This document shows positions 1 to 64,000 of a DNA stretch of 64,000 nucleotides, piece by piece (position 1 is the first letter of the stretch; every line of letters begins with the position of its first letter). Source of the stretch: an uncultured Nitrospiraceae bacterium. GTDB taxonomy: Bacteria > Nitrospirota > Thermodesulfovibrionia > Thermodesulfovibrionales > UBA6898. A program made the translations under genes and the position numbers. The stretch spans positions 832,001 to 896,000 of the forward strand of contig CAWEQH010000010.1 in NCBI GenBank assembly GCA_963811165.1, given 5' to 3'. Under the pieces are notes generated by a model that saw only the letters and a list, made by a program, of their open reading frames with translations, was not told the DNA's origin and did not search any database.

Positions 1-1663
1 ACAAGAGCGGCATTATTAATTACGATGATGTTCCGGTAAAAACCAAGTCCGGGCAATATATCTACACGGATATATATATGGTCGACAGGGCAAGGCTGGC
101 ACAATGTAATATTCGCGATGTCACTGAACGGAAGCGGGCTGATGAAACACTTAAAGAAGAGAAAACGTTTATTGTAAAATGCACTAAATACACTGAAAGA
201 CGTATTCTTTGTTTTTGATTTAGAGGGAAGATTCCTCAGATGGAATAAGACAATGAATGTTGTCACAGGTTACATCGACGAGGAAATTGTCTTGATGAAG
301 CCTGCTGATTTCTTCCGAAAGGATGACATAGAGCGAGTATCCGAGGCCATTCGGAAGGCGGTTAAAGAAGGCAGTGCCAGTGTTGATGCAACAGTAGTTA
401 CCAAAGACGGGAGGCAAATCCCGTATGAATTCAGAGTTGTACTGCTGAGGGACTATACAGGAAACTTAATGGGTATCAGCGGCGTAGGGAGAGACCTCAC
501 GGAGCGCAATAAACTCGAAGAACAGCTCCTTCACGCCCAGAAGATGGAAGCTGTCGGACTTCTTGCCGGCGGGATTGCGCATGACTTCAACAATATCCTG
601 TCTGCAATCATGGGCTATGGATATCTCCTGCAAACGCATATGAGAAGCGACGATCCTCTGAGGGAAAACGTGGACCAGATACTCGTATCGGCAGACAGGG
701 CTGCTGAGGTTACACACAGCCTTCTTGCCTTCAGCAGAAAACAGATATTGAATCCTAAACCTATTAATATAAATGCCATGATGAAGAGGTTCGAAAAGTT
801 ACTTTCCAGACTAATCGGTGAAGATATCGAGCTAAGCACTGATTTTACAGACAAAGATGTAATCAGTATGGCTGACGCCGGTCAGATAGAACAGGTGCTT
901 CTGAACCTTGCGACGAACGCAAGGGACGCTATGCCTCATGGAGGACATCTAACCTTAGAAACACAACTCGTGGAACTGGATGATACCTTCATTCGAGTTC
1001 ATGGTTACGGTGAGCCTGGAATGTTTGCAGTCATTTCCGTGTCTGACACAGGCAGCGGAATGGAAAAAGAGACTATGGCCAAGATATTCGAGCCTTTTTT
1101 TACTACCAAGGAGGTCGGAAAGGGCACAGGGCTGGGTCTTGCGATGGCATACGGCATAATCAAGCAGCATAACGGCTATATCAATGTTTACAGTGAGCCT
1201 GAAAGGGGGACGACCTTCAGGATATATCTCCCGGCAATCGAATCAACGGAAGAAGTCATTGTGAAAACTGCAATTGAACCTCTTCCCTCGCCTGGGACCG
1301 AGACGATACTTGTGGCCGAGGATGACAGATGCATTAAGAGAACTTTTTTCAATTGTACTTCAGACGTATGGGTATAAAGTAATTCTCGCTGAAGATGGAG
1401 AGGAAGCAATAAAAAAGTTTATGGACAACAAAGATAAAATTCAACTTGTTATGCTTGATATGATAATGCCTAAAAAAAGCGGTAAAGAAGTGTACGATAG
1501 AATAAAAACAATGAGACCCGATATAAAAACTCTCTTTTCCAGCGGGTACACTGCGGACAGGATTGATAAGGAGAGTATGCTTAAAGAAGGATTTGATTTT
1601 ATCATGAAACCGGTATCGCCTAAGGATCTTTTAAGAAAGATAAGAGAAATACTGGACAAATAA
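1..1663 (+). CDS. PAS-domain hybrid sensor histidine kinase/response regulator (5' truncated by window; apparent +1 frameshifts at ~175 and ~1327)
   Basis: H-box AGGIAHDFNN, G-boxes DTGSGM and GKGTGLGL. Receiver continues in ORF 1274..1663 once one extra A in GATGACAGATGCA is removed (EDDDALRELF). Upstream PAS text joins after removing T175 (EEKTFIENALNTLKDVFFVFD). Confidence 0.85.
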
Positions 1664-2232
1664 TATGGGATATGCGTTCTTTGATGAACAAACAACGAAA
1701 TGCAAATCGAATATCGGGATGGCTCTCTAGTTTCCTGCTGAAAGTGTGGCCCGGTTACCGGATGAAAGTCTGATGTGTGGGCCTTCATTTTCAGATGAAC
1801 TGCCCATAGATTGGCGTGCAGTCACTCGTGCGATGTATAGGGAGTACATAATGCGCATTACAAAGTCTCTAACCTGTTTTGTACGGGACGTATTTAACAC
1901 CGAGCGGACTAAATTTTCGATTGTACTTCACACAATTATTACAAGGGCGCCCACTGTGATGTACAGCACATCTCATTTTGCATCTGGCCCTTTGAAGTGC
2001 AGATAATTAGCGGCAATCGAAAGTGCATCAAAGGTCAAAACGCGATGCCCAATTATAAAAAGGCCCTGACAATACCTGTAAATAATAATGCTGTCTACTA
2101 CACCTACCGCATCCATCTCTCCCTCTGGCCCCTATGAGCCCGGCGTTGGGCTTATCGCTCTGATAGCCGTTTGGTGACATTTAGCGAGATTTTTGTTAAA
2201 GTTCTATTAATTTTCTCGGACGGAGGCACGAC

Positions 2233-3036
2233 ATGATAAAAATAGGAATAGCCGGCGCGGCCGGCAAGATGGGAAGCAGGATAGTGACCCTATCGAAGGA
2301 GTACGAAGGGCTTCAGCTGGCAGCTGCCTTCGAGAGGGCCGGGCATAAAGATGCCGGCAAGGACATAGGAACAATTATCGGTATCGGGGAGACAGGCGTC
2401 AGACTGTCCGACGGTATCGAAAAGATAATCGATGCCGTGGACCTGATAATCGACTTTACCTCGGTAGAGTCGACAAAGCAGAATCTGAGGACCGCCGCGG
2501 CCGGAGGGAAGGCGATGGTTATCGGCACGACCGGATTTAGCGCAGATGATATAAAAGAGATCGGGCCTCTTACAAAGCAAATTCCTTGTGTGATGGCTTC
2601 GAACATGAGCCTGGGTGTCAACGTCCTTTTGAGGGTGCTTCAGGATGTGGCAAAGGCTCTCGGCGATGACTATGACATCGAGATCGTCGAAGCCCACCAC
2701 AGGCTGAAAAAGGACGCACCGAGCGGCACGGCGTTGAAGATGGCACAGGTCATCGCTGAAGCGGTAGACCGCAACCTGGATGAAGTCGCCGTCTATGCCC
2801 GGAAAGGGATCATCGGGCAGAGGACGAAAAAGGAGATCGGCATCCAGACCCTGCGCGCCGGCGATATCGTAGGCGAGCATACGGTGCTTTTCGGCGGCCT
2901 CGGCGAGAGGATCGAGATCACCCACAAGGCCTCAAGCCGGGACACCTTCGCACGCGGCGCGCTCAGAGCTGCTCTCTGGCTTGCCGCAAAACCGGCTGGA
3001 TTATACGATATGCAGGACGTCCTCGGCCTTAAATAG
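2233..3036 (+). CDS. dapB: 4-hydroxy-tetrahydrodipicolinate reductase
   Basis: GAAGKMG, IDFT, VIGTTG and EAHHRLKKDAPSGTA motifs; GGAGG RBS. Confidence 0.97.
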   Translation: MIKIGIAGAAGKMGSRIVTLSKEYEGLQLAAAFERAGHKDAGKDIGTIIGIGETGVRLSDGIEKIIDAVDLIIDFTSVESTKQNLRTAAAGGKAMVIGTTGFSADDIKEIGPLTKQIPCVMASNMSLGVNVLLRVLQDVAKALGDDYDIEIVEAHHRLKKDAPSGTALKMAQVIAEAVDRNLDEVAVYARKGIIGQRTKKEIGIQTLRAGDIVGEHTVLFGGLGERIEITHKASSRDTFARGALRAALWLAAKPAGLYDMQDVLGLK

Positions 3037-3042
3037 TAATAC

Positions 3043-3070
3043 CGAGGTAGTGGGTCCGCCCACTGCCTCG
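3043..3070. terminator. Hairpin between convergent dapB and rubredoxin (REP-like, probable bidirectional terminator)
   Basis: CGAGGTAGTGGG-TCCG-CCCACTGCCTCG stem-loop. Confidence 0.6.
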
Positions 3071-3074
3071 TACT

Positions 3075-3236
3075 TTATGCTTCTTTTTCGAACTGGTCTT
3101 TGGATGCGCCGCAGATAGGACATACCCAATCATCCGGAATTTTTTCGAAGGGGGTACCAGGAGCAATTCCGCCATCGGGGTCACCCGTTTCAGGATCGTA
3201 AATATAGCCGCAAACCAGACATTTCCATCTTTCCAT
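3075..3236 (-). CDS. Rubredoxin (53 aa, not in ORF track)
   Basis: Manual translation [53 protein letters not shown]; two CxxC motifs; AGGAG RBS. Confidence 0.97.
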
Positions 3237-3420
3237 GTGAGACTCCTTGAAACTGGATTTTTAAGTATTTATTTATTTAATTGTATACGGTAACCGTCTC
3301 TTATACAAGCGGCAAACAAGTCCCAACATCCCCAGACGCATTAATATATATTTTACTTTTTTAAGTATGGTTTATAATTGATTTTTCCTCCCTATTCTGG
3401 TATAGTTGGTGCACTTTACT

Positions 3421-3951
3421 ATGGAACTTAGCGAGAAGAAATCTCTGTTAGAAGTACTGTTGTTCGTTTCGGGAGAACCCCTTACGCTAGGCGAACTGAA
3501 AAACGGCACCGATCTCCCTGAAGCCGAACTTAAACAACTCCTTGACGAGATGATGACCGAATATATTCATAGAGATGGCGGACTGCTCATTGTCGAGATC
3601 GCCAACGGGTATCAGATGGTCACAAACCCGCACTATGCTCCATGGATAAAAAAATTTAAAACCACCGCCTCCGCAGGCAAACTCTCGATGCCGGCGCTCG
3701 AAACCCTCGCCATTATCGCTTACAAGCAACCAATCATCAAGGCGGAACTCGAGCAGATAAGGGGAGTCAACTCCGATGGGGTGATAAAAACGCTTCTCGA
3801 CAGAAGACTGATCAAGATCATGGGACGAAAAGAAGTCCCAGGCAAACCTCTCCTTTACGGCACGACTCGCGAGTTCCTTCAGTATTTCGGTTTGAAGGAC
3901 TTGACGGAGCTTCCGACAATTTCGGAATTAACACGCGAGGAGGCGGCATGA
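3421..3951 (+). CDS. scpB: SMC-Scp complex subunit ScpB
   Basis: LSMPALETLAIIAYKQP, IRGVNS and GKPLLYGTT..FL.YFGL motifs; start could be slightly upstream. Confidence 0.95.
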   Translation: MELSEKKSLLEVLLFVSGEPLTLGELKNGTDLPEAELKQLLDEMMTEYIHRDGGLLIVEIANGYQMVTNPHYAPWIKKFKTTASAGKLSMPALETLAIIAYKQPIIKAELEQIRGVNSDGVIKTLLDRRLIKIMGRKEVPGKPLLYGTTREFLQYFGLKDLTELPTISELTREEAA

Positions 3952-5084
3952 GGAATTATGTCTTGAGGTCTTTGTCTTTGGTATCGCTCCTTGTCTTTTT
4001 ATTTATAGCATCCAAGGTCCAGGCATCTATCGAATATACCGTGAAAAAGGGTGACAGCCTTGCCGGCATAGCCAAGAAATACAAGGTGAGCGTCAAAGAC
4101 CTGCAAAGGGAGAACAAGGTCTCCGCCAGGCACATGAAGCCGGGTACGACTGTCATCATCACCGGCAAAAAAGCCTCTGCAAAAAAGAGAGGAAAGAACA
4201 CCGCACGATCCGTCCATGCCGGCAAAGAAGCCCGCGAGAGTCAGCAGGGAGAGGCTGAGGCATCGGCAGTAAAGGCCCCTGATACCCTTTATCACACGGT
4301 GAGAAAAGGCGAAACCATTGCCTCCATCTCGAAAAAATATTCGATATCCACTGACGAACTCAAAAAGCTTAATAACCTGAAGTCCCCTAAACTGAGAAAG
4401 GGGAGGAAGCTCCTTGTAAGGCATATAGGCCCGAAGACTTACATTGTAGAGAAAGGCGATACTTTCCGGAAGATCGCCAAGAAATTCGATATGGATGTTG
4501 ATGATCTGATGAAGCTGAACGAGATTGAAGCACCTTCCCTGACAGTCGGCCAGAAGCTCTACCTTGAAGAAAAGGTTGATCCCGCAACCGCCGACACTTA
4601 CAGCGAGGTGATAGGGAGGCGTGTCAATATCGACGAGGAGCTTAAGAAGGTCTCTGAGTCGGAGGAATTCACGGAAAAAACTATGCCCGACAAGCTTGTC
4701 ACATTCGCGAAAAAGCTGGTCAATATACCCTATAAATTCGGCGGCAACAGCATCCTTGGTATTGACTGCTCCGCCTATGTAAAGAAGGTCTACGGTCTCC
4801 TTGGCATCGAACTCCCCAGGACCGCCAGAGAACAGTTCCAGACCGGCGAGGCCGTGGACAAGGACGAATTGTCCATCGGCGACCTTGTTTTCTTCAGGAC
4901 TTATGCGTCATTCCCTTCCCACGTGGGCATCTACCTGGGGAATAACCTTTTCATCCATGCTTCTTCCAGAGGGAAAAAAGTCACTATCGACAGCCTGGAG
5001 ACCCCTTATTACCTCAAGAGGTTTATCGGGGGCAAGAGACTCCTGACAGAAGAAGAGGGGAAAGAGAAAGACCTCAATACCTGA
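3948..5084 (+). CDS. LysM x3 + NlpC/P60 peptidoglycan endopeptidase
   Basis: Signal peptide, three LysM repeats (YTVKKGDSL...), GIDCSAYV and HVGIYLG. Confidence 0.93.
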   Translation: MRNYVLRSLSLVSLLVFLFIASKVQASIEYTVKKGDSLAGIAKKYKVSVKDLQRENKVSARHMKPGTTVIITGKKASAKKRGKNTARSVHAGKEARESQQGEAEASAVKAPDTLYHTVRKGETIASISKKYSISTDELKKLNNLKSPKLRKGRKLLVRHIGPKTYIVEKGDTFRKIAKKFDMDVDDLMKLNEIEAPSLTVGQKLYLEEKVDPATADTYSEVIGRRVNIDEELKKVSESEEFTEKTMPDKLVTFAKKLVNIPYKFGGNSILGIDCSAYVKKVYGLLGIELPRTAREQFQTGEAVDKDELSIGDLVFFRTYASFPSHVGIYLGNNLFIHASSRGKKVTIDSLETPYYLKRFIGGKRLLTEEEGKEKDLNT

Positions 5085-5179
5085 TTTTTCGGTTATCTTC
5101 CGTTGCTTCTTTAGTGAAGCCTTTGTCCTTCCCGTATCGAGTCGTATTGAAAAGCCGGGCGACGATATTTTATTCTTAA

Positions 5180-5560
5180 GTGGAAATGCAGAACTATCTG
5201 ATTATTGGTTTGGGCGGATTTTTAGGCGCGGTCACCCGATACGCCGTCTCGCTCTGGATAGGACAGAGATGGGGCAGGAGTTTTCCCTTAGGCACTTTCT
5301 TCATCAACGTAAGCGGGAGCTTCCTCATCGCACTGGTAATGTCTCTGTCGATTGAACGGCTGATGATCAGCCCCCAGTGGAGATTGTTTCTGGCAGTGGG
5401 TTTTTTGGGGGCCTATACAACTTTTTCGACCTTTGAGTTTGAAACGGGGAACCTCCTCAGAGACGGGGAATGGATGATCGCCGGGATAAACGTAGTGTTC
5501 AGCGTAGCAGCAGGGTTCATCGCACTGAAGGCGGGTGAAGTTATCTCAAAGATGATATAG
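5180..5560 (+). CDS. crcB: Fluoride efflux channel CrcB/FluC
   Basis: GGFLGA..RY, FPLGT..IN and GFLGAYTTFSTF motifs. Confidence 0.96.
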   Translation: MEMQNYLIIGLGGFLGAVTRYAVSLWIGQRWGRSFPLGTFFINVSGSFLIALVMSLSIERLMISPQWRLFLAVGFLGAYTTFSTFEFETGNLLRDGEWMIAGINVVFSVAAGFIALKAGEVISKMI

Positions 5561-5566
5561 GAGTCT

Positions 5567-5911
5567 GTGATGGTGACAAAGGGACCGGCAAAAAAACTTA
5601 CCGTGTACGTGGACGAGACTGACAAGATCGGCGGCAGGCCCTTGTATGAAGTGTTGATGGACATCTTTTACAGAAAGAAGATGGCCGGCGTGAGCGTCTT
5701 CAGGGGGGTCGCCGGCTACGGCAGCGACGGCGTTTTCCATACGTCGAAGATGCTCGAACTATCTACAAGCCTCCCGGTAAAGATCGAGGCCGTTGATTCG
5801 GTGGAAATGATCACGAGCATCCTGCCCGATGTCGCCGATATCGTCGGGAAAGGACTTATAGAAATCAGCGACACCTATGTCGTCAAATGCTGTCAACCAA
5901 AAAAATCCTGA
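5567..5911 (+). CDS. DUF190 (PII-like) protein
   Basis: LTVYVDE..PLYE, AGVSVFRGVAGYG and LPVKIE; usual neighbour of crcB. Confidence 0.9.
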   Translation: MMVTKGPAKKLTVYVDETDKIGGRPLYEVLMDIFYRKKMAGVSVFRGVAGYGSDGVFHTSKMLELSTSLPVKIEAVDSVEMITSILPDVADIVGKGLIEISDTYVVKCCQPKKS

Positions 5912-6109
5912 TCATCCCCCTACCTATGTCACTTCGTGGATGTGGGCGATCGAAAAAAACATTAGGGCCGCCTTTTTCTTGTCAAATCCCTTTTTTAAGT
6001 GTTATCCTTTTCTCATGCGGAAAATCTATTCAGTATCAATTCGACCGGCTCTGACATACCCTTCCAAAGAGAGAGCAGATACTATTTTGACGGCCATAAA
6101 GGATATACC

Positions 6110-7285
6110 ATGTTACATCTGAAACGACAACTGCCTTACAGGCCCACGGAAAGAATGAACGTTGTCAGCTACCCGATAAGGGACATCGTAATGGAGGCGA
6201 AGCGCGAAGAGGCGAAGGGCAAGAAGATGATTTACCTCAACATCGGGGACCCGCCGCAGTACGGCTTCGAACCGTTTAAAGTGATCGCCGAAGCGGTGAA
6301 AAATGCGCTCGACGAAAACTGGAAAGGCTACGCCCCGTCTGAAGGCGACGAACGGTTCAGGAAAACGGTCGCAAAGATAGAGAAGTGCAGCCCCGAAGAC
6401 GTCTTTGCCGTCGCCGGTCTCACCGAGGGCATAGACTTTTTTTTCCATTCGTTCATCGGGTTCGGGGAGAAGGTGCTGCTTCCGAACCCGGTCTATCCGC
6501 TTTACCTGAGCAAAGCGAAACAGTTCGAGGGCGACAGCGTCTTTTACCGGCACGATGCCGAAGGCCAGATAGACATAGGAAATCTGGCGAAGAAGATCGA
6601 GGGCGCAAAGGCGATGGTGATCATCAACCCCAATAACCCTTTGGGCTCCGTGTATTCCGAGAAAAACCTCGCAGAGGTGGTTAAGCTCTGTGCCGAATAC
6701 GACGTTCCGATATTTTACGACGGGTCCTACGACCGGCTGATCCTGGAAGGCAAACCGGTGGACTTCAGGAAGGTAGCGAGGGACAAGGTGCCGTTCATAT
6801 ACGGGAGCTCACTTTCCAAGGACTTCAGCTACACCGGCGCGAGGATAGGATGGGTAGCGTTCCACGGCGACAGGTGGTCAGAGGTCAAGAATGCATTCTT
6901 CCTCCTCTGCAACCAGCGCCTTTCCGTAAATTGGGAATACCAGAGGGCGGCCGCAACCGCAATGGTGCACCCTTCATACCCGGCATACATCGCGGACATG
7001 AACCGGAAGCTTATCGAGCGGCGTGATACATTCGTGAAAATGGCCGGGAAACTGCCTCTTTCGTTCCCGGTCCCCAAGGGCGCGTTCTATGCGTTTATAA
7101 AAATAGAAACTCAGAAATGGAGGAAGGACCTGCAATTCGTGCGCGCTGCGCTTAAGGAGGGAGTCGTCTTCGTCCCGGGTTCAGGGTTCGGGAGGCAGGA
7201 GGACGGAGTGTATTTCAGGAGCACTTTCCTGCCCGAGCCGCACATAATCGAAGAGGCTTTCTCCAAAATCAAAAGGATATTATAA
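6110..7285 (+). CDS. PLP-dependent class I/II aminotransferase (alanine/aspartate type)
   Basis: YPIRD..LNIGDP, INPNNPLG and SLSKDF..GARIGW; start chosen at ATG 6110 after AAGGA. Confidence 0.9.
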   Translation: MLHLKRQLPYRPTERMNVVSYPIRDIVMEAKREEAKGKKMIYLNIGDPPQYGFEPFKVIAEAVKNALDENWKGYAPSEGDERFRKTVAKIEKCSPEDVFAVAGLTEGIDFFFHSFIGFGEKVLLPNPVYPLYLSKAKQFEGDSVFYRHDAEGQIDIGNLAKKIEGAKAMVIINPNNPLGSVYSEKNLAEVVKLCAEYDVPIFYDGSYDRLILEGKPVDFRKVARDKVPFIYGSSLSKDFSYTGARIGWVAFHGDRWSEVKNAFFLLCNQRLSVNWEYQRAAATAMVHPSYPAYIADMNRKLIERRDTFVKMAGKLPLSFPVPKGAFYAFIKIETQKWRKDLQFVRAALKEGVVFVPGSGFGRQEDGVYFRSTFLPEPHIIEEAFSKIKRIL

Positions 7286-7342
7286 ACCTGACCGTATTAT
7301 TCATAAACCCCTAAAGGAAGTATCTTGACAATGGAGGCATTA

Positions 7343-7939
7343 ATGAAAAGACATTTAAGACATCTTGTTTTTATTCTTTTGGCGACGATGTTATCGGCAC
7401 TCTCGGGCTGCGGGTACAACCAGATACAGACAAACGAAGAAGCGGTGAAGGCCGCCTGGGGTGACGTCGAGGCTTCATACCAAAGAAGAAACGACCTGAT
7501 CCCCAACCTCGTAGAAGTCGTCAAGGGCTATGCGAAACACGAAAAAGAAACGCTTACCCAGGTAACAGAGGCCAGGGCAAAGGTGGGCTCGATCCAGATG
7601 TCCAAAGACATGATAAACAACCCCCAGGCCCTCCAGCAGTTCCAGCAGGCACAGGGCGCACTATCGAGCGCTCTGCAGCGGCTGATGGTGGTAGTCGAGA
7701 AATATCCGGACCTCAAGGCAAACCAGAATTTTCAGGACCTGCAGCACCAACTCGAAGGGACTGAAAACCGGATCAATGTTGCCCGCGTCCGTTACAACAA
7801 GGCGGTGGAGACCTTCAACGTTTCCATCAGGACGTTCCCTAACAGCATGACAAACAGCCTGCTCCTGCACCTTCAGTTAAAAGAACCTTTTAAGGCAGAG
7901 GCCGGGGCGGAGAAGGCGCCAAAGGTACAGTTTCAATAG
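7343..7939 (+). CDS. lemA: LemA family protein
   Basis: [27 protein letters not shown] and LEGTENRI motifs; GGAGG RBS. Confidence 0.95.
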
Positions 7940-7953
7940 CGGTTAAGGACGAC

Positions 7954-8998
7954 GTGATTACTTCTCGCTTTATAAGGAGGTTTTTCTACAATTCTACGGC
8001 TCGCGCCGCTGCAGCACCGAAACTCGCCTCGAATGATTTCGGGACTCAGACAGTCGGTTCTGCTGACGCTTCTCTTGGCCAAGAATTGTTGACGAAAAGC
8101 CTCCAAGTCGCTCGAATCAACCACATCGCCCTTTCTTTCTCACTGGCAGCAGTCGTATTTTTAATTTTTGTCGGGCATGCTCTTGCCCTCGATGTGCCTA
8201 AGCTGCAAGGATACGTGAATGATTATGCAAACATGATCTCGCCCCAAGCAAAGGGGGAACTCGAAAACGAGCTGAAGAATTTCGAGCAGACCGACTCGAC
8301 ACAGATAGTGATCCTGACCGTTCCTTCCCTCGAGGGGGAAGTGATCGAGGACTTCGACATCAAGGTCGCAGAGGCATGGAAGATAGGGCAAAAAGGAAAG
8401 GACAACGGCGTAATCTTCGTCGTTTCGAAACAGGACAGAAAGATGAGAATCGAGGTGGGGCGCGGGCTCGAAGGCAAGTTGACAGACCTGATGGCCGGAA
8501 GGATAATAGACCTCGTGGTAAAACCGAGGTTCAAGAGAGGAGACTATGACGGAGGGTTCATAGCGGGCGTCTCGGCGCTTATTGATACAACGCGCGGAGA
8601 ATTTAAGGCGGATGGAAACCATCGCGGCCAACAAACGTGAATCGTCTTCTCGTCTCTTCACTTTTCTCATATTCATCGGCATTGCAGTCGTCGTCCTCGG
8701 GAGCGTATCCCGCCCCCTCGGAGCGATTGGAGGGGCGTTGGGCTTGCCCCTGAGTGTCTTTCTGGCTTCCGTATCCGTAGGCCTGGTCGGCTTTCTCATC
8801 CTCGCCATCGTGGGTGTCGCCGCCGGACTTCTGCTTCCCTCCCTCTTCTCGTCGGGCGGACGGGGAGGAGGCTTCGGACCCGGCGGGTTTTACGGCGGAG
8901 GGTTCGGAGGGGGCGGATTCGGCAGCGGCGGCGGCAGCGACTTCGGCGGCGGTGGTGGAGGCGACTTCGGCGGCGGCGGGGCGTCGGGAGACTGGTAA
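7954..8998 (+). CDS. TPM-domain (YgcG-like) membrane protein with Gly-rich tail; split by one frameshift near 8620-8640
   Basis: ORF 7954..8640 has the TPM domain (WKIGQKGKDNG, RIEVGRGLEG). ORF 8582..8998 has the TM helices and GGGDFGGGGASGDW tail typical of the same protein. Confidence 0.85.
7976..8104. repeat. Long imperfect palindromic element within the 5' coding region of the TPM gene
   Basis: GGAGGTTTTTC-TACAATTCT (7976-7995) pairs with AGAATTGT..GAAAAGCCTCC (8082-8104); inner GCAGCACCGA (8011-8020) pairs with TCGGTTCTGC (8054-8063). Confidence 0.65.
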
Positions 8999-9633
8999 TG
9001 GGACAGAGAGCCGAACTTTTTTTTACGAAAGAAGAAAAGGAAAGGATAAAGGACACCACCAAAGAGGTGGAGTGCCGCACCTCCGGCGAGATCGTGGTAA
9101 TGGTGGTGGACAGAAGCGACGATTATCTCGACGGTGAGGTGATCGGCGGCGTCGTGGGCGGGAGCCTGGTAGCGATGGCGATAACAGCCCTGTTTCTTAA
9201 CGCCTCGATATGGTTTTTCATACCCCTGACATTCATCTTCTTCTTCCCTTTCAGATTTATCTTCAGGAAATATCATCCTCTCAGGACCGCCTTTCTGAGC
9301 GCGCGCAGAAGGGAGCACGCGGTGCGTCACCGTGCCATAAGGGCCTTCCATGAAAAGGGGCTGACAAGGACAAAGGAACACACCGGCGTTCTCTTCTTCA
9401 TCTCACTCCTCGAACGGAAGGTCTGGGTGCTGGCCGACAGGGGGATACATGAAAAGATCGGACAGGAGACCCTGAACAAATTGGCCTCACAGGTATCAAA
9501 GGGCGTCGCCGAAGGCCGCGCCTGCGATGCGCTCTGCGAGACGATCAAAGAGGCAGGAGACCTGCTCTCCCGTCACTTCCCCTGTAGCACCGATGACACC
9601 GACGAACTGCCAAACGGAGTGATTACGCAATAG
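8998..9633 (+). CDS. TPM-domain membrane protein (partner in lemA operon)
   Basis: E.RTSGEIVV, F.EKGLTRT..TGVLFF, LADRGI and DELPN. Confidence 0.88.
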   Translation: MGQRAELFFTKEEKERIKDTTKEVECRTSGEIVVMVVDRSDDYLDGEVIGGVVGGSLVAMAITALFLNASIWFFIPLTFIFFFPFRFIFRKYHPLRTAFLSARRREHAVRHRAIRAFHEKGLTRTKEHTGVLFFISLLERKVWVLADRGIHEKIGQETLNKLASQVSKGVAEGRACDALCETIKEAGDLLSRHFPCSTDDTDELPNGVITQ

Positions 9634-9796
9634 TACCGGCCTCTGAGCGGCCGCATATCAAATTTTTTCTTATCCCCCTACCCAAGTAGGATTGAATATC
9701 CGTCTCACAAATCGCAAACTATACCCATAATCGGAGCAAATGGGATAACCGGTTATCGCGGCAAACGCGATTAATGAACCAAAGTGAGGCGCTAGA

Positions 9797-10582
9797 GTGA
9801 ACAAAGAAACATACCTAAGAGATATGAAAATCCGTTTCCGTCTGACGCCGAGGGAAACCGATGCGCTCAGAGGTCTTCTTGACGGTCTGAAAAATGCCGA
9901 GATTGCAAAACATCTGACGATTGCGGAACAGACTGTCAAGGACCACCTGAGCAGGATATATAAGAAAGTGGGCGTAAAGAACAGATTTGAACTCATGCGT
10001 TATCTCATTAAGTCATTCGGCAAAAAGGCAAGGGCTCATGTCCCTGCGCCGCTGCCTGCGGACAAAGAGCTTACGGAAAGATCCCTTACCGACGAACTTA
10101 CGGGAATGTATAACCGCAGGGGTTTCCTGGCGCTTGCTGAGCAGCAGATGAAGATTGCCAGGAGACAAAAAAAGAGCGCGTGTGTGTTACATGCAGAAGT
10201 TGAAAAAAATAAGGATATTACTGATACATCCGGGCCAAACTGCGGAGAGGTCTCACTGAAAGATGCAGCCAATATACTTCGAGACACTTTCCGTGAATCA
10301 GATGTCATTGCCAGGGTGGCAGGTGACAAGTTTGCAGTCATTCCGATCGGGGCCACTGAAGCCGAGGCGGAAAGGGTTGTCTCCAGATTTCAAAAGAACC
10401 TTGAGCTATTCAACTCCAAGAGAAACAGCGACCGGGCATTATCGATAAGTTACGGCACCTCTTGCTGCGATCTGAAAAGTCTTTGCCGCTTGGATGAACT
10501 CTTTTTGCAGGAAGACAATTCGACTGAAAAAGAGAGCGAGAGAAGAGAGGATGAGGAAGAGAGCGGCCCTCTCAGGAAGTAA
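9797..10582 (+). CDS. LuxR-type HTH fused to degenerate GGDEF domain
   Basis: LTPRE..GLKNAEIA..TVKDHLSRIYKK HTH; DELTGMYNRRGF; active site reads AGDKF. Confidence 0.85.
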   Translation: MNKETYLRDMKIRFRLTPRETDALRGLLDGLKNAEIAKHLTIAEQTVKDHLSRIYKKVGVKNRFELMRYLIKSFGKKARAHVPAPLPADKELTERSLTDELTGMYNRRGFLALAEQQMKIARRQKKSACVLHAEVEKNKDITDTSGPNCGEVSLKDAANILRDTFRESDVIARVAGDKFAVIPIGATEAEAERVVSRFQKNLELFNSKRNSDRALSISYGTSCCDLKSLCRLDELFLQEDNSTEKESERREDEEESGPLRK

Positions 10583-10644
10583 TTATCGGCAAAGGGTATC
10601 GCTTATCTCATGGGGCTCGACCCAAATACGTTATCTGCTACAAA

Positions 10645-11235
10645 TTATTCGGGCAAGTGAGGAGTGCACCTGATCACACGTCGGTCCGTAACGATCATGC
10701 CGACCTTTATATCATGAGATTCGGAAGGGACTAAATCGATTATCTGCTCCTCATATGCCGGGGCAACGACCGTGACATCACGGGTCAGGGATGAAAGAAG
10801 CCTGTCGTAGTACCCTCCGCCATAGCCGATCCTGTTGCCTTCGGCATCGAAACCGGCCCCCGGTATCACCACTACGTCGACACCGTTAATACCGGCCATT
10901 CTTTCGTCGGTAAGCACGGAGGGCTCGGGGATGCCCATATAGCCCGGAATCAGTTCCCCGATGTCCTTCACTTCGTAAAGAAGCAGACCACGCCTTTCCC
11001 TGTCCACTTTGGGAAACACCGCCCGTTTACCTTCATTGATAAGCCGTATCGCCATCCCGCGAGTATCTACTTCGGAGCGAAATGAGGCAAAGAGTAACAG
11101 CAATCCCGCGTGCCTAATTTCCTCTAACGGCAAGAGCCGCTCAAGTATCGACCTGTCTTTGGACTTCCTGACCTCAGGGGGAATCGAATCTCTTCTTTTT
11201 AGAAGTTCTTTCCTAAGTGATCCCTTATCGATCAT
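10645..11235 (-). CDS. 5-formyltetrahydrofolate cyclo-ligase
   Basis: SEVDT, GIPEP and PGAGFD..GNRIGYGGGYYDR. Confidence 0.95.
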   Translation of the reverse strand: MIDKGSLRKELLKRRDSIPPEVRKSKDRSILERLLPLEEIRHAGLLLLFASFRSEVDTRGMAIRLINEGKRAVFPKVDRERRGLLLYEVKDIGELIPGYMGIPEPSVLTDERMAGINGVDVVVIPGAGFDAEGNRIGYGGGYYDRLLSSLTRDVTVVAPAYEEQIIDLVPSESHDIKVGMIVTDRRVIRCTPHLPE

Positions 11236-11241
11236 AGGCGC

Positions 11242-12024
11242 TCATGAAGCATTCAGCACCTTCTCGATCGCCGATTTGATCTTCCTTATTTCGTCGACGG
11301 TGGCAGGGGAATGCAGGAAAGGAGAAGCCCCCTGAATATCGGCCTCCATCACGGAATCGCTTAAACTGATATGTCCTATGAGACCGACATCACCTATGCC
11401 GCCTTTGATAAATTCCACATCCTTGCCGCCCCTGACCTTATTGGCGACGACAAATACATTTTTTACCCCCAGCTCTTGCGCCATCTTTTTGACAACGCCT
11501 GCGGTCTGGATCGACCTCTGCCCCGGCTCGACCACAACGATAAAGGCGTCGACGGCACCTGCGGTCCCGCGCGTGAGGTGCTCTATCCCTGCCTCCATAT
11601 CGACGATCACCACTTCGTCTCTTTCGACAACAAGGTGCTTGAGCAGCCTCTTCAGGAAAACACTTTCCGGGCAGTAGCACCCGGACGCAGCGGCCTTTGT
11701 CTTCCCCATCACAAGCAGGGTCACTCCGTCGATCTTAAAGCCGAACCCTTCAGGCAGGTCGTCCACTTTGGGATTAAGTTTGAATATGCCCCCCATGCTG
11801 CCGGGCTTTGAGCCCGTCCGTTCCTCTATCAACTCCCCAAGCTCTGCTATCGGTCTTATCTTCCCTGCATCTGCCCTTGAGATACCGAGTGCAGACGCCA
11901 GGTTGGCGTCAGGATCGGCATCGACCGCGATGACCTTCTTGCCCTCCGAGGCAAAAAGGAAACTCAACACCGCAGAGAGCGTCGTCTTGCCTACTCCACC
12001 TTTTCCCGTCACAGCTATTTTCAT
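11242..12024 (-). CDS. cooC: CO dehydrogenase/ACS nickel-insertion ATPase CooC
   Basis: MKIAVTGKGGVGKTT, DADPDANL, GCYCP and DMEAGIEHL.RG. Confidence 0.92.
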   Translation of the reverse strand: MKIAVTGKGGVGKTTLSAVLSFLFASEGKKVIAVDADPDANLASALGISRADAGKIRPIAELGELIEERTGSKPGSMGGIFKLNPKVDDLPEGFGFKIDGVTLLVMGKTKAAASGCYCPESVFLKRLLKHLVVERDEVVIVDMEAGIEHLTRGTAGAVDAFIVVVEPGQRSIQTAGVVKKMAQELGVKNVFVVANKVRGGKDVEFIKGGIGDVGLIGHISLSDSVMEADIQGASPFLHSPATVDEIRKIKSAIEKVLNAS

Positions 12025-12147
12025 ATCACAATTATCCTTTCTTTTATATACTTTACCATATTCATACCTCATTACTCCTTATTGATCAGCGGATATATCA
12101 CCGCGTTTCAAAAGACAGGCAAGGGCAGACTTAAGCATGTAAACCGA

Positions 12148-13461
12148 TTATACCTCAGTAATCCAGCCCCTGCCCTGGGCTGAAGCGCCTTTCTTCATTG
12201 CAGCCAAAAAAGTCGATCGCAATGCATCGCTCATCAACGCCCGCTTTACCGGGGGGAGGCGCAGAAATCCTCCGATAAAGCCCCGCATAAACTTATGCTT
12301 CGCGCTCCGGGGATTATCAAAGAGCTGGTTCTGGATCGTCCCCCTTTCAAGGCACTGTAGCATAATGCGTTCAAATGTCGTCTCAGGCGTAATGATCCGC
12401 TTCTTCCGGCGGACGAGGGCCAATGCCTTGCTCTTACACTGCAGCGCACAAACCCCACAGCCCAAGCAGATAGCTTCGTCGGTAACCGGCCTCTTCTTTC
12501 TTTTTGATCCGGGGTCATCGTCTTTAACCATGATCCTGGCGTCTATGGGACAGGCACGGGCGCATTGGCCGCAGCCCGTACACCTTTCGCTGTCAGTTTC
12601 CGGAAGGAAGTTGGCGGTGATGACGATGTTGGTATACCCCCATCTCTTCATGCCGACGAGAAGATGACAGCAATCGCTGCAGCAGTGGCAGAGGTAGGCG
12701 GGGTTTCTCCTCACATTATCTATATTGAGCACCAGACCGAGTTCTTTGGAGCGGGAGACGTTATCCTGCATTTCAGATTTCGACACCTTCCTGGCAAGGC
12801 CGCGCCGCGAAAGGAATTCTGCGGCTATGCCGAATGAGGAGCAGGTATCGAGAGGGACCTTGCAGGTCTTTGTCCCGGCGTGCGTGGCGGTATGCCTGCA
12901 TGAGCAGGTGCCGATAGCGAAACTGGTTTGTTCCTCGATGATCGCCGAGGCCCGCTCGTAGTCGACGATCTCGACATAGTCCTCCCGATCAATCATCTCC
13001 TCGTGCGGAATGGTCCTCAGGAGGCCGACCTTCTCCCCATGGGCGTAGTTCGCCGCGAGAAAATCCGGCTGCGTGAGCATATAGTCATGAAAAAGCCTGC
13101 TGATCTTCTTCCAGTCCTGGTCCGGGACGGTCCTCATCATCGTCATTTCAAATATCCCAATTACCAGGGGGGCCGGCATATAGTGGTAGGAACCGGACAG
13201 CCAAAAGTCCATGACCAGGCCCTTCGAGCAGAGGCTGTCCAGAAGATTGCGGAGATGTGCCTCGTTGTATTCCGTTATGGATCTCAGTCGGTCAAAGGGT
13301 GTCAGCGTGAAAGGCATCTTTACTATAAGATCCGCTTCATCCGGTGCGTAGAGTTCTTTTAAAATGGCATGGAGGGTCTCATTCCACGGCGCGCGAAAAG
13401 TCAGGCTATCTATCTTTGCGCCAAGCCTTCTGTGAATGTCTTTTCCCGCAGCGTGTCCCAT
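12148..13461 (-). CDS. 4Fe-4S dicluster-domain protein
   Basis: CSCRH, CHCCSDCC, CTGCGQCARACP and CLGCGVCALQC motifs. Confidence 0.85.
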   Translation of the reverse strand: MGHAAGKDIHRRLGAKIDSLTFRAPWNETLHAILKELYAPDEADLIVKMPFTLTPFDRLRSITEYNEAHLRNLLDSLCSKGLVMDFWLSGSYHYMPAPLVIGIFEMTMMRTVPDQDWKKISRLFHDYMLTQPDFLAANYAHGEKVGLLRTIPHEEMIDREDYVEIVDYERASAIIEEQTSFAIGTCSCRHTATHAGTKTCKVPLDTCSSFGIAAEFLSRRGLARKVSKSEMQDNVSRSKELGLVLNIDNVRRNPAYLCHCCSDCCHLLVGMKRWGYTNIVITANFLPETDSERCTGCGQCARACPIDARIMVKDDDPGSKRKKRPVTDEAICLGCGVCALQCKSKALALVRRKKRIITPETTFERIMLQCLERGTIQNQLFDNPRSAKHKFMRGFIGGFLRLPPVKRALMSDALRSTFLAAMKKGASAQGRGWITEV

Positions 13462-13567
13462 AATTAATATCATACCCAAATTGCAACTGAATGGTGTTAT
13501 GCTGATTCTCGATGCCCTCCTCATTACATCAAAGTGCTGGTAGAATAGAAATTATCAAGGAGGGACC

Positions 13568-13765
13568 ATGAAAAAATCAGAATTGACATTGCCGGAAATC
13601 GCCTTAATAGCCGGCACACGCGGAATGATCGGAGCGGGAGCCGGTCTGTTATTGGCAGACAGACTCAATGACGATCAGAGAAAGGCCATAGGGTGGACAC
13701 TGTTGATTATTGGAGCGATTAGTACAATACCATTGGCAATAGACGTTCTGAGCAAGAGGCGCTAG
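13568..13765 (+). CDS. Small hypothetical membrane protein
   Basis: Strong AGGAGG RBS; two hydrophobic segments. Confidence 0.7.
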   Translation: MKKSELTLPEIALIAGTRGMIGAGAGLLLADRLNDDQRKAIGWTLLIIGAISTIPLAIDVLSKRR

Positions 13766-13768
13766 TCA

Positions 13769-14395
13769 TTGAACACGGATAGCGAGTCCCATGCTGACTT
13801 CAGAAGCGAGTCCGGTCCGGATGAACTTCTTACTCAATATTCATATCTCTTCTCCGATGATCTGAAAGATCTTGGTAGTGGGTCGCCCCGCTACCAAGAT
13901 GATGGTAGTGTCCTTGGACGCTACCAGGATTATCCGATCCTTGATCTTGCCTCGGGAGACGGACATAACGGGATATTCCTTGCGTCAAAGGGCTTTTCAG
14001 TCGTTCTGGCAGACAGGTCGGAAGAGGCCCTCAGTCAGGCGAGGCTGAACGCGCAGGCGGCCGGGGTAACTGTACAATTCTGGCAGGTGGACCTCGAACA
14101 ACAAGGCGTCAATCCTTTGGAGGGTCTCTTCTTCAGCACAGTCCTTGTCTTCCGCTATCTCCACCGTCCCCTCATCCCCTTCATCGCGAAGTCTCTGAAA
14201 CAAGGCGGAATTCTCATGTATGAGACATTCACAACGGAACAGGCCCGATTCGGAAAGCCGAAAAACCCTGACCACCTCCTTAAAGCCGGGGAGCTTCTTT
14301 CATGGTTTCACGACTGGGAGGTGATATATACCTTTGAAGGGATCGTCGGCGCCCCGCCGAAAGCCATAGCCCAGCTTGTCTGCAGAAAGGCGTAG
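13769..14395 (+). CDS. Class I SAM-dependent methyltransferase (TehB-like)
   Basis: ILDLASGDGHNG, VFRYLHRPL and LKQGGILMYETF; start uncertain. Confidence 0.85.
   Translation: MNTDSESHADFRSESGPDELLTQYSYLFSDDLKDLGSGSPRYQDDGSVLGRYQDYPILDLASGDGHNGIFLASKGFSVVLADRSEEALSQARLNAQAAGVTVQFWQVDLEQQGVNPLEGLFFSTVLVFRYLHRPLIPFIAKSLKQGGILMYETFTTEQARFGKPKNPDHLLKAGELLSWFHDWEVIYTFEGIVGAPPKAIAQLVCRKA
13871..13930. repeat. Two tandem 30-nt REP-like hairpins inside the methyltransferase ORF
   Basis: CTTGGTAGTGGGTCGCCCCGCTACCAAGAT followed by GATGGTAGTGTCCTTGGACGCTACCAGGAT; each is self-complementary. Confidence 0.8.
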
Positions 14396-14568
14396 GGGGC
14401 GGATAGCGCTACTTATTCACCCAGATACTGCTTTCCTCCGCTTGCAGGCTCCTTGAGAAGTTGGCAGCCTGCAGAGTCTCGGGACATCTCTTGGCCTCTG
14501 ATACACAAACAGACAGAGTGGCTTTTTCTACAATTGACACTCTGTCCCTGGTTATTCGAAAATAACGC

Positions 14569-14979
14569 ATGAAGCTTCTGATGTTCTACACAAAAGAATG
14601 GTGGTATAAAACGGCATCCAAGACCATCGAGGACGTCCCTGATGCCGAGAAAGAGGAATCGATGAGAAATGCAGTCGTTATCTTCTTCCACTGCGAAGCG
14701 GAGGACGAGGGAAAGTATGACGGCGTCGTCCAGAAGTTTGTTAAGAATACGAAATGGCTCGCGGGCAAGTTCAACGTAAGAAATGTGGTGCTTCACTCTT
14801 TCAACCATCTGTCGACGAGCAAATCGTCGGCTGAGTTTGCAGGCAGTTTACTCGAAGAGGTTCGCCTGAGACTGGAAGGGGCTGGGTACAAAGTTATGCA
14901 AACCCCTTTCGGCTATTTCAACGAGTTCCGGATGCATGTTGCAGGCGACTCACTTGCAAAGGTATTTAAAGAATTCTGA
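14569..14979 (+). CDS. Free-standing archaeal-type threonyl-tRNA synthetase editing-domain protein
   Basis: MKLLMF, VVLHSFNHLS and TPFGYFNEF motifs of the Thr-synth_ED family. Confidence 0.8.
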   Translation: MKLLMFYTKEWWYKTASKTIEDVPDAEKEESMRNAVVIFFHCEAEDEGKYDGVVQKFVKNTKWLAGKFNVRNVVLHSFNHLSTSKSSAEFAGSLLEEVRLRLEGAGYKVMQTPFGYFNEFRMHVAGDSLAKVFKEF

Positions 14980-15321
14980 GGAATATGTTTTGTCACGTCT
15001 TTGCCTGCATTATCCCTGTCCCGACATTAACCATCCAATTTTTGAAGTGCACCTGATACACCTCACTCCGACTATATGATCGATTGCGTTGATTTCCTGT
15101 TGGAAGTGAGCGCCCGGTGTATGACTGATATCCGCCATCCTAAGTATCTTTCCAAGGCTATTTATTTCCTAAAATAACGGTTACAGCGCGATATTTTAGT
15201 CCGAAAAAGGTCATTGATTCCCCCTTAATGCCTTTGCAGCCATCTTCTAATTGAATTTTTCAGCGATAATCACAAACCGCTCGTGTGTGCCTTCGGAGAT
15301 TTTGTCTATTCCAAGACTCGA

Positions 15322-16200
15322 TCAAGAGACAGTTATTTTCATCCGCTTCCCTCGCCCTGAGAAGAGAGAGAAGGAGCCCGAAAACCGAAGAAGCCGCATG
15401 AAGTACTCCCTTGCGAGATCTTGGGCGACTGCATATATCTTCCTTTGCTCATCGTATGGCATTTGACTAACGCCCGAGTGGATGAGCTCATCGCGAAGGG
15501 TTTTTATGGCGCCGAGCTCAGGGTGCATGCCCACATCGTTGAACATCGCCATCAGCAGGCTCTCAAATGTCCATCGTTCATGAGATGTTTTCCGATAATA
15601 CCCTTTCTTATACTCATATCCCATGGATGATGCAAAGGTTGACTTCAGATTCTCAAAGAGGACGAACATTGTTAGGAGCTTGAGTTCTAGGGGCAAGAGA
15701 AGGACTTGACTTGAGACCAAGTAGTCGATGGCTACCCTGAGCTTTCGGCGCTCCTCAAGGTCAAAATAGGCAGGCCATGCCTTTTCAAGAAATTCTCGCA
15801 CAGCACTACCTCGCCCAATGTTTAGCATCGGAATAAAAAAACCCGTTCTTGCAATCACACTCCAGGCTTTGCCGCGCGGACGAGCACCATCATACTTCCA
15901 TCTGTACATTACCACCTGTGAACACGTAATCAGGGAAAGGAGGGTGGCAAGGCCGTGTACCTTCTCAACAACTGCGGGAATGCCCTTCGGGCCAACGTCA
16001 TGAACTACGACCTTCGTTGTCGAAACCGCTTCTCCCCGATAGTCAGCAGGATTCACACCAAGTATCTTCGGCCTCTGAATGATGCTAATGTCGTGCCCTG
16101 CAAAATGCAAGTCAATCTGATTAGGCCATCCCCTTACCGAGCCAGACGATAAATGTTCACCATAAATGAAACAATTCACCAGATATGCAGTGAAGCCCAT
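15322..16200 (-). CDS. Hypothetical protein with C-terminal HEPN-like RxxxxH motif
   Basis: 292-aa ORF; LKLL..FVLFE helix and LRDELIHSG; preceded by TGTTATAAT. Confidence 0.6.
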   Translation of the reverse strand: MGFTAYLVNCFIYGEHLSSGSVRGWPNQIDLHFAGHDISIIQRPKILGVNPADYRGEAVSTTKVVVHDVGPKGIPAVVEKVHGLATLLSLITCSQVVMYRWKYDGARPRGKAWSVIARTGFFIPMLNIGRGSAVREFLEKAWPAYFDLEERRKLRVAIDYLVSSQVLLLPLELKLLTMFVLFENLKSTFASSMGYEYKKGYYRKTSHERWTFESLLMAMFNDVGMHPELGAIKTLRDELIHSGVSQMPYDEQRKIYAVAQDLAREYFMRLLRFSGSFSLFSGRGKRMKITVS

Positions 16201-16642
16201 AAATCAAATTATAACAAGAAAAAACCTGGCCGCCTTCTTACAGCCCGAAAATAACGCTTCACTCAAAGCCCCTTGCATGTAAAAGCAGTGTGAGGTCAAA
16301 CCTTCATTCTTCATTCAACGACAGATGCGATAAAAGTGCGAGCATGTTGCGCCAGCCTGTGAAGATTTCTGCATGTACTCCGCAGTCGATTTAGACTTCT
16401 GGAAACTATAGGTTCCTGTGAGAATCTCACATCGGGAAAGCACTTGCATGCGCCCGTAGTATCCACAGCCGGAGGCATTTGTCTGCCGGCAACGTACTTA
16501 TGAGCCGAATGCAAAGGGACTGAATGGAGAATAAGTCTTCGGGAGGAAGCGTGAACGGTAGGCGCCTTTCTGGCTGCCTGCGTTCCTATTCCCAATCTCT
16601 ATCCGTTTGATTTTTCAATACTTTTTAGGGTATTATTCCTGC

Positions 16643-17839
16643 ATGGACGTCAAGAAACTCTTGGAAGAATCAGGCCAGTACCTGATGAATACCTATAACA
16701 GATTTCCCATCGTCCTGAGAAAAGGACGCGGGATGAAGGTCTGGAGCACCGACGGAAAGGAATACCTGGATTTCGTCGGCGGCATCGCGGTCAACTGTCT
16801 CGGCCACTGCCACCCAAAAGTCGTTGTCGCGATACAAAAACAGGCGCAGCGCTTGATCCATGTGTCCAATTATTATCATATAGAACCGCAAATCAAACTT
16901 GCGAAGCTCCTCGTTGAAAACTCCTTCGCGGATAAGGTATTTTTCTGCAACTCCGGCGCGGAGGCGAACGAAGCAGCAATAAAGCTGGCCCGCAGATACT
17001 TCAGGGAGCAGGTCGGCGTCAACAAGTTCGAGATCATCACCGCCTTCAATTCGTTCCATGGAAGGACGATGGCCACCATCTCGGCGACCGGTCAGGCAAA
17101 GTTCAAGGCGGGATTTGAGCCGCTCCTTCCGGGGTTTACTCATGTCGAATTCAACGACATAGATGCGGTAGACAAGGCGATAACGAAAGAGACCTGTGCG
17201 GTACTTATCGAGCCGATACAGGGTGAAGGCGGAGTAAAAATCCCCGACGCGGATTATCTGCGGGACCTGAGAGAGCTCTGCGACAGGCACGACATTCTCC
17301 TCATACTCGACGAGGTGCAGACAGGCATCGGCAGGACCGGTAAACTTTTCGCGTATGAACACTTCGGCATCAAACCCGATATTATCACCCTTGCGAAAGG
17401 TCTTGGCGGAGGGGTGCCGATAGGGGCCATGCTGGCAACCGATAAGGTCGCTGTGGGGTTCCAGCCGGGGACACATGCCTCTACCTTCGGCGGCAACCCG
17501 CTCGTATGCGCCGCAGCAGTCGTTACGATGGAAGTGCTCCTTGAAGACGGCTTCATACTGGACCAATGCAGGAGGATGGGCAAGTACCTGAAAAAGAGGC
17601 TCGATGAGATGAAAAAGGAGTTCCCCAGCGTCATTGCTGAGGTGCGCGGAATGGGTCTCCTGGTCGGTATGGAACTGACACGCGACGGCGCGCCGATCGT
17701 GAAGGCCTGTATGGACAGGGGACTCCTGATAAATTGCACCGCGGGAAATATATTGAGGTTTACGCCGCCGCTGATCGTGACCGAAAAAGAGATCGACCAT
17801 TTGATCGACGTTCTTGAGCAGACCATCGATCAAATGTAA
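16643..17839 (+). CDS. argD: Acetylornithine aminotransferase
   Basis: YLDFVGGIAVN.LGH, FCNSGAEANEAAIK, SFHGRT, DEVQTG.GRTG and AKGLGGG. Confidence 0.95.
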   Translation: MDVKKLLEESGQYLMNTYNRFPIVLRKGRGMKVWSTDGKEYLDFVGGIAVNCLGHCHPKVVVAIQKQAQRLIHVSNYYHIEPQIKLAKLLVENSFADKVFFCNSGAEANEAAIKLARRYFREQVGVNKFEIITAFNSFHGRTMATISATGQAKFKAGFEPLLPGFTHVEFNDIDAVDKAITKETCAVLIEPIQGEGGVKIPDADYLRDLRELCDRHDILLILDEVQTGIGRTGKLFAYEHFGIKPDIITLAKGLGGGVPIGAMLATDKVAVGFQPGTHASTFGGNPLVCAAAVVTMEVLLEDGFILDQCRRMGKYLKKRLDEMKKEFPSVIAEVRGMGLLVGMELTRDGAPIVKACMDRGLLINCTAGNILRFTPPLIVTEKEIDHLIDVLEQTIDQM

Positions 17840-17851
17840 CCGGGAGAAGGG

Positions 17852-18757
17852 ATGAAAAGAGACTTTCTTACATTACGGGACTTATCTTCGGATGAAATAG
17901 GAGAGCTTCTTACGCGCGCCCGCGACTTTAAGGCCGGGAAGGACGCCGCAAAATGTCCGCTCATCGGCCGGAGCCTGGGCTTGCTCTTTGAGAAGCCCTC
18001 GACGCGCACCCGCGTCTCCTTCGAGGCAGGCATCTATCAGCTCGGCGCCAACGCGATCACCATGAACCCCTCTGAACTGCAACTTGGAAGGGGGGAGACC
18101 CTGGCCGACACTGCAAAGACCCTCTCACGGTATCTGAGCGGGATCGTGATACGGACATTCGCACATTCTACGCTCGAACAGTTCTCCTCGAACGCTTCCA
18201 TCCCCGTCATCAATGGCTTAAGCGATCTTCACCACCCCTGCCAGATACTTGCGGATATGATGACGATAATCGAAAAAAAGGGCGGGCTGAGGGGCATTAA
18301 GGTCGCTTTTATAGGTGATGGGAATAATGTCTGCAATTCTATGATCGAGGCGGCCTCGCTGATGGAATTCAACCTCACCGTGGCCTGTCCCGAAGGGTTT
18401 GAACCCGATGCCGATATCCTCGAAAAGGCCAAGGCGTCCGCCGGGGGCGAGATCGTCATACTGCGCGATCCAAGAGAAGCGGCAGGGCTTGCCGACGTCG
18501 TGTATACCGACGTTTGGGTCAGCATGGGACAGGAGACGCATTCCGGGGAGAAGAAAAAGAGGCTCAAGGACTATCAGATCAACAGCAGACTGCTTGCCTG
18601 CTCGAAAAAAGACGCGATCGTTCTTCACTGTCTTCCGGCCCACAGGGGGGAAGAGATAACCGACGAAGTCATGGACGGTCCCCATAGCGCTGTCTTCGAC
18701 CAGGCCGAAAACAGGCTCCACGCCCAAAAGGCGCTGCTCGAATTGCTCATTAAATAA
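17852..18757 (+). CDS. argF: Ornithine carbamoyltransferase
   Basis: FEKPSTRTRVSF, HPCQ, YTDVWVSMG and HCLPAHRG. Confidence 0.97.
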   Translation: MKRDFLTLRDLSSDEIGELLTRARDFKAGKDAAKCPLIGRSLGLLFEKPSTRTRVSFEAGIYQLGANAITMNPSELQLGRGETLADTAKTLSRYLSGIVIRTFAHSTLEQFSSNASIPVINGLSDLHHPCQILADMMTIIEKKGGLRGIKVAFIGDGNNVCNSMIEAASLMEFNLTVACPEGFEPDADILEKAKASAGGEIVILRDPREAAGLADVVYTDVWVSMGQETHSGEKKKRLKDYQINSRLLACSKKDAIVLHCLPAHRGEEITDEVMDGPHSAVFDQAENRLHAQKALLELLIK

Positions 18758-18897
18758 ATATCTCTCCCATAAAGGTGACGAGACGCTTACGACAAGTCTG
18801 AAGCTTTTGCCCTGTATGATTCAGGGTCAGGTTATCGGCCTTCATTCTCGAAGGCGTTAGAAAAAAGGCGGAAATACAGTGGAGGTTTACGAATACA

Positions 18898-20553
18898 TTG
18901 GATAACATGCTTTCAGTCATACCTTTGGGAGGGCTTGAAGAAATCGGGATGAACATGACCGTCCTTGAGTACGGAGACGACATGGTCATCATCGATGCGG
19001 GGCTCATGTTCCCTGAAGAAGACATGCTAGGGATTGACTTCGTCATCCCCGACTTCACCTACATACTCGAAAACAGGGAAAAGGTGAGGGGCATCGTCCT
19101 TACGCACGGGCATGAGGACCACACCGGCGCCCTCCCCTTTCTTCTGAAGGAACTGAACGTCCCGGTCTACGGCACCCCGCTGACACTCGGGCTCGTAAGG
19201 GAAAAACTCCGCGAACATAACCTCGAACACGTGGAACTGAACTCCGTGCTCCCGAGGGAGGTGGTGACCCTCGGCGTCTTCGCCATCGAATTCATCCGCG
19301 TGACCCATAGCATCGTCGACGGTGTCGGCTTCGGCATAACGACACCAGTGGGAAGGATTGTGCATACAGGAGATTTCAAGCTCGACCCCACCCCTGTAGA
19401 CGGACAGCTTATGGACTTTCACAAGTTCTCAGAATACGGCGAAAACGGTACGGTACTTCTGATGTCCGACAGCACTAATGCAGAAAAAGGCGGTTACACT
19501 TTTTCAGAAAAAGAGGTGAGAAGGGCCTTCGAGGACGTCTTCTCATCGGCCAAAGGAAGGATAATAATCGCCACCTTCGCCTCGAACATCCATAGGATAC
19601 AGCAGGTGATCGACGTGGCGGTCATGTTCGGCAGAAAGGTGATCCTCTCGGGAAGGAGCCTCGTCGCAAATGCGCAGATCGCCCTCGACCTCGGCTATCT
19701 CAGGATACCCACGGACACATGGATGAAGCTCGATAACCTGAAAAACATGAAAGACGAAGAGGTCGTTATCATCACTACAGGAAGCCAGGGCGAGCCGATG
19801 AGCGTGCTTTCAAGGATCGCCACGGACGAGCACAAGTCGATCAAGGTAAAAGAAGGCGACGTCGTGATCCTCTCGGCCAAGATGATACCGGGGAATGAGC
19901 GGTCGATCGGCAGGATCATCAACCACCTCTTCAGGCGGGGCGCAGACGTGATCTATGAAAAGGTCTCGGAGATTCACGTCTCGGGCCATGCGTCGAAAGA
20001 GGAACTTAAGCTGATGCTGAATCTGGTGAAACCTAAGTACTTCATGCCTGTGCACGGCGAGTTCCGCCATAAGATATACCATGCGAGACTCGCTGAAAAG
20101 ACCGGGATACCGAAATCGAACATATTCATCCTCGACGACGGCGAAGTGCTCGAGATATCGGACGGCGGAGTCGTCAAGGGTGGCTCGGTCACATCAGGCA
20201 GGATCTACGTCGACGGCAAAGGCGTGGGAGACGTGGAAGACATGGTCCTGCGGGACAGGAGGAGACTTGCCCACGACGGCATAGTGCTCATACTCATCGG
20301 CATAGAGAAACTCACCGGAAATATCGTCTCCGGTCCGGACATCATGTCGCGGGGCTTCGTCTTCGAGGACGCGTCGCAGGAAACGATCAGCGACGTCAGG
20401 GAATTGGTCATCAACACCATGAAAGAACTCGACGCCGAAATCATCGCAGACAAGTCGCTCATCCAGGCCAAGATACGGTCCGTCCTGAAAAAATATCTCA
20501 GAAACACGATGGAGAGAAAACCGATGATCATGCCGATAATCTTTGAGGTGTAA
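18898..20553 (+). CDS. rnj: Ribonuclease J
   Basis: PLGGLEEIGMN, THGHEDH, HTGDFK, TGSQGEP and HVSGH. Confidence 0.96.
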   Translation: MDNMLSVIPLGGLEEIGMNMTVLEYGDDMVIIDAGLMFPEEDMLGIDFVIPDFTYILENREKVRGIVLTHGHEDHTGALPFLLKELNVPVYGTPLTLGLVREKLREHNLEHVELNSVLPREVVTLGVFAIEFIRVTHSIVDGVGFGITTPVGRIVHTGDFKLDPTPVDGQLMDFHKFSEYGENGTVLLMSDSTNAEKGGYTFSEKEVRRAFEDVFSSAKGRIIIATFASNIHRIQQVIDVAVMFGRKVILSGRSLVANAQIALDLGYLRIPTDTWMKLDNLKNMKDEEVVIITTGSQGEPMSVLSRIATDEHKSIKVKEGDVVILSAKMIPGNERSIGRIINHLFRRGADVIYEKVSEIHVSGHASKEELKLMLNLVKPKYFMPVHGEFRHKIYHARLAEKTGIPKSNIFILDDGEVLEISDGGVVKGGSVTSGRIYVDGKGVGDVEDMVLRDRRRLAHDGIVLILIGIEKLTGNIVSGPDIMSRGFVFEDASQETISDVRELVINTMKELDAEIIADKSLIQAKIRSVLKKYLRNTMERKPMIMPIIFEV

Positions 20554-20572
20554 CAGGAATGAGGGTAATATT

Positions 20573-20941
20573 GTGAAATATTGGTCTTTTAACACAGTTT
20601 GCTTGCTGCTTTATATAATTTTTCTTTACGGATGTGCATCTCAAATGTCTGTTGAAGATCGCAGCAGGGACTGGATAACCAGACCTTTGTCCGAGCTTAA
20701 GCAGGAAATGAAAAGGCCTGATTCGTATGCTTCAAAGATTGGATGGAAAGAGACTACCTATCCGCTTGCCAATGGCAATTTTGTCTATGTCGAACCAGTT
20801 AGCGTCGATTGTTCTGTTCATTGGAAAATTAGTCAAAGCGGTATAATTATCGGCTATCAGGCCAAAGGGACTGGTTGTAAGCAGGAGGGAGTATCTGATG
20901 ACTATAAAATGTCATCAAAGCGACAATCAAGTGGCTACTAA
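20573..20941 (+). CDS. Hypothetical lipoprotein
   Basis: Hydrophobic leader ending in the lipobox LYGC; GAGG RBS before GTG. Confidence 0.65.
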   Translation: MKYWSFNTVCLLLYIIFLYGCASQMSVEDRSRDWITRPLSELKQEMKRPDSYASKIGWKETTYPLANGNFVYVEPVSVDCSVHWKISQSGIIIGYQAKGTGCKQEGVSDDYKMSSKRQSSGY

Positions 20942-21486
20942 AGTAGACTTTTTGCTGAACATAGCTGTTATCGGTAACCTATTCAGCCTCTTTCAGGATC
21001 ACAATCCTCAGTAATTCCATTAAAACTCTGCACAATTGCGCCGCGCTCTGAAGATGTTTTGTACCCCCATATGCAGGCGCCCACCATGGTGATAACTTAT
21101 ACGATCTTGAATCTTTTGAACAGTGCAGATATCAAAACGATGATGTAGGTCTCAAGGAAGGTTGGATTTGTTGAGACTATTTCCCTTATCCTATGCAATG
21201 TCAAACGACGAGCCTTCTGTCATTCAATTAAATGGCTTTTCTGTGTAACCAGAGGGATTTGGACGCTGTCTAAATATATTTATTTACGGTTGTAATCTCC
21301 AGTCTCATAGTGCCTCTGACTGGTGTCAATTACAGGAAGCATTGTTGCGTTGAAAGTTCGCAATTTCCAGATGAGATATTCTTCGCAGCCAGTATGAACA
21401 TTTTGTTTAACTTACCGACAAACATTGAAGGCAGCAACAACTAAATTGCAAAAGCTTGGTATCTATAGACTCCTGAATTGAGTCCT

Positions 21487-21918
21487 TTAGCTAACTGAGG
21501 GGTTATAAATAACTTCCCAAAGATGACCGTCAGGATCTTTGAAGTAGCCTGAATAAATACCCCATGGCCGCTCATGTGCAGCGTCCGTTATTTCTGCGCC
21601 AGCTTTTTTTGCTTGTTTTAATATGTCGTCGACCTTTTTTTTTGACTCAGCTATATATCCGAGACTAAATTCTGTGCTGCTTTGGGGTCCAACGTGCTCA
21701 TTAGCGTCTTTAGCCAATTCAGTGCGAGGATAGAGGGCCAAGATAAGATTTCCTGAAAGTTCAAACATAACGACAGCGCCCGCCGGCTGATCTTTGCCGC
21801 CTTTAAACTCAGTTCCAACGATGCCATTCGTGGGCAAACCCAACCCATCTCGATAAAACCTCAATGAACGCTTTAAATCTTTGACGGCAATGGTAATAAC
21901 ATTAACTTGCGGTTTCAC
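21487..21918 (-). CDS. VOC/glyoxalase family protein
   Basis: VITIAVKDLKRSLRFY and WGIYSGYFKDPDGHLWEV. Confidence 0.9.
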   Translation of the reverse strand: MKPQVNVITIAVKDLKRSLRFYRDGLGLPTNGIVGTEFKGGKDQPAGAVVMFELSGNLILALYPRTELAKDANEHVGPQSSTEFSLGYIAESKKKVDDILKQAKKAGAEITDAAHERPWGIYSGYFKDPDGHLWEVIYNPSVS

Positions 21919-22215
21919 ACCTCCACTATAACAAAACTCCACGGCACTTTCAAACTTCATAGCGAATCCCATCTATTTTTGCTTGAAACGATCTTCAGTT
22001 GACGAGTGTACGAGACGCAAGGTTCCAGGAAGTACCTGCAATTCTCTTAACATATCACAAAACTGGGCAGTAGGGCGGGAATTACCTCTGCTGGCGCTGA
22101 CCGACTGGGAGAAGCCTGTCTTTTACTTGCTGATAATGTATCGGAAATCCGGGATAGCGTCCTCCATTGCGCATGTGATACAGTGTTAAGAAGAACTGAA
22201 AACAAAGGAGGCCAC

Positions 22216-23226
22216 GTGAAAGCATATGAAGTCAGAGAAGCATTCGGCATCGACCACCTCGTTCTTTCGGAGCGTGAGCAGCCTACGCCCGGGCAAGGGC
22301 AGGCGGTAGTAAAGGTCAGGGCGGTCTCTTTGAATTACCGCGACCTTTTGGTAATAAAGGGTCTTTACAACCCGAAAATCCCCCTCCCCTTCGTCCCCTT
22401 TTCGGATGGGGCCGGTGAAGTTGTCGCCGTTGGAGAAGGGGTTTCGGGCGTAAAGGTGGGCGACCGCGTGGCTGGAATATTCACTCAGGACTGGCATGCC
22501 GGCGGCCTTACCGAGGCGATGACGAAGTCGGCCCTCGGCGGAGGAAAGCAGGGCATGCTTGCCGAGTATGTCGCGTTAGATGAAGACGGTCTTGTAAAGA
22601 TCCCACAGCATCTCTCTTATGAGGAGGCCGCAACGCTTCCCTGCGCGGCGGTGACAGCCTGGCATGCGCTCATCGAAACGGGACTGAAGCCGGGGCAACG
22701 AGTGCTCCTCCTTGGTACCGGCGGCGTATCTATTTTTTCGCTGCAGTTTGCAAAGATGGCCGGGGCCGAGGTTTTCATCACTTCAGGCAGCGATGAAAAA
22801 CTTGCGAAGGCCGCGCAACTCGGAGCGGCCCATGGCATCAACTATAAAACAGTTCCGGAGTGGGCCGGCAAAGTCCGTGAACTTGCAGGGGGAACAGGGG
22901 TAGACCTCGTGGTGGAAGTCGGGGGCGCAGGGACACTGCCGCAATCCCTCAAAGCGGTCCGCACCGGCGGACGGATCAGCCTGATAGGGATATTGACAGG
23001 CACGGCGGCAGAGATAAACCCACTGCCGGTCGTGATGAAAAATGTGTGCGTTCAGGGGATCTTAGTCGGATCACGTGAGATGTTTGAGTCCATGAACAAG
23101 GCCATCACCCTGCACCGGCTCAGGCCGGTAATCGACCGAGTATTTCCATTCGAGCACGCACGGGATGCGCTAAGGCATATGGAAAGCGGAGCCCATTTCG
23201 GCAAGATCTGCATATCAGTTACCTGA
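22216..23226 (+). CDS. NAD(P)-dependent alcohol dehydrogenase / MDR oxidoreductase
   Basis: SLNYRD, SDGAGEV, LPCAAVTAW, GTGGVS and HFGKI. Confidence 0.92.
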   Translation: MKAYEVREAFGIDHLVLSEREQPTPGQGQAVVKVRAVSLNYRDLLVIKGLYNPKIPLPFVPFSDGAGEVVAVGEGVSGVKVGDRVAGIFTQDWHAGGLTEAMTKSALGGGKQGMLAEYVALDEDGLVKIPQHLSYEEAATLPCAAVTAWHALIETGLKPGQRVLLLGTGGVSIFSLQFAKMAGAEVFITSGSDEKLAKAAQLGAAHGINYKTVPEWAGKVRELAGGTGVDLVVEVGGAGTLPQSLKAVRTGGRISLIGILTGTAAEINPLPVVMKNVCVQGILVGSREMFESMNKAITLHRLRPVIDRVFPFEHARDALRHMESGAHFGKICISVT

Positions 23227-23319
23227 GACTCCAGGTTGCCGGATTCTTCAGCGTCTGCGGTCCCTCGCTGCTCAGGTCCGGAATATATTTAAAGACCCGC
23301 GATCTGTTATAATTTCCTG

Positions 23320-24087
23320 ATGTTTGAAGCGCTTATACTCGGTATCGTCCAGGGACTGACGGAATTTATTCCCGTCAGCAGCACCGCACACCTGATCCTT
23401 TTTCCATGGTTCTTCCACTGGGGCGGGGAGATCGACTCCCTCACCTTCGACCTTGCCCTTCATGCCGGAACACTCCTGGCGCTGCTCGCCTGTTTCTGGA
23501 AAGACTGGCTCGATATCATCCTGAAAAAACAGAGACTTCTGCTTCTGATACTCATCGCATCCGTACCGGCCGGTGTTGTCGGGCTGCTCCTGGAGCATAT
23601 TGTCGAAAGCCGTTTTAGAACCCCCTCTGTCATAAGCGCATCCCTGGTCGTCGTCGGTATCTTCATGCTAGTGTCCGAGAGGGCCCTTAAACAAAGAAAG
23701 GTCGACGATATCAATCTAACCGACGCTATAGTGATAGGCGTTTCACAGGCTGTCGCACTTATCCCGGGGGTCTCCCGCTCGGGCATAACCATATCGACGG
23801 GCCTCTTCAGGGGTATAGAGAGAGAGTCTGCCGCGAAGTTCTCTTTTTTCCTCTCTACTCCGGTGATCGCAGGGGCCGTTTTGCTTCATGCAAGGAAGAT
23901 GATGGCTGGGGGAGAAACCCACAATATCCCGCTCTTTATTGTGGGCTTTACCGCGTCGGCGATCACAGGGTTTGTTTCGATCAAGTTCCTCATGAACTAT
24001 CTGAAAAAACATCCCGTTAACCTATTCGCCTATTACAGGTTTGTATTGGCTGCTGTTATAATATTTGGGCTATGGCTGAAAGGGTAA
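23320..24087 (+). CDS. uppP: Undecaprenyl-diphosphate phosphatase
   Basis: GIVQGLTEFIPVSSTAH and PGVSRSG. Confidence 0.96.
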   Translation: MFEALILGIVQGLTEFIPVSSTAHLILFPWFFHWGGEIDSLTFDLALHAGTLLALLACFWKDWLDIILKKQRLLLLILIASVPAGVVGLLLEHIVESRFRTPSVISASLVVVGIFMLVSERALKQRKVDDINLTDAIVIGVSQAVALIPGVSRSGITISTGLFRGIERESAAKFSFFLSTPVIAGAVLLHARKMMAGGETHNIPLFIVGFTASAITGFVSIKFLMNYLKKHPVNLFAYYRFVLAAVIIFGLWLKG

Positions 24088-26207
24088 AAAGGGCGAAGCA
24101 GGAAGTTCTGGGCGTTGTCTCGGCCCTGGGCAGCATCTATCTCGGCCTGAGCGTCTACACCTATTCCAAATGGGACCCCTCTTTTTTCACCTACTCAAAT
24201 GCTCCTGCCAGGAACTATGGCGGCATCGCCGGGGCCTACATCTCAGACACCCTTATGACCATTGCAGGGTATTCCGTCTTTACGATACCCGTTTTCCTTC
24301 TCGCCTATGGGATACGGAGACTTATGGGAAAAGAGCGACGGAGGGTCTACCTCTTCGGAGGCCTTCTCTTTATTTTTTCGTCGTCCCTTCTTATATCACT
24401 CTTTTGTGCGACCTTTAACCTCAAAACCGAATCCAATCCGGGGGGGCTTTTAGGCTCCTCTCTCTCGCGGTTCCTCGAGAGGTACCTCTCTCTCCCCGGC
24501 GCATATATATTCTCGCTGTCGGGATTTCTTTCGTCTCTCATACTCCTGTCTCCTGTGTCGATGGCTTCGCTTTCATCTTCTTTTAAGAAAAAAGAGGGAA
24601 GACCCCAAGCGGCGCAGATTCAGCCGGGGGAGGTCAGAGACGACATCCTTATACGCGAACCTCAGAGGATTGATGTCGCACCCGTGCCCCCCGTACCCAT
24701 GGAGGAAATCCCGGTCACCTCAGAGCCTATGCCGGAACTTATGCTCGAGCCTCCTGCAGTATCAAAGACGGAGCAGTTGCCTTCCCCAAAGGCGGCGCGT
24801 CACATGACCTCTCAGACCGGATACACGCTCCCTTCCCTTGAGCTCCTGAGCGTCTATGACACTTCCTTGCTGCGGCCGTCAAAGGATGAGCTCTTTGCCA
24901 ATTCCTCGCTCCTTGAGAGCAAGCTGGTGGATTTCGATGTCCAGGGCAAAATAACCCGCGTCCATCCCGGTCCCGTGGTCACCCTGTATGAATTCGAGCC
25001 TGCGCCAGGCGTCAAGATCAACAGGGTCGTAACGCTTGCCGACGATCTTACGCTCGCCCTCCGTGCGCAAAGCACCAGGGTCTCTCCGATCCCCGGCAAG
25101 GCCACGATAGGAATAGAGGTGCCGAACAAACAAAGAGAAGTGGTCTCCTTAAGAGAGATCATCTCGTCGGAGGGTTTCAGTAACAGCCCATCGAAGCTCA
25201 CCCTTGCTCTTGGAAAAGACATCTTCGGCACGCCCGTGGTGGCGGACCTCGCAAAGATGCCCCACCTGCTCGTGGCCGGGGCGACAGGCGCGGGCAAAAG
25301 CGTCTCGATAAATTCGATGGTAATGAGCATCCTCTACAAGGCATCTCCCGCGGAGGTCAAACTCATGATGATCGACCCCAAGCTCCTTGAGCTCTCGATG
25401 TATGAAGACATTCCGCATCTCATATCGCCGGTCATCACCAACCCCAAGAAAGCAGCCGAGGCCCTCAAAAAGATGGTCTTTGAGATGGAGCGCAGATACA
25501 GGCTCCTTGCGGAGAAGGGATCGAGGAACATTGAAAGTTTCAACCAGCAGTCTTCGGAGGAGGAAAAAATCCCCTACATCATCATATTCATCGATGAACT
25601 GGCCGACCTTATGTTCGCCTCGTCAAATGAGGTCGAGGATTCGATCACAAGGCTCGCCCAGATGGCCAGGGCAGCGGGCATTCACCTGATCATCGCCACA
25701 CAGCGTCCGTCCGTGGACGTGATTACGGGGCTGATCAAGGCCAACTTCCCGGCCAGGATCTCTTTCCAGGTCTTTTCGAAGATCGATTCGAGGACGATAC
25801 TCGATTCGCAGGGGGCGGAGCAGCTCCTGGGCAAAGGAGACATGCTGCTGATGCTCCCGGGGTCGAGGATAATCCGCGTCCACGGCGCCCTGATCAAAGA
25901 GGATGAAATAACCGCGGTCACTGCCTTTATCAAGTCCCAGGGCAGGCCCGACTATTCGATATTCGAAGACATTCCCGCGGAGGCGCCGCCCGCGGAGGAA
26001 ACCTCGCAAGAGAGGGACGAGATGTATTATAAGGCGGTAGAATTCGCCGAATCAGTCGGTGAGGTCTCGATTTCGTCGCTCCAGAGACGCTTCAAGATAG
26101 GGTACAACAGGGCCGCGCGCATAATGGAGATCATGGAAGATGACCGGCTCGTCGGACCGCCTAAAGGCGCCGGCAAGCCAAGGGACTTTATAGGGAGGCA
26201 TAATTGA
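24072..26207 (+). CDS. ftsK: DNA translocase FtsK
   Basis: N-terminal TM helices, GPVVTLYE, MPHLLVAGATGAGKS, ATQRPSVDVITG and gamma domain IGYNRAARI. Confidence 0.97.
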   Translation: MAERVKRAKQEVLGVVSALGSIYLGLSVYTYSKWDPSFFTYSNAPARNYGGIAGAYISDTLMTIAGYSVFTIPVFLLAYGIRRLMGKERRRVYLFGGLLFIFSSSLLISLFCATFNLKTESNPGGLLGSSLSRFLERYLSLPGAYIFSLSGFLSSLILLSPVSMASLSSSFKKKEGRPQAAQIQPGEVRDDILIREPQRIDVAPVPPVPMEEIPVTSEPMPELMLEPPAVSKTEQLPSPKAARHMTSQTGYTLPSLELLSVYDTSLLRPSKDELFANSSLLESKLVDFDVQGKITRVHPGPVVTLYEFEPAPGVKINRVVTLADDLTLALRAQSTRVSPIPGKATIGIEVPNKQREVVSLREIISSEGFSNSPSKLTLALGKDIFGTPVVADLAKMPHLLVAGATGAGKSVSINSMVMSILYKASPAEVKLMMIDPKLLELSMYEDIPHLISPVITNPKKAAEALKKMVFEMERRYRLLAEKGSRNIESFNQQSSEEEKIPYIIIFIDELADLMFASSNEVEDSITRLAQMARAAGIHLIIATQRPSVDVITGLIKANFPARISFQVFSKIDSRTILDSQGAEQLLGKGDMLLMLPGSRIIRVHGALIKEDEITAVTAFIKSQGRPDYSIFEDIPAEAPPAEETSQERDEMYYKAVEFAESVGEVSISSLQRRFKIGYNRAARIMEIMEDDRLVGPPKGAGKPRDFIGRHN

Positions 26208-26851
26208 GAAAAGATCGTTCGATCGGATTTCTTGCGATAGGTGCTCTTGCGCTATTTCTTTACGCACTTATGCCGGCAGTTTCATGGGCCTTGGATGCCG
26301 ACGAACAGATCGCAAAGATCCAGAAGGCCTACGAGGCCATCAAAGACGTGAAGGGCTCTTTTATCCAGAAGAGTACTATCAGGGACCTCGATAAGACAGA
26401 GACATACAAGGGAACTTTTTTCATTAAGCCGCCGCTTAAGATGAAGTGGGAGTATAAAGGAAAGACCGCACAGGACCTGACGATCAACAACGACACTGTC
26501 TTGATATACAAAAGAGGCGGCAACCAGGCCTATAAGAGCAGGTTTGACAGGCAGACATACGGGCAGACGCCGGTAGCTCTCCTGGGCGGCTTCGGTAATA
26601 TCAAAGAGGAGTTCACCGCTTCGGGCAAAGGGGATTCGATCATCCTCAAACCCAGGAGGCCTATAGGCAATGTCACTTCGATCAGCGTCAGGACGACAGA
26701 AGAAGGGTTCCCGATCCGCTCCTTCACTATTCACGACTCTTATTCGAACGTAATCGAGATCATGCTGAGCGACGTGAAGATCAACACGGGACTCAAGGAC
26801 TCGCTTTTCGACCTGTCGCTGCCTAAGGGGGTGAATGTATTTGAGCAATGA
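26204..26851 (+). CDS. lolA: Outer-membrane lipoprotein carrier LolA
   Basis: Signal peptide, F.Q / G.FFIKPP.KMKWEY, C-terminal F..P.GV; follows ftsK. Confidence 0.85.
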   Translation: MRKDRSIGFLAIGALALFLYALMPAVSWALDADEQIAKIQKAYEAIKDVKGSFIQKSTIRDLDKTETYKGTFFIKPPLKMKWEYKGKTAQDLTINNDTVLIYKRGGNQAYKSRFDRQTYGQTPVALLGGFGNIKEEFTASGKGDSIILKPRRPIGNVTSISVRTTEEGFPIRSFTIHDSYSNVIEIMLSDVKINTGLKDSLFDLSLPKGVNVFEQ

Positions 26852-26883
26852 CGTGATGTGCTGTTTCCGGGAAGGAAGGTAGC

Positions 26884-28539
26884 ATGCCCTTACACGGTAT
26901 TTTGCCAAAAGACTATCTCAACAGGGAGGAAGAGCTGGCCTATCTGAGACGCCTCGCCGGTTTGAGGAAAGACACGCTCGCGGCCAACGTCCTGCTCGTG
27001 GGACCACGCGGCGTAGGGAAGACCGAACTCCTCAAACAGATTTATCAGTCTCTCTTTTGGGAGGTGCAGGACGTCGTGCCGTTCTATTATTCTTTTAAGA
27101 CCGCGGCACTGAAAAGCACAACCTTTGCAAGGGATTATTTCACGCGGTTCGTTAAACAATACATCGCCTTTGTAAAAAAGGAACCCTTATATGTAGACAA
27201 CGTGAGCATGCCCATTCACCGGCTGATGCCGGTTATTTCATCTCTCGGCCTGGACTGGATGATAGACAGCATCGACGATTTCCGGGAAAACACCGATCAG
27301 GGCGATCTTTACGGGCAGATACTCTCCGCCATTTCAGCCCCTGTAAACGCGGCAGTCAGAGGGGGACGTACAATACTTGTGATGCTGGACGATTTCACCG
27401 CCTCGGAGGACCTCCATGAGGCAAAACGCGGCGATGCCCCCGGCCTGACCAGCCTGTTCGAAGAATCTATGAAGAACAGCCTTTGCCCTCATATAATCAC
27501 CGGCTCCCCTGCGGCCAAACTGGAGGCCATCTTTTCCGATCCCTCGCTTTATAAAGGGACGGAGAGGATGCGCCTTTCCCCGCTTCCGGAGGACACTGCG
27601 TATGTCCTCTTCGCCTCTCTCCTTCAGAAGATGAAGATCACCTGCGACCGGGAGGCGGCGCTCGGACTTATCCGGAAGGTGAGGGGGAACCCGCTCTATA
27701 TAAGAAACATGGCCAAGGCGGCGTGGAAGATGAAGAAAAACAACCTCGATGAGAGGGACCTTATCGAATGTTACGGCTTTGAGATCATGGATGGGGAGAC
27801 CGCCTTTTACTGGTCTTCTGTCTTTGGTGAAAACATACGCGACAAGGGCCTGAGAAGGACCGTCCTTGGGCTCCTCATGCACCGGCTCTCTAAGGGAGAA
27901 GCAGGTGACTATGAAAGGCTTTCAAAGGTCCTCGGTGTGCGTGAGACCGAACTCGGCGCGGCGCTTGATGTCCTTGAATTCAACGACTTCGGCCGAAGCG
28001 GCGATCCCGTGTTGGAGGATTTCGTTTTGTCCCTCTACATGAAAGAGATCGAGGGCAGGACTTCCGGGGAAATACGGGGGCGCATCGAGGCTCAATACGG
28101 CACGCCGCGCGACTCATCCGTCTTTGAGATGGTCATCCCCATGAGCGAGCAGGCGGAGCTCGTCGCTGCGCGGGCCGTCGACCAGATAGGGAAGAATATA
28201 AACCTCGAACCGGAGGTGATGAATTACCTCCAGCTGGCACTTGTGGAGTGCTGCATAAACGCCATGGAGCATAGCGGAAGTTATGAGAAGAAGATCTATC
28301 TAAAGTTCCTCACCTCGCCGCAAAAGTTGGAGGTCATGATAGAAAGCCCCGGAAGGTATTTCTCGCTTGATTCCCTCAAGGAAAGCCCTACCGAAAAGAA
28401 GATGGAAGCGGGGCAGAAAAGGGGCTGGGGATTTACGCTTATGCGGAAGATCATGGATGAGGTGAGGGTCGAAAGGGTCCATGACAGGACGAGGGTGACG
28501 CTCGTAAAAAACATAAAGAAAAGCGAGGTGCGTAAGTGA
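26884..28539 (+). CDS. P-loop ATPase fused to C-terminal RsbW-like anti-sigma/kinase (HATPase) domain
   Basis: NREEEL, Walker A GPRGVGKT, Walker B ILVMLDDF; C-terminal LALVECCINAMEH and RGWGFTLMRKIMDEV. Confidence 0.8.
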   Translation: MPLHGILPKDYLNREEELAYLRRLAGLRKDTLAANVLLVGPRGVGKTELLKQIYQSLFWEVQDVVPFYYSFKTAALKSTTFARDYFTRFVKQYIAFVKKEPLYVDNVSMPIHRLMPVISSLGLDWMIDSIDDFRENTDQGDLYGQILSAISAPVNAAVRGGRTILVMLDDFTASEDLHEAKRGDAPGLTSLFEESMKNSLCPHIITGSPAAKLEAIFSDPSLYKGTERMRLSPLPEDTAYVLFASLLQKMKITCDREAALGLIRKVRGNPLYIRNMAKAAWKMKKNNLDERDLIECYGFEIMDGETAFYWSSVFGENIRDKGLRRTVLGLLMHRLSKGEAGDYERLSKVLGVRETELGAALDVLEFNDFGRSGDPVLEDFVLSLYMKEIEGRTSGEIRGRIEAQYGTPRDSSVFEMVIPMSEQAELVAARAVDQIGKNINLEPEVMNYLQLALVECCINAMEHSGSYEKKIYLKFLTSPQKLEVMIESPGRYFSLDSLKESPTEKKMEAGQKRGWGFTLMRKIMDEVRVERVHDRTRVTLVKNIKKSEVRK

Positions 28540-28910
28540 ATCCATCACCATTTCAGGTAAAGTCGCGGCTCGTAAAAGACGTGGCGGTCGTCTATCCTCA
28601 GGGGTATCTCAACAACCTCGCGGGAGAAGGCCTCGTTAACGAGTGCGGTAAGTATGCAAAATCGGGCATAAAGAAGATCGTCGTAAATTTCAGGGAAACG
28701 GACCTTATTAATTCCATAGGTATTTCCCTTCTTCTTCATGTTATGGAAGAGTTGCAGGGCGCCGGAGGAACTCTCTGTTTTACAGACATGAGCAAGACCC
28801 AGCTCGGTATCTTCGAGATGCTCGGCCTCACAAAATACTTTCGCTTTTTCCAGGACGAAAACGGGGCACTGCAGTTTCTGGCGGCCGGGGGAGTAGGAGA
28901 TGGAGCTTAA
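28536..28910 (+). CDS. STAS-domain anti-sigma factor antagonist
   Basis: INSIGISLL phospho-serine motif; FEMLGL. Confidence 0.88.
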   Translation: MNPSPFQVKSRLVKDVAVVYPQGYLNNLAGEGLVNECGKYAKSGIKKIVVNFRETDLINSIGISLLLHVMEELQGAGGTLCFTDMSKTQLGIFEMLGLTKYFRFFQDENGALQFLAAGGVGDGA

Positions 28911-30135
28911 AAAGGCGCTCTTCAACATTTCCGCGCTTGCCGACCTCGGGGAAGAGATCACCTCTGAAAAGGATTTTCAAGAGAAGCTGCAGTCACTGCT
29001 CTACGTGGTAATGGGGACCTTTCTCGCCAGTAAAGGCGCGATCACTTGCCAGGAAAAGTCCGCGGATAAGATTGTGTTCGTCTCCAGGAAAGGGTTCGAG
29101 AACCTCTCCCTGGATGCCATAGATCTGGGGTTCCTCCGGGCGGCCGGGAAAAACGAACCATACCTCATAGAAAATGATCCCGCCCTCACGTCGGCGGGTG
29201 TCGAAATAATCACACCGCTTTGGGTAAGAAACGAATTCATCGGGACGATCATGTTAAGCAGGAAATTCACCTCCGAACCCTACACTCAGGAGGACTTCGA
29301 GATCCTCAAGGTCATCGCCCATCAGATCGCCATCACGCTCAACAACCGGGCGCTCTTTATGAATCTGACGGAGCAGCTCGACGATAACCGGCACCTCTAC
29401 CAGGAGATGCGGAGGATCTATCACGACACCCTCCAGGCCTTCGCCGCAGCAATAGACGCAAAGGATGTCTATACGAGGCATCACTCCCAGAGGGTCGCAA
29501 AATATTCGGTTGCGATCGCGAGGGAACTCGGCTGGAACGAACACGACATCGAAGGTATCTACGTTGCGGGGTTCCTCCACGATGTAGGGAAACTGGTTAT
29601 AAGCAACGAAATCCTGAACAAAAAAACGCCTTTTACGCCGAAAGAAATGGAGGAGATGCGGAAGCATTCGCTCTTGTCCTACAAGATCATATCCCATATA
29701 AAGTTCCCCTGGAAGGACGTGGAAAAGATCGTCAAACACCACCATGAAAGGCCTGACGGCACGGGCTATCCCGATGCCTTGTCGCAGGGAGATCTGAGCG
29801 AAGGGGCGAAGGTCCTTGCACTCGCGGATTCTTTCGATGCGATGACGTCCAAAAGGGCCTATCGCGACAAGATGGACCTCAAGGCGGCACTTGCCGAGCT
29901 GAGCAGGTGCCTCAACCGGCAGTTCGACGACAAGATCATGCTTGCCTTCTGCAAGGTACTGGACAAGGAGATCAGGGGCGAACTTCCCGAACCTAATATT
30001 CTGCCTCACCTGGACAAGGATTCAGACCTCTCCGTAATCCCGGCGCTCCTGGAAGGCATCATACGCGAGCTTTCCGGGGAGAATAAAGGAGGGCTGAAAA
30101 GCCCCATGGCCTCTAAAGATGCGCATCTCGTTTGA
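28900..30135 (+). CDS. GAF + HD-GYP cyclic-dinucleotide phosphodiesterase
   Basis: DAKD.YT..HS.RV, LHDVGK, HHERPDGTGYP and ADSFDAMTS. Confidence 0.92.
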   Translation: MELKKALFNISALADLGEEITSEKDFQEKLQSLLYVVMGTFLASKGAITCQEKSADKIVFVSRKGFENLSLDAIDLGFLRAAGKNEPYLIENDPALTSAGVEIITPLWVRNEFIGTIMLSRKFTSEPYTQEDFEILKVIAHQIAITLNNRALFMNLTEQLDDNRHLYQEMRRIYHDTLQAFAAAIDAKDVYTRHHSQRVAKYSVAIARELGWNEHDIEGIYVAGFLHDVGKLVISNEILNKKTPFTPKEMEEMRKHSLLSYKIISHIKFPWKDVEKIVKHHHERPDGTGYPDALSQGDLSEGAKVLALADSFDAMTSKRAYRDKMDLKAALAELSRCLNRQFDDKIMLAFCKVLDKEIRGELPEPNILPHLDKDSDLSVIPALLEGIIRELSGENKGGLKSPMASKDAHLV

Positions 30136-30166
30136 TTCTCTGAAAAGCGACCCCTTATAATAGTCG

Positions 30167-31186
30167 ATGCTTATTCTTGGTATAGATACCTCCTGTGACG
30201 ATACGTCGGCTTCGGTCGTCCAAGACGGGACAAAGATAGTCTCAAACATCGTATCGAGCCAGTCGGAGATCCATGCGAAATACGGCGGCATAGTGCCAGA
30301 GCTGGCGTCAAGGAGACATATCGAGATGATCCGGCCCGTAGTCGACGAGGCGCTAAGAAAAGCAGGCGCATCTCTTCAGGATATAGCTGCGGTAGCGGTA
30401 TGCCATGGCCCGGGCCTCATAGGCTCACTTCTCATAGGATGCTCCTTCGCCAAGGCGCTCTGCTATTCCAAAAAAATCCCGCTCGTCGCGGTGAACCACC
30501 TCGAGGGGCATATCCTTTCCGCCTTTCTCGAAATGCCCTCTCCGGGGTTTCCTTTTCTCTCTCTCGTCGTCTCCGGTGGACATACGAGCCTTTACCTCGC
30601 CCGGGATTACGGCCGGTACAGTGAGCTCGGACGAACGCGCGACGACGCCGCCGGCGAGGCCTATGACAAGGTCTCAAAGCTGCTTGGCCTCGGCTACCCA
30701 GGCGGTCCTGTCATCGACGGACTTGCCGGCCGGGGCGACCCGCGCGCCATAGACTTTCCGAGGGCCTATCTGCCCGAAACCTTCGATTTCAGTTTCAGCG
30801 GGATGAAGACCTCGGTACTGAATTTCCTTCGATCACAGACCGTGCGGCAGGACAAGGAATGTTATGCCCAGAACACAAGGCTTGTCCATGATATTGCAGC
30901 GTCCTTTCAGGCAGCGGTCGTCGATGTGCTTGTCAGAAAAACAGAATGGGCAGTCAAAAAAAACCAGGTCGACCGCGTCACACTCTCGGGCGGCGTGGCC
31001 GCAAACAGCGAGTTACGGAAAAGGATGAAAGAGATGGGCAAAGAAAAGGGCGTTACGGTCTTTGTTCCTCCTGCGGCATTATGCACCGATAATGCCGCAA
31101 TGATCGCGGCCGCAGGATACCATCACTTTTTGAAAGGTGAAATAGCGGCGCTCGACCTGAATCCCCGGGCATATCTCCCTCTTTAG
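30167..31186 (+). CDS. tsaD: tRNA threonylcarbamoyltransferase TsaD
   Basis: LGIDTSCDDT, GGIVPELASRRH, NHLEGH, DDAAGEAYDK and CTDNAAMI. Confidence 0.97.
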   Translation: MLILGIDTSCDDTSASVVQDGTKIVSNIVSSQSEIHAKYGGIVPELASRRHIEMIRPVVDEALRKAGASLQDIAAVAVCHGPGLIGSLLIGCSFAKALCYSKKIPLVAVNHLEGHILSAFLEMPSPGFPFLSLVVSGGHTSLYLARDYGRYSELGRTRDDAAGEAYDKVSKLLGLGYPGGPVIDGLAGRGDPRAIDFPRAYLPETFDFSFSGMKTSVLNFLRSQTVRQDKECYAQNTRLVHDIAASFQAAVVDVLVRKTEWAVKKNQVDRVTLSGGVAANSELRKRMKEMGKEKGVTVFVPPAALCTDNAAMIAAAGYHHFLKGEIAALDLNPRAYLPL

Positions 31187-31329
31187 TCTCTTGTAAAGTC
31201 GCGTATGCCGCCGGCCTTGAAACGACTGAATTTCCTCTATGAGCCAAGGCAGATCAAGCCGGCAATGTTGGATAACGCAAATCGTTCTTTATACAGATGC
31301 CCTCATTAGGAAGAGTCGGAACAGGCTTA

Positions 31330-31887
31330 TTATGCAGCTTTCAGCCACGCTTTGAGGGTCTCGATTTCCTTTTCCGTAAGGTCCACTTCATCGTGCCTCC
31401 CTCTCTCCATGGCAGCAATAACTTTGTCGAGCTGAGTGCGCCAGCCGTTCATATCTGTAAACCCCTGCATTGCAGCCTCAACACATACCATGGCCCGCTT
31501 TATGTCCCTTGAACCTTCTTCTGTCCTGCCCATGTTCACATAGGAAACCCCACGCGCAAGGACCGCAGCACGATTTCCGGGGTGGATCTCGATGGCCCTG
31601 CCAAAATCAGCCACCGCCCTCACGTAGTCCTCTTTTAGCATATGGGCTGTTCCCCGGTAATGAAACGCACTTGCATTGCCGCCGTCGATTTCAATCGCCT
31701 TGTCGAAATCCTCTATGGCCTTATCCCGTTCGTTTATCTTCAGATAGGCGACTCCCCGGCTCAGACAGACTATTCCGGGCTCATGGCCCGCCTGTAGGGT
31801 CTTCGTAAATTTTTCGATGCTTTCCTCATACCTACCCTTCATAAAAAGACGCTGTCCCCTGTCGAACAATTCATATATGTCCTTCAT
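31330..31887 (-). CDS. Tetratricopeptide repeat protein
   Basis: Repeated RG.A...AI.DF.AI TPR units; GAGGTG RBS. Confidence 0.85.
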   Translation of the reverse strand: MKDIYELFDRGQRLFMKGRYEESIEKFTKTLQAGHEPGIVCLSRGVAYLKINERDKAIEDFDKAIEIDGGNASAFHYRGTAHMLKEDYVRAVADFGRAIEIHPGNRAAVLARGVSYVNMGRTEEGSRDIKRAMVCVEAAMQGFTDMNGWRTQLDKVIAAMERGRHDEVDLTEKEIETLKAWLKAA

Positions 31888-32085
31888 CTGTTCACCTCAA
31901 TGGTCTTTTGTTCTGCCGTATTGATCAAAGAATAACTCAAAAAAAACATCCCTGCAAACAAAGATACATTAATTTTTTTTAAGAAAACATCCGGCAGTCA
32001 TTCCTCTTTGTCGTCGAGACATTCTCCGACCTTTTTGAGGAGTGCAAGTTTTTGAAAAGGACGGACTTCAGGAAAAACAAGGCGG

Positions 32086-32502
32086 CTATTCGTTTTTCTC
32101 TTTTTTGGCAAGGAAAAAAAACAAGATTAAGATAGCCACATAAGTGCTCAACACAAGCGTCTCTTTCCGGAAGTCCGAGGCGTGGACATCGGGAGACAGC
32201 GCATTGAAATTGGTGACGCGGTTTATGACATTCAGACCTAGGATTGCGGCTATGCCGGCAACGAGAATCGCTTTGACCGCGTCGCGGTTCTTCTGGGGAT
32301 CAGTAGATGCCATAAACAGGAAGGCCGACCAGCCGAACGACAAAAAAGAAATGATCCTGTCTTGGTATCCATAGGAGGGCAAGTCGTAATACACGAATAA
32401 AAACGGGATCTTAATCCTTAGCATATGTGCAATTGCGATGGCCAGGAAATAGACCGCTCCGGCCAATAATAACCATCTAAGTATTGTCGTGTTCTTGCTC
32501 AT
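32086..32502 (-). CDS. Hypothetical membrane protein (about 4 TM)
   Basis: Four hydrophobic segments; GGAAGG RBS and upstream TGGTATAAT. Confidence 0.65.
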   Translation of the reverse strand: MSKNTTILRWLLLAGAVYFLAIAIAHMLRIKIPFLFVYYDLPSYGYQDRIISFLSFGWSAFLFMASTDPQKNRDAVKAILVAGIAAILGLNVINRVTNFNALSPDVHASDFRKETLVLSTYVAILILFFFLAKKEKNE

Positions 32503-32574
32503 GTTCCTTCCCAATCGACTACGCACAATTATACCATGGCAAAAAGGTGACATGTTCAGGAAATAAGTATTGTT

Positions 32575-33159
32575 CTACAACTTTTCGTCTTCTGCCTGCA
32601 AACCCTTGTCTTCTTTCAGGAACAAAAGCAAGGCGGTGGAAGACGCTATAGAAAACGAAGCAAGATAGAAAAGGTACTGAAGACCATAGACCTTCGCCAG
32701 ATACCCTCCTAAGAGAAGACCCGCTGCTGAAGAGACACTCACGATCGCATTAAACTTTCCAACGGTCTTGCCCCTCTGCTGCTTTATCGTAAGATCACCC
32801 AGCAGGGACGTGCTTACCGTCCCTACAATACCGTTTGTAACCCCCAATACGGCCTGCAGAAGGTATAGCTGATATTGTTCCTTAATCACCGTATAGAGAA
32901 AAATTACCGTTGCATCAACAAAAGCTGTGGTGATAAGGAAGGGTTTCCTCCCTAAACGATCGGAGTAGCCGCCCGCAATATAGGTGGTACCCGCCTGGAG
33001 AAGCACCATTATGCTGAAGGCCAACCCGAGTCTTTCCATGCCGCCGCTGAGCTTTGCGACCTGAAGCACATAAAAGGGGCCGATGAAGCCTAATACAATG
33101 GCCCAGATAGAGCTCACACTTGTGAATATGCGGAGATTCCTTTCATTCGTCGTGATCAA
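32575..33159 (-). CDS. Half-size MFS transporter (about 6 TM)
   Basis: MFS motif A GGYSDRLGRKP; ATGA start overlaps the rSAM stop. Confidence 0.8.
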   Translation of the reverse strand: MITTNERNLRIFTSVSSIWAIVLGFIGPFYVLQVAKLSGGMERLGLAFSIMVLLQAGTTYIAGGYSDRLGRKPFLITTAFVDATVIFLYTVIKEQYQLYLLQAVLGVTNGIVGTVSTSLLGDLTIKQQRGKTVGKFNAIVSVSSAAGLLLGGYLAKVYGLQYLFYLASFSIASSTALLLFLKEDKGLQAEDEKL

Positions 33160-34457
33160 TCGCCGGTCTCCGGCATATACTTTATTTCCTGTTTGACAAG
33201 GGTCTCAAGCGTGGCATCGAGATAAGGCTTCCTGCAATCGATCTCGTGGATGTTTCCGTCTCTGAGGACCTTCATGAACCTGCACCCCCCAAAACAGAGC
33301 GGCAGGTATTCGCAGTCGAGGCACTGCTCGTTCTTCCAGATATCAAGGGCATGAGACCCCTCAATATCCACCATCCCATCCCTGAGATTACCGGCCTCAA
33401 AACCCTTCCATCCGATAAACCCGGGGCATTTATAGATCGTCCCGTCATAATTCACCACGACATCATTTGTCAGCCCTATCATACAAGGAGAGGGAAGGAT
33501 TTTAGGGGTCTTAAAGCCCCGCTTCAGGATCTCCTCTCTAAGAAAAAGGGTGGCCCTGAATATCCAGGGCTCGTTGATCGATTCGCTTCCGTCCCTGAAT
33601 TCCGGAAGTGCAAACCTCTTCCCCGGCTTTACGACAGGATCAAATTTGACGATGAGAAACTTCTCCGGCGAAAGACCCTCTGAGATGAGATAATCAAGGA
33701 GTTCGGGAAAACTCCTATAGTTTTCCTCGGTATAGTTGCCGCCGATCTGGATGCCCAGGATGTCATATACCTCTTTAATGTTCTTTACGATCGTTTCAAA
33801 GGTCCCGCTCCCGGATTTGAAGGGCCGGAAGGCGTTGTGGTTGTCCTTTGGACCATCGAGCGTTATCTTTGCGCTTTTCATCCCCAGGGCTGCAAGCTCC
33901 TTCGCTTTAGCCTGCGTCAACAGGGTCCCGTTTGTTACGAGATTGAAGGAGTACGTAAGCCCCCTACCCTCAGCTAATGATTTCATTGTCTCGGATACCC
34001 TTTTTATATCAGGAAAGCTAAGGAGGGGCTCGCCGCCGTAGAAGTCGACATGTACGTCTTTGCCCTGAGAGAGGGCATGTTTTTCGAGAAAATCTGCCAG
34101 AAGCCCCAGGGTCTCTGAGGACATATAGTGCTTCCCTTTCATGTTTCCTTCATAGCAATAGGTGCAGCGCAGGTTACAGTCGAGGTTCATAACCACCATG
34201 GCATTGAATCTTCTTGCACGTTTATTAATGTCATCGATGAGACCGAGCATCTCCTTTTTTTCCTCATCCCTGTCAGGGACCAAAAACCCGAGCTCAAAAA
34301 GAACCTCCTGATCGGACAGCTCCAGTTCTCCCTTTTCTATTTGCTCAAGCACAGCCTTAGGCAGGAGGATCGTCGATGTCCGCCTGGTGGAATAAAGAAC
34401 CAGGTAGTCCGGATCACCCTCATAAGTATATGTCTTAATATATCTGGATAATTGCAT
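33156..34457 (-). CDS. Radical SAM/SPASM peptide maturase (geopeptide-maturase-like)
   Basis: CNLRCTYC, FYGGEPLL, TNG, ITLDG; SPASM cysteines CM..YKCPG..CLDCEYLPLCFGGC..C; N-terminal RRE-like extension. Confidence 0.92.
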   Translation of the reverse strand: MQLSRYIKTYTYEGDPDYLVLYSTRRTSTILLPKAVLEQIEKGELELSDQEVLFELGFLVPDRDEEKKEMLGLIDDINKRARRFNAMVVMNLDCNLRCTYCYEGNMKGKHYMSSETLGLLADFLEKHALSQGKDVHVDFYGGEPLLSFPDIKRVSETMKSLAEGRGLTYSFNLVTNGTLLTQAKAKELAALGMKSAKITLDGPKDNHNAFRPFKSGSGTFETIVKNIKEVYDILGIQIGGNYTEENYRSFPELLDYLISEGLSPEKFLIVKFDPVVKPGKRFALPEFRDGSESINEPWIFRATLFLREEILKRGFKTPKILPSPCMIGLTNDVVVNYDGTIYKCPGFIGWKGFEAGNLRDGMVDIEGSHALDIWKNEQCLDCEYLPLCFGGCRFMKVLRDGNIHEIDCRKPYLDATLETLVKQEIKYMPETGD

Positions 34458-34462
34458 AATCT

Positions 34463-34493
34463 TAAAAAAGAGAGGGGGAGTTGGCTCCCCCTA
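34463..34493 (-). terminator. Intrinsic terminator-like hairpin between precursor and maturase
   Basis: Minus strand GGGGGAG-CCAA-CTCCCCC followed by TCTCTTTTT. Confidence 0.7.
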
Positions 34494-34529
34494 AAGATGC
34501 ATACGTCTCAAACAGCTGCGTTCGTACGA

Positions 34530-34631
34530 TCATCCACCTCTTAACGGCAAGAAGGCCCCGTAGCAACAGACACCTAATGGCCCAGCCGAATCCTTTACTC
34601 CCTTGCTTAGTACCACTATCGCCTTCTTCAT
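34530..34631 (-). CDS. Putative RiPP precursor peptide, geopeptide-like (33 aa; not in ORF track)
   Basis: MKKAIVVLSKGVKDSAGPLGVCCYGAFLPLRGG; AGGAGG RBS; Cys-Cys motif; directly upstream of the rSAM/SPASM gene. Confidence 0.8.
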   Translation of the reverse strand: MKKAIVVLSKGVKDSAGPLGVCCYGAFLPLRGG

Positions 34632-34696
34632 TTTTCTCGCCTCCTCTCATATGAACCAGAATGCCTCCAATGGAGGTTTATATCGGACAAATATAT

Positions 34697-36607
34697 CTAA
34701 ATCTTTAGCCGCAGGCCCGCCTCGACCCATCGCCTGGGATTCCTGAAGGCATCCACTAGATATTGGGAGCCGTTCAAGATATTGTGAGCTGTAAAGAAAA
34801 ACTCCGCGTTTCCTTTCCCAAAAGAAAGGACCTTCTTATCGAGGCTGAAATCCCATATCATAGAATTATAACTGGCGTTAGCTGAAGGATCTGCGTTCCA
34901 CCAGATATAATGGCCCTTAAGCAAAGCCCTGAAAGACTTGTTGTCATTGTAATGGATCCCCACGTCATAGGTATACCTGGGGACGTTCTGCAGCTCCTCC
35001 CCGGTATCTCTATCCGTAGCATCGGTAAAGGCAACACCGGCGGAAATGGAGACGTTATAGACCGGTACGGTTTTCAGCTCGAACTCGAAACCCTGTCTTC
35101 TCTGTTTTCCCTGGTTTACAGCCCTAAATGTCCCGTCACTCAAGGTCTCATCAAAAATTGCATCCGTAATTTCATGCCTGAACGCCGTGCCCTTCAACCA
35201 GAGGTATTTCAAAGCAGTCGATTCGATGCCGGCCTGCAGAGACCATACCTTCTCCATCCTTAGATCGGGGTTCGGCACAGAGAAGGTACCCGTGCCGAAG
35301 GTGGCTGAAAGCGGAGGGGTACTGAACCCTCTTGCTCCAATGGCCCTCAGCATCGTTTTTTCACCAAGATTATAGGTCACCCCCAGGCTCGGGCTCACGA
35401 AGCCGCCGTTGGTGGTCGTGTGGTCATATCTGATGCCCGGAGTGAAGGAGAACTTCTCGACGGTCATCGTGTCATTCACAAATACCGCCCATCTGCCGAG
35501 GCTCTGTTTTCCGGCGGTAATGTTATTCGACTCAAGCTCCCCGTAGTCATAGTCAAAACCCGAGACCACATCATGCATGCTGTTTCTCCATGTAAACTTG
35601 AGGCTCCCGCCGCTGCTCTTATCATCAAAGTTGCTGCCCGAAAGGGTTTCCCCGGTACTGAGGCTGTTATTGATGAGTTCGGCATGCTGACGCGAGGTCC
35701 TCAAAGATGCATTAAGGTCTGCGGTGTCGGTAAGAGAATAATTGAACGATAGTGTAGAAAAAAGATACTCGAAGTCATTGCCGAAGGAGATATCGAAGTC
35801 GGGAAACTCCCCCTCTCCCCTTGACCCCTTGTTATAGCCGAAGGTGAAGGCGACGTTTGCCTTCGAAGAGGCATCCCATTTTAATTTCGAGTAAATATTG
35901 TTCTCATAAAAAGGGGTATTGGGCCTTAACCCGTTTGAAACGAGATTTCCGCCATAGAGGTAATAGGAAAGACTCTCCGCCTTCCCGGAGACCTCAGCCC
36001 TGTAGTCTCCCGTATTCCTCTCGCCGTAAGATGCGGAAAGCATTCCTCCCGCCTTCCGTGATCCATCGCCACCCTTTGTGATGATGTGGATTATTCCGCC
36101 CAGCGACGAACCCCAGATAGAAGAAGCCGGACCCTTGATTATCTCGATCCTATCGATAATCTGGGCAGGGACAGCGGCAATGTCGGCGAAGCTGTCGGAG
36201 AGGTTATTGAGTGTTACATCATCGATAATCACGATTGCATGCCTGAATTCCGAACCCTGAATCCGGACTGAAGCACCACTTCCGGGACCGCCCCTTGAAT
36301 CGATCTGAACGCCGGTTATGTTTAAAAGGACATCGGCCAGCGTGTGAGCGTTCATCTCCTCGATATCGCCTGCAGTAATTACGGTGATGTTCTCGGCTAC
36401 ATGGGAGATGGGCTTGGGATGCCTCGTGGGGGTCACCACGAGGTCTCTCTCTTCGTAGAACATCTGGAGCGTATTGGTTTCATCTTCAGACTGCGCCCAG
36501 GCATCGGAGATGAATGAAACAGAAAAGGCGAAAAGACAGAGGGCCAATATTCTATTTATTAATTGGTCTCTGCTTATAAAGTCTGATATAGTATTTAAGA
36601 ATGGCAT
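34697..36607 (-). CDS. TonB-dependent receptor
   Basis: Signal peptide, plug (VVTPTR..ITVITA.DI, IRIQG, IDRIEIIKGPASSIWG), barrel features PNPDL..E and NILN. Confidence 0.93.
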   Translation of the reverse strand: MPFLNTISDFISRDQLINRILALCLFAFSVSFISDAWAQSEDETNTLQMFYEERDLVVTPTRHPKPISHVAENITVITAGDIEEMNAHTLADVLLNITGVQIDSRGGPGSGASVRIQGSEFRHAIVIIDDVTLNNLSDSFADIAAVPAQIIDRIEIIKGPASSIWGSSLGGIIHIITKGGDGSRKAGGMLSASYGERNTGDYRAEVSGKAESLSYYLYGGNLVSNGLRPNTPFYENNIYSKLKWDASSKANVAFTFGYNKGSRGEGEFPDFDISFGNDFEYLFSTLSFNYSLTDTADLNASLRTSRQHAELINNSLSTGETLSGSNFDDKSSGGSLKFTWRNSMHDVVSGFDYDYGELESNNITAGKQSLGRWAVFVNDTMTVEKFSFTPGIRYDHTTTNGGFVSPSLGVTYNLGEKTMLRAIGARGFSTPPLSATFGTGTFSVPNPDLRMEKVWSLQAGIESTALKYLWLKGTAFRHEITDAIFDETLSDGTFRAVNQGKQRRQGFEFELKTVPVYNVSISAGVAFTDATDRDTGEELQNVPRYTYDVGIHYNDNKSFRALLKGHYIWWNADPSANASYNSMIWDFSLDKKVLSFGKGNAEFFFTAHNILNGSQYLVDAFRNPRRWVEAGLRLKI

Positions 36608-36674
36608 AACTTATACCGATTAAGATAACTATATAAGAAATATTGCCTCTTGTCTAGAAGCGGGGGAATTTAAT

Positions 36675-37571
36675 TTGCATAGGTATTTCATACTGATATT
36701 GCTTCTCTTAATTCCTTTCGCTCGCGCCCATGCGGACCAAAAGAGCGCGCTCATCGTCCAAAGCACAAAGATAGCGCCGTACAACGAGGCGGCCGAGGGC
36801 TTCAAGAGCAGTTGTCAGTGCGCTACAAGGGAGTTGGTCCTTTCGGATGCTGAAGGGCTCAACTTATTCAGGGAAATCCGCTCCTCCCAGCCCGATGTCA
36901 TTCTCGCCCTCGGGTTCGACGCGCTCCTTAGGCTTAAAGCGATCAAAGATGTTCCCATCGTTTATGCGATGGTAGCAAACCCTGAGTCTTTACACTTGGC
37001 GGACGCCAACATTAAGGGTGTCAGCATGAATATCGCGCCTGAAAAGCAGTTGTCCCTGCTCCGGGAAGCCTTCCCCGGCCTCCGCAAGGTAGGGCTTCTC
37101 TACAACCCTCTCAAATCCGGAGACTTCGTCGAAAAAGCAGTTGCTTCATCTAAAAATATGTCGGTAAGGATCATTGCAAAGGAGGTCCATCATCCCAAGG
37201 ATGTTCCTCTGAAAATTGATAGCCTCAAGGACAAAATAGACGTGTTCTGGATGATACCCGACTCAACGGTTTTCTCTCCTGAGACCGTAGAATATCTCTT
37301 CCTTTTTTCCTTTGAGAACAAGATACCTGTCTTGACCTTTTCGGAGAAATACCTGTCAATGGGCGCAGTAATATCTGTAAATATAGATGCAAGAGATATC
37401 GGGCGGCAGGCCGGAGAAATGGCAGCGAAGATCTTGTCAGGGGCCAATGTTAAGGATATCCCTAGTGTTGACGCGAGGAAAGCCAACGTCATGGTAAATC
37501 TGATAACGGCAAAAAAAATAGGAAGGCCCCTCAGCAATGAGACCCTTCTCAGGAGGAAGGTAATCAACTGA
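36675..37571 (+). CDS. Periplasmic substrate-binding protein (ABC_sub_bind-like), no ABC permease adjacent
   Basis: Signal peptide; PYNEAAEGFK, VPIVYAMV, VGLLYNP, WMIPDS, IGRQAGEMA and VNL.TAKKIG. Confidence 0.85.
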   Translation: MHRYFILILLLLIPFARAHADQKSALIVQSTKIAPYNEAAEGFKSSCQCATRELVLSDAEGLNLFREIRSSQPDVILALGFDALLRLKAIKDVPIVYAMVANPESLHLADANIKGVSMNIAPEKQLSLLREAFPGLRKVGLLYNPLKSGDFVEKAVASSKNMSVRIIAKEVHHPKDVPLKIDSLKDKIDVFWMIPDSTVFSPETVEYLFLFSFENKIPVLTFSEKYLSMGAVISVNIDARDIGRQAGEMAAKILSGANVKDIPSVDARKANVMVNLITAKKIGRPLSNETLLRRKVIN

Positions 37572-37572
37572 G

Positions 37573-39576
37573 ATGAAGGCTAAATTAGTCGGCGCTTTGA
37601 GAAAAATGGGCCAGAGTTTCGGCACAAAGGTATTTCTAAGGTTGACTATTCTCATTTTAGTCATCACAACCGGTTTCACCGCTTTTTTTCTTTATGAACA
37701 AACCAGGACCCTCAAACAAGGTATCAGAAACGAGGGTGAGCTGTTTGCGCAGCTTGTTGCACAAAGCCTGAGACTTAGTATCTTCTCCGAAAGCACGGCG
37801 CTCATGGAAGACGTCCTCAAAACATATCTCGAAAATAAAAAGGTCATGTCGGTCACGGCCTTTAACTCCGAAGGGAAAATTCTTATCAAGAAATATGGAC
37901 CTCTCGGTCCCTCTTCGATACATCCGCCCCCGGATGAATATCAGGTCGCACAGGTCCTCAAAGGGCTGAGAGAGACCCATGCGCAGTTTTACTACAGGGA
38001 TTTACCGAACACGTTCGAGATCTGGACTCCCGTGCTTTCGGGGCTTTCCTACGCCAACGAGGAGTCCATGTTTTTTGCCGAGGCCAATCCCGATGTGAAA
38101 CGCATAATAGGCTACGTCAGGATAGTTTTGGACAAGAGCATGCTGAACAGGCAGCAATCACTGCTTTTGGTAAAGGGGATAGGTATATGTCTGGTCCTTC
38201 TTACCTTCATCCCGGCTGTCTTCTATTTCATGGTAAAAAAAGTGACGAAGCCGCTCAACAAGCTTACCGAAAGCGTGCGTGCCATAGAAGAAGGGGCGGC
38301 AGTGGAACCCCTCCCGATCGAGACGAACGACGAAATAGGAAAGCTCGCCCTTGCCTTCAATGAAATGGCGGATTCACTCAAAAGAAAAGAGACGGAAAAG
38401 CAACAATTGGAGGGACAGCTGAGGCAGGCACAGAAAATGGAAGCGATCGGAACTCTCTCGGGTGGAATCGCCCATGACTTTAATAATATCCTGTCGGCTA
38501 TAGGCGGGTTTGGCCATCTTATAGGGATGGGGGTCCAGCATGACGACCGATTAAAGTCCTATGTGGGGCGAATAATGTATTCCGTAGAAAAAGGGGCCAC
38601 GCTTACTCACAGCCTGCTGGCTTTCAGCAGAAAACAGCTGATCAAAGTTCAGCCGGTAAAGATTAATGACGTCGTCTTATCAGCGGAGAAAATTCTTATG
38701 CGGTTGATCGGCGAGGATATAGAATTCAGGACGCGCCTTATCAACAAGGATTTGGTCATTATGGCAGATACGGGTCTGTTAGATCAGGTGCTTATGAACC
38801 TCACCACAAATGCACGGGATGCGATGCCCGGCGGAGGAATTCTCACCATAGCAGTTGAATATGTCGAATTTGAAGAGCAGACCGGCATAAAAAAGCCGGG
38901 GCGTTACGCCCTCTTGTCCGTCTCTGATACCGGTGAGGGGATAAACGAGGAAAACAAGAAACGGATATTTGATCCTTTCTTTACGACGAAGGAAGTCGGA
39001 AAAGGCACCGGTCTCGGCCTCGCTATGGCATATGGGATAGTCAAGCAGCATGAGGGCTACATCGAGGTCGAAAGCGAGGTTGGGAAAGGGACTACCTTCT
39101 ATATATATTTACCCATATATGAAAGACTCGTTGAGGAGAAAGTGCCGCATGAAGGAAGAAACTTTTCAGAGCAGCGACAGCGACCCCGGAGTGGTGAAAC
39201 CGTTCTTCTCGCAGAGGATGACGAAGACGTCAGAGGCCTTTCAAGGCGCATCCTCGAGATGGATGGATATACCGTGATAGAGGCACGGGACGGAGAGGAA
39301 GCGGTCTCCGAGTTTATCAAGAATAAGGATAAGATACACTTCCTCCTTTTTGATTTAGTGATGCCTAAGAAAAACGGATACCGGGCTTACGAAGAAATCA
39401 GACAAGTGAACCCCGACATTAAAGCCCTCTTTATAAGCGGTTACTCGGCAAACATTATATATGAAAAAAAAATCCTCCAAGAAGCCATAAATTACGTGTC
39501 AAAGCCTATTTTGCCGGACATTCTTCTGAAAGAGGTCAGAAAAGTGCTCGACGGCGGGCAATCAGATTTGCGATAG
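37573..39576 (+). CDS. Membrane HAMP hybrid sensor histidine kinase/receiver
   Basis: Two TMs, HAMP (PL..L..NDEIG.L..AFNEM), GGIAHDFNN, GKGTGLGL and C-terminal receiver. Confidence 0.93.
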   Translation: MKAKLVGALRKMGQSFGTKVFLRLTILILVITTGFTAFFLYEQTRTLKQGIRNEGELFAQLVAQSLRLSIFSESTALMEDVLKTYLENKKVMSVTAFNSEGKILIKKYGPLGPSSIHPPPDEYQVAQVLKGLRETHAQFYYRDLPNTFEIWTPVLSGLSYANEESMFFAEANPDVKRIIGYVRIVLDKSMLNRQQSLLLVKGIGICLVLLTFIPAVFYFMVKKVTKPLNKLTESVRAIEEGAAVEPLPIETNDEIGKLALAFNEMADSLKRKETEKQQLEGQLRQAQKMEAIGTLSGGIAHDFNNILSAIGGFGHLIGMGVQHDDRLKSYVGRIMYSVEKGATLTHSLLAFSRKQLIKVQPVKINDVVLSAEKILMRLIGEDIEFRTRLINKDLVIMADTGLLDQVLMNLTTNARDAMPGGGILTIAVEYVEFEEQTGIKKPGRYALLSVSDTGEGINEENKKRIFDPFFTTKEVGKGTGLGLAMAYGIVKQHEGYIEVESEVGKGTTFYIYLPIYERLVEEKVPHEGRNFSEQRQRPRSGETVLLAEDDEDVRGLSRRILEMDGYTVIEARDGEEAVSEFIKNKDKIHFLLFDLVMPKKNGYRAYEEIRQVNPDIKALFISGYSANIIYEKKILQEAINYVSKPILPDILLKEVRKVLDGGQSDLR

Positions 39577-39679
39577 CTATTTTTTTTTAGGGGGGGTTGT
39601 CAATACTACAAAATAATTCTTGGTGACGGTTTAAAAAGATCTTTTCAGCAACTAACTCCCTGATATTCAGAAAAGGCAA

Positions 39680-39770
39680 TGGCGGAGAGATAGGGATTCG
39701 AACCCTAGGTGCGGGATTAGCGCACACACGATTTCCAGTCGTGCACCTTCGGCCACTCGGTCATCTCTCC
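39680..39770 (-). tRNA. tRNA-Ser (anticodon GGA)
   Basis: Reverse complement GGAGAGATG..CACGA-CT-GGA-AA-TCGTG..long variable arm..GGTTCGAATCC..CTCTCCGCCA. Confidence 0.97.
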
Positions 39771-40036
39771 AAAGCCCTTAAAAGTGCAGAAAACCTACTG
39801 AAGAGTATAACATAACTTCCGACTGATATTTCAGGCAATTTTAATCATTTTCCTGCCAAATTCAACCGGGCAAGACATTTAAAGACGCTATTTAAATTAT
39901 CAAGACGAAATCGATCCAACCATCGGACAATGAAAGGTGATTCTCGCGCAGACAGCCTCTTCTCTAAATTGACAACTTTCACACAGAAGGAATCAGAATG
40001 ATAAACGTGCGAAGTTATTTCCGCATCATATGTCTT

Positions 40037-40070
40037 GAAAGGAGCGCAGACAAATCTCCGCGCTCCCTTT
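40037..40070 (-). terminator. Hairpin downstream of the 40086 gene
   Basis: GGAGCGC..GCGCTCC stem flanked by A/T runs. Confidence 0.5.
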
Positions 40071-40085
40071 AGTCCAGAGCAGTCA

Positions 40086-40445
40086 TCAGCAACGATTTAT
40101 TCCGGCCGCTCCAAGATCGATCTCATCCGCAATGTAGGAGCCGTCACCCCGATCAAAATAGGATACTGTCACCTCATCCCCTATCTTAAGGCTGGTAAAG
40201 GACTCGGACATGCTGCACTTCATCACCGCTCCGTTGTCATTCAGATTAAACGTAAGTTCATCATTCGGACCTGCCTGCACAGTTACAATTTTGTCGTGAT
40301 TGTCCAGGGCCACTATTTTTCCCGTGTAGCTGAATGGTGAGCTACCGCCACCTGAAAACGCAGCAGCTTGATATGCAAACGCCATAACAAATAGCGCGCT
40401 TACTACCATCACCAACATTATTGTTAAAGCTTTTTTATCTGACAT
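40086..40445 (-). CDS. Secreted hypothetical protein (OB-fold/DUF5666-like)
   Basis: Signal peptide; GKIVALD..IVTV and LKIGDEVTVSY; GAGGTG RBS. Confidence 0.6.
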   Translation of the reverse strand: MSDKKALTIMLVMVVSALFVMAFAYQAAAFSGGGSSPFSYTGKIVALDNHDKIVTVQAGPNDELTFNLNDNGAVMKCSMSESFTSLKIGDEVTVSYFDRGDGSYIADEIDLGAAGINRC

Positions 40446-40942
40446 TATTTTCACCTCTTTTCGTCTTGCTCATCTTACCGACTAATAGCATCAATTCGAT
40501 ATATCACTTACCTCACCCATAATTTATTGCAGGTTGCATACTTTAGCAACAGAGCAACCATCTTCTTTGGGTTCAATCCCGGAAAGAATCTGGCCTATAA
40601 GCGCGGAAAACGTCTTTTCTTAGTAAGATTCTGCATTTTAACCGGTAAATTTCAATTATTTGCACTGAAAACTCTTCATGCTGATCTGCGTTTTCATCGA
40701 AGAATAAGGCGTTGTCCTTTAAGAATAAAAACGTTGGCATAATAATATCGTTTGACATGGCAGTAAGGAATCAGTTGAGAGACGGGTATTGGCAAGGGAG
40801 CTCCTAACTTAAAGCAAAATTGATTGGATGCACAGCGAAATACCGCCGGCATGTGGCATAATAATAAAAAGTCATATTGCAGCATCCCGCTCAGAAGGCA
40901 TATGCGACAACGGGAGAGGACGGCATTGCACTGGAGACAAAC

Positions 40943-41476
40943 GTGATTGGGATGAGAAGTTTTGAGGGATATCTTCCGGTAATTTTGCCGACAGTTCTCC
41001 TGGCCCTGCTCTTTAGTTTACTTTGCGGATGCTCAAACCGAAAAGTCATTCTCAAAACTGGCCAGGCAGCGCCGGTCTTTGTGCTCTCCGATATGAAGGG
41101 GAATAAGGTTAGGGTCCCCGAAGACATAAAAGGCAGGGTAGCCGTCATCCGTTTCTGGTCCGACTCCTGCAAGTCCTGCGCCGAAGAAATGCCCCAAATA
41201 GAAAAGGTGTACAAAAAGTACACGGACAAGGGGTTGGTCATCCTTGCAGTTAATATTGGACAGGACAGGGGTGAGGTAGCCAAATTCGTAAATGGCATCA
41301 ACATCTCATATACGGTTCTTCTTGACCCCGGCGTCGTTGTTACAATGCGTTACGGAGTGACTGTTCTGCCCACGACATTTATCATCGACAGGAATGGTAC
41401 GATAAGACAGAAGATCCTGGGCGAAATAGGTACAGAGACTTTTGAGAAGATGGTGCTGGAGCAATTAAAAAAATAA
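40943..41476 (+). CDS. TlpA/ResA-type thiol:disulfide oxidoreductase lipoprotein
   Basis: Lipobox LCGC, APVF.L, FWSDSCKSCAEEMP and LPTTFIIDRNG. Confidence 0.9.
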   Translation: MIGMRSFEGYLPVILPTVLLALLFSLLCGCSNRKVILKTGQAAPVFVLSDMKGNKVRVPEDIKGRVAVIRFWSDSCKSCAEEMPQIEKVYKKYTDKGLVILAVNIGQDRGEVAKFVNGINISYTVLLDPGVVVTMRYGVTVLPTTFIIDRNGTIRQKILGEIGTETFEKMVLEQLKK

Positions 41477-41714
41477 CAGGTCAAGGAGGTTTATATGTTT
41501 TCCAGGTACCTCATTGCAATAATTTGCCTTGTCGTCTTCGCAGTATCTCTAGTTGCCGCCGCAAGAAAGCCGGTTAAGCCGCAGGGTAAAAGCAATCAAA
41601 AATATAAAATCCCAACTTTTCTCATTTTTCCTTCCTCCATTTTGGCATATACAGAATTCTTATCATGTTTCTGCCTCATTATCAAGAAACTTATTGCGCC
41701 TCTTTGGTCTTTTC

Positions 41715-41927
41715 TCAGGCGTTTTTCTTTCCCCTTGGAATCTCACAATTTAAGGAGTCGCCTCCGCAAATTACTCCTTCGGGAGTACCTGGAAGGTGCC
41801 TGGAGTCAGGATGTGTGCAGTACTCTTTTGCATCATCCGAAAATTTGATCCCGGCGGCGGTACTTCGCCGCGTCTCTTTTTTGTCAGCGAACGGTTTGAC
41901 TAAATGGTACTTGCAACCTGGGTTCAC
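41715..41927 (-). CDS. Small Cys-containing hypothetical protein
   Basis: AGGAGG RBS before GTG; four Cys in 70 aa. Confidence 0.55.
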   Translation of the reverse strand: MNPGCKYHLVKPFADKKETRRSTAAGIKFSDDAKEYCTHPDSRHLPGTPEGVICGGDSLNCEIPRGKKNA

Positions 41928-42360
41928 GGTATTTCCTCCTTCCCGTATGCTTGCATTTTACAACAAAAGCAGTATTCGCCGCACCCGAGTAGGAGAAAAC
42001 GACATCTGTATTTTCCATTAGTCGACTATCATTTCAAAATTTCTTCACATTGACCCTGTAGGCTATTCAAAAAACAAAGGTGATAGACAGGGAGGCAAAA
42101 GAGGATGATGTTGTATGGCCTTATACTGTATATAGTCGTTGTAGCCATGCTGGTCTTCGGTATCAGATAGATTCAGGGTTCCACTACATCCTTAATGGAC
42201 TTCACGCCGTCTTCGCTGATAGTACTTTCAGCATCATAACGACGGCAAATACTAGACAGCCTCTCTCGATCCGTTACGGACGTGAAGCCGAAGGTTATTT
42301 TTTTTGAAACACGCGGTGCCTGCCTATGGAAGACAATGAAGAATCTGTTATAATTTTCAA

Positions 42361-43305
42361 ATGGGTAACATGCTAAAGGCAAGAATCCTTCTTGTTGAAG
42401 ACAGCGGGGCACAGGCAAAGATTACCACGGGAAGCCTTGAAAAGAACGGGTATGAGGTAATCTTGGCGCAAGACGGCGCGTCGGCAATAAAGGCTGTTAA
42501 GACTGCTTCTCCGCATATAGTTCTACTGGACCTTATCCTTCCTGATATGAATGGATTGACGGTATGCCGGTGGATAAAGGCGAACGACGACACAAAAGGC
42601 ATCCCCGTAATCATGCTTACCGCCAGGGGCACTATTGACGATAAGGTTTCGGGCATTGAGGCAGGAGCCGACGACTATCTTCCGAAGCCTTACGACGAAA
42701 CTGAGCTCAACATGAGAATTTATGCTGCATTAAGGACCACGGCGCTCAGGGATGAGTTAAGAGAGAAGAACCGACAGCTGAGCCAACTACTATCGAAGGT
42801 GGAAACCCTCTCCATTACAGATCCCCTGACAGGGCTTTTCAACAGAAGACATCTTGAGACGGTGATTGAGGCAGAATGGAAAAAGATAAAAAGATATGGA
42901 CAATCCATTACGTGCCTTTTAATGGACATAGACGATTTCAAGGCGGTCAACGATATATACGGCCACAGTGCAGGCGATTCGGTGCTGGTGGAGATTGCAC
43001 GAATACTGGAGAGGAATCACAGGGAAACAGATACTGTCGCGAGATGGGGCGGTGAGGAGTTTATCTCTATTCTTCCTCATGCGCCCCCCGATCTGGGAAT
43101 AATGGTCGCAGAAAGGATACTGGCAAAGGTTTCGGGCCACAAATTCGCGCAGATACGGGAGAGGCGTATAACTGTAAGCATCGGCCTTGCTTTTTCCGGT
43201 GCTTCCTCAAGTACATACGAAAAATTGTTCAAAGACGCCGACGATGCCCTGTATGAGGCAAAAAGGAAGGGCAAGAACAGAGTGGAAGTCGCCGTCATGA
43301 AATAG
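42361..43305 (+). CDS. Response-regulator diguanylate cyclase (REC-GGDEF)
   Basis: Receiver (LLVED, LLDLILP, KP), DPLTGLFNRR, I-site RETD and RWGGEEF. Confidence 0.95.
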   Translation: MGNMLKARILLVEDSGAQAKITTGSLEKNGYEVILAQDGASAIKAVKTASPHIVLLDLILPDMNGLTVCRWIKANDDTKGIPVIMLTARGTIDDKVSGIEAGADDYLPKPYDETELNMRIYAALRTTALRDELREKNRQLSQLLSKVETLSITDPLTGLFNRRHLETVIEAEWKKIKRYGQSITCLLMDIDDFKAVNDIYGHSAGDSVLVEIARILERNHRETDTVARWGGEEFISILPHAPPDLGIMVAERILAKVSGHKFAQIRERRITVSIGLAFSGASSSTYEKLFKDADDALYEAKRKGKNRVEVAVMK

Positions 43306-43560
43306 ATACCTCTTCGCAGCGCAGATAAGGAATGTTGAATGCCGAATTCTTCGCATATCTGCTTGCCTATAGGTCTGTCAACCTTCTTCTTTCGCCGCTT
43401 CAGGCATGGTTATCATGGCTCCACATCGGCAGTACTCTTATCCCCTCTGCCGCCTCCCTCGTAAACTGGGAGAGAGTAAGCCATAAAGATTGATTGAAAG
43501 TGGGTGCTGAGTATTATGTCGCAGGAATCAAATTTCGCAATGAACGCAGAGTCCGTGGAA

Positions 43561-44193
43561 TCAGATCTCCGGCCGCCATCTTTCAAAAAACTGGTCCATT
43601 GCAGATGTAGACCCTATGGGGATGTGGCCGTATAAAATAGATAACTGTTTTTTTGCCTCCGTTTTAGATATTTTATCGACGATCACCTTCCACATTGCCG
43701 ACACCAGCCCTGACCTGTCCGCGCCGGACTTGCAATGAATCAGTATCGGACGCGGCGCGGAATTGAAGATCTCAAGGAGCACTTGCACCTCTTTGGCGGT
43801 CAGCCCACGGGAGGCCGACAACGCCATATCGTAATGCACTATGCCGTGTTCCGAACTCACCTTCACCTCTTCGACGTACCAACCGCTATCCGGATTCTTT
43901 CCTCTTAAGTTTAGTATGCTCTTCAAGCGATACTTATGAATATAGTATTCAAGTTCGTCTCTATCCATTTGAGCAGACCTGTAAGCCTCGCCGGGCGTAA
44001 TAGGGTGAAAGTTACCTTGCTCTTCGATATATATATAAAAACTCCCTATCAAGATACATAAAAATGAGACAGATGCGATTATAAACTTACGTCGGGAAAA
44101 AATGGATTTTGTCGGGCCAGTTGCGCTTGAGAAGAATGAGAAAATAGGGCCGGGTTGCGAAGACATAAAACGCCCGATGACCTTTTTACTCAT
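43561..44193 (-). CDS. Membrane-anchored tyrosine/dual-specificity phosphatase family protein
   Basis: YRSAQ, ILNLRG and HCKSGADRSG (HCx5R); start uncertain. Confidence 0.87.
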   Translation of the reverse strand: MSKKVIGRFMSSQPGPIFSFFSSATGPTKSIFSRRKFIIASVSFLCILIGSFYIYIEEQGNFHPITPGEAYRSAQMDRDELEYYIHKYRLKSILNLRGKNPDSGWYVEEVKVSSEHGIVHYDMALSASRGLTAKEVQVLLEIFNSAPRPILIHCKSGADRSGLVSAMWKVIVDKISKTEAKKQLSILYGHIPIGSTSAMDQFFERWRPEI

Positions 44194-45439
44194 GACGCAG
44201 GGCGATAATCGGGTCGAGCTGAGTGGCCTTCCACGCCGGATAGAAGCCGAAAAAAATGCCTACGCCGATGGCAAATAGCGGAGAGATGATGAGCGCTTCA
44301 AGGGGAATGGATACCGACCATCCCAAGACGTACCCCAAAATGAAAGAGCCGACTACACCGACACAGACCCCAAAGAGACCGCCGAAAAGGCTTAGCATGA
44401 CGGCCTCTCCGAGAAACTGAATCTGTATGGCCCACGTTGTGGCCCCTATAGCGAGGCGCAAACCAATTTCTTTCGTTCGCTGGGTCACCGACACCAGCAT
44501 CACGTTCATGATCCCTATACCGCCAACAAGGAGTGAGATAGAGGCGACGCTGATAAGAAAAAACGCGAGCGTCCGGTTCGCGGCGATCTGGGCCTTAATC
44601 ACCTCTTCCGGATGACGTATATTGAAATCATCCCCCTCGCCCGGCCGGATGTGATGCCGTTCGCGAAGCAGCGCATTGATCCGGTCGATGGCCGGGTTAG
44701 CAGCGTCACGGGAGACAGCCGAAGTCATAATGTCGTCCAGCCATACGAAACCCGTGCCCCTCAGCTTCTTCTGTACCGTAGTATAGGGCATCAGGATAGT
44801 GTCGTCCTGGTCTTGTCCGGTAGTCGACTGTCCCTTCGGCGTCAACACGCCGATCACCTTGAATACTTGTTTGTTGATTCGAATGTCCCGGCCAACTGCC
44901 TCCCCCGCCCCAAAGAGCTGCTGACGCGCCGTTTGTCCAATCACGCTGACGTTTGCCGCACGCTTGACGTCTTCCGTCGTGAACAGATCCCCCTCCGCAA
45001 TATCCCAACTCCTGATAGCGAGGAATTCGGGAGTGACGCCACGGTAATGTGTTGTCCAATTACGGTTCCCAAAGGCAATGAGCACGGTCCCATCCACATT
45101 CGGGGAAACACTCTTGATGAGCGGCACACTCTTACTGATTGCTTCTACATCTCCCATGGTAAGGGAAGTCATTCCGTGGCTGCCGCTTCGCACCCCGTTT
45201 ACGTTGCGGGAACCGGCCTCGATCCATACGAGATTATCTCCTAAATTTTGGAGCTGCCGTTCGGCACGCTGCGAACCTGCTGTGCCGATGGCCACCACGC
45301 AAATTACTGCGGCAATGCCGATTGCGATCCCAATTGCCGACAGCGCGCTCCGCAGCTTGTTGCGGGAGAGGGCGCGGACGGCCTCACGACCGAAGAGACT
45401 TAGCGAGATGTCGATAATATTATTTGCGATGCCGGCCAT
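44186..45439 (-). CDS. MacB/FtsX-like ABC transporter permease
   Basis: RNKLRSALS..GIAIG, VGGIGIMNVMLVSVTQRTKEIG and GFYPA.KA..LDPI.ALR. Confidence 0.93.
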   Translation of the reverse strand: MAGIANNIIDISLSLFGREAVRALSRNKLRSALSAIGIAIGIAAVICVVAIGTAGSQRAERQLQNLGDNLVWIEAGSRNVNGVRSGSHGMTSLTMGDVEAISKSVPLIKSVSPNVDGTVLIAFGNRNWTTHYRGVTPEFLAIRSWDIAEGDLFTTEDVKRAANVSVIGQTARQQLFGAGEAVGRDIRINKQVFKVIGVLTPKGQSTTGQDQDDTILMPYTTVQKKLRGTGFVWLDDIMTSAVSRDAANPAIDRINALLRERHHIRPGEGDDFNIRHPEEVIKAQIAANRTLAFFLISVASISLLVGGIGIMNVMLVSVTQRTKEIGLRLAIGATTWAIQIQFLGEAVMLSLFGGLFGVCVGVVGSFILGYVLGWSVSIPLEALIISPLFAIGVGIFFGFYPAWKATQLDPIIALRHE

Positions 45440-45448
45440 AAACGTGCA

Positions 45449-46096
45449 TTACTGCATATATTTTTCGAGTTTCTGGAGTACTTCAATATGGAGATGCTCG
45501 GTGGGTACTATCCGGAATTCTATCCAGTCGTTATCCTTCACGACCCTGTTCACCGGCATTGCAGCTGCAACAAAAAAGATGCCGAATTTGTTTTCAAGCT
45601 GCGGCTCCGCCGCATAAAGAAAATTCAGGAGCAGCCAGGCCTTCTGCTGCGCCTGTAAACTCATTACCCTGTTCATTTCCGGATCCTGCCCCAACGGGTA
45701 TCTAATGTTGACCATAATGAGACTGATATTTTTCCTGGTATCCTCATTACTCAGGGCGGAAAGAAACACGCGGCTTAATTTGTTAAGGGCAGCAGGGTCG
45801 GACCCCTTTGCATAATGGCTGCCTTCGAAGAACTGGGACTGGTCCACAAGGATAGAGCCGGCCCGGAATTTGACACCCTTGACATCATTTGTTCCAAATT
45901 CCCGTGACAACAGCTTGTTGATGCTCTGCGTGAACTTGATTTTAGGCTGAGAAATCGCCAGGGCCGGCTCCATGAACCGCTGGATCTTGACTGCCCGGTA
46001 ATAAAGGATTGCACTCAGGAGCAGCAGGCCTATCAGTGTCAAGCTTAGCATGGGACCGGGGGGAAGGATGAACTTTCTGAGAGAACCCTTATTCAT
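45449..46096 (-). CDS. Single-TM protein with degenerate OmpA/MotB-like C-terminal domain
   Basis: ATG at 46096 coupled to the upstream stop (TAATG); one TM; C-terminal NDWIEFRI resembles the OmpA-C NRRIEI strand. Confidence 0.55.
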   Translation of the reverse strand: MNKGSLRKFILPPGPMLSLTLIGLLLLSAILYYRAVKIQRFMEPALAISQPKIKFTQSINKLLSREFGTNDVKGVKFRAGSILVDQSQFFEGSHYAKGSDPAALNKLSRVFLSALSNEDTRKNISLIMVNIRYPLGQDPEMNRVMSLQAQQKAWLLLNFLYAAEPQLENKFGIFFVAAAMPVNRVVKDNDWIEFRIVPTEHLHIEVLQKLEKYMQ

Positions 46097-46986
46097 TATT
46101 GCAACGCATCGTCTAATAATTCCAGGTTCTTTGCCGCAACGTCGAAATCTCCTTCGGAAATCCCCGTGGGCTGGTGAATGGCCTGGTTTCTCAGCCTGAG
46201 CAGCTGATGAAACAGCCCCTTCCTGTAATTGCTGATGCGGTGTGTACGTTCCATTTCTTTCAGGCAATCCGAAAGGGAGGGAAAAGAGCACCCTATCATG
46301 ATGCTGGTAATAGACTTCAGCCGGTTTTCAAGGTAATGTCCAAGGAGGAGAGAGGCGACGACCTTTTCTCCGCTTCTATAGTATTCCCGTGCGTGCTCAA
46401 CGGAGATGCCGCCTTCAAAGATACGGATGTTCTCGCTGGATTCGGACTCACCGGGCGCAATGTGCTGTATCTTCTGATACACCTCCAGACACTTATCGAT
46501 CATGTTTTTCTCAAGATAGGACTCGGCAAGGAGAAACAGCTCCCGTATGCTGTCCGCACTCTCCCTTTGCCTGTATGCAAACGCATATGCACGCTTGAGG
46601 GCCTCGGTCTTGTCGTCCTTCTTATCGAGCACGTCGAAATGCCGCGCCCAGCGCTTTCCCTTTAACACATTGTCCTTCGTGAACCGGAAGAGTTGTTCTG
46701 AAACCTCGCTCTTGTTGAGCTTTCCACTTATGATGATGATGTTAAGGGTCGGGTGGTTCTCAAATATCTCGGGCAATGCATCAATGCCCTCATTCATCCT
46801 GTCAAATTCTATGTCCAGGGTCATAAGATCAAAGATCCTGGTCGTCAAGAGTTGTAACGCCAGTCTCACGCTGACAGCCTCGTGAAACCTCAGGTCGGGT
46901 TCCGAGGGACCAAGTGCCTTCGTGATTTCGAGTTTCAGGAGTTCCCTGTCTTCATAGTCGTCGTCGGCGATCAGAACACTAAACAT
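46096..46986 (-). CDS. Response regulator with C-terminal HEPN/DUF4145-like domain
   Basis: VLIADDD, TLDI and SGK receiver; C-terminal LENRLK..LLRLRNQAIH. Confidence 0.8.
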   Translation of the reverse strand: MFSVLIADDDYEDRELLKLEITKALGPSEPDLRFHEAVSVRLALQLLTTRIFDLMTLDIEFDRMNEGIDALPEIFENHPTLNIIIISGKLNKSEVSEQLFRFTKDNVLKGKRWARHFDVLDKKDDKTEALKRAYAFAYRQRESADSIRELFLLAESYLEKNMIDKCLEVYQKIQHIAPGESESSENIRIFEGGISVEHAREYYRSGEKVVASLLLGHYLENRLKSITSIMIGCSFPSLSDCLKEMERTHRISNYRKGLFHQLLRLRNQAIHQPTGISEGDFDVAAKNLELLDDALQ

Positions 46987-48019
46987 TCAGGGCCTCCTTA
47001 ATAAACGGCAGATTGATAATGATCTCGGTGCCCGCCCCGGGGGCGGTATATTCCTTCCCCACCCGGATCTTTCCCGCGTGAAGACCAACCACGTATTTCA
47101 CGTAATATAGTCCCTGCCCCCATCCTCCCCGGGCACCCTTGCCTTTATAGAAGCAGAGGTCCGCCTCGTGTTCGTCCATACCGGAACCCTCGTCACGGAA
47201 AGACAGGGAAAGATACTGTCGTCTCACGTCGGTGTCCAGCGAGCATGACAGGAATATGCGGGCGCGGGCCTGTTCGGGCTTTTTGTACTTTATGGAATTG
47301 TCGATAAGGTTTTCGAATACTGTTTTCAAGAGGGTTGGCGAAGCTGTGATCGCGGGCAGAGACACCTTGTCTTGAAAATGAAAATCCACCAGATCGCTGT
47401 ACTGGGCAACCAGGGATTCGAGCATTGCCCTCAGATCAACACTTGAAAACTCTATCAATGCCGATTCCCGCTCATCGGAGATCTTTTTAAAAATATCAAT
47501 GTCGGCAAACAATTTGTTCAGATTTTCATCGATCCGCACCCTTGACTCGATGGGGAGGTCAGGGAGGAAATCCAGGCGGCGCTTGATCCGGCCAAGATTA
47601 TTTTTGAATTCGTGTCCTATTGTCGCGGAGATGTAGCGGATGAATTCGTTCCGTTGGGCGATTTCCTGGTTCCTGATAAGAAGAAGTCGATTTTCGCGGG
47701 CCCTCCGCTGTTTCTGCTGATATACAAGAGTAAGGTAAACGCAGAGCATGGCGAAGGAGCCTGTCATTACCAGGAAGGCATAGTGCGACACCCTGTTGGA
47801 CGCATCGAGGTGGTCCTGCATTATAGTAAGGCGCCACTCTACGTCGGCATCCGGATGGACGGAAACAGGGGCTTTCCACGGCATGAGCCAGGGTTCGAAT
47901 CTGTCGAAGGGCTTCACGAAGCGATCCATGTACGCCATACCGAGGAGAAGCCAGACGACCACCGTCACCGTCAGCAGCGAAACGTACCTGACGGCCCTGA
48001 GAACTAAGGGTATCGACAT
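46979..48019 (-). CDS. Membrane sensor histidine kinase
   Basis: Two TMs, IGHEFKNNL, ENLIDNSIKY, DEGSGM and GQGL. Confidence 0.9.
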   Translation of the reverse strand: MSIPLVLRAVRYVSLLTVTVVVWLLLGMAYMDRFVKPFDRFEPWLMPWKAPVSVHPDADVEWRLTIMQDHLDASNRVSHYAFLVMTGSFAMLCVYLTLVYQQKQRRARENRLLLIRNQEIAQRNEFIRYISATIGHEFKNNLGRIKRRLDFLPDLPIESRVRIDENLNKLFADIDIFKKISDERESALIEFSSVDLRAMLESLVAQYSDLVDFHFQDKVSLPAITASPTLLKTVFENLIDNSIKYKKPEQARARIFLSCSLDTDVRRQYLSLSFRDEGSGMDEHEADLCFYKGKGARGGWGQGLYYVKYVVGLHAGKIRVGKEYTAPGAGTEIIINLPFIKEALNV

Positions 48020-48215
48020 AAATTATTGTAACCGGTTTGCAGGGAAACGTACAACAATTACCGTCGTCCCCCCTGCCGGCAATCCCTCTTCCATCGGGGG
48101 TCGCCCATTAAAAGGCACCGCCCTCTCTCATAGAATTTCCGCGTCAGGGAGAATGACGTCGAGAAAACAGAGATCAAAGAAACTAAAACCGGTTTATGGA
48201 AGGCGCTCTCTCCGC

Positions 48216-48497
48216 TTAACGCTTAAACTTTGAATATTCTTCTTCTTTGACTTTCTTAAAAAAGTCACAGTATACACAAGATTTGTATTTCTTGGCATAT
48301 GTCCCCTGCACATCCCCGTTGCAAAGAGTGCCGACAACAAACCAGCAGGCCCTCCCACCATTCGTGCCCCCGTGCAGCCTATCAAGATTTTCTGTAGTCG
48401 CAGCCGGGCAAACACCTAAGTCACTACTATGACTGCCTTCCGGTTGCCTTCCACATTTCTTGAATTCCCAGCAGTTAACTCTTTTGTTTCTTTTCAT
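48216..48497 (-). CDS. Two-CW-domain-like Cys-rich protein
   Basis: NCWEFKKCGR..CPA..GRACW.V.GTLC..C..CDFF. Confidence 0.8.
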   Translation of the reverse strand: MKRNKRVNCWEFKKCGRQPEGSHSSDLGVCPAATTENLDRLHGGTNGGRACWFVVGTLCNGDVQGTYAKKYKSCVYCDFFKKVKEEEYSKFKR

Positions 48498-48743
48498 TTT
48501 GAAATCTTTTGTCTTCACTCTGCGTTTAGTATCACACGGAATCTTCTTGTGCGTCAATTAGTTAATTATTTTTAGTAGGAATTATATTATCTAGAAATTG
48601 ATATGAGAGAACAGGGTTGTTATATCTCTGTTCGCTCAAGGGCGAGGTGACTATCCAGCCTTATTTTTGCACAGATGCAAAAGGATTTGCGGGAATGCAT
48701 TGGGATTGGAGTGAGGAATCATTTAGAATCGGCGAGTTAGTAT

Positions 48744-48758
48744 TGGCATGGGGAATGC
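48744..48758 (+). promoter_or_regulatory. Putative sigma-54 promoter
   Basis: TGGCATGGGGAATGC (GG-N10-GC) about 40 nt before the 48798 start. Confidence 0.65.
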
Positions 48759-48797
48759 ACTATATATTTGCAAGAACATAAGAAGGAGGACGGGAAG

Positions 48798-49118
48798 ATG
48801 AAAGACAAAGGATACGCAAAGAAACTGGCATACATGGGAGCAGGGTGCGGAGTAGTGCTGTTTGGAGTATTTGGGTTGCTTCCCGGGTCATTCCTTGGCG
48901 GGGTGATGGGACTTAATATCGCAGGGAAGCTGCTTGGAGTGCCTTTGGCCTCGGGTATCCTTTCGAGGCTGATAGTTGCGGCATCGATGGTAATAGGGGT
49001 GATGGTCTCTGGGATCATGTTCATCACCGCCAGTTCGATTGCGGGCTGGCTTATAGGGACGGTGCTGGATGCGATCACGGCAGAGAAGAAAGAAATGGCT
49101 GAAGTAGGGCATAAATAA
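48798..49118 (+). CDS. Gly-rich hypothetical membrane protein (paralog 1)
   Basis: AGGAGG RBS; FGVFGLLPGSFLGG. Confidence 0.75.
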   Translation: MKDKGYAKKLAYMGAGCGVVLFGVFGLLPGSFLGGVMGLNIAGKLLGVPLASGILSRLIVAASMVIGVMVSGIMFITASSIAGWLIGTVLDAITAEKKEMAEVGHK

Positions 49119-49158
49119 TTATTGTCGGATAACAAATAAAAACCAAGGAGGAAGTGTC

Positions 49159-49494
49159 ATGAAAGAGGAAAGAAAAAGGACGATGAAGGTAGGGACGAAG
49201 ATCGGTGCGGCGTTGGGTGCGATAGTATTTCTGGTATTTGGGATAGTGCCGGGGTTTTATTTCGGCAGTTACGGGGCGCTGGTATTGATGAGCAGGCTTG
49301 CAGGCGGACCGGTAGAGCCCACGACAATCGTAAGAATGATCACCGTCGTGGGCGTTGCCCTGGGCATCTTCTGCGGCGCAGCTGCCAGCATCGTGCTGGG
49401 TTCGGTATTCGGCACAGCCCTCGCCTGGATAGTCGATGTGATCGGCAGCCTCGGCAAGGTCAAAGAGACCGAGGAACTGAAGGCACACAATTAA
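49159..49494 (+). CDS. Gly-rich hypothetical membrane protein (paralog 2)
   Basis: AGGAGG RBS; FLVFGIVPGFYFGS, similar to paralog 1. Confidence 0.75.
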   Translation: MKEERKRTMKVGTKIGAALGAIVFLVFGIVPGFYFGSYGALVLMSRLAGGPVEPTTIVRMITVVGVALGIFCGAAASIVLGSVFGTALAWIVDVIGSLGKVKETEELKAHN

Positions 49495-49520
49495 TAGAAG
49501 TTTCCCGACCGACCGTGTAT

Positions 49521-49552
49521 AAGGCCCTTCCGGCAACGTGAAGGGCCTTCTT
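49521..49552 (+). terminator. Intrinsic terminator
   Basis: AAGGCCCTTC..GAAGGGCCTT followed by CTT. Confidence 0.7.
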
Positions 49553-49797
49553 ATGAATGCCCCTACGAGACCGGCTCGATAAAAAGCCTAACATTTCGGA
49601 AACCGGTGCGGAACAAAGTGTAACCTATAGCATGAAAAAAAGGATTCTGATCCTGCCGCTCTAGGGAACCTTTAGACGGCGATAACCTCGCCGCCTTCAT
49701 CCCTGCGCGCGATAGGGGAGCAGGTGATCTCGAAGATCATCTTTCTCTCGGCGGTGGCCGAGAATCCTCCGGATTTATCCGTAGCGGATGTCGATTA

Positions 49798-50115
49798 TTA
49801 TTCTTTCCGGTCAAGTGCGAAAACAAAGAAGTCCCTGCAAATCTGAAGTTTTTTCAGGTAGACCTTTCTCTCTGTTGCATCGAGTCTCTCAATAATCGGT
49901 TTCAATTTATCGGATCTGTCGATAAGGCCCCTCAATTCTTCCGTTGAATATGACATAGCATCCTGGGTCTTTGCACAGATATCCTCAAATTCGTTTTTCC
50001 AATCAGCCTCTGCATAGACTAACCCGCTTCTCAACAAATTTCCGGTAAAAGGAAAGATTGCCGACGTCACGATACCGCTCACCAGCGCTAAGACACAAAT
50101 TCCATATTTTTTCAT
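49798..50115 (-). CDS. Secreted hypothetical protein
   Basis: Signal-like N-terminus; WK.EFEDIC..KVYLKKL..CRD.F. Confidence 0.7.
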   Translation of the reverse strand: MKKYGICVLALVSGIVTSAIFPFTGNLLRSGLVYAEADWKNEFEDICAKTQDAMSYSTEELRGLIDRSDKLKPIIERLDATERKVYLKKLQICRDFFVFALDRKE

Positions 50116-50194
50116 GGATCCCTTTCTCTAGTCCGGGTCTGCCTCCACAGCATATCTCGTTTGTATCTGATCCGCCAAAAAAAGCACCTGCTTA

Positions 50195-50994
50195 CTATTG
50201 TACCGGCTTTGTATGACATCTCTGACAGTCAAGCAGAGGAAATGCAACCGAGCCGTGACAGACGCCGCAATATTTACCATCAAAGATTTCGACCATGGAA
50301 TACTTCGTCATTCCCTTCTTAACGCCGACAAAGATCTCAGGATGACAGAGTTCACAACCACTCCATACCGTGTGTTTCTTGTGAGAAAAGACGATCTCGG
50401 GCATCCCGTTCACCTTTGCCGTGAGATTAAAATCTTTCTGTATCGCAAGGGGTTTCCTCTTGATCGACACCCCTTCAATAAAATCAACCAGGCTTACGCG
50501 TCCCTCGGCCTCAGTCTTCTCCCAATCGATCCCGTTTCCGAACCGTTCCTTCGGAAATTTTTCGGTGAATTTGGCAAACTCAAAGTCCCTTTTTACATGC
50601 ATCCCAAGCGAATGGCAACGATTGCATTGTTTATTGTCCTCATCAGACAATCTTCTTGAACACGCTTCAAACATCTTCTTATTATTGAAAATCATTTTCC
50701 CGTTGTGACATGTCCCGCAGTAATACCCCTTCATATTGTCGGCCGCCCTGATTCCCGTGCCCCCTGCCTTCATTGCGAAACCTATGTCAACATGACAAAG
50801 CCTGCAGGTAAAATTTGACCTGTGCAGCCAGTGGTCAAAGACAACAGCGGGAAGTTCCGCCTTGTCCGAATAATTGTTAATGATGACCTTCCCATAATCT
50901 TCCGGTTGGGGCCTCTTTTTTTCGTGCCGGTCGCACCCGCATTCAACCCGGTAAAAACAACCAATAACAAAAGCATGATAAATATCTTTTTCAT
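50195..50994 (-). CDS. Hexaheme cytochrome with two c7-type triheme domains; frameshift in the A7 run near 50916-50922
   Basis: CRLCH, CGTCH, CNRCH, CELCH, CGVCH and CQRCH; the signal peptide MKKIFIMLLLLVV lies in the other frame (ORF 50782..51033). Confidence 0.85.
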
Positions 50995-51399
50995 CGGTTC
51001 TCCTCTCTTTCCGTATGCATCTCCATTCCTCACTTATTGTGAGAATAACTGCTTCAGCAGTTCCACTCCTTTCCATTACCATTATAAGTCATTTTTTTTT
51101 CTCCTGCCACCTTCTTTTCCTCCCTGATCCGCCGGGACCTGACGGATGAAGGTTCGTCTGCAAAGTCGCAAAATTGGCGCCATTCCAAACTTCTCTCCAT
51201 TCACAGCACACGTGCCCCTTGCCAGCGGCAGTGTGAATCTCGTTCCGAAACGAATAGTCGACCCGGCAATCTTATTTACTCGATAGGTGCTGTTTGACCC
51301 TCTCGCTCAATTTCACCGGTGTCGTCGTTATCTTAACCAAGAACTCATCCCGAATGTTTTCGCAGACAATATTTAAAAGAGTAAAATAATGCCATCTCT

Positions 51400-51427
51400 A
51401 AAGGCAGGCGGTTGCCCTCCTGCCTTT
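51400..51427 (-). terminator. Hairpin after cytochrome A
   Basis: AAAGGCAGG..CCTGCCTTT. Confidence 0.65.
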
Positions 51428-51440
51428 GTGAGACGCAGGA

Positions 51441-53333
51441 TTAGGGGAACGATACAGACGCATTTGCATCTGCGATCGTAACCGGCTTGGTCGAATTCAG
51501 GACACCGTATTTGTACGCCTGAACCGAATACGTGCCGTTCGACATGGTCGTCGCTGTCATGTAGGTGCCACCCGCATTCGTGGTCCCCTGCGCAACAATC
51601 GTCCCGGACGAATTCTTCACGGTAATTGTCGCGCCGCTGACAACCGGACTCGTGGTTACAGCGATGCTGTACTTCGTTGTAGCCGTTCCGGAAGCTGCAA
51701 AGTCAACTCCACTTGCACTCGGTCCTACCGTTACGCTGCCCGATGCCTGCGGATTAAAGGTCACACCCGACTTGCTCGGAACAACCGTATAGGTACCGGG
51801 CTTCACATTCGTGAAGGAGTAAGTCCCAGTACCAGAAGTAGGAGTGTAGGTACTTCCGACAACGGTCGCCCCGCTCTTCAGACTGACAAGCACATTATTG
51901 ACATTCGGGGAAGCCCCGGTCACTGTGCCTGAGATCGTGAAGGTGCTGAGCGGACCGCTTGATGCAGTTGTGCTATTGCTGAGCCCACCCGCATCGGTTA
52001 CGCTCAAGGTGATGGGGTAAGTGCCTGCCGCCGTATAGGTGTGCGAGAAAGCTGCCCCCGCATTGCCCGTCGAGGAATAACCGTCACCCCAGGTTACCCT
52101 TATGGCGTTCGCCGGGAAGGCGGCGGCGTCTGTGGAAGCATCGGTGAGCGACACCGTCCAGGTATTTGCGGTCACGTTAAGGTTGCTGATTAGAGCAACG
52201 GGAGGCAGGTTTACCGGTAATGGGTTGGCAGTTGCCGAGCCGGAATATATGTGGTAATTTTGATCTCTTCCATTTAGTGTAACAACATAAGGCCCCTTAG
52301 ATGAATATACATGATCAGCGAGACAATCGGTGCTTCCAGTACCATCTCCAAAATCCCAGTTGCAGCTTACCGCATTACCCGGAGCGCCGGAAAATTCCAC
52401 CTCATAGGAGACCGGCCCGGCATACGGGTTAACTTGTACAAACGAATTTGGGTTTCCCCATGTAAATGGAGTCTGACCTCCTCCATGACACGATGTTGCG
52501 ACGCACGTGCCTCCCCCTGGATCATACGTGTACACAAAATTCACCGGACGGCCGTATGCAATGGTATTGGGGTTTGGCGCCACATCATATGTCCCGTTGG
52601 CATGTTTTGTGACGTCAAAAATGCTCCCGCCATCATGCGTCGTGGCGTAGTGGCACGTATCACAGCTCAGCGAGGCATGCTCAGTTAACAAATGGCTGTT
52701 GCTCTTTGGCTGATCTTGAGCGTATGAAGGTCTTCCATCAGTTGTACCGGCGCCGTGACATGCATTACATCCAATAGTTGTAAGAGTGTTCCATGCAGGA
52801 GAGGTGCCTGACGCAACAGTTCTTGGATCATTCAGTGGAGGAAGAGAACCGGAAGCACCGGTGTTTTGAGTACCCCCGGTGCCGTTGCTGTGACAATAAA
52901 TATTCGAGCATTTCATCGAACCGTTCTGAGTTATTGTCGTCCCGTTATTGCCGTTGTAAGTCCATGAAGGGTTAAGGGTTGTGCCATCATATATTGTACC
53001 AACTCCACTTCCGCCGTTTATGTTAAATCCCATTTGCAGCTTAGTGTTGCCGCATACAGGTGAGAATGGCATACCGTTAGAATGGCACTTATAACAAACA
53101 GGGCTTTCAGCTCCCCCAAATGTTGTGCCGGTATGCGCCAAGTGTGCTCCCGTGGTGAAACCCACTCCTGCAAGGCCGTCCGGACCGCCAAAAGTATTCA
53201 CAATAGGCGGGTTGCCATGACACTGGTTACACCCGCACTGAATATCAGCATAGGCGTAGGAAGATAACAACAGAAGACATACGATTGGTGCCAGAAAGAT
53301 GCCTTTTTTCATATCCTTTTTCTTCCCTTCCAT
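51441..53333 (-). CDS. Secreted multiheme cytochrome (CxxCH/CxxxxCH) with PKD and carboxypeptidase-regulatory-like beta domains (cytochrome A)
   Basis: Signal peptide; CNQCH, CYKCH, CSNIYCH, CNACH, CDTCH and CVATSCH; PKD motifs WDFGDG and WGDG. Confidence 0.9.
   Translation of the reverse strand: MEGKKKDMKKGIFLAPIVCLLLLSSYAYADIQCGCNQCHGNPPIVNTFGGPDGLAGVGFTTGAHLAHTGTTFGGAESPVCYKCHSNGMPFSPVCGNTKLQMGFNINGGSGVGTIYDGTTLNPSWTYNGNNGTTITQNGSMKCSNIYCHSNGTGGTQNTGASGSLPPLNDPRTVASGTSPAWNTLTTIGCNACHGAGTTDGRPSYAQDQPKSNSHLLTEHASLSCDTCHYATTHDGGSIFDVTKHANGTYDVAPNPNTIAYGRPVNFVYTYDPGGGTCVATSCHGGGQTPFTWGNPNSFVQVNPYAGPVSYEVEFSGAPGNAVSCNWDFGDGTGSTDCLADHVYSSKGPYVVTLNGRDQNYHIYSGSATANPLPVNLPPVALISNLNVTANTWTVSLTDASTDAAAFPANAIRVTWGDGYSSTGNAGAAFSHTYTAAGTYPITLSVTDAGGLSNSTTASSGPLSTFTISGTVTGASPNVNNVLVSLKSGATVVGSTYTPTSGTGTYSFTNVKPGTYTVVPSKSGVTFNPQASGSVTVGPSASGVDFAASGTATTKYSIAVTTSPVVSGATITVKNSSGTIVAQGTTNAGGTYMTATTMSNGTYSVQAYKYGVLNSTKPVTIADANASVSFP
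52894..52966. repeat. Left arm of perfect 73-bp inverted repeat
   Basis: Exact reverse complement of 54394..54466 by manual comparison. Confidence 0.85.
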
Positions 53334-53375
53334 AGAGTCCCCCCAAATATTTATATAATTCTCCGTTATTTTCTT

Positions 53376-53392
53376 CGCAAGAAAAATGCCAA
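53376..53392 (-). promoter_or_regulatory. Putative sigma-54 promoter of cytochrome A
   Basis: Minus strand TTGGCATTTTTCTTGCG matches TGGCAY-N5-TTGC. Confidence 0.75.
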
Positions 53393-53471
53393 GTCAAAAG
53401 AGAGACTTGTTTCTGAAGCAATCTCGATTTTTTACCGCGAATTGCGTGAGGCCGCAAAAAACTAAAGAGCC

Positions 53472-53492
53472 AAGCGGCAATTTTTGCCGCTT
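53472..53492. promoter_or_regulatory. Palindromic candidate enhancer (bEBP) site
   Basis: AAGCGGCAA-TTT-TTGCCGCTT about 80-100 nt upstream of the sigma-54 motif. Confidence 0.5.
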
Positions 53493-53939
53493 CCGGATTT
53501 TTTTTGGTAAAAATCTGTGTATTGGCGTTGATTTTGACCAAGATGCGGCGCCAGATCAAAGGGCCAACATGGAGAGAAGGTGACCTTAAATTGGCAGGCT
53601 ATAGGATCTTTTTGGGGCCTGCGGACCAAGTTTTTTCGCCTGACCTGAGCCAAGATCGGTACATCTAAAACCGCGTGACTAAAATAACCCTTTTTAGGGT
53701 GAGATAACCCGAATAATCGGAAAGCAATGTCATCAACTTAAATTACATAAAATTGCATAGTTAATGTCTGTTTATAACTTTGAAGTACTTCTTCTTTTTG
53801 TTATTCCTGAAAAAGGTGAGAACCCAGTGATTTCAAGGGCCTTGGATTGCCAGGTCAAGATTGGGAGTGAAAGAAGCTGAGTTTATGCGCTGACTCCAGC
53901 AGGTAATATCCTGACCAACAATTGTGCAAATGCAAAGCC

Positions 53940-53955
53940 CGGCGCGATATTTGCT
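53940..53955 (+). promoter_or_regulatory. Putative sigma-54 promoter of cytochrome B
   Basis: CGGCGCGATATTTGCT (GG-N10-GC). Confidence 0.6.
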
Positions 53956-54022
53956 GTAATCTTGTTTAGCATAAAGAACGTTCTATGCATGCACTTTATT
54001 GTTTTACAATTTGGAGGGCAAT

Positions 54023-55907
54023 ATGGAAGGGAAAAAAGATATGAGAAAAGGCATCATTCTGTCATCAATCGTACTGTCTTCTGCTGTTATCCTCCTACGC
54101 CTACACTGCTGATTTTCAGTGCGGTTGTAACCAATGTCATGGCAACCCGCCTATTGTGAACACGTTCGGCGCCCCGAACGGTCTTTCAGGGGTGGGTTTC
54201 ACCGCGGGATCACATTTGGCACATACCCATGGAACGTTTGGCGCCGCGCAGAACAACGTCTGTTATGAGTGTCATTTCAACGGTATGCCGTTCACGTCCG
54301 TGTGCGGCAATACTCAGCTGCAAATGGGATTCAACATAAACGGCGGAAGTGGAGTCGGTACCATATATGACGGCAGCACAACCCTTAACTCTCCATGGAC
54401 TTACAACGGCAATAACGGGACGACAATAACTCAGAACGGTTCGATGAAATGCTCGAATATTTATTGCCACAGCAACGGCACCGGAGGCACGGCCAATATA
54501 AACGCTATTGGAGTGCCTCCACTGACCGATCCAAGACCGCTTACAGCCAACACGTCGCCGGGTTGGGGCGGAAGTTATCCGATGGTATGCAGCAACTGGA
54601 CCGGCCAATCCTGTTCTACTTCGGTGAGCTGTCACTTAGGCGGCTATATCATTGACCCGACGCAGACCTACAACAACTCATATCGGTCGTGCTACTACTG
54701 TCATGGACCGAACCCTCCGGGCAGCTTCACTAAACCCTCATATCCCTCAAGTCCTCACAAATGTTACGGCTGCCATAACTATCCTCCGACTTACGCACAG
54801 GACCAGCCAAAGTCCAACAGTCACTGGATCCATTCTTACTGGGCATCATGCAATGCCTGTCATTTCGCAACAACATCAGATGGAATGACTATAAAGGACC
54901 CCTCAAAACATGCTAACGGAGTGTATGATGTGGTTCCCGATACTTCTGCCCTTTATAATACGACCCCGGTGAATTTCAACTATGCATACGATATCGGGGG
55001 CGGGACCTGCAGTAATATTAGTTGCCATCAAGCAAGAGGTATAGGAACAATACAGCATTGGAGCGGCGTCTGGATAAACATCAATAGGGCATGGAATAGT
55101 GGGCCGGCATGTTACCAGATAGCATTTTCCAATGTGAACGCGTGGGGCGGCATGGCGCCATATACCTATTTCTGGGATTTCGGCGACGGCACCACCTCGA
55201 CCGATCAAAATCCCACCCACATCTACCCATCAGGAGGGACGCGTAACGGAACGGTTTATGCCAGGGATGCAAACAATCATCTGGGGGCCAGTGCCGTTTG
55301 GCCTACTGCCGAATCGGTCAATACTGCCGCGGTGGCGAACTTTGCGGTCTCTGTATACGGATGGACGGTTACGTTGACAGACTTGTCCTACGACACGGAT
55401 TACAATTCCTGCGGCCATTCGGGACCGGGGCAAATACAGATTATGTGGGGAGACATGTACGCAGGCTACCCGAGAACAACAGAGGCAATTAATTTGACCG
55501 ATCAGCCGTCGGGGAAAATTTATACCCATACATACTCCACAATGACTAACCTCCCTAATGCTCAGATATTCGATATTATCACCGATAATTCAAATGTTCA
55601 GTCACAGAAATATATGGGTGTAGCTATACCTACGACTTACACGGTCAGCGGCAGGGTGGCTAACGCCGCCGGAGCGGGTTTGCAAAATGCACTTGTTTAT
55701 TTGAGAAACATGGACGGAACAGCTCCCTCCTTCGGCACAATCGTCGTGTATACGGATGCAAATGGCTATTACACCATCAGCAATACGGCCGTAGACGGGA
55801 TCTGCTATGTGGTGAAACAACCTGTTATGTACGGTTATACCTTTACTCCGGGAGATCAGACTGTTTGCTCAGCCAGCAGCACGGTGAATTTCACAGCCGC
55901 GCCTTAG
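54023..55907 (+). CDS. Secreted multiheme cytochrome with PKD domain (cytochrome B, paralog of A); +1 frameshift at ~54074
   Basis: Removing C54074 gives MEGKKDMRKGIILSSIVCLLLLSSYAYTADFQCGCNQCH in frame with ORF 54156..55907; further motifs CYECH, CSNIYCH, CSTSVSCH, CYYCH, CYGCH, CNACH and CSNISCH. Confidence 0.87.
54394..54466. repeat. Right arm of perfect 73-bp inverted repeat
   Basis: CATGGACTTACAACGG...GAATATTTATTG is the exact reverse complement of 52894..52966. Confidence 0.85.
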
Positions 55908-55928
55908 CTTCTATTCTTGTTTCTGAAG

Positions 55929-55973
55929 AATCCGGTACACACCCCCATACATAAAAGGGAAGTGTACCGGATT
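55929..55973. terminator. Inverted repeat between convergent cytochrome genes
   Basis: AATCCGGTACAC..GTGTACCGGATT. Confidence 0.55.
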
Positions 55974-56046
55974 TCCCCTACAAAACACGCTCCAATATGG
56001 GTTGACTATGTTTGAATATATTTTTAGGAACAGTCATTTCACAGAT

Positions 56047-57849
56047 TTATGGATACGACTTGTGATCATGATTCACTCCGTGGCATATAAGAGTACAGTT
56101 CCCGGAAAAAGTTCCTGTGTCAATAAACAGAGGGACATTATTGGGCGGAGTCTGACTTGGAGGAGAAACTATCCTGATATCAAAATTGATAAGATGTGTG
56201 TGATTTCCGGAAAGATGATTGTCCTGTATCCCGTGTGCATCATGGCAGGCGGAACATGGGGCTCCCGCAGCAAGATGACCGCTGTGGCCGCCCTTTTTCG
56301 TGAGAGTATTTTTCTTGAAGCTATCATCCCTTAAAATGCTGTCTCTGTTATGGCACCGGTAACAGAGTGCGTAATTCTGATACATCTCAGTAGTCCCGTC
56401 GGTTGTTTCATATTCATCCCGCAATATCGGAAAATATGCTGACCCGTGTGGCCCTCTGGACATCCCATTGTCGTCACTATGACAATCAGTGCAAAAGATA
56501 ATGCTCGATGTGGAAAGCGTAGGCGCTAACTGAGAGGGGATGCTCGGAACACTCGGGTTTCGTCCCGTTCCCTCAACGGAATGGTAGGACGGATTTATCA
56601 GATCGAAAGCCAATCTCTTGTTGGCAGTGTTCACGACTCTCGGGATAACGGTAACCTGGGGGGCTAAATCCGAATGACACTTGAAACAGATTTCATATTC
56701 ATATGTGGCATTATCGACACCGACTCTGTTCATGTCCAATCCGCTTACTTTTTCGAGTCTTCCGGAAACGTAAGGAGGCGCCGCTGTCCGGCCATTGGCG
56801 GCATGCGGGTTATGGCAATCTACGCATTCCACATGACGATTCGTGATCCATACAGGACGCTCCTTCGGGTCATGAATCGCCGTCGTAGCTTCCACAGGGT
56901 GTCTCGATATTTTCTGAAACTGTGCCTTTATGTTTTTAGTTGCGACGTTCCCGTCGTGGCAGAGATAGCAGTTTTTTTCTTCCTCCTGGAAGTACAATAA
57001 TCTTTGCGCCCCGCCCGCGGAATGAGAGGTATGGCAGCTTTCGCATCCCCATTCGGCGGCAGTAACCCATGTCGGCCATTTTTTCGGAGGCACAGGAAGG
57101 ATTCTTGCCAGGGGACGCACTGTTGCCGTGGTCTTGTGGGTCCCCATCTGCCACCCGTCGACGGCGCTATGGCATTTCGTGCAAAGAGCCGAGTAGCGAT
57201 TGTCCGCAACGAGAAATTTACCGGTAAGTTTCCCGTCGAGGTCAGGGGATTTATAGGCGTCCTCGTGGGCGTCATGACAGGTCGAGCACTCGATAAAACC
57301 GTTCCCGTAAAAGATGAGCCCAGCCGGCAAAGCCGGAAAAAGTCCGGCAAGCGGATTCAGGACCGAAGCATTATAAGAAAAGGAGAAGGGGTGGTCCCCG
57401 GATAAGATCGTGCCGAGATATGACGGTCCACCCATGCTGATTGTCCCTCTCATTGCAATCCCGGATTGAGGCCTTAGGACCTCGCCAAGCGCCACTGTAC
57501 CGTCATGGCAGCTAAGGCAAAGACGTGAAGGGCCTTTCGGCTGGGAAGGGTTGGCCGCGATTGTCGTGCTCGTATAGGGAACGTAGTTGATGGGTTTTAA
57601 CGGCTTGTTCCACAAAGGCGTTTTAGGGACCGCATTATGAGGCGTGTGACAGAAAATGCAGATCTCGGTTTCGGTGAGAGATTTGATCTCACCCGGCCCT
57701 GAAACGGATAAATTGTGTTTGGTATTCATTATGCCTTCCTTTGCAGCGGCGGCAAAATTCGGGAGAACGAGCAATATACAACTGGCCGTCAAAAAAAATA
57801 AAAAGACAGGCGAACATAGAGGTGCGTAAGACAAATATTGATATCTCAT
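56047..57849 (-). CDS. Periplasmic multiheme cytochrome c (11 CxxCH + 1 CxxxCH)
   Basis: CIFCH, CLSCH, CSTCH, CTKCH, CESCH, CYLCH, CVDCH, CFKCH, CTDCH, CYRCH, CSACH and CTLICH; signal peptide; start uncertain. Confidence 0.92.
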   Translation of the reverse strand: MRYQYLSYAPLCSPVFLFFLTASCILLVLPNFAAAAKEGIMNTKHNLSVSGPGEIKSLTETEICIFCHTPHNAVPKTPLWNKPLKPINYVPYTSTTIAANPSQPKGPSRLCLSCHDGTVALGEVLRPQSGIAMRGTISMGGPSYLGTILSGDHPFSFSYNASVLNPLAGLFPALPAGLIFYGNGFIECSTCHDAHEDAYKSPDLDGKLTGKFLVADNRYSALCTKCHSAVDGWQMGTHKTTATVRPLARILPVPPKKWPTWVTAAEWGCESCHTSHSAGGAQRLLYFQEEEKNCYLCHDGNVATKNIKAQFQKISRHPVEATTAIHDPKERPVWITNRHVECVDCHNPHAANGRTAAPPYVSGRLEKVSGLDMNRVGVDNATYEYEICFKCHSDLAPQVTVIPRVVNTANKRLAFDLINPSYHSVEGTGRNPSVPSIPSQLAPTLSTSSIIFCTDCHSDDNGMSRGPHGSAYFPILRDEYETTDGTTEMYQNYALCYRCHNRDSILRDDSFKKNTLTKKGGHSGHLAAGAPCSACHDAHGIQDNHLSGNHTHLINFDIRIVSPPSQTPPNNVPLFIDTGTFSGNCTLICHGVNHDHKSYP

Positions 57850-57865
57850 ATGTTTTTTCAAGTCC

Positions 57866-58909
57866 CTAATCCAGTCCGTGGCCATCTTCAATAATCTCAA
57901 AGATCTGTATCCTATGGTTGAACGTATCGCTCACATAGAGCTTGCCATCAGAGCCGATGGAAATCCCGGAGGGAAGCCAGAACTCAGCCTCACCCCAGCC
58001 CCTGCTTCCCACAGTCAAAAGAAATTCTCCCGCCCGGTTGAAGAGCTGAACATTATCGAAAAGAGTGTCCACGACATAGACAGTCCCTTTCTTGTCGACT
58101 GCGACACCCTTTGGCATTGAAAAATCACCCGATCCGTCACCGTGATGTCCGAAGGCAGACAAATAGGTCCCCGATGCATCAAAGATCTGGATCCTAAAAT
58201 TCAGCGTATCCGTTACGTAAATCTGTCCTGAGTAAGTCCAAACGATGTGTGTCGGATAATTGAATTCGCCCTTCCCATCGCCTCGCCGGCCGAATGAAAA
58301 GACCGCCTTCCCATTTCTGTCGAACGCATAAATCTTATTGGAGAGAGTATCGACTACATATAAAATCTTCCTATCGGAATTATACGCGAGACCCGTGGGT
58401 CTCTTCAACGTGTCCCCGTCCGCTTTTTCGATGGCAAAAAGATAATCGCCCTGATTATCAAACACGAATACTTTGCCGGCCGCCGAGTCCGATATGTACA
58501 ACCTTGATTCGTCGTCGAAAACAAGCCCCACAGGAGACCTGATGTCACTTTCCCCTGCCGTCAGGAGCTTTACATACCGTTTTTCAGAGGGAACATAAAG
58601 GTAGACACACCCAGGGGTCGCGATGGCGAGTCTCCCGACATGATCCGTAGTGACAGCTACAGGGCGCATGAGCTCGTCTTGGCCCAGACCAAAAAATACG
58701 CTTTTCGGAGAGACGCCAGTCTCTTTGAAACCCGTAATCGTGGCGACATGCCTAATTATCGGCTTTTCAGGCGGCTGCGGCCACAGGAACTCGGCACTTG
58801 AGGGCTTCTGTTGTATGACCCAATTAGTCGCGCACCCCAAAGCCGCAAAGGGAATGAGAATACACAATGTCCCCAGCATCTTTCGCGTTGTCCTATTATT
58901 TCCATTCAT
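57866..58909 (-). CDS. NHL-repeat beta-propeller lipoprotein
   Basis: Lipobox ALGC; WPQPP; repeated F..P.G...IYV.D..N.RIQIF units. Confidence 0.9.
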   Translation of the reverse strand: MNGNNRTTRKMLGTLCILIPFAALGCATNWVIQQKPSSAEFLWPQPPEKPIIRHVATITGFKETGVSPKSVFFGLGQDELMRPVAVTTDHVGRLAIATPGCVYLYVPSEKRYVKLLTAGESDIRSPVGLVFDDESRLYISDSAAGKVFVFDNQGDYLFAIEKADGDTLKRPTGLAYNSDRKILYVVDTLSNKIYAFDRNGKAVFSFGRRGDGKGEFNYPTHIVWTYSGQIYVTDTLNFRIQIFDASGTYLSAFGHHGDGSGDFSMPKGVAVDKKGTVYVVDTLFDNVQLFNRAGEFLLTVGSRGWGEAEFWLPSGISIGSDGKLYVSDTFNHRIQIFEIIEDGHGLD

Positions 58910-58953
58910 GTTTTTATGCTATGCAAAAAACCTGCTATGTATGAGAGATTGGC

Positions 58954-59949
58954 TCACTGATTCCCTTCCATCGTTTTCACTATCTCGATCTTCGCGTCAT
59001 GTTTCAATTCAGTTTCCCATTCCCTGATCCTCTTCTGCCGCGCTTCGAATTTCAGTCTTGCCTCGAGAAGAGGCTGAGCTTCTTCAAAAGTATGCAGCTC
59101 CTCAGGCTCATATTGATCGAGTTTAATGATATGGAGGCCGTTGGACAATTTCAAAACGCCCGAAAGCTCGCCAACCTTGAGCTTCTTTGTCTCACTGTAG
59201 AGTTCAGGCTCTTTCTCTTTCTTAATCTGAAATTGCCTCACGATAAACGTGCCGTCCGGTGTGAGGGTATTTGGGTTTTTATCCTTGTCGTTTTCAATCC
59301 TGAGGAGGATATCCTCTGCCATCCTTATCGAATCCTTATCATCGGCCTTCAAAAAAATGACCACATCGCTGATAATAGCTTTTTCCGGCTTGTTAAACTT
59401 CTCTTTCGTCTTTTCGTATTCCTTTCTGACATCATCCTCCCTGACGACAATCCTCTCCTGCACCTCTTTATCGAACACGAGATCAAAAATCAGGCCCCTT
59501 TCGATCTGTGCGGCCAATTCCGCCTCGGTAAGCGCTTCCCGATCAAGGAAGTTCTTGTACTTTTCCTCACTCCCCAGGTTCTTCTTCAGTTTGGCGATTG
59601 CCTCTTCAATGCTCTTGTGTTCCACTTTCAGTCCCAAGACTTTCGCCTTCTGACATGCAAGTTCCTGTAATATCAGCAGATCGATCGCCCGCTGCCTTAT
59701 ATTGCCGGGCGAATGGAATTCCTTTGTTGCCTTCCCGCCAATTCGCCTCACCTCGGTAGCAACTGACTTCTCGGTAATAGGTACCCCGTTGACCTTCGCT
59801 ACGTTCTCATCCCCCGCCTTACCGTGTCCCGCGCCCTCCCCGGTCCGGCCCTCAGGCCCCTGCTTGACCTCTCCTATGGCAAAGGTCTGAAACGATATAC
59901 AGACAAATACCAGCGCCAATACTGCAACAACCCCCCAAGCTCTTTTCAT
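58954..59949 (-). CDS. SurA/PrsA-like peptidyl-prolyl isomerase/foldase
   Basis: VAKVNGVPIT, LKVGELSGV...GLHIIKL and L..DAKIEI. Confidence 0.82.
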   Translation of the reverse strand: MKRAWGVVAVLALVFVCISFQTFAIGEVKQGPEGRTGEGAGHGKAGDENVAKVNGVPITEKSVATEVRRIGGKATKEFHSPGNIRQRAIDLLILQELACQKAKVLGLKVEHKSIEEAIAKLKKNLGSEEKYKNFLDREALTEAELAAQIERGLIFDLVFDKEVQERIVVREDDVRKEYEKTKEKFNKPEKAIISDVVIFLKADDKDSIRMAEDILLRIENDKDKNPNTLTPDGTFIVRQFQIKKEKEPELYSETKKLKVGELSGVLKLSNGLHIIKLDQYEPEELHTFEEAQPLLEARLKFEARQKRIREWETELKHDAKIEIVKTMEGNQ

Positions 59950-60081
59950 GTGCATTCTCCATTTCATATTCATACTATTGCTGTATTTATTTTGCAGAAG
60001 GAACAGCCCTGAAAAAATCCGGGGAATTCCTCCACAATTCCGATGCATTGTTGTTTTTATTTTATTCTTTTTCATTTTCGT

Positions 60082-62136
60082 TCAAAAAAGTTTCCTCCTT
60101 ATATTAATGTAAAAATACGTATAATTTGCTTTCTCGTTGCCAAAGGTAGACCTCGTCTCTTTTCTGCTGATATCCGCGCCCATCTTGAGATCGAAGATCT
60201 TGGGTCTCCTCCAGATGACGGAACTGTTGAGCGAATATGTCGCTGAGGTAAATATGCCGCTTTGCTGCTCGTAGGTGCCGGCCAGAGAAAGAGTGATATT
60301 CCTGTGCGGGAAGCGTTTATCAAACCGTACAATTCCGGAGAAACTCCGTTCTCTGTTCGTGATATTTGCCGTTCCTTGCACCTGGCCGTATGAAGCAAGC
60401 GTAAAGTTGGCGCTCGCCGACAGTTTCGCGGTTTCAGTAATGTCCCGCTGCATATTTGCCAGGGCCCTGAACGTTTTGGAGGGATTCAGATTCGATTGAA
60501 AATTCTCATACTCCACCGAAAGAGAATACCAGGGTCTTTCGCTCGAGATGCCAAAGATATCATCGCTGCTCTTTTCAGGTCCTCCCGGGATAGAACCCGA
60601 GGTGATCGTCTGTGTCACTCCGATATGAGAAGAGTAAACACTGAGGAGCCTTTCAAAAAACTGGAGTCTCAGGGAATATCCGACGCTCGTCGACTCCAAC
60701 CCGAAGACGGCAGAGATAAGAGAATAAGAAACATTGAACTCGTACACAAACTGCGGATCAGGCCTTAACGCTTCGGCCGGGATCGCTATAATTTGTATCT
60801 GGACGGTGTTGCCGATTAATACGACTGTATAGTTGATATTTTGGACGAGGTCTATAACGACGTTGCCGGGATCGGACCTGACTGTAATGCTGATGGAAGA
60901 CAGGTCGATATTGGCGTTTTGGATCTTGAATTGTCCGAACAACGCGGCACTATGGACTTCGTTCACCGTGGAGGGCGCCCCTTTTCCGTCCACCGTCGAG
61001 AGGCCCAGGTTGACCGTCGCTATCATCTGCCCTTTGGGAATATTGTTCGTGTAGGTACTGTTGAAGAAATGAGAAACTGTCGTAAGGTCCCCGGTTGAGG
61101 ACGTATTCGTCAAATAATTGAAGCTATAGGCAGTGATCAGGCTCTCATAAAGCTTATGGGTGATGGTGGCACCCATCGAGTTGGTCGTCGAGCCTAACGA
61201 CGCGGATGGGCCTGCAGCGGCGTTCGACCCCACATCGTCCCTCATATAATGATAGGAAAGGTCCGCAGCGAAATTATAGGGAAGAATGACGCTCGCAAGT
61301 TCGTTCGCTGCGAGCCTCTTGTCGTTAAGGGCCGTCGATGACGCCGGATTCACTTGTTTGAGGTTGTCCGCATTGATATCGGAAGAGAGTCGAATTCTCC
61401 CTTTTAGGAGCGGCAGCTGGTTGCTGAAGGTAAAGTCGTCCTGGGTGCCATTTGTTGTCTGTAGCCCTCCAATCAGGTTTTCGGATGTCGTGTGGAAGTA
61501 AGTCCCCGAAAACGATGTCCAGCGGGGATGATAATTTGCGATTGCCCTGAGTGTGGAGGAGTCCGAGGTGACGGACTGAGATTCGGTGCTGGAGAGAGAA
61601 TAGTTGAGCACGACAAGGAAAGGCCTCTTTTTGTATTTGAACGTGACTCCTTCCTCGGTGCTTACCCCCTGGAACCCCGGCGTGGTGGTCCCGCGGATAT
61701 ATGGGTTGTGGCGCGAAGCGTTCAACTCAAGGGTGTTGGGATGCTCCGGCAAGACTACAGCCAACAGGTCATATTCCTCTGCAAGAGCAGTAGTCCACGA
61801 TCCATTCCCTGCGGAAGGTCCGGCGAAGCCGCTATCGGTCTTAAACATCTCATGGTTCAATCCAAGAGTCACGTCTGCAAGGAACTGGATAAATTGCGGA
61901 CGAAAAATGAACCCTGCAGTGCTGAGTTCGATCCTTTCCGTAAAAAAAATATCCGTGGTGTTCAGCCCTTGCGATGCTGAAGTATTCTTAAGCGAGTTGT
62001 AAAGGGCGCCGACTTGAAGCTCGCCCTCAACGCCGTACAGCCTCGGAACGAACTGGCGCATATCAGCAGGGGCAAACGAGGGAACTGCAAGAAATACCGT
62101 CAGCAGGAAGACAACGTATTTCAAGATCATTCTCAT
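60082..62136 (-). CDS. Putative outer-membrane beta-barrel protein
   Basis: Signal peptide, many amphipathic S/T/Y-rich strands, C-terminal YFYINIRRKLF; located among cytochromes. Confidence 0.7.
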   Translation of the reverse strand: MRMILKYVVFLLTVFLAVPSFAPADMRQFVPRLYGVEGELQVGALYNSLKNTSASQGLNTTDIFFTERIELSTAGFIFRPQFIQFLADVTLGLNHEMFKTDSGFAGPSAGNGSWTTALAEEYDLLAVVLPEHPNTLELNASRHNPYIRGTTTPGFQGVSTEEGVTFKYKKRPFLVVLNYSLSSTESQSVTSDSSTLRAIANYHPRWTSFSGTYFHTTSENLIGGLQTTNGTQDDFTFSNQLPLLKGRIRLSSDINADNLKQVNPASSTALNDKRLAANELASVILPYNFAADLSYHYMRDDVGSNAAAGPSASLGSTTNSMGATITHKLYESLITAYSFNYLTNTSSTGDLTTVSHFFNSTYTNNIPKGQMIATVNLGLSTVDGKGAPSTVNEVHSAALFGQFKIQNANIDLSSISITVRSDPGNVVIDLVQNINYTVVLIGNTVQIQIIAIPAEALRPDPQFVYEFNVSYSLISAVFGLESTSVGYSLRLQFFERLLSVYSSHIGVTQTITSGSIPGGPEKSSDDIFGISSERPWYSLSVEYENFQSNLNPSKTFRALANMQRDITETAKLSASANFTLASYGQVQGTANITNRERSFSGIVRFDKRFPHRNITLSLAGTYEQQSGIFTSATYSLNSSVIWRRPKIFDLKMGADISRKETRSTFGNEKANYTYFYINIRRKLF

Positions 62137-62194
62137 CGCCGCTATATAGCTCGTGTATCACTTTTCTGTTCTCGAAACAATTACTGTCCTCATT

Positions 62195-62713
62195 TCATTT
62201 CAGCAAATACTGTTGATCGGAACTATGGGCGTTGTGGCATTCCGTGCACTCCGCTTCAACACCTGCATGCGCCCCATTTCGTTCGATCGCACGCTTTTCA
62301 TGACAAAAAAGGCAAAACTGCTTCGGATCCGAAGAGAGGAGAAAACCATAGGTCGATCCATGCGGCTCGTGGCATACCCTGCAGCCTCCGGATGCCACTG
62401 GACCGTGGATATATTTCTTTCTTATATTCAGGTCATGGCACTTAAGGCAAAGCTCCTCAAGCGGCAGGAGAAGCGCGTTTGTCCCCCTCTCGTGGCACGC
62501 GTTACAAAGCCCTGCGGCGTAAGGACCGTGCGGTCTAAAGCCGGCCCTCTCGGCCAGAGCCGGTCCCGCCGGCTTTCCCTTGGCTTCTACTTTCTTCTCC
62601 TTTTCCGGCGGCGGCACGCCCATAAAGAAAAAATTCAACACCTTATATCTGGTTGCCGGCTCGCATCCGCATACGAGGGCGGAAATTAATAAAGAAAGTA
62701 CAATCAGTCGCAA
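62195..62713 (-). CDS. Pentaheme cytochrome c lipoprotein (doubled CXXCH type)
   Basis: Lipobox VCGC; CNACH, CLKCH, CRVCH, CLFCH and CTECH. Confidence 0.9.
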   Translation of the reverse strand: MRLIVLSLLISALVCGCEPATRYKVLNFFFMGVPPPEKEKKVEAKGKPAGPALAERAGFRPHGPYAAGLCNACHERGTNALLLPLEELCLKCHDLNIRKKYIHGPVASGGCRVCHEPHGSTYGFLLSSDPKQFCLFCHEKRAIERNGAHAGVEAECTECHNAHSSDQQYLLK

Positions 62714-62819
62714 TTGGTAGATCCATCGTGAGGCAAAGACAAAGGGTTCATGAGGACCTCTTTGAAATAGGGCGATGAGATCCTTTGCCGGATGCTAAAT
62801 CTCCCAATTTCCCCCTTCC

Positions 62820-63989
62820 TTATTTCCCTTTCTTCTCCTCTGGTTTCTCGCGTTTTTCCATCTCCGGCAGCGACTTGAGTTCTTCTTTGAGCAGCTTCAT
62901 CGCCTCTTCATCTGAGGGATATTTTTTTCCCTTCTCTTTCCCGAACCCGAAGACCTGCACCATCCGGTCCCCAAACTGATTGACGACGAACACGAGGTAT
63001 TCGACCTCGAAATTCGGGTCCGCATACTGCTGAAAATACTTCACGTTCTTGTAATCAACCGCTACCTTGGCAGGCAGATAGAACTCGCCGGGTAATCTTC
63101 CGGCCTTTCCGAAATGGCCGAACCAAAACAGCAGTTGTCCCTCGCCGGTAAAGAGCTGGACATTGTCAAACGCGGCGTCTACCACATAGAGACGGTTCTC
63201 CCTGTCCGTCGCCAGACCCTTCGGCCGGGCGAAGTGGCCCGGGCTTTGCCCGGCTTGCCCATACGCGCCTCTATTATGGCCGTCCCTGTCGAACTTGACG
63301 ACCTGAAATCTCTCATCATCGGACACATAAAGCATTCCGTCTTTATCGAAGGTAATATCGGTAGGCAGCCCGAGACTTTCGGAAGGGTTCTCTTTGTCCT
63401 TGCCGATCCGTTTGAGCTCCCTACCCGTTTTTTTGTCGAGCACCCAGATTACACCGTTCTTTATGTCGGACACATAGAGCTTGTCTTCAAAAGGCACGGC
63501 ATCCACCGGTCTCCAAGTTCCAGGCTTGCCGAATGCCTTGACAAAGCGGTCATCGCGATCAAAAACAGCCACCTGCAGTCTTACCGTGTCCGTAACATAC
63601 TTATTGCCTTCTTCATCGATTTCGATATTTATGGGTTGCAGGAGTCTTCCAGGACCTGTAGCCCCCTCCATAGGAGAATACGTCTTCTTGTCCAGATCAA
63701 AGACAAAAACAGTGCTGTTTGAGTCGCACACATAGATTTTCCCATACCAGAGGGCCACACCATAAGGCTTATCCAGTCTCTTGCCGCTCTCCTTCTCTCC
63801 CGTAAGATAGGCTTCGAATCCGCTCTTTTCGCCCTCTATGTCCTTTTCTCCGGTAAAGTTGGCAAGCCACTGCAGACGCGGAAGCTCCGGGGGAGGTGGA
63901 TAGAACAGTTTGACTTGTACCTTCTCGGGTGCAGCGCATCCGCTTAAAATAATTACGCATACCGCCATCGTGAATAATTCTCGTCTCAT
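62820..63989 (-). CDS. NHL-repeat beta-propeller lipoprotein
   Basis: Lipobox LSGC; YPPPPELPRLQ; NHL repeats (FARPKGLATD..LYVVD). Confidence 0.9.
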   Translation of the reverse strand: MRRELFTMAVCVIILSGCAAPEKVQVKLFYPPPPELPRLQWLANFTGEKDIEGEKSGFEAYLTGEKESGKRLDKPYGVALWYGKIYVCDSNSTVFVFDLDKKTYSPMEGATGPGRLLQPINIEIDEEGNKYVTDTVRLQVAVFDRDDRFVKAFGKPGTWRPVDAVPFEDKLYVSDIKNGVIWVLDKKTGRELKRIGKDKENPSESLGLPTDITFDKDGMLYVSDDERFQVVKFDRDGHNRGAYGQAGQSPGHFARPKGLATDRENRLYVVDAAFDNVQLFTGEGQLLFWFGHFGKAGRLPGEFYLPAKVAVDYKNVKYFQQYADPNFEVEYLVFVVNQFGDRMVQVFGFGKEKGKKYPSDEEAMKLLKEELKSLPEMEKREKPEEKKGK

Positions 63990-64000
63990 CTGTGTTCTCC

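Follow-up and report, generated by a model that had tools for sequence, protein, structure and literature searches.

Signalling by peptides is well established for Gram-positive bacteria, whereas the outer membrane of Gram-negative bacteria blocks it. The ligands of the LuxP/LuxQ and XylFII/LytS sensors are AI-2 or small sugars. Peptides modified by radical SAM (rSAM) enzymes have also been connected with signalling. The available passages of two papers credit SCIFF ranthipeptides with a role in clostridial quorum sensing (Chen et al. 2020 as cited in PMC8102284 and PMC8326336), and those of the latter state that the SCIFF maturase CteB, whose auxiliary cluster is open, forms a Cys thioether. 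Streptococcal RaS-RiPP clusters controlled by SHP/Rgg, in which rSAM RiPP genes lie beside a signalling unit, and an uncharacterised Parabacteroides RaS-RiPP cluster with a two-component system and a TonB receptor are described in part of PMC9389541. The geopeptide maturase model TIGR04280 is a hypothetical equivalog in NCBIfam, and a search of the literature outside subscription journals and supplements found no published description of the geopeptide/TIGR04280/TIGR04229 system.

The locus considered here lies in the window, by which we mean the whole 64,000-nucleotide stretch of DNA that was analysed. A first-pass annotation had read six neighbouring genes as a complete circuit that makes, exports, imports and senses a peptide. 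An ORF check of the window confirmed all six reading frames and their strands, the claimed divergent gap of about 70 bp (the binding-protein start is 67 bp from the first ATG of the receptor), and the start of the kinase gene 1 bp past the binding-protein gene (Table 1). A second copy of the cassette, which lacks the MFS gene, is found elsewhere in the same genome, and two different gene orders are both present there. It had also been claimed that the binding protein has no ABC transporter, and indeed no ORF with ABC-ATPase motifs occurs within about 10 kb of either copy, a point in favour of sensing rather than nutrient uptake. The window holds 9 sigma-70-like sites, about as many as the 8.5 expected by chance. 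A tRNA-Ser adjoins the window kinase. Integration at tRNA genes was rejected as a general feature, as a tRNA was seen at only 5 of 42 related loci.

Table 1 Features of the cassette in the window
Feature	Position	Strand	Evidence or remark
Half-size MFS protein, 194 aa	32575..33159	-	PF07690 76 bits; optional part of the cassette
Radical SAM/SPASM geopeptide maturase, RRE-like N-terminal domain, seven SPASM cysteines	33156..34457	-	TIGR04280 619 bits
Terminator-like hairpin and U-run in the peptide/maturase gap	34465..34492	-	Fold z -2.47
Precursor peptide, 33 aa: leader motif IVVLSKG, Cys-Cys, aromatic tail	34530..34631	-	ORF MKKAIVVLSKGVKDSAGPLGVCCYGAFLPLRGG
Small conserved hairpin, 5-bp stem, 3-nt loop	34664..34676	-	About 30-45 nt 5' of the peptide start
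TonB-dependent receptor, 636 aa, cassette-specific clade	34697..36607	-	PF00593 and PF07715
Periplasmic binding protein	36675..37571	+	PF04392 127 bits
Hybrid histidine kinase: two membrane helices, sCache_4-like periplasmic domain, HAMP, HisKA, HATPase, receiver	37573..39576	+	Domain search

The assignment of the maturase to the geopeptide rSAM/SPASM family proved correct: residues 1-427 score 619.1 bits against TIGR04280 (cut-off 400) and the maturase of the second genome copy scores 538.9 bits. The CxxxCxxC motif comprises C94, C98 and C101, and the seven conserved C-terminal cysteines, C325, C344, C379, C382, C388, C392 and C408, are kept in 60/60 sequences. Position 291, a Cys in 49 of 60 relatives, is Ser in the window protein. 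The predicted structure has an RRE-like fold at the N-terminus (three strands then three helices, residues 7-71). The closest solved sequence is CteB (5WGG, E 5.6e-34), whose structure matches the model from residue 4 to residue 429 (Z 25.1, rmsd 4.6, 393 residues aligned). In the fold ranking anSME ties with CteB (Z 25.0-25.7 versus 25.1-25.2), although the chemistry of anSME differs. By analogy to CteB, we infer that the maturase forms Cys-to-carbon thioethers, and a new crosslink on the Cys-Cys core is likely.

The proposed comparison with the geopeptide models thus succeeded for the maturase but not for the precursor. The window peptide has no match to TIGR04229, a 22-position model with a 30-bit cut-off, and of 17 related peptides six score weakly, the best at 24.9 bits, and none reaches the cut-off. 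Judged from these sequences, the model looks too narrow for the peptide family. That the peptide gene is real, as first claimed, is upheld by the recurrence of the gene set across taxa and by purifying selection: of 17 pairs compared, 16 gave a defined dS, and in every one of these dN was the smaller value, with dN 0.08 and dS 0.53 between the window and L072 peptides. Positive selection on the binding protein or the peptide was rejected, as every dN/dS value is below 1. Recovery of 75 related peptides showed that the precursor gene is composed of a conserved leader (motif present in 59/75) and a variable core, in which Cys-Cys, found in 69/75, is the only near-invariant part and the remainder varies. 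Cores without Cys-Cys are of single-Cys and WWC types (L096, L106, L111, L086 and L095), and no selenocysteine was seen in these variants. The L090 peptide appears frameshifted.

Predicted RNA elements flank the peptide gene. The region 3' of the peptide has a fold z below -2 in 56/75 loci, and the terminator-like hairpin of the window is likely to lower read-through into the maturase gene. Before the peptide, a GC-rich stem of at least 4 bp occurs in 37/75 loci versus 3.5 expected from shuffles, the stem sequences being different. In the window the same segment can instead pair with the ribosome-binding site, a fold that is just as good as the hairpin (z -0.29).

The claim of a translationally coupled MFS exporter survived only in part. 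The MFS start overlaps the rSAM stop by 4 nt, but the protein is only a half-transporter, covering positions 11-177 of the 347-position MFS_1 model (PF07690), and an export role is not general: the gene is present in 14/74 loci having receptor and maturase, and in 11/61 of those with enough room (metagenome loci with room, 11/18). Among the neighbours of 42 loci no exporter, peptidase or ABC exporter is conserved, nor is any immunity gene, and an outer-membrane exit route is encoded in no locus examined.

The receptor contains only the Plug and barrel domains. FecA-type transducer features were not found: Pfam detects no N-terminal signalling domain (the plug begins at residue 69) and the window region has no anti-sigma/ECF sigma pair. 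Although its nearest solved relative is BtuB (E 4e-42), the receptor scores below every NCBIfam cut-off, and a clear score gap separates the cassette receptor clade from other receptors. In most loci the receptor gene is 45-400 bp upstream of the peptide gene. A sigma-54 promoter was rejected as a shared cassette feature: a scan 5' of the receptor gave one strong match in 111 loci, and four of 62 receptor-maturase spacers score at least 10. This promoter scan gave no hint that the signal genes induce themselves.

The binding-protein model (pLDDT 89) has 3LKV, 3LFT and 6HNI/6HNJ as its nearest folds. Its closest solved relatives, VC_1101, SP1069, CD0873 and TrpX, are 20-22% identical, and it scores 80 against the TrpX model (cut-off 390). 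These relatives bind the free aromatic amino acids Phe, Trp or Tyr, according to part of PMC6816091. However, the polar motifs of the amino-acid binders (IATP, AVTDP, GLSD and DNT) align to apolar IGMD, MVPNP, GVSM and PDTT in the window protein, and thus a free amino acid seems an unlikely ligand, the ligand-contacting residues being read from the alignment alone. Other PF04392 paralogues of this genome adjoin a kinase or a chemotaxis-like receptor. The kinase has its membrane helices at residues 20-38 and 203-221. The sCache_4 match of its periplasmic domain is weak (E 0.003) but exceeds the cut-off in relatives, and a comparison of this domain with solved sequences gave one weak match. The same sensor domain is carried on HisKA, HisKA_3 and HisKA_2 cores and remains next to the binding protein, and outputs vary. 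The hybrid kinase of this locus has no DNA-binding output, and relatives have a sigma-54 activator or a LuxR-type regulator. At L281 a YfiR-type protein and a CHASE8 kinase occupy the place of the missing usual sensor pair.

Records from Nitrospirota, Geobacteraceae and Desulfobacterales share the gene set. The cassette was found in 27/61 relatives, in 32/301 genomes of the phylum and in many Geobacteraceae, including a cultured host, Geobacter hydrogenophilus DSM 13691, in which it is directly testable. Collapsing identical receptor ends reduced 132 loci to 116. Conservation of the receptor, binding-protein and kinase neighbourhood had been suggested as a check, and it was observed in two gene orders: of the 74 loci with receptor and maturase, 65 have the binding protein and 54 the kinase as well, the misses being mostly near contig ends. 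When loci with room were anchored on the binding protein, the receptor was present in 53/54, the kinase sensor domain in 50/51, as expected of a LuxPQ-like system, and the maturase in 20/24. Some producers lack the sensor (L047 and L058) or only the kinase (L035, L071 and L072).

Distances between the encoded proteins were compared in complete CC-type loci only, 37 in the first set and 60 in the second; kinase-core distances in the 37-locus test are unreliable because the cores are of unrelated types. Note that co-variation between neighbouring genes can arise from linkage alone. In the 60-locus set the binding protein varies in step with the kinase sensor domain, with a rho of 0.84 (partial 0.80; subsets 0.74-0.81). 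Receptor distances follow those of the maturase (rho 0.69, partial 0.63) and not those of the binding protein (partial -0.05), as would suit a receptor that carries the maturase product. By these distances the cassette falls into two modules, one of receptor, peptide and maturase and one of binding protein and kinase sensor domain. The peptide core follows the maturase (partial 0.18, p 0.004). In this crude 60-locus test its partial values were 0.10 (p 0.06) with the receptor, 0.08 (p 0.13) with the binding protein and 0.01 with the kinase sensor, none of them significant, and all three were near zero with 37 loci.

The modules also occur apart. Leaving out 16 contig-edge loci and five special cases, 95 loci could be classified. 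Of these, 15 receptor and binding-protein cassettes have no adjoining peptide or maturase, and six more consist of a lone receptor from the cassette clade, again with no maturase adjoining. The first-pass annotation had named such independence from the RiPP genes as evidence against its proposal. The 15 cassettes are partly that evidence, yet linkage is conserved in the 65/74 loci noted above. Orphan cassettes are nested inside producer clades, with seven changes on the FastTree phylogeny, and a Geobacteraceae clade of 11-12 members has stayed orphan. The maturase was found elsewhere in the genome in 10 of 16 cases checked and gave no match in the other six, genomes of unstated completeness; nor was it matched in G037 and G038, both 100% complete and possibly overlapping those six. 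More distant sets of receptor, binding protein and kinase (L171, L172 and L174) and binding protein-kinase pairs without the receptor (L173, L175 and L176) occur without any maturase, indicating that this way of sensing predates the peptide and is more widespread.

From these data the proposed circuit keeps its linkage of RiPP genes to receptor, binding protein and kinase, but loses general export by the MFS protein and must accommodate orphan cassettes. Taking the two-module cassette as a whole, a peptide signal that is imported and then sensed in the periplasm is a reading to which we give nearly an even chance, with the peptide as the inferred ligand of the sensor. Receptor and peptide would probably be co-transcribed, the hairpin reducing read-through to the maturase. 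The I-V-V-L-x-x-G leader would dock on the RRE-like domain, and a CteB-like thioether would be made by the enzyme. Leader removal and export, the weakest step, would use unlinked or housekeeping machinery, aided in some lineages by the half-MFS. The receptor would then concentrate the product in the periplasm, where it would stop because no inner-membrane ABC transporter is linked, and the binding protein would, once loaded, switch the kinase, with an output that varies between lineages. The peptide-free receptor-sensor cassettes would be orphan receivers, listening for peptides that come from another locus of the genome or from neighbours. More broadly, anaerobic Gram-negative bacteria of several phyla may signal with rSAM-crosslinked peptides whose core differs between strains via TonB receptor, orphan binding protein and Cache kinase, with widespread eavesdropping orphans, a design not yet described in Gram-negatives. 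We offer this generalisation tentatively, as possible rather than probable.

The persistence of orphan cassettes, also in genomes without a maturase match, could instead mean that the sensor detects an outside cue unrelated to the peptide, such as an aromatic metabolite or a compound from a neighbour, and that the RiPP is the output it switches on, for example an antimicrobial. The aromatic ligands of the solved binding-protein relatives (PMC6816091, in part), sensing without RiPP genes, including at the other PF04392 paralogues of this genome, the lack of clear tracking of the sensor by the peptide core and the separate signal of the streptococcal clusters (PMC9389541, in part) all agree with this. 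However, the receptor follows the maturase more than the sensor and lies just upstream of the peptide gene in most loci, the apolar motifs make a free amino acid a doubtful ligand and neither an immunity gene nor a dedicated exporter is conserved. We regard an outside cue as somewhat unlikely. The modules remain linked in several phyla and in both gene orders, and each of the three anchors shows the link. Thus, adjacency by descent alone, with no functional link, is barely credible, although each module sometimes occurs alone.

Orphan receptors, and receptor genes that adjoin the biosynthetic genes, are typical of metallophore systems. The present layout resembles theirs, and the near-invariant Cys-Cys (69/75) and the tracking of maturase by receptor would suit a matured peptide that binds metal and is imported by the receptor while the sensor tunes uptake, the orphans being cheaters. 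Against this, single-Cys and WWC-type cores exist, the maturase type predicts, by the CteB analogy, that Cys sulfur is consumed in thioethers, no inner-membrane importer of the ABC or any other type is linked or found near the window, and neither inner-membrane uptake nor metal-handling genes recur among the neighbours of 42 loci. We therefore consider a metal carrier unlikely. The missing outer-membrane exit route invites another possibility, that the peptide acts within the envelope, either binding the binding protein directly or leaving via the receptor, with no re-import loop. The TonB-dependent transporter Oar of Myxococcus is used for secretion. Orphan receptor-sensor cassettes in genomes that gave no maturase match fit import better, however, and this is very improbable.

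If import and sensing of the peptide is correct, the cassette, which is common in metal- and sulfur-cycling anaerobes, provides a route past the outer membrane by TonB-receptor import with a binding-protein/kinase read-out. Even under the alternatives, a named but unstudied maturase family gains substrates, 75 precursors missed by the present precursor model. As in quorum-sensing systems, signal gene, receptor and kinase are conserved together, whereas dedicated processing and export machinery is not (no recurrent peptidase or ABC exporter; half-MFS in 14/74). The NCBIfam geopeptide system has the same maturase family and a short Cys-containing precursor directly 5' of it, but the window peptide misses the precursor model and the models shown cover no receptor, binding protein or kinase. 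SCIFF ranthipeptides (CteA/CteB) share the full-length maturase fold of RRE, SAM barrel and SPASM domain and provide the closest solved sequence, but differ in their Gram-positive hosts, six-Cys precursors and lack of a TonB receptor or binding-protein/kinase pair. The window maturase scores 110 bits against TIGR03974 (cut-off 425). The streptococcal and Parabacteroides RaS-RiPP clusters, as far as part of the source describes them, include a peptidase/ABC exporter and no orphan PF04392 protein, and their signal, where known, is a separate peptide. The aromatic amino-acid binders of PF04392 are the closest solved folds and sequences to the binding protein, but they serve ABC transporters and have unlike cleft motifs. 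LuxP/LuxQ and XylFII/LytS have neither RiPP genes nor a TonB receptor, and the binding protein here belongs to PF04392. They share with the cassette the pairing of a periplasmic-binding-protein fold with a membrane kinase rather than a transporter, and their solved complexes (2HJ9 and 5XSD) are among the distant fold matches of the binding protein.

The six ORFs of the window locus, checked on the window sequence, matched the first-pass annotation in strands and spacings, and its assignment of the radical SAM maturase to the geopeptide family was borne out by TIGR04280 (619 bits versus a cut-off of 400). Domain searches placed the binding protein in PF04392 and gave the kinase HAMP, HisKA, HATPase and receiver domains plus a weak sCache_4 match. 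The MFS protein is present, but at only 194 residues it is half of the normal MFS length. The peptide failed to match the geopeptide precursor model TIGR04229 in the profile search which that annotation had proposed, and none of 17 related peptides passed either (best score 24.9 bits, 30 needed). Among named genomes the nearest relatives belong to Thermodesulfovibrionales, so the host is probably a member of that group.

The nearest solved sequence to the maturase is CteB (E 5.6e-34). The maturase model, which begins with three strands followed by three helices, could be superposed on CteB between residues 4 and 429 (Z 25.1, rmsd 4.6), although anSME reaches an equal Z for the barrel and SPASM portion. 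All 60 maturase sequences compared share seven C-terminal cysteines, and an eighth position is Cys in 49 of the 60 and Ser in the window maturase. CteB is described as making a Cys thioether and having an open auxiliary cluster (PMC8326336). Owing to this chemistry and the likeness to CteB, we infer that the window maturase would form a thioether on the peptide.

The RiPP module is genuine, and for the window peptide dN was lower than dS in every one of the 16 pairs where dS was defined. Of 75 related precursors recovered, 69 contain Cys-Cys and 59 share the leader motif I-(I/V)-(V/I)-L-x-x-G. The residues following the cysteines are highly variable, from aromatic tails (as in the window) to short basic tails, and some precursors have long Lys/Ala-repeat leaders. 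In L050, L052, L059, L060, L062 and L276 (related loci, as are all L-numbers) histone-like Lys/Ala repeats replace or lengthen the leader, up to 88 residues. Cores without Cys-Cys occur in L086, L095, L096 (from the cultured Geobacter hydrogenophilus), L106, L111 and L123; they are of CWWC or single-Cys type, with one CxC, and may reflect different crosslinks. The small hairpin upstream of the peptide was found in 37 of the 75 loci versus 3.5 expected. Its stem sequence differs between loci, its 5' arm in the window can alternatively pair with the ribosome-binding site, and it is possibly an RNA-stability or translation element.

Locations of features at the window locus, elsewhere in its genome (G000, contig C10) and at related loci
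Feature	Location	Strand	Description
Terminator-like hairpin	after peptide gene		seen in window; 56/75 loci
Small GC-rich hairpin	window 34664-34676	-	just upstream of peptide gene; window and 36 related loci
tRNA-Ser	window 39680-39770	-	100 bp past kinase; tRNA adjacency not conserved
Lower-GC region	window 32 to 44 kb		GC 0.45-0.49 versus 0.52-0.55 upstream
Operon	window 26884-30135	+	ATPase/anti-sigma-kinase-like, STAS anti-anti-sigma-like and GAF/HD-GYP-like proteins (translations judged by eye)
Second cassette copy	G000:C10:927310-934814		outside window; single strand throughout
Other PF04392 proteins	G000:C10:748620-753630 and 158660-162963		adjoin sensors (hybrid kinase; chemotaxis-like receptor after porin-like gene), not ABC transporters
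Tandem precursor pairs	L041 (about 8140-8400); L085:9937-10267		unlike cores, ahead of single maturase
Alternative sensor set	L281:995-5348		upstream of receptor-peptide-maturase: YfiR/HmsC-like protein (PF13689), CHASE8 hybrid kinase, sigma-54 regulator; replaces usual sensor pair; single case
Interrupted clade receptor	L167:7658-10834		transposase-like ORF; single-contig genome with no maturase match; two binding protein-kinase pairs retained elsewhere

The link between the RiPP module and the sensing genes is also genuine. The second cassette copy in the window's genome has the order receptor, peptide, maturase, binding protein, kinase and sigma-54-type regulator with no MFS, and encodes a basic-tailed Cys-Cys peptide and a kinase without a receiver. 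Its neighbor is the ATP synthase operon, an arrangement shared by about 15 relatives. Proteins scoring above the TIGR04280 cut-off occur in 27 of 61 relatives; across the phylum, 32 of 301 genomes have one. In the receptor-clade set (116 loci once duplicates were merged) the neighborhood was conserved as the proposed circuit had implied: 65 of the 74 loci with receptor and maturase have the binding protein, and 54 have the kinase too. Most loci missing either gene lie near contig ends, but the sensor pair is absent from L047 and L058, and no kinase is present in L035, L071 and L072, despite room. With search anchors biased toward cassette-type matches because they were built from cassette members, 80 metagenome loci anchored on the binding protein had, where there was room, the receptor in 53 of 54, the kinase sensor domain in 50 of 51 and the maturase in 20 of 24, and 20 further maturase-anchored loci had the receptor in 19 and the binding protein in 15. 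Three close copies (L071, L072 and L073, about 88% to the window) occur in one genome. Their peptide cores differ slightly, two of them are without the kinase, and the fastest-changing large gene is the binding protein.

Genes, families and conservation are direct observations, as is a division of the cassette into two modules, receptor-peptide-maturase and binding protein-kinase sensor domain. Across 60 complete loci, distances of the binding protein and kinase sensor domain were correlated (rho 0.84, partial 0.80), as were those of receptor and maturase (rho 0.69, partial 0.63), and receptor and binding protein were unrelated with the maturase held fixed (-0.05). The pattern was kept without the most divergent clade and in gene-order subsets, although the receptor-maturase value dropped to 0.38 in the co-oriented class. 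This co-variation suggests, rather than proves, that the binding protein and sensor domain form a complex, as adjacent genes also co-vary through linkage. One sensor domain type is found on three different kinase core types, and sigma-54 or LuxR-type regulators come next, indicating that conservation extends to the input but not to the output. No ABC ATPase was found within about 10 kb of either cassette copy in the window's genome and domain searches gave no signaling extension on the receptor; therefore any cargo that the receptor takes up seems to go no further than the periplasmic binding protein, which favors sensing over feeding.

Among 95 classifiable loci, no maturase adjoins the receptor in 15 receptor plus binding protein cassettes or in six loci with a lone receptor. 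The first-pass annotation had named such independent cassettes as refuting its circuit, and their occurrence counts in part against it. On the receptor FastTree these orphans fall within producer groups (7 changes), and some make up a Geobacteraceae clade of long standing, although the tree cannot prove loss because its root is not firm. In 16 genomes checked, a maturase was elsewhere in ten and gave no match in six; the related genomes G037 and G038, each 100% complete, have a cassette and no maturase match above cut-off. More distant receptor-binding protein-kinase sets are without RiPP genes. Downstream of the receptor, the orphan Geobacteraceae cassettes (L097, L099, L104, L110, L113, L125, L126, L135 and L143) encode a conserved protein of 350 residues that weakly matches CheR/methyltransferase.

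We tentatively prefer the reading that the matured peptide would itself be the ligand, imported and then sensed, with orphan cassettes as receivers; its crosslinking, export, import, binding and kinase control are steps that we infer. That the modules are merely neighbors is scarcely credible given the linkage. Export of the peptide, a step in the circuit of the first-pass annotation, would not generally go through the MFS: the half-MFS is in only 14 of the 74 loci (11 of 61 with room) and in 11 of 18 of the metagenome set. Half-MFS loci have an aromatic-tailed peptide in 10 of 11 cases, yet 22 aromatic-tailed loci have no half-MFS. No recurrent peptidase or ABC exporter was found among cassette neighbors. 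That the peptide acts inside the envelope is improbable.

Other results also speak against the full circuit. The peptide core co-varied with the maturase (partial 0.18, p 0.004), but its correlations with receptor, binding protein and kinase sensor were not significant. No shared sigma-54 promoter was found across loci. Solved relatives of the binding protein are reported to bind Phe, Trp or Tyr (PMC6816091), although the polar motifs of their clefts correspond in alignment to apolar ones in the window protein. A less likely reading is that an unrelated cue switches on the RiPP as output, as described for streptococcal RaS-RiPPs (PMC9389541); slightly less likely still, the matured peptide would be a metal carrier.

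The TIGR04280 maturase family is named, but no study of it was found in the main texts of the open-access papers searched. The window locus contributes a divergent form with the half-MFS, the orphan-cassette count and the two-module result. The nearest functional precedent is the role of the SCIFF ranthipeptide in clostridial quorum sensing, as cited in two reviews (PMC8102284, PMC8326336).
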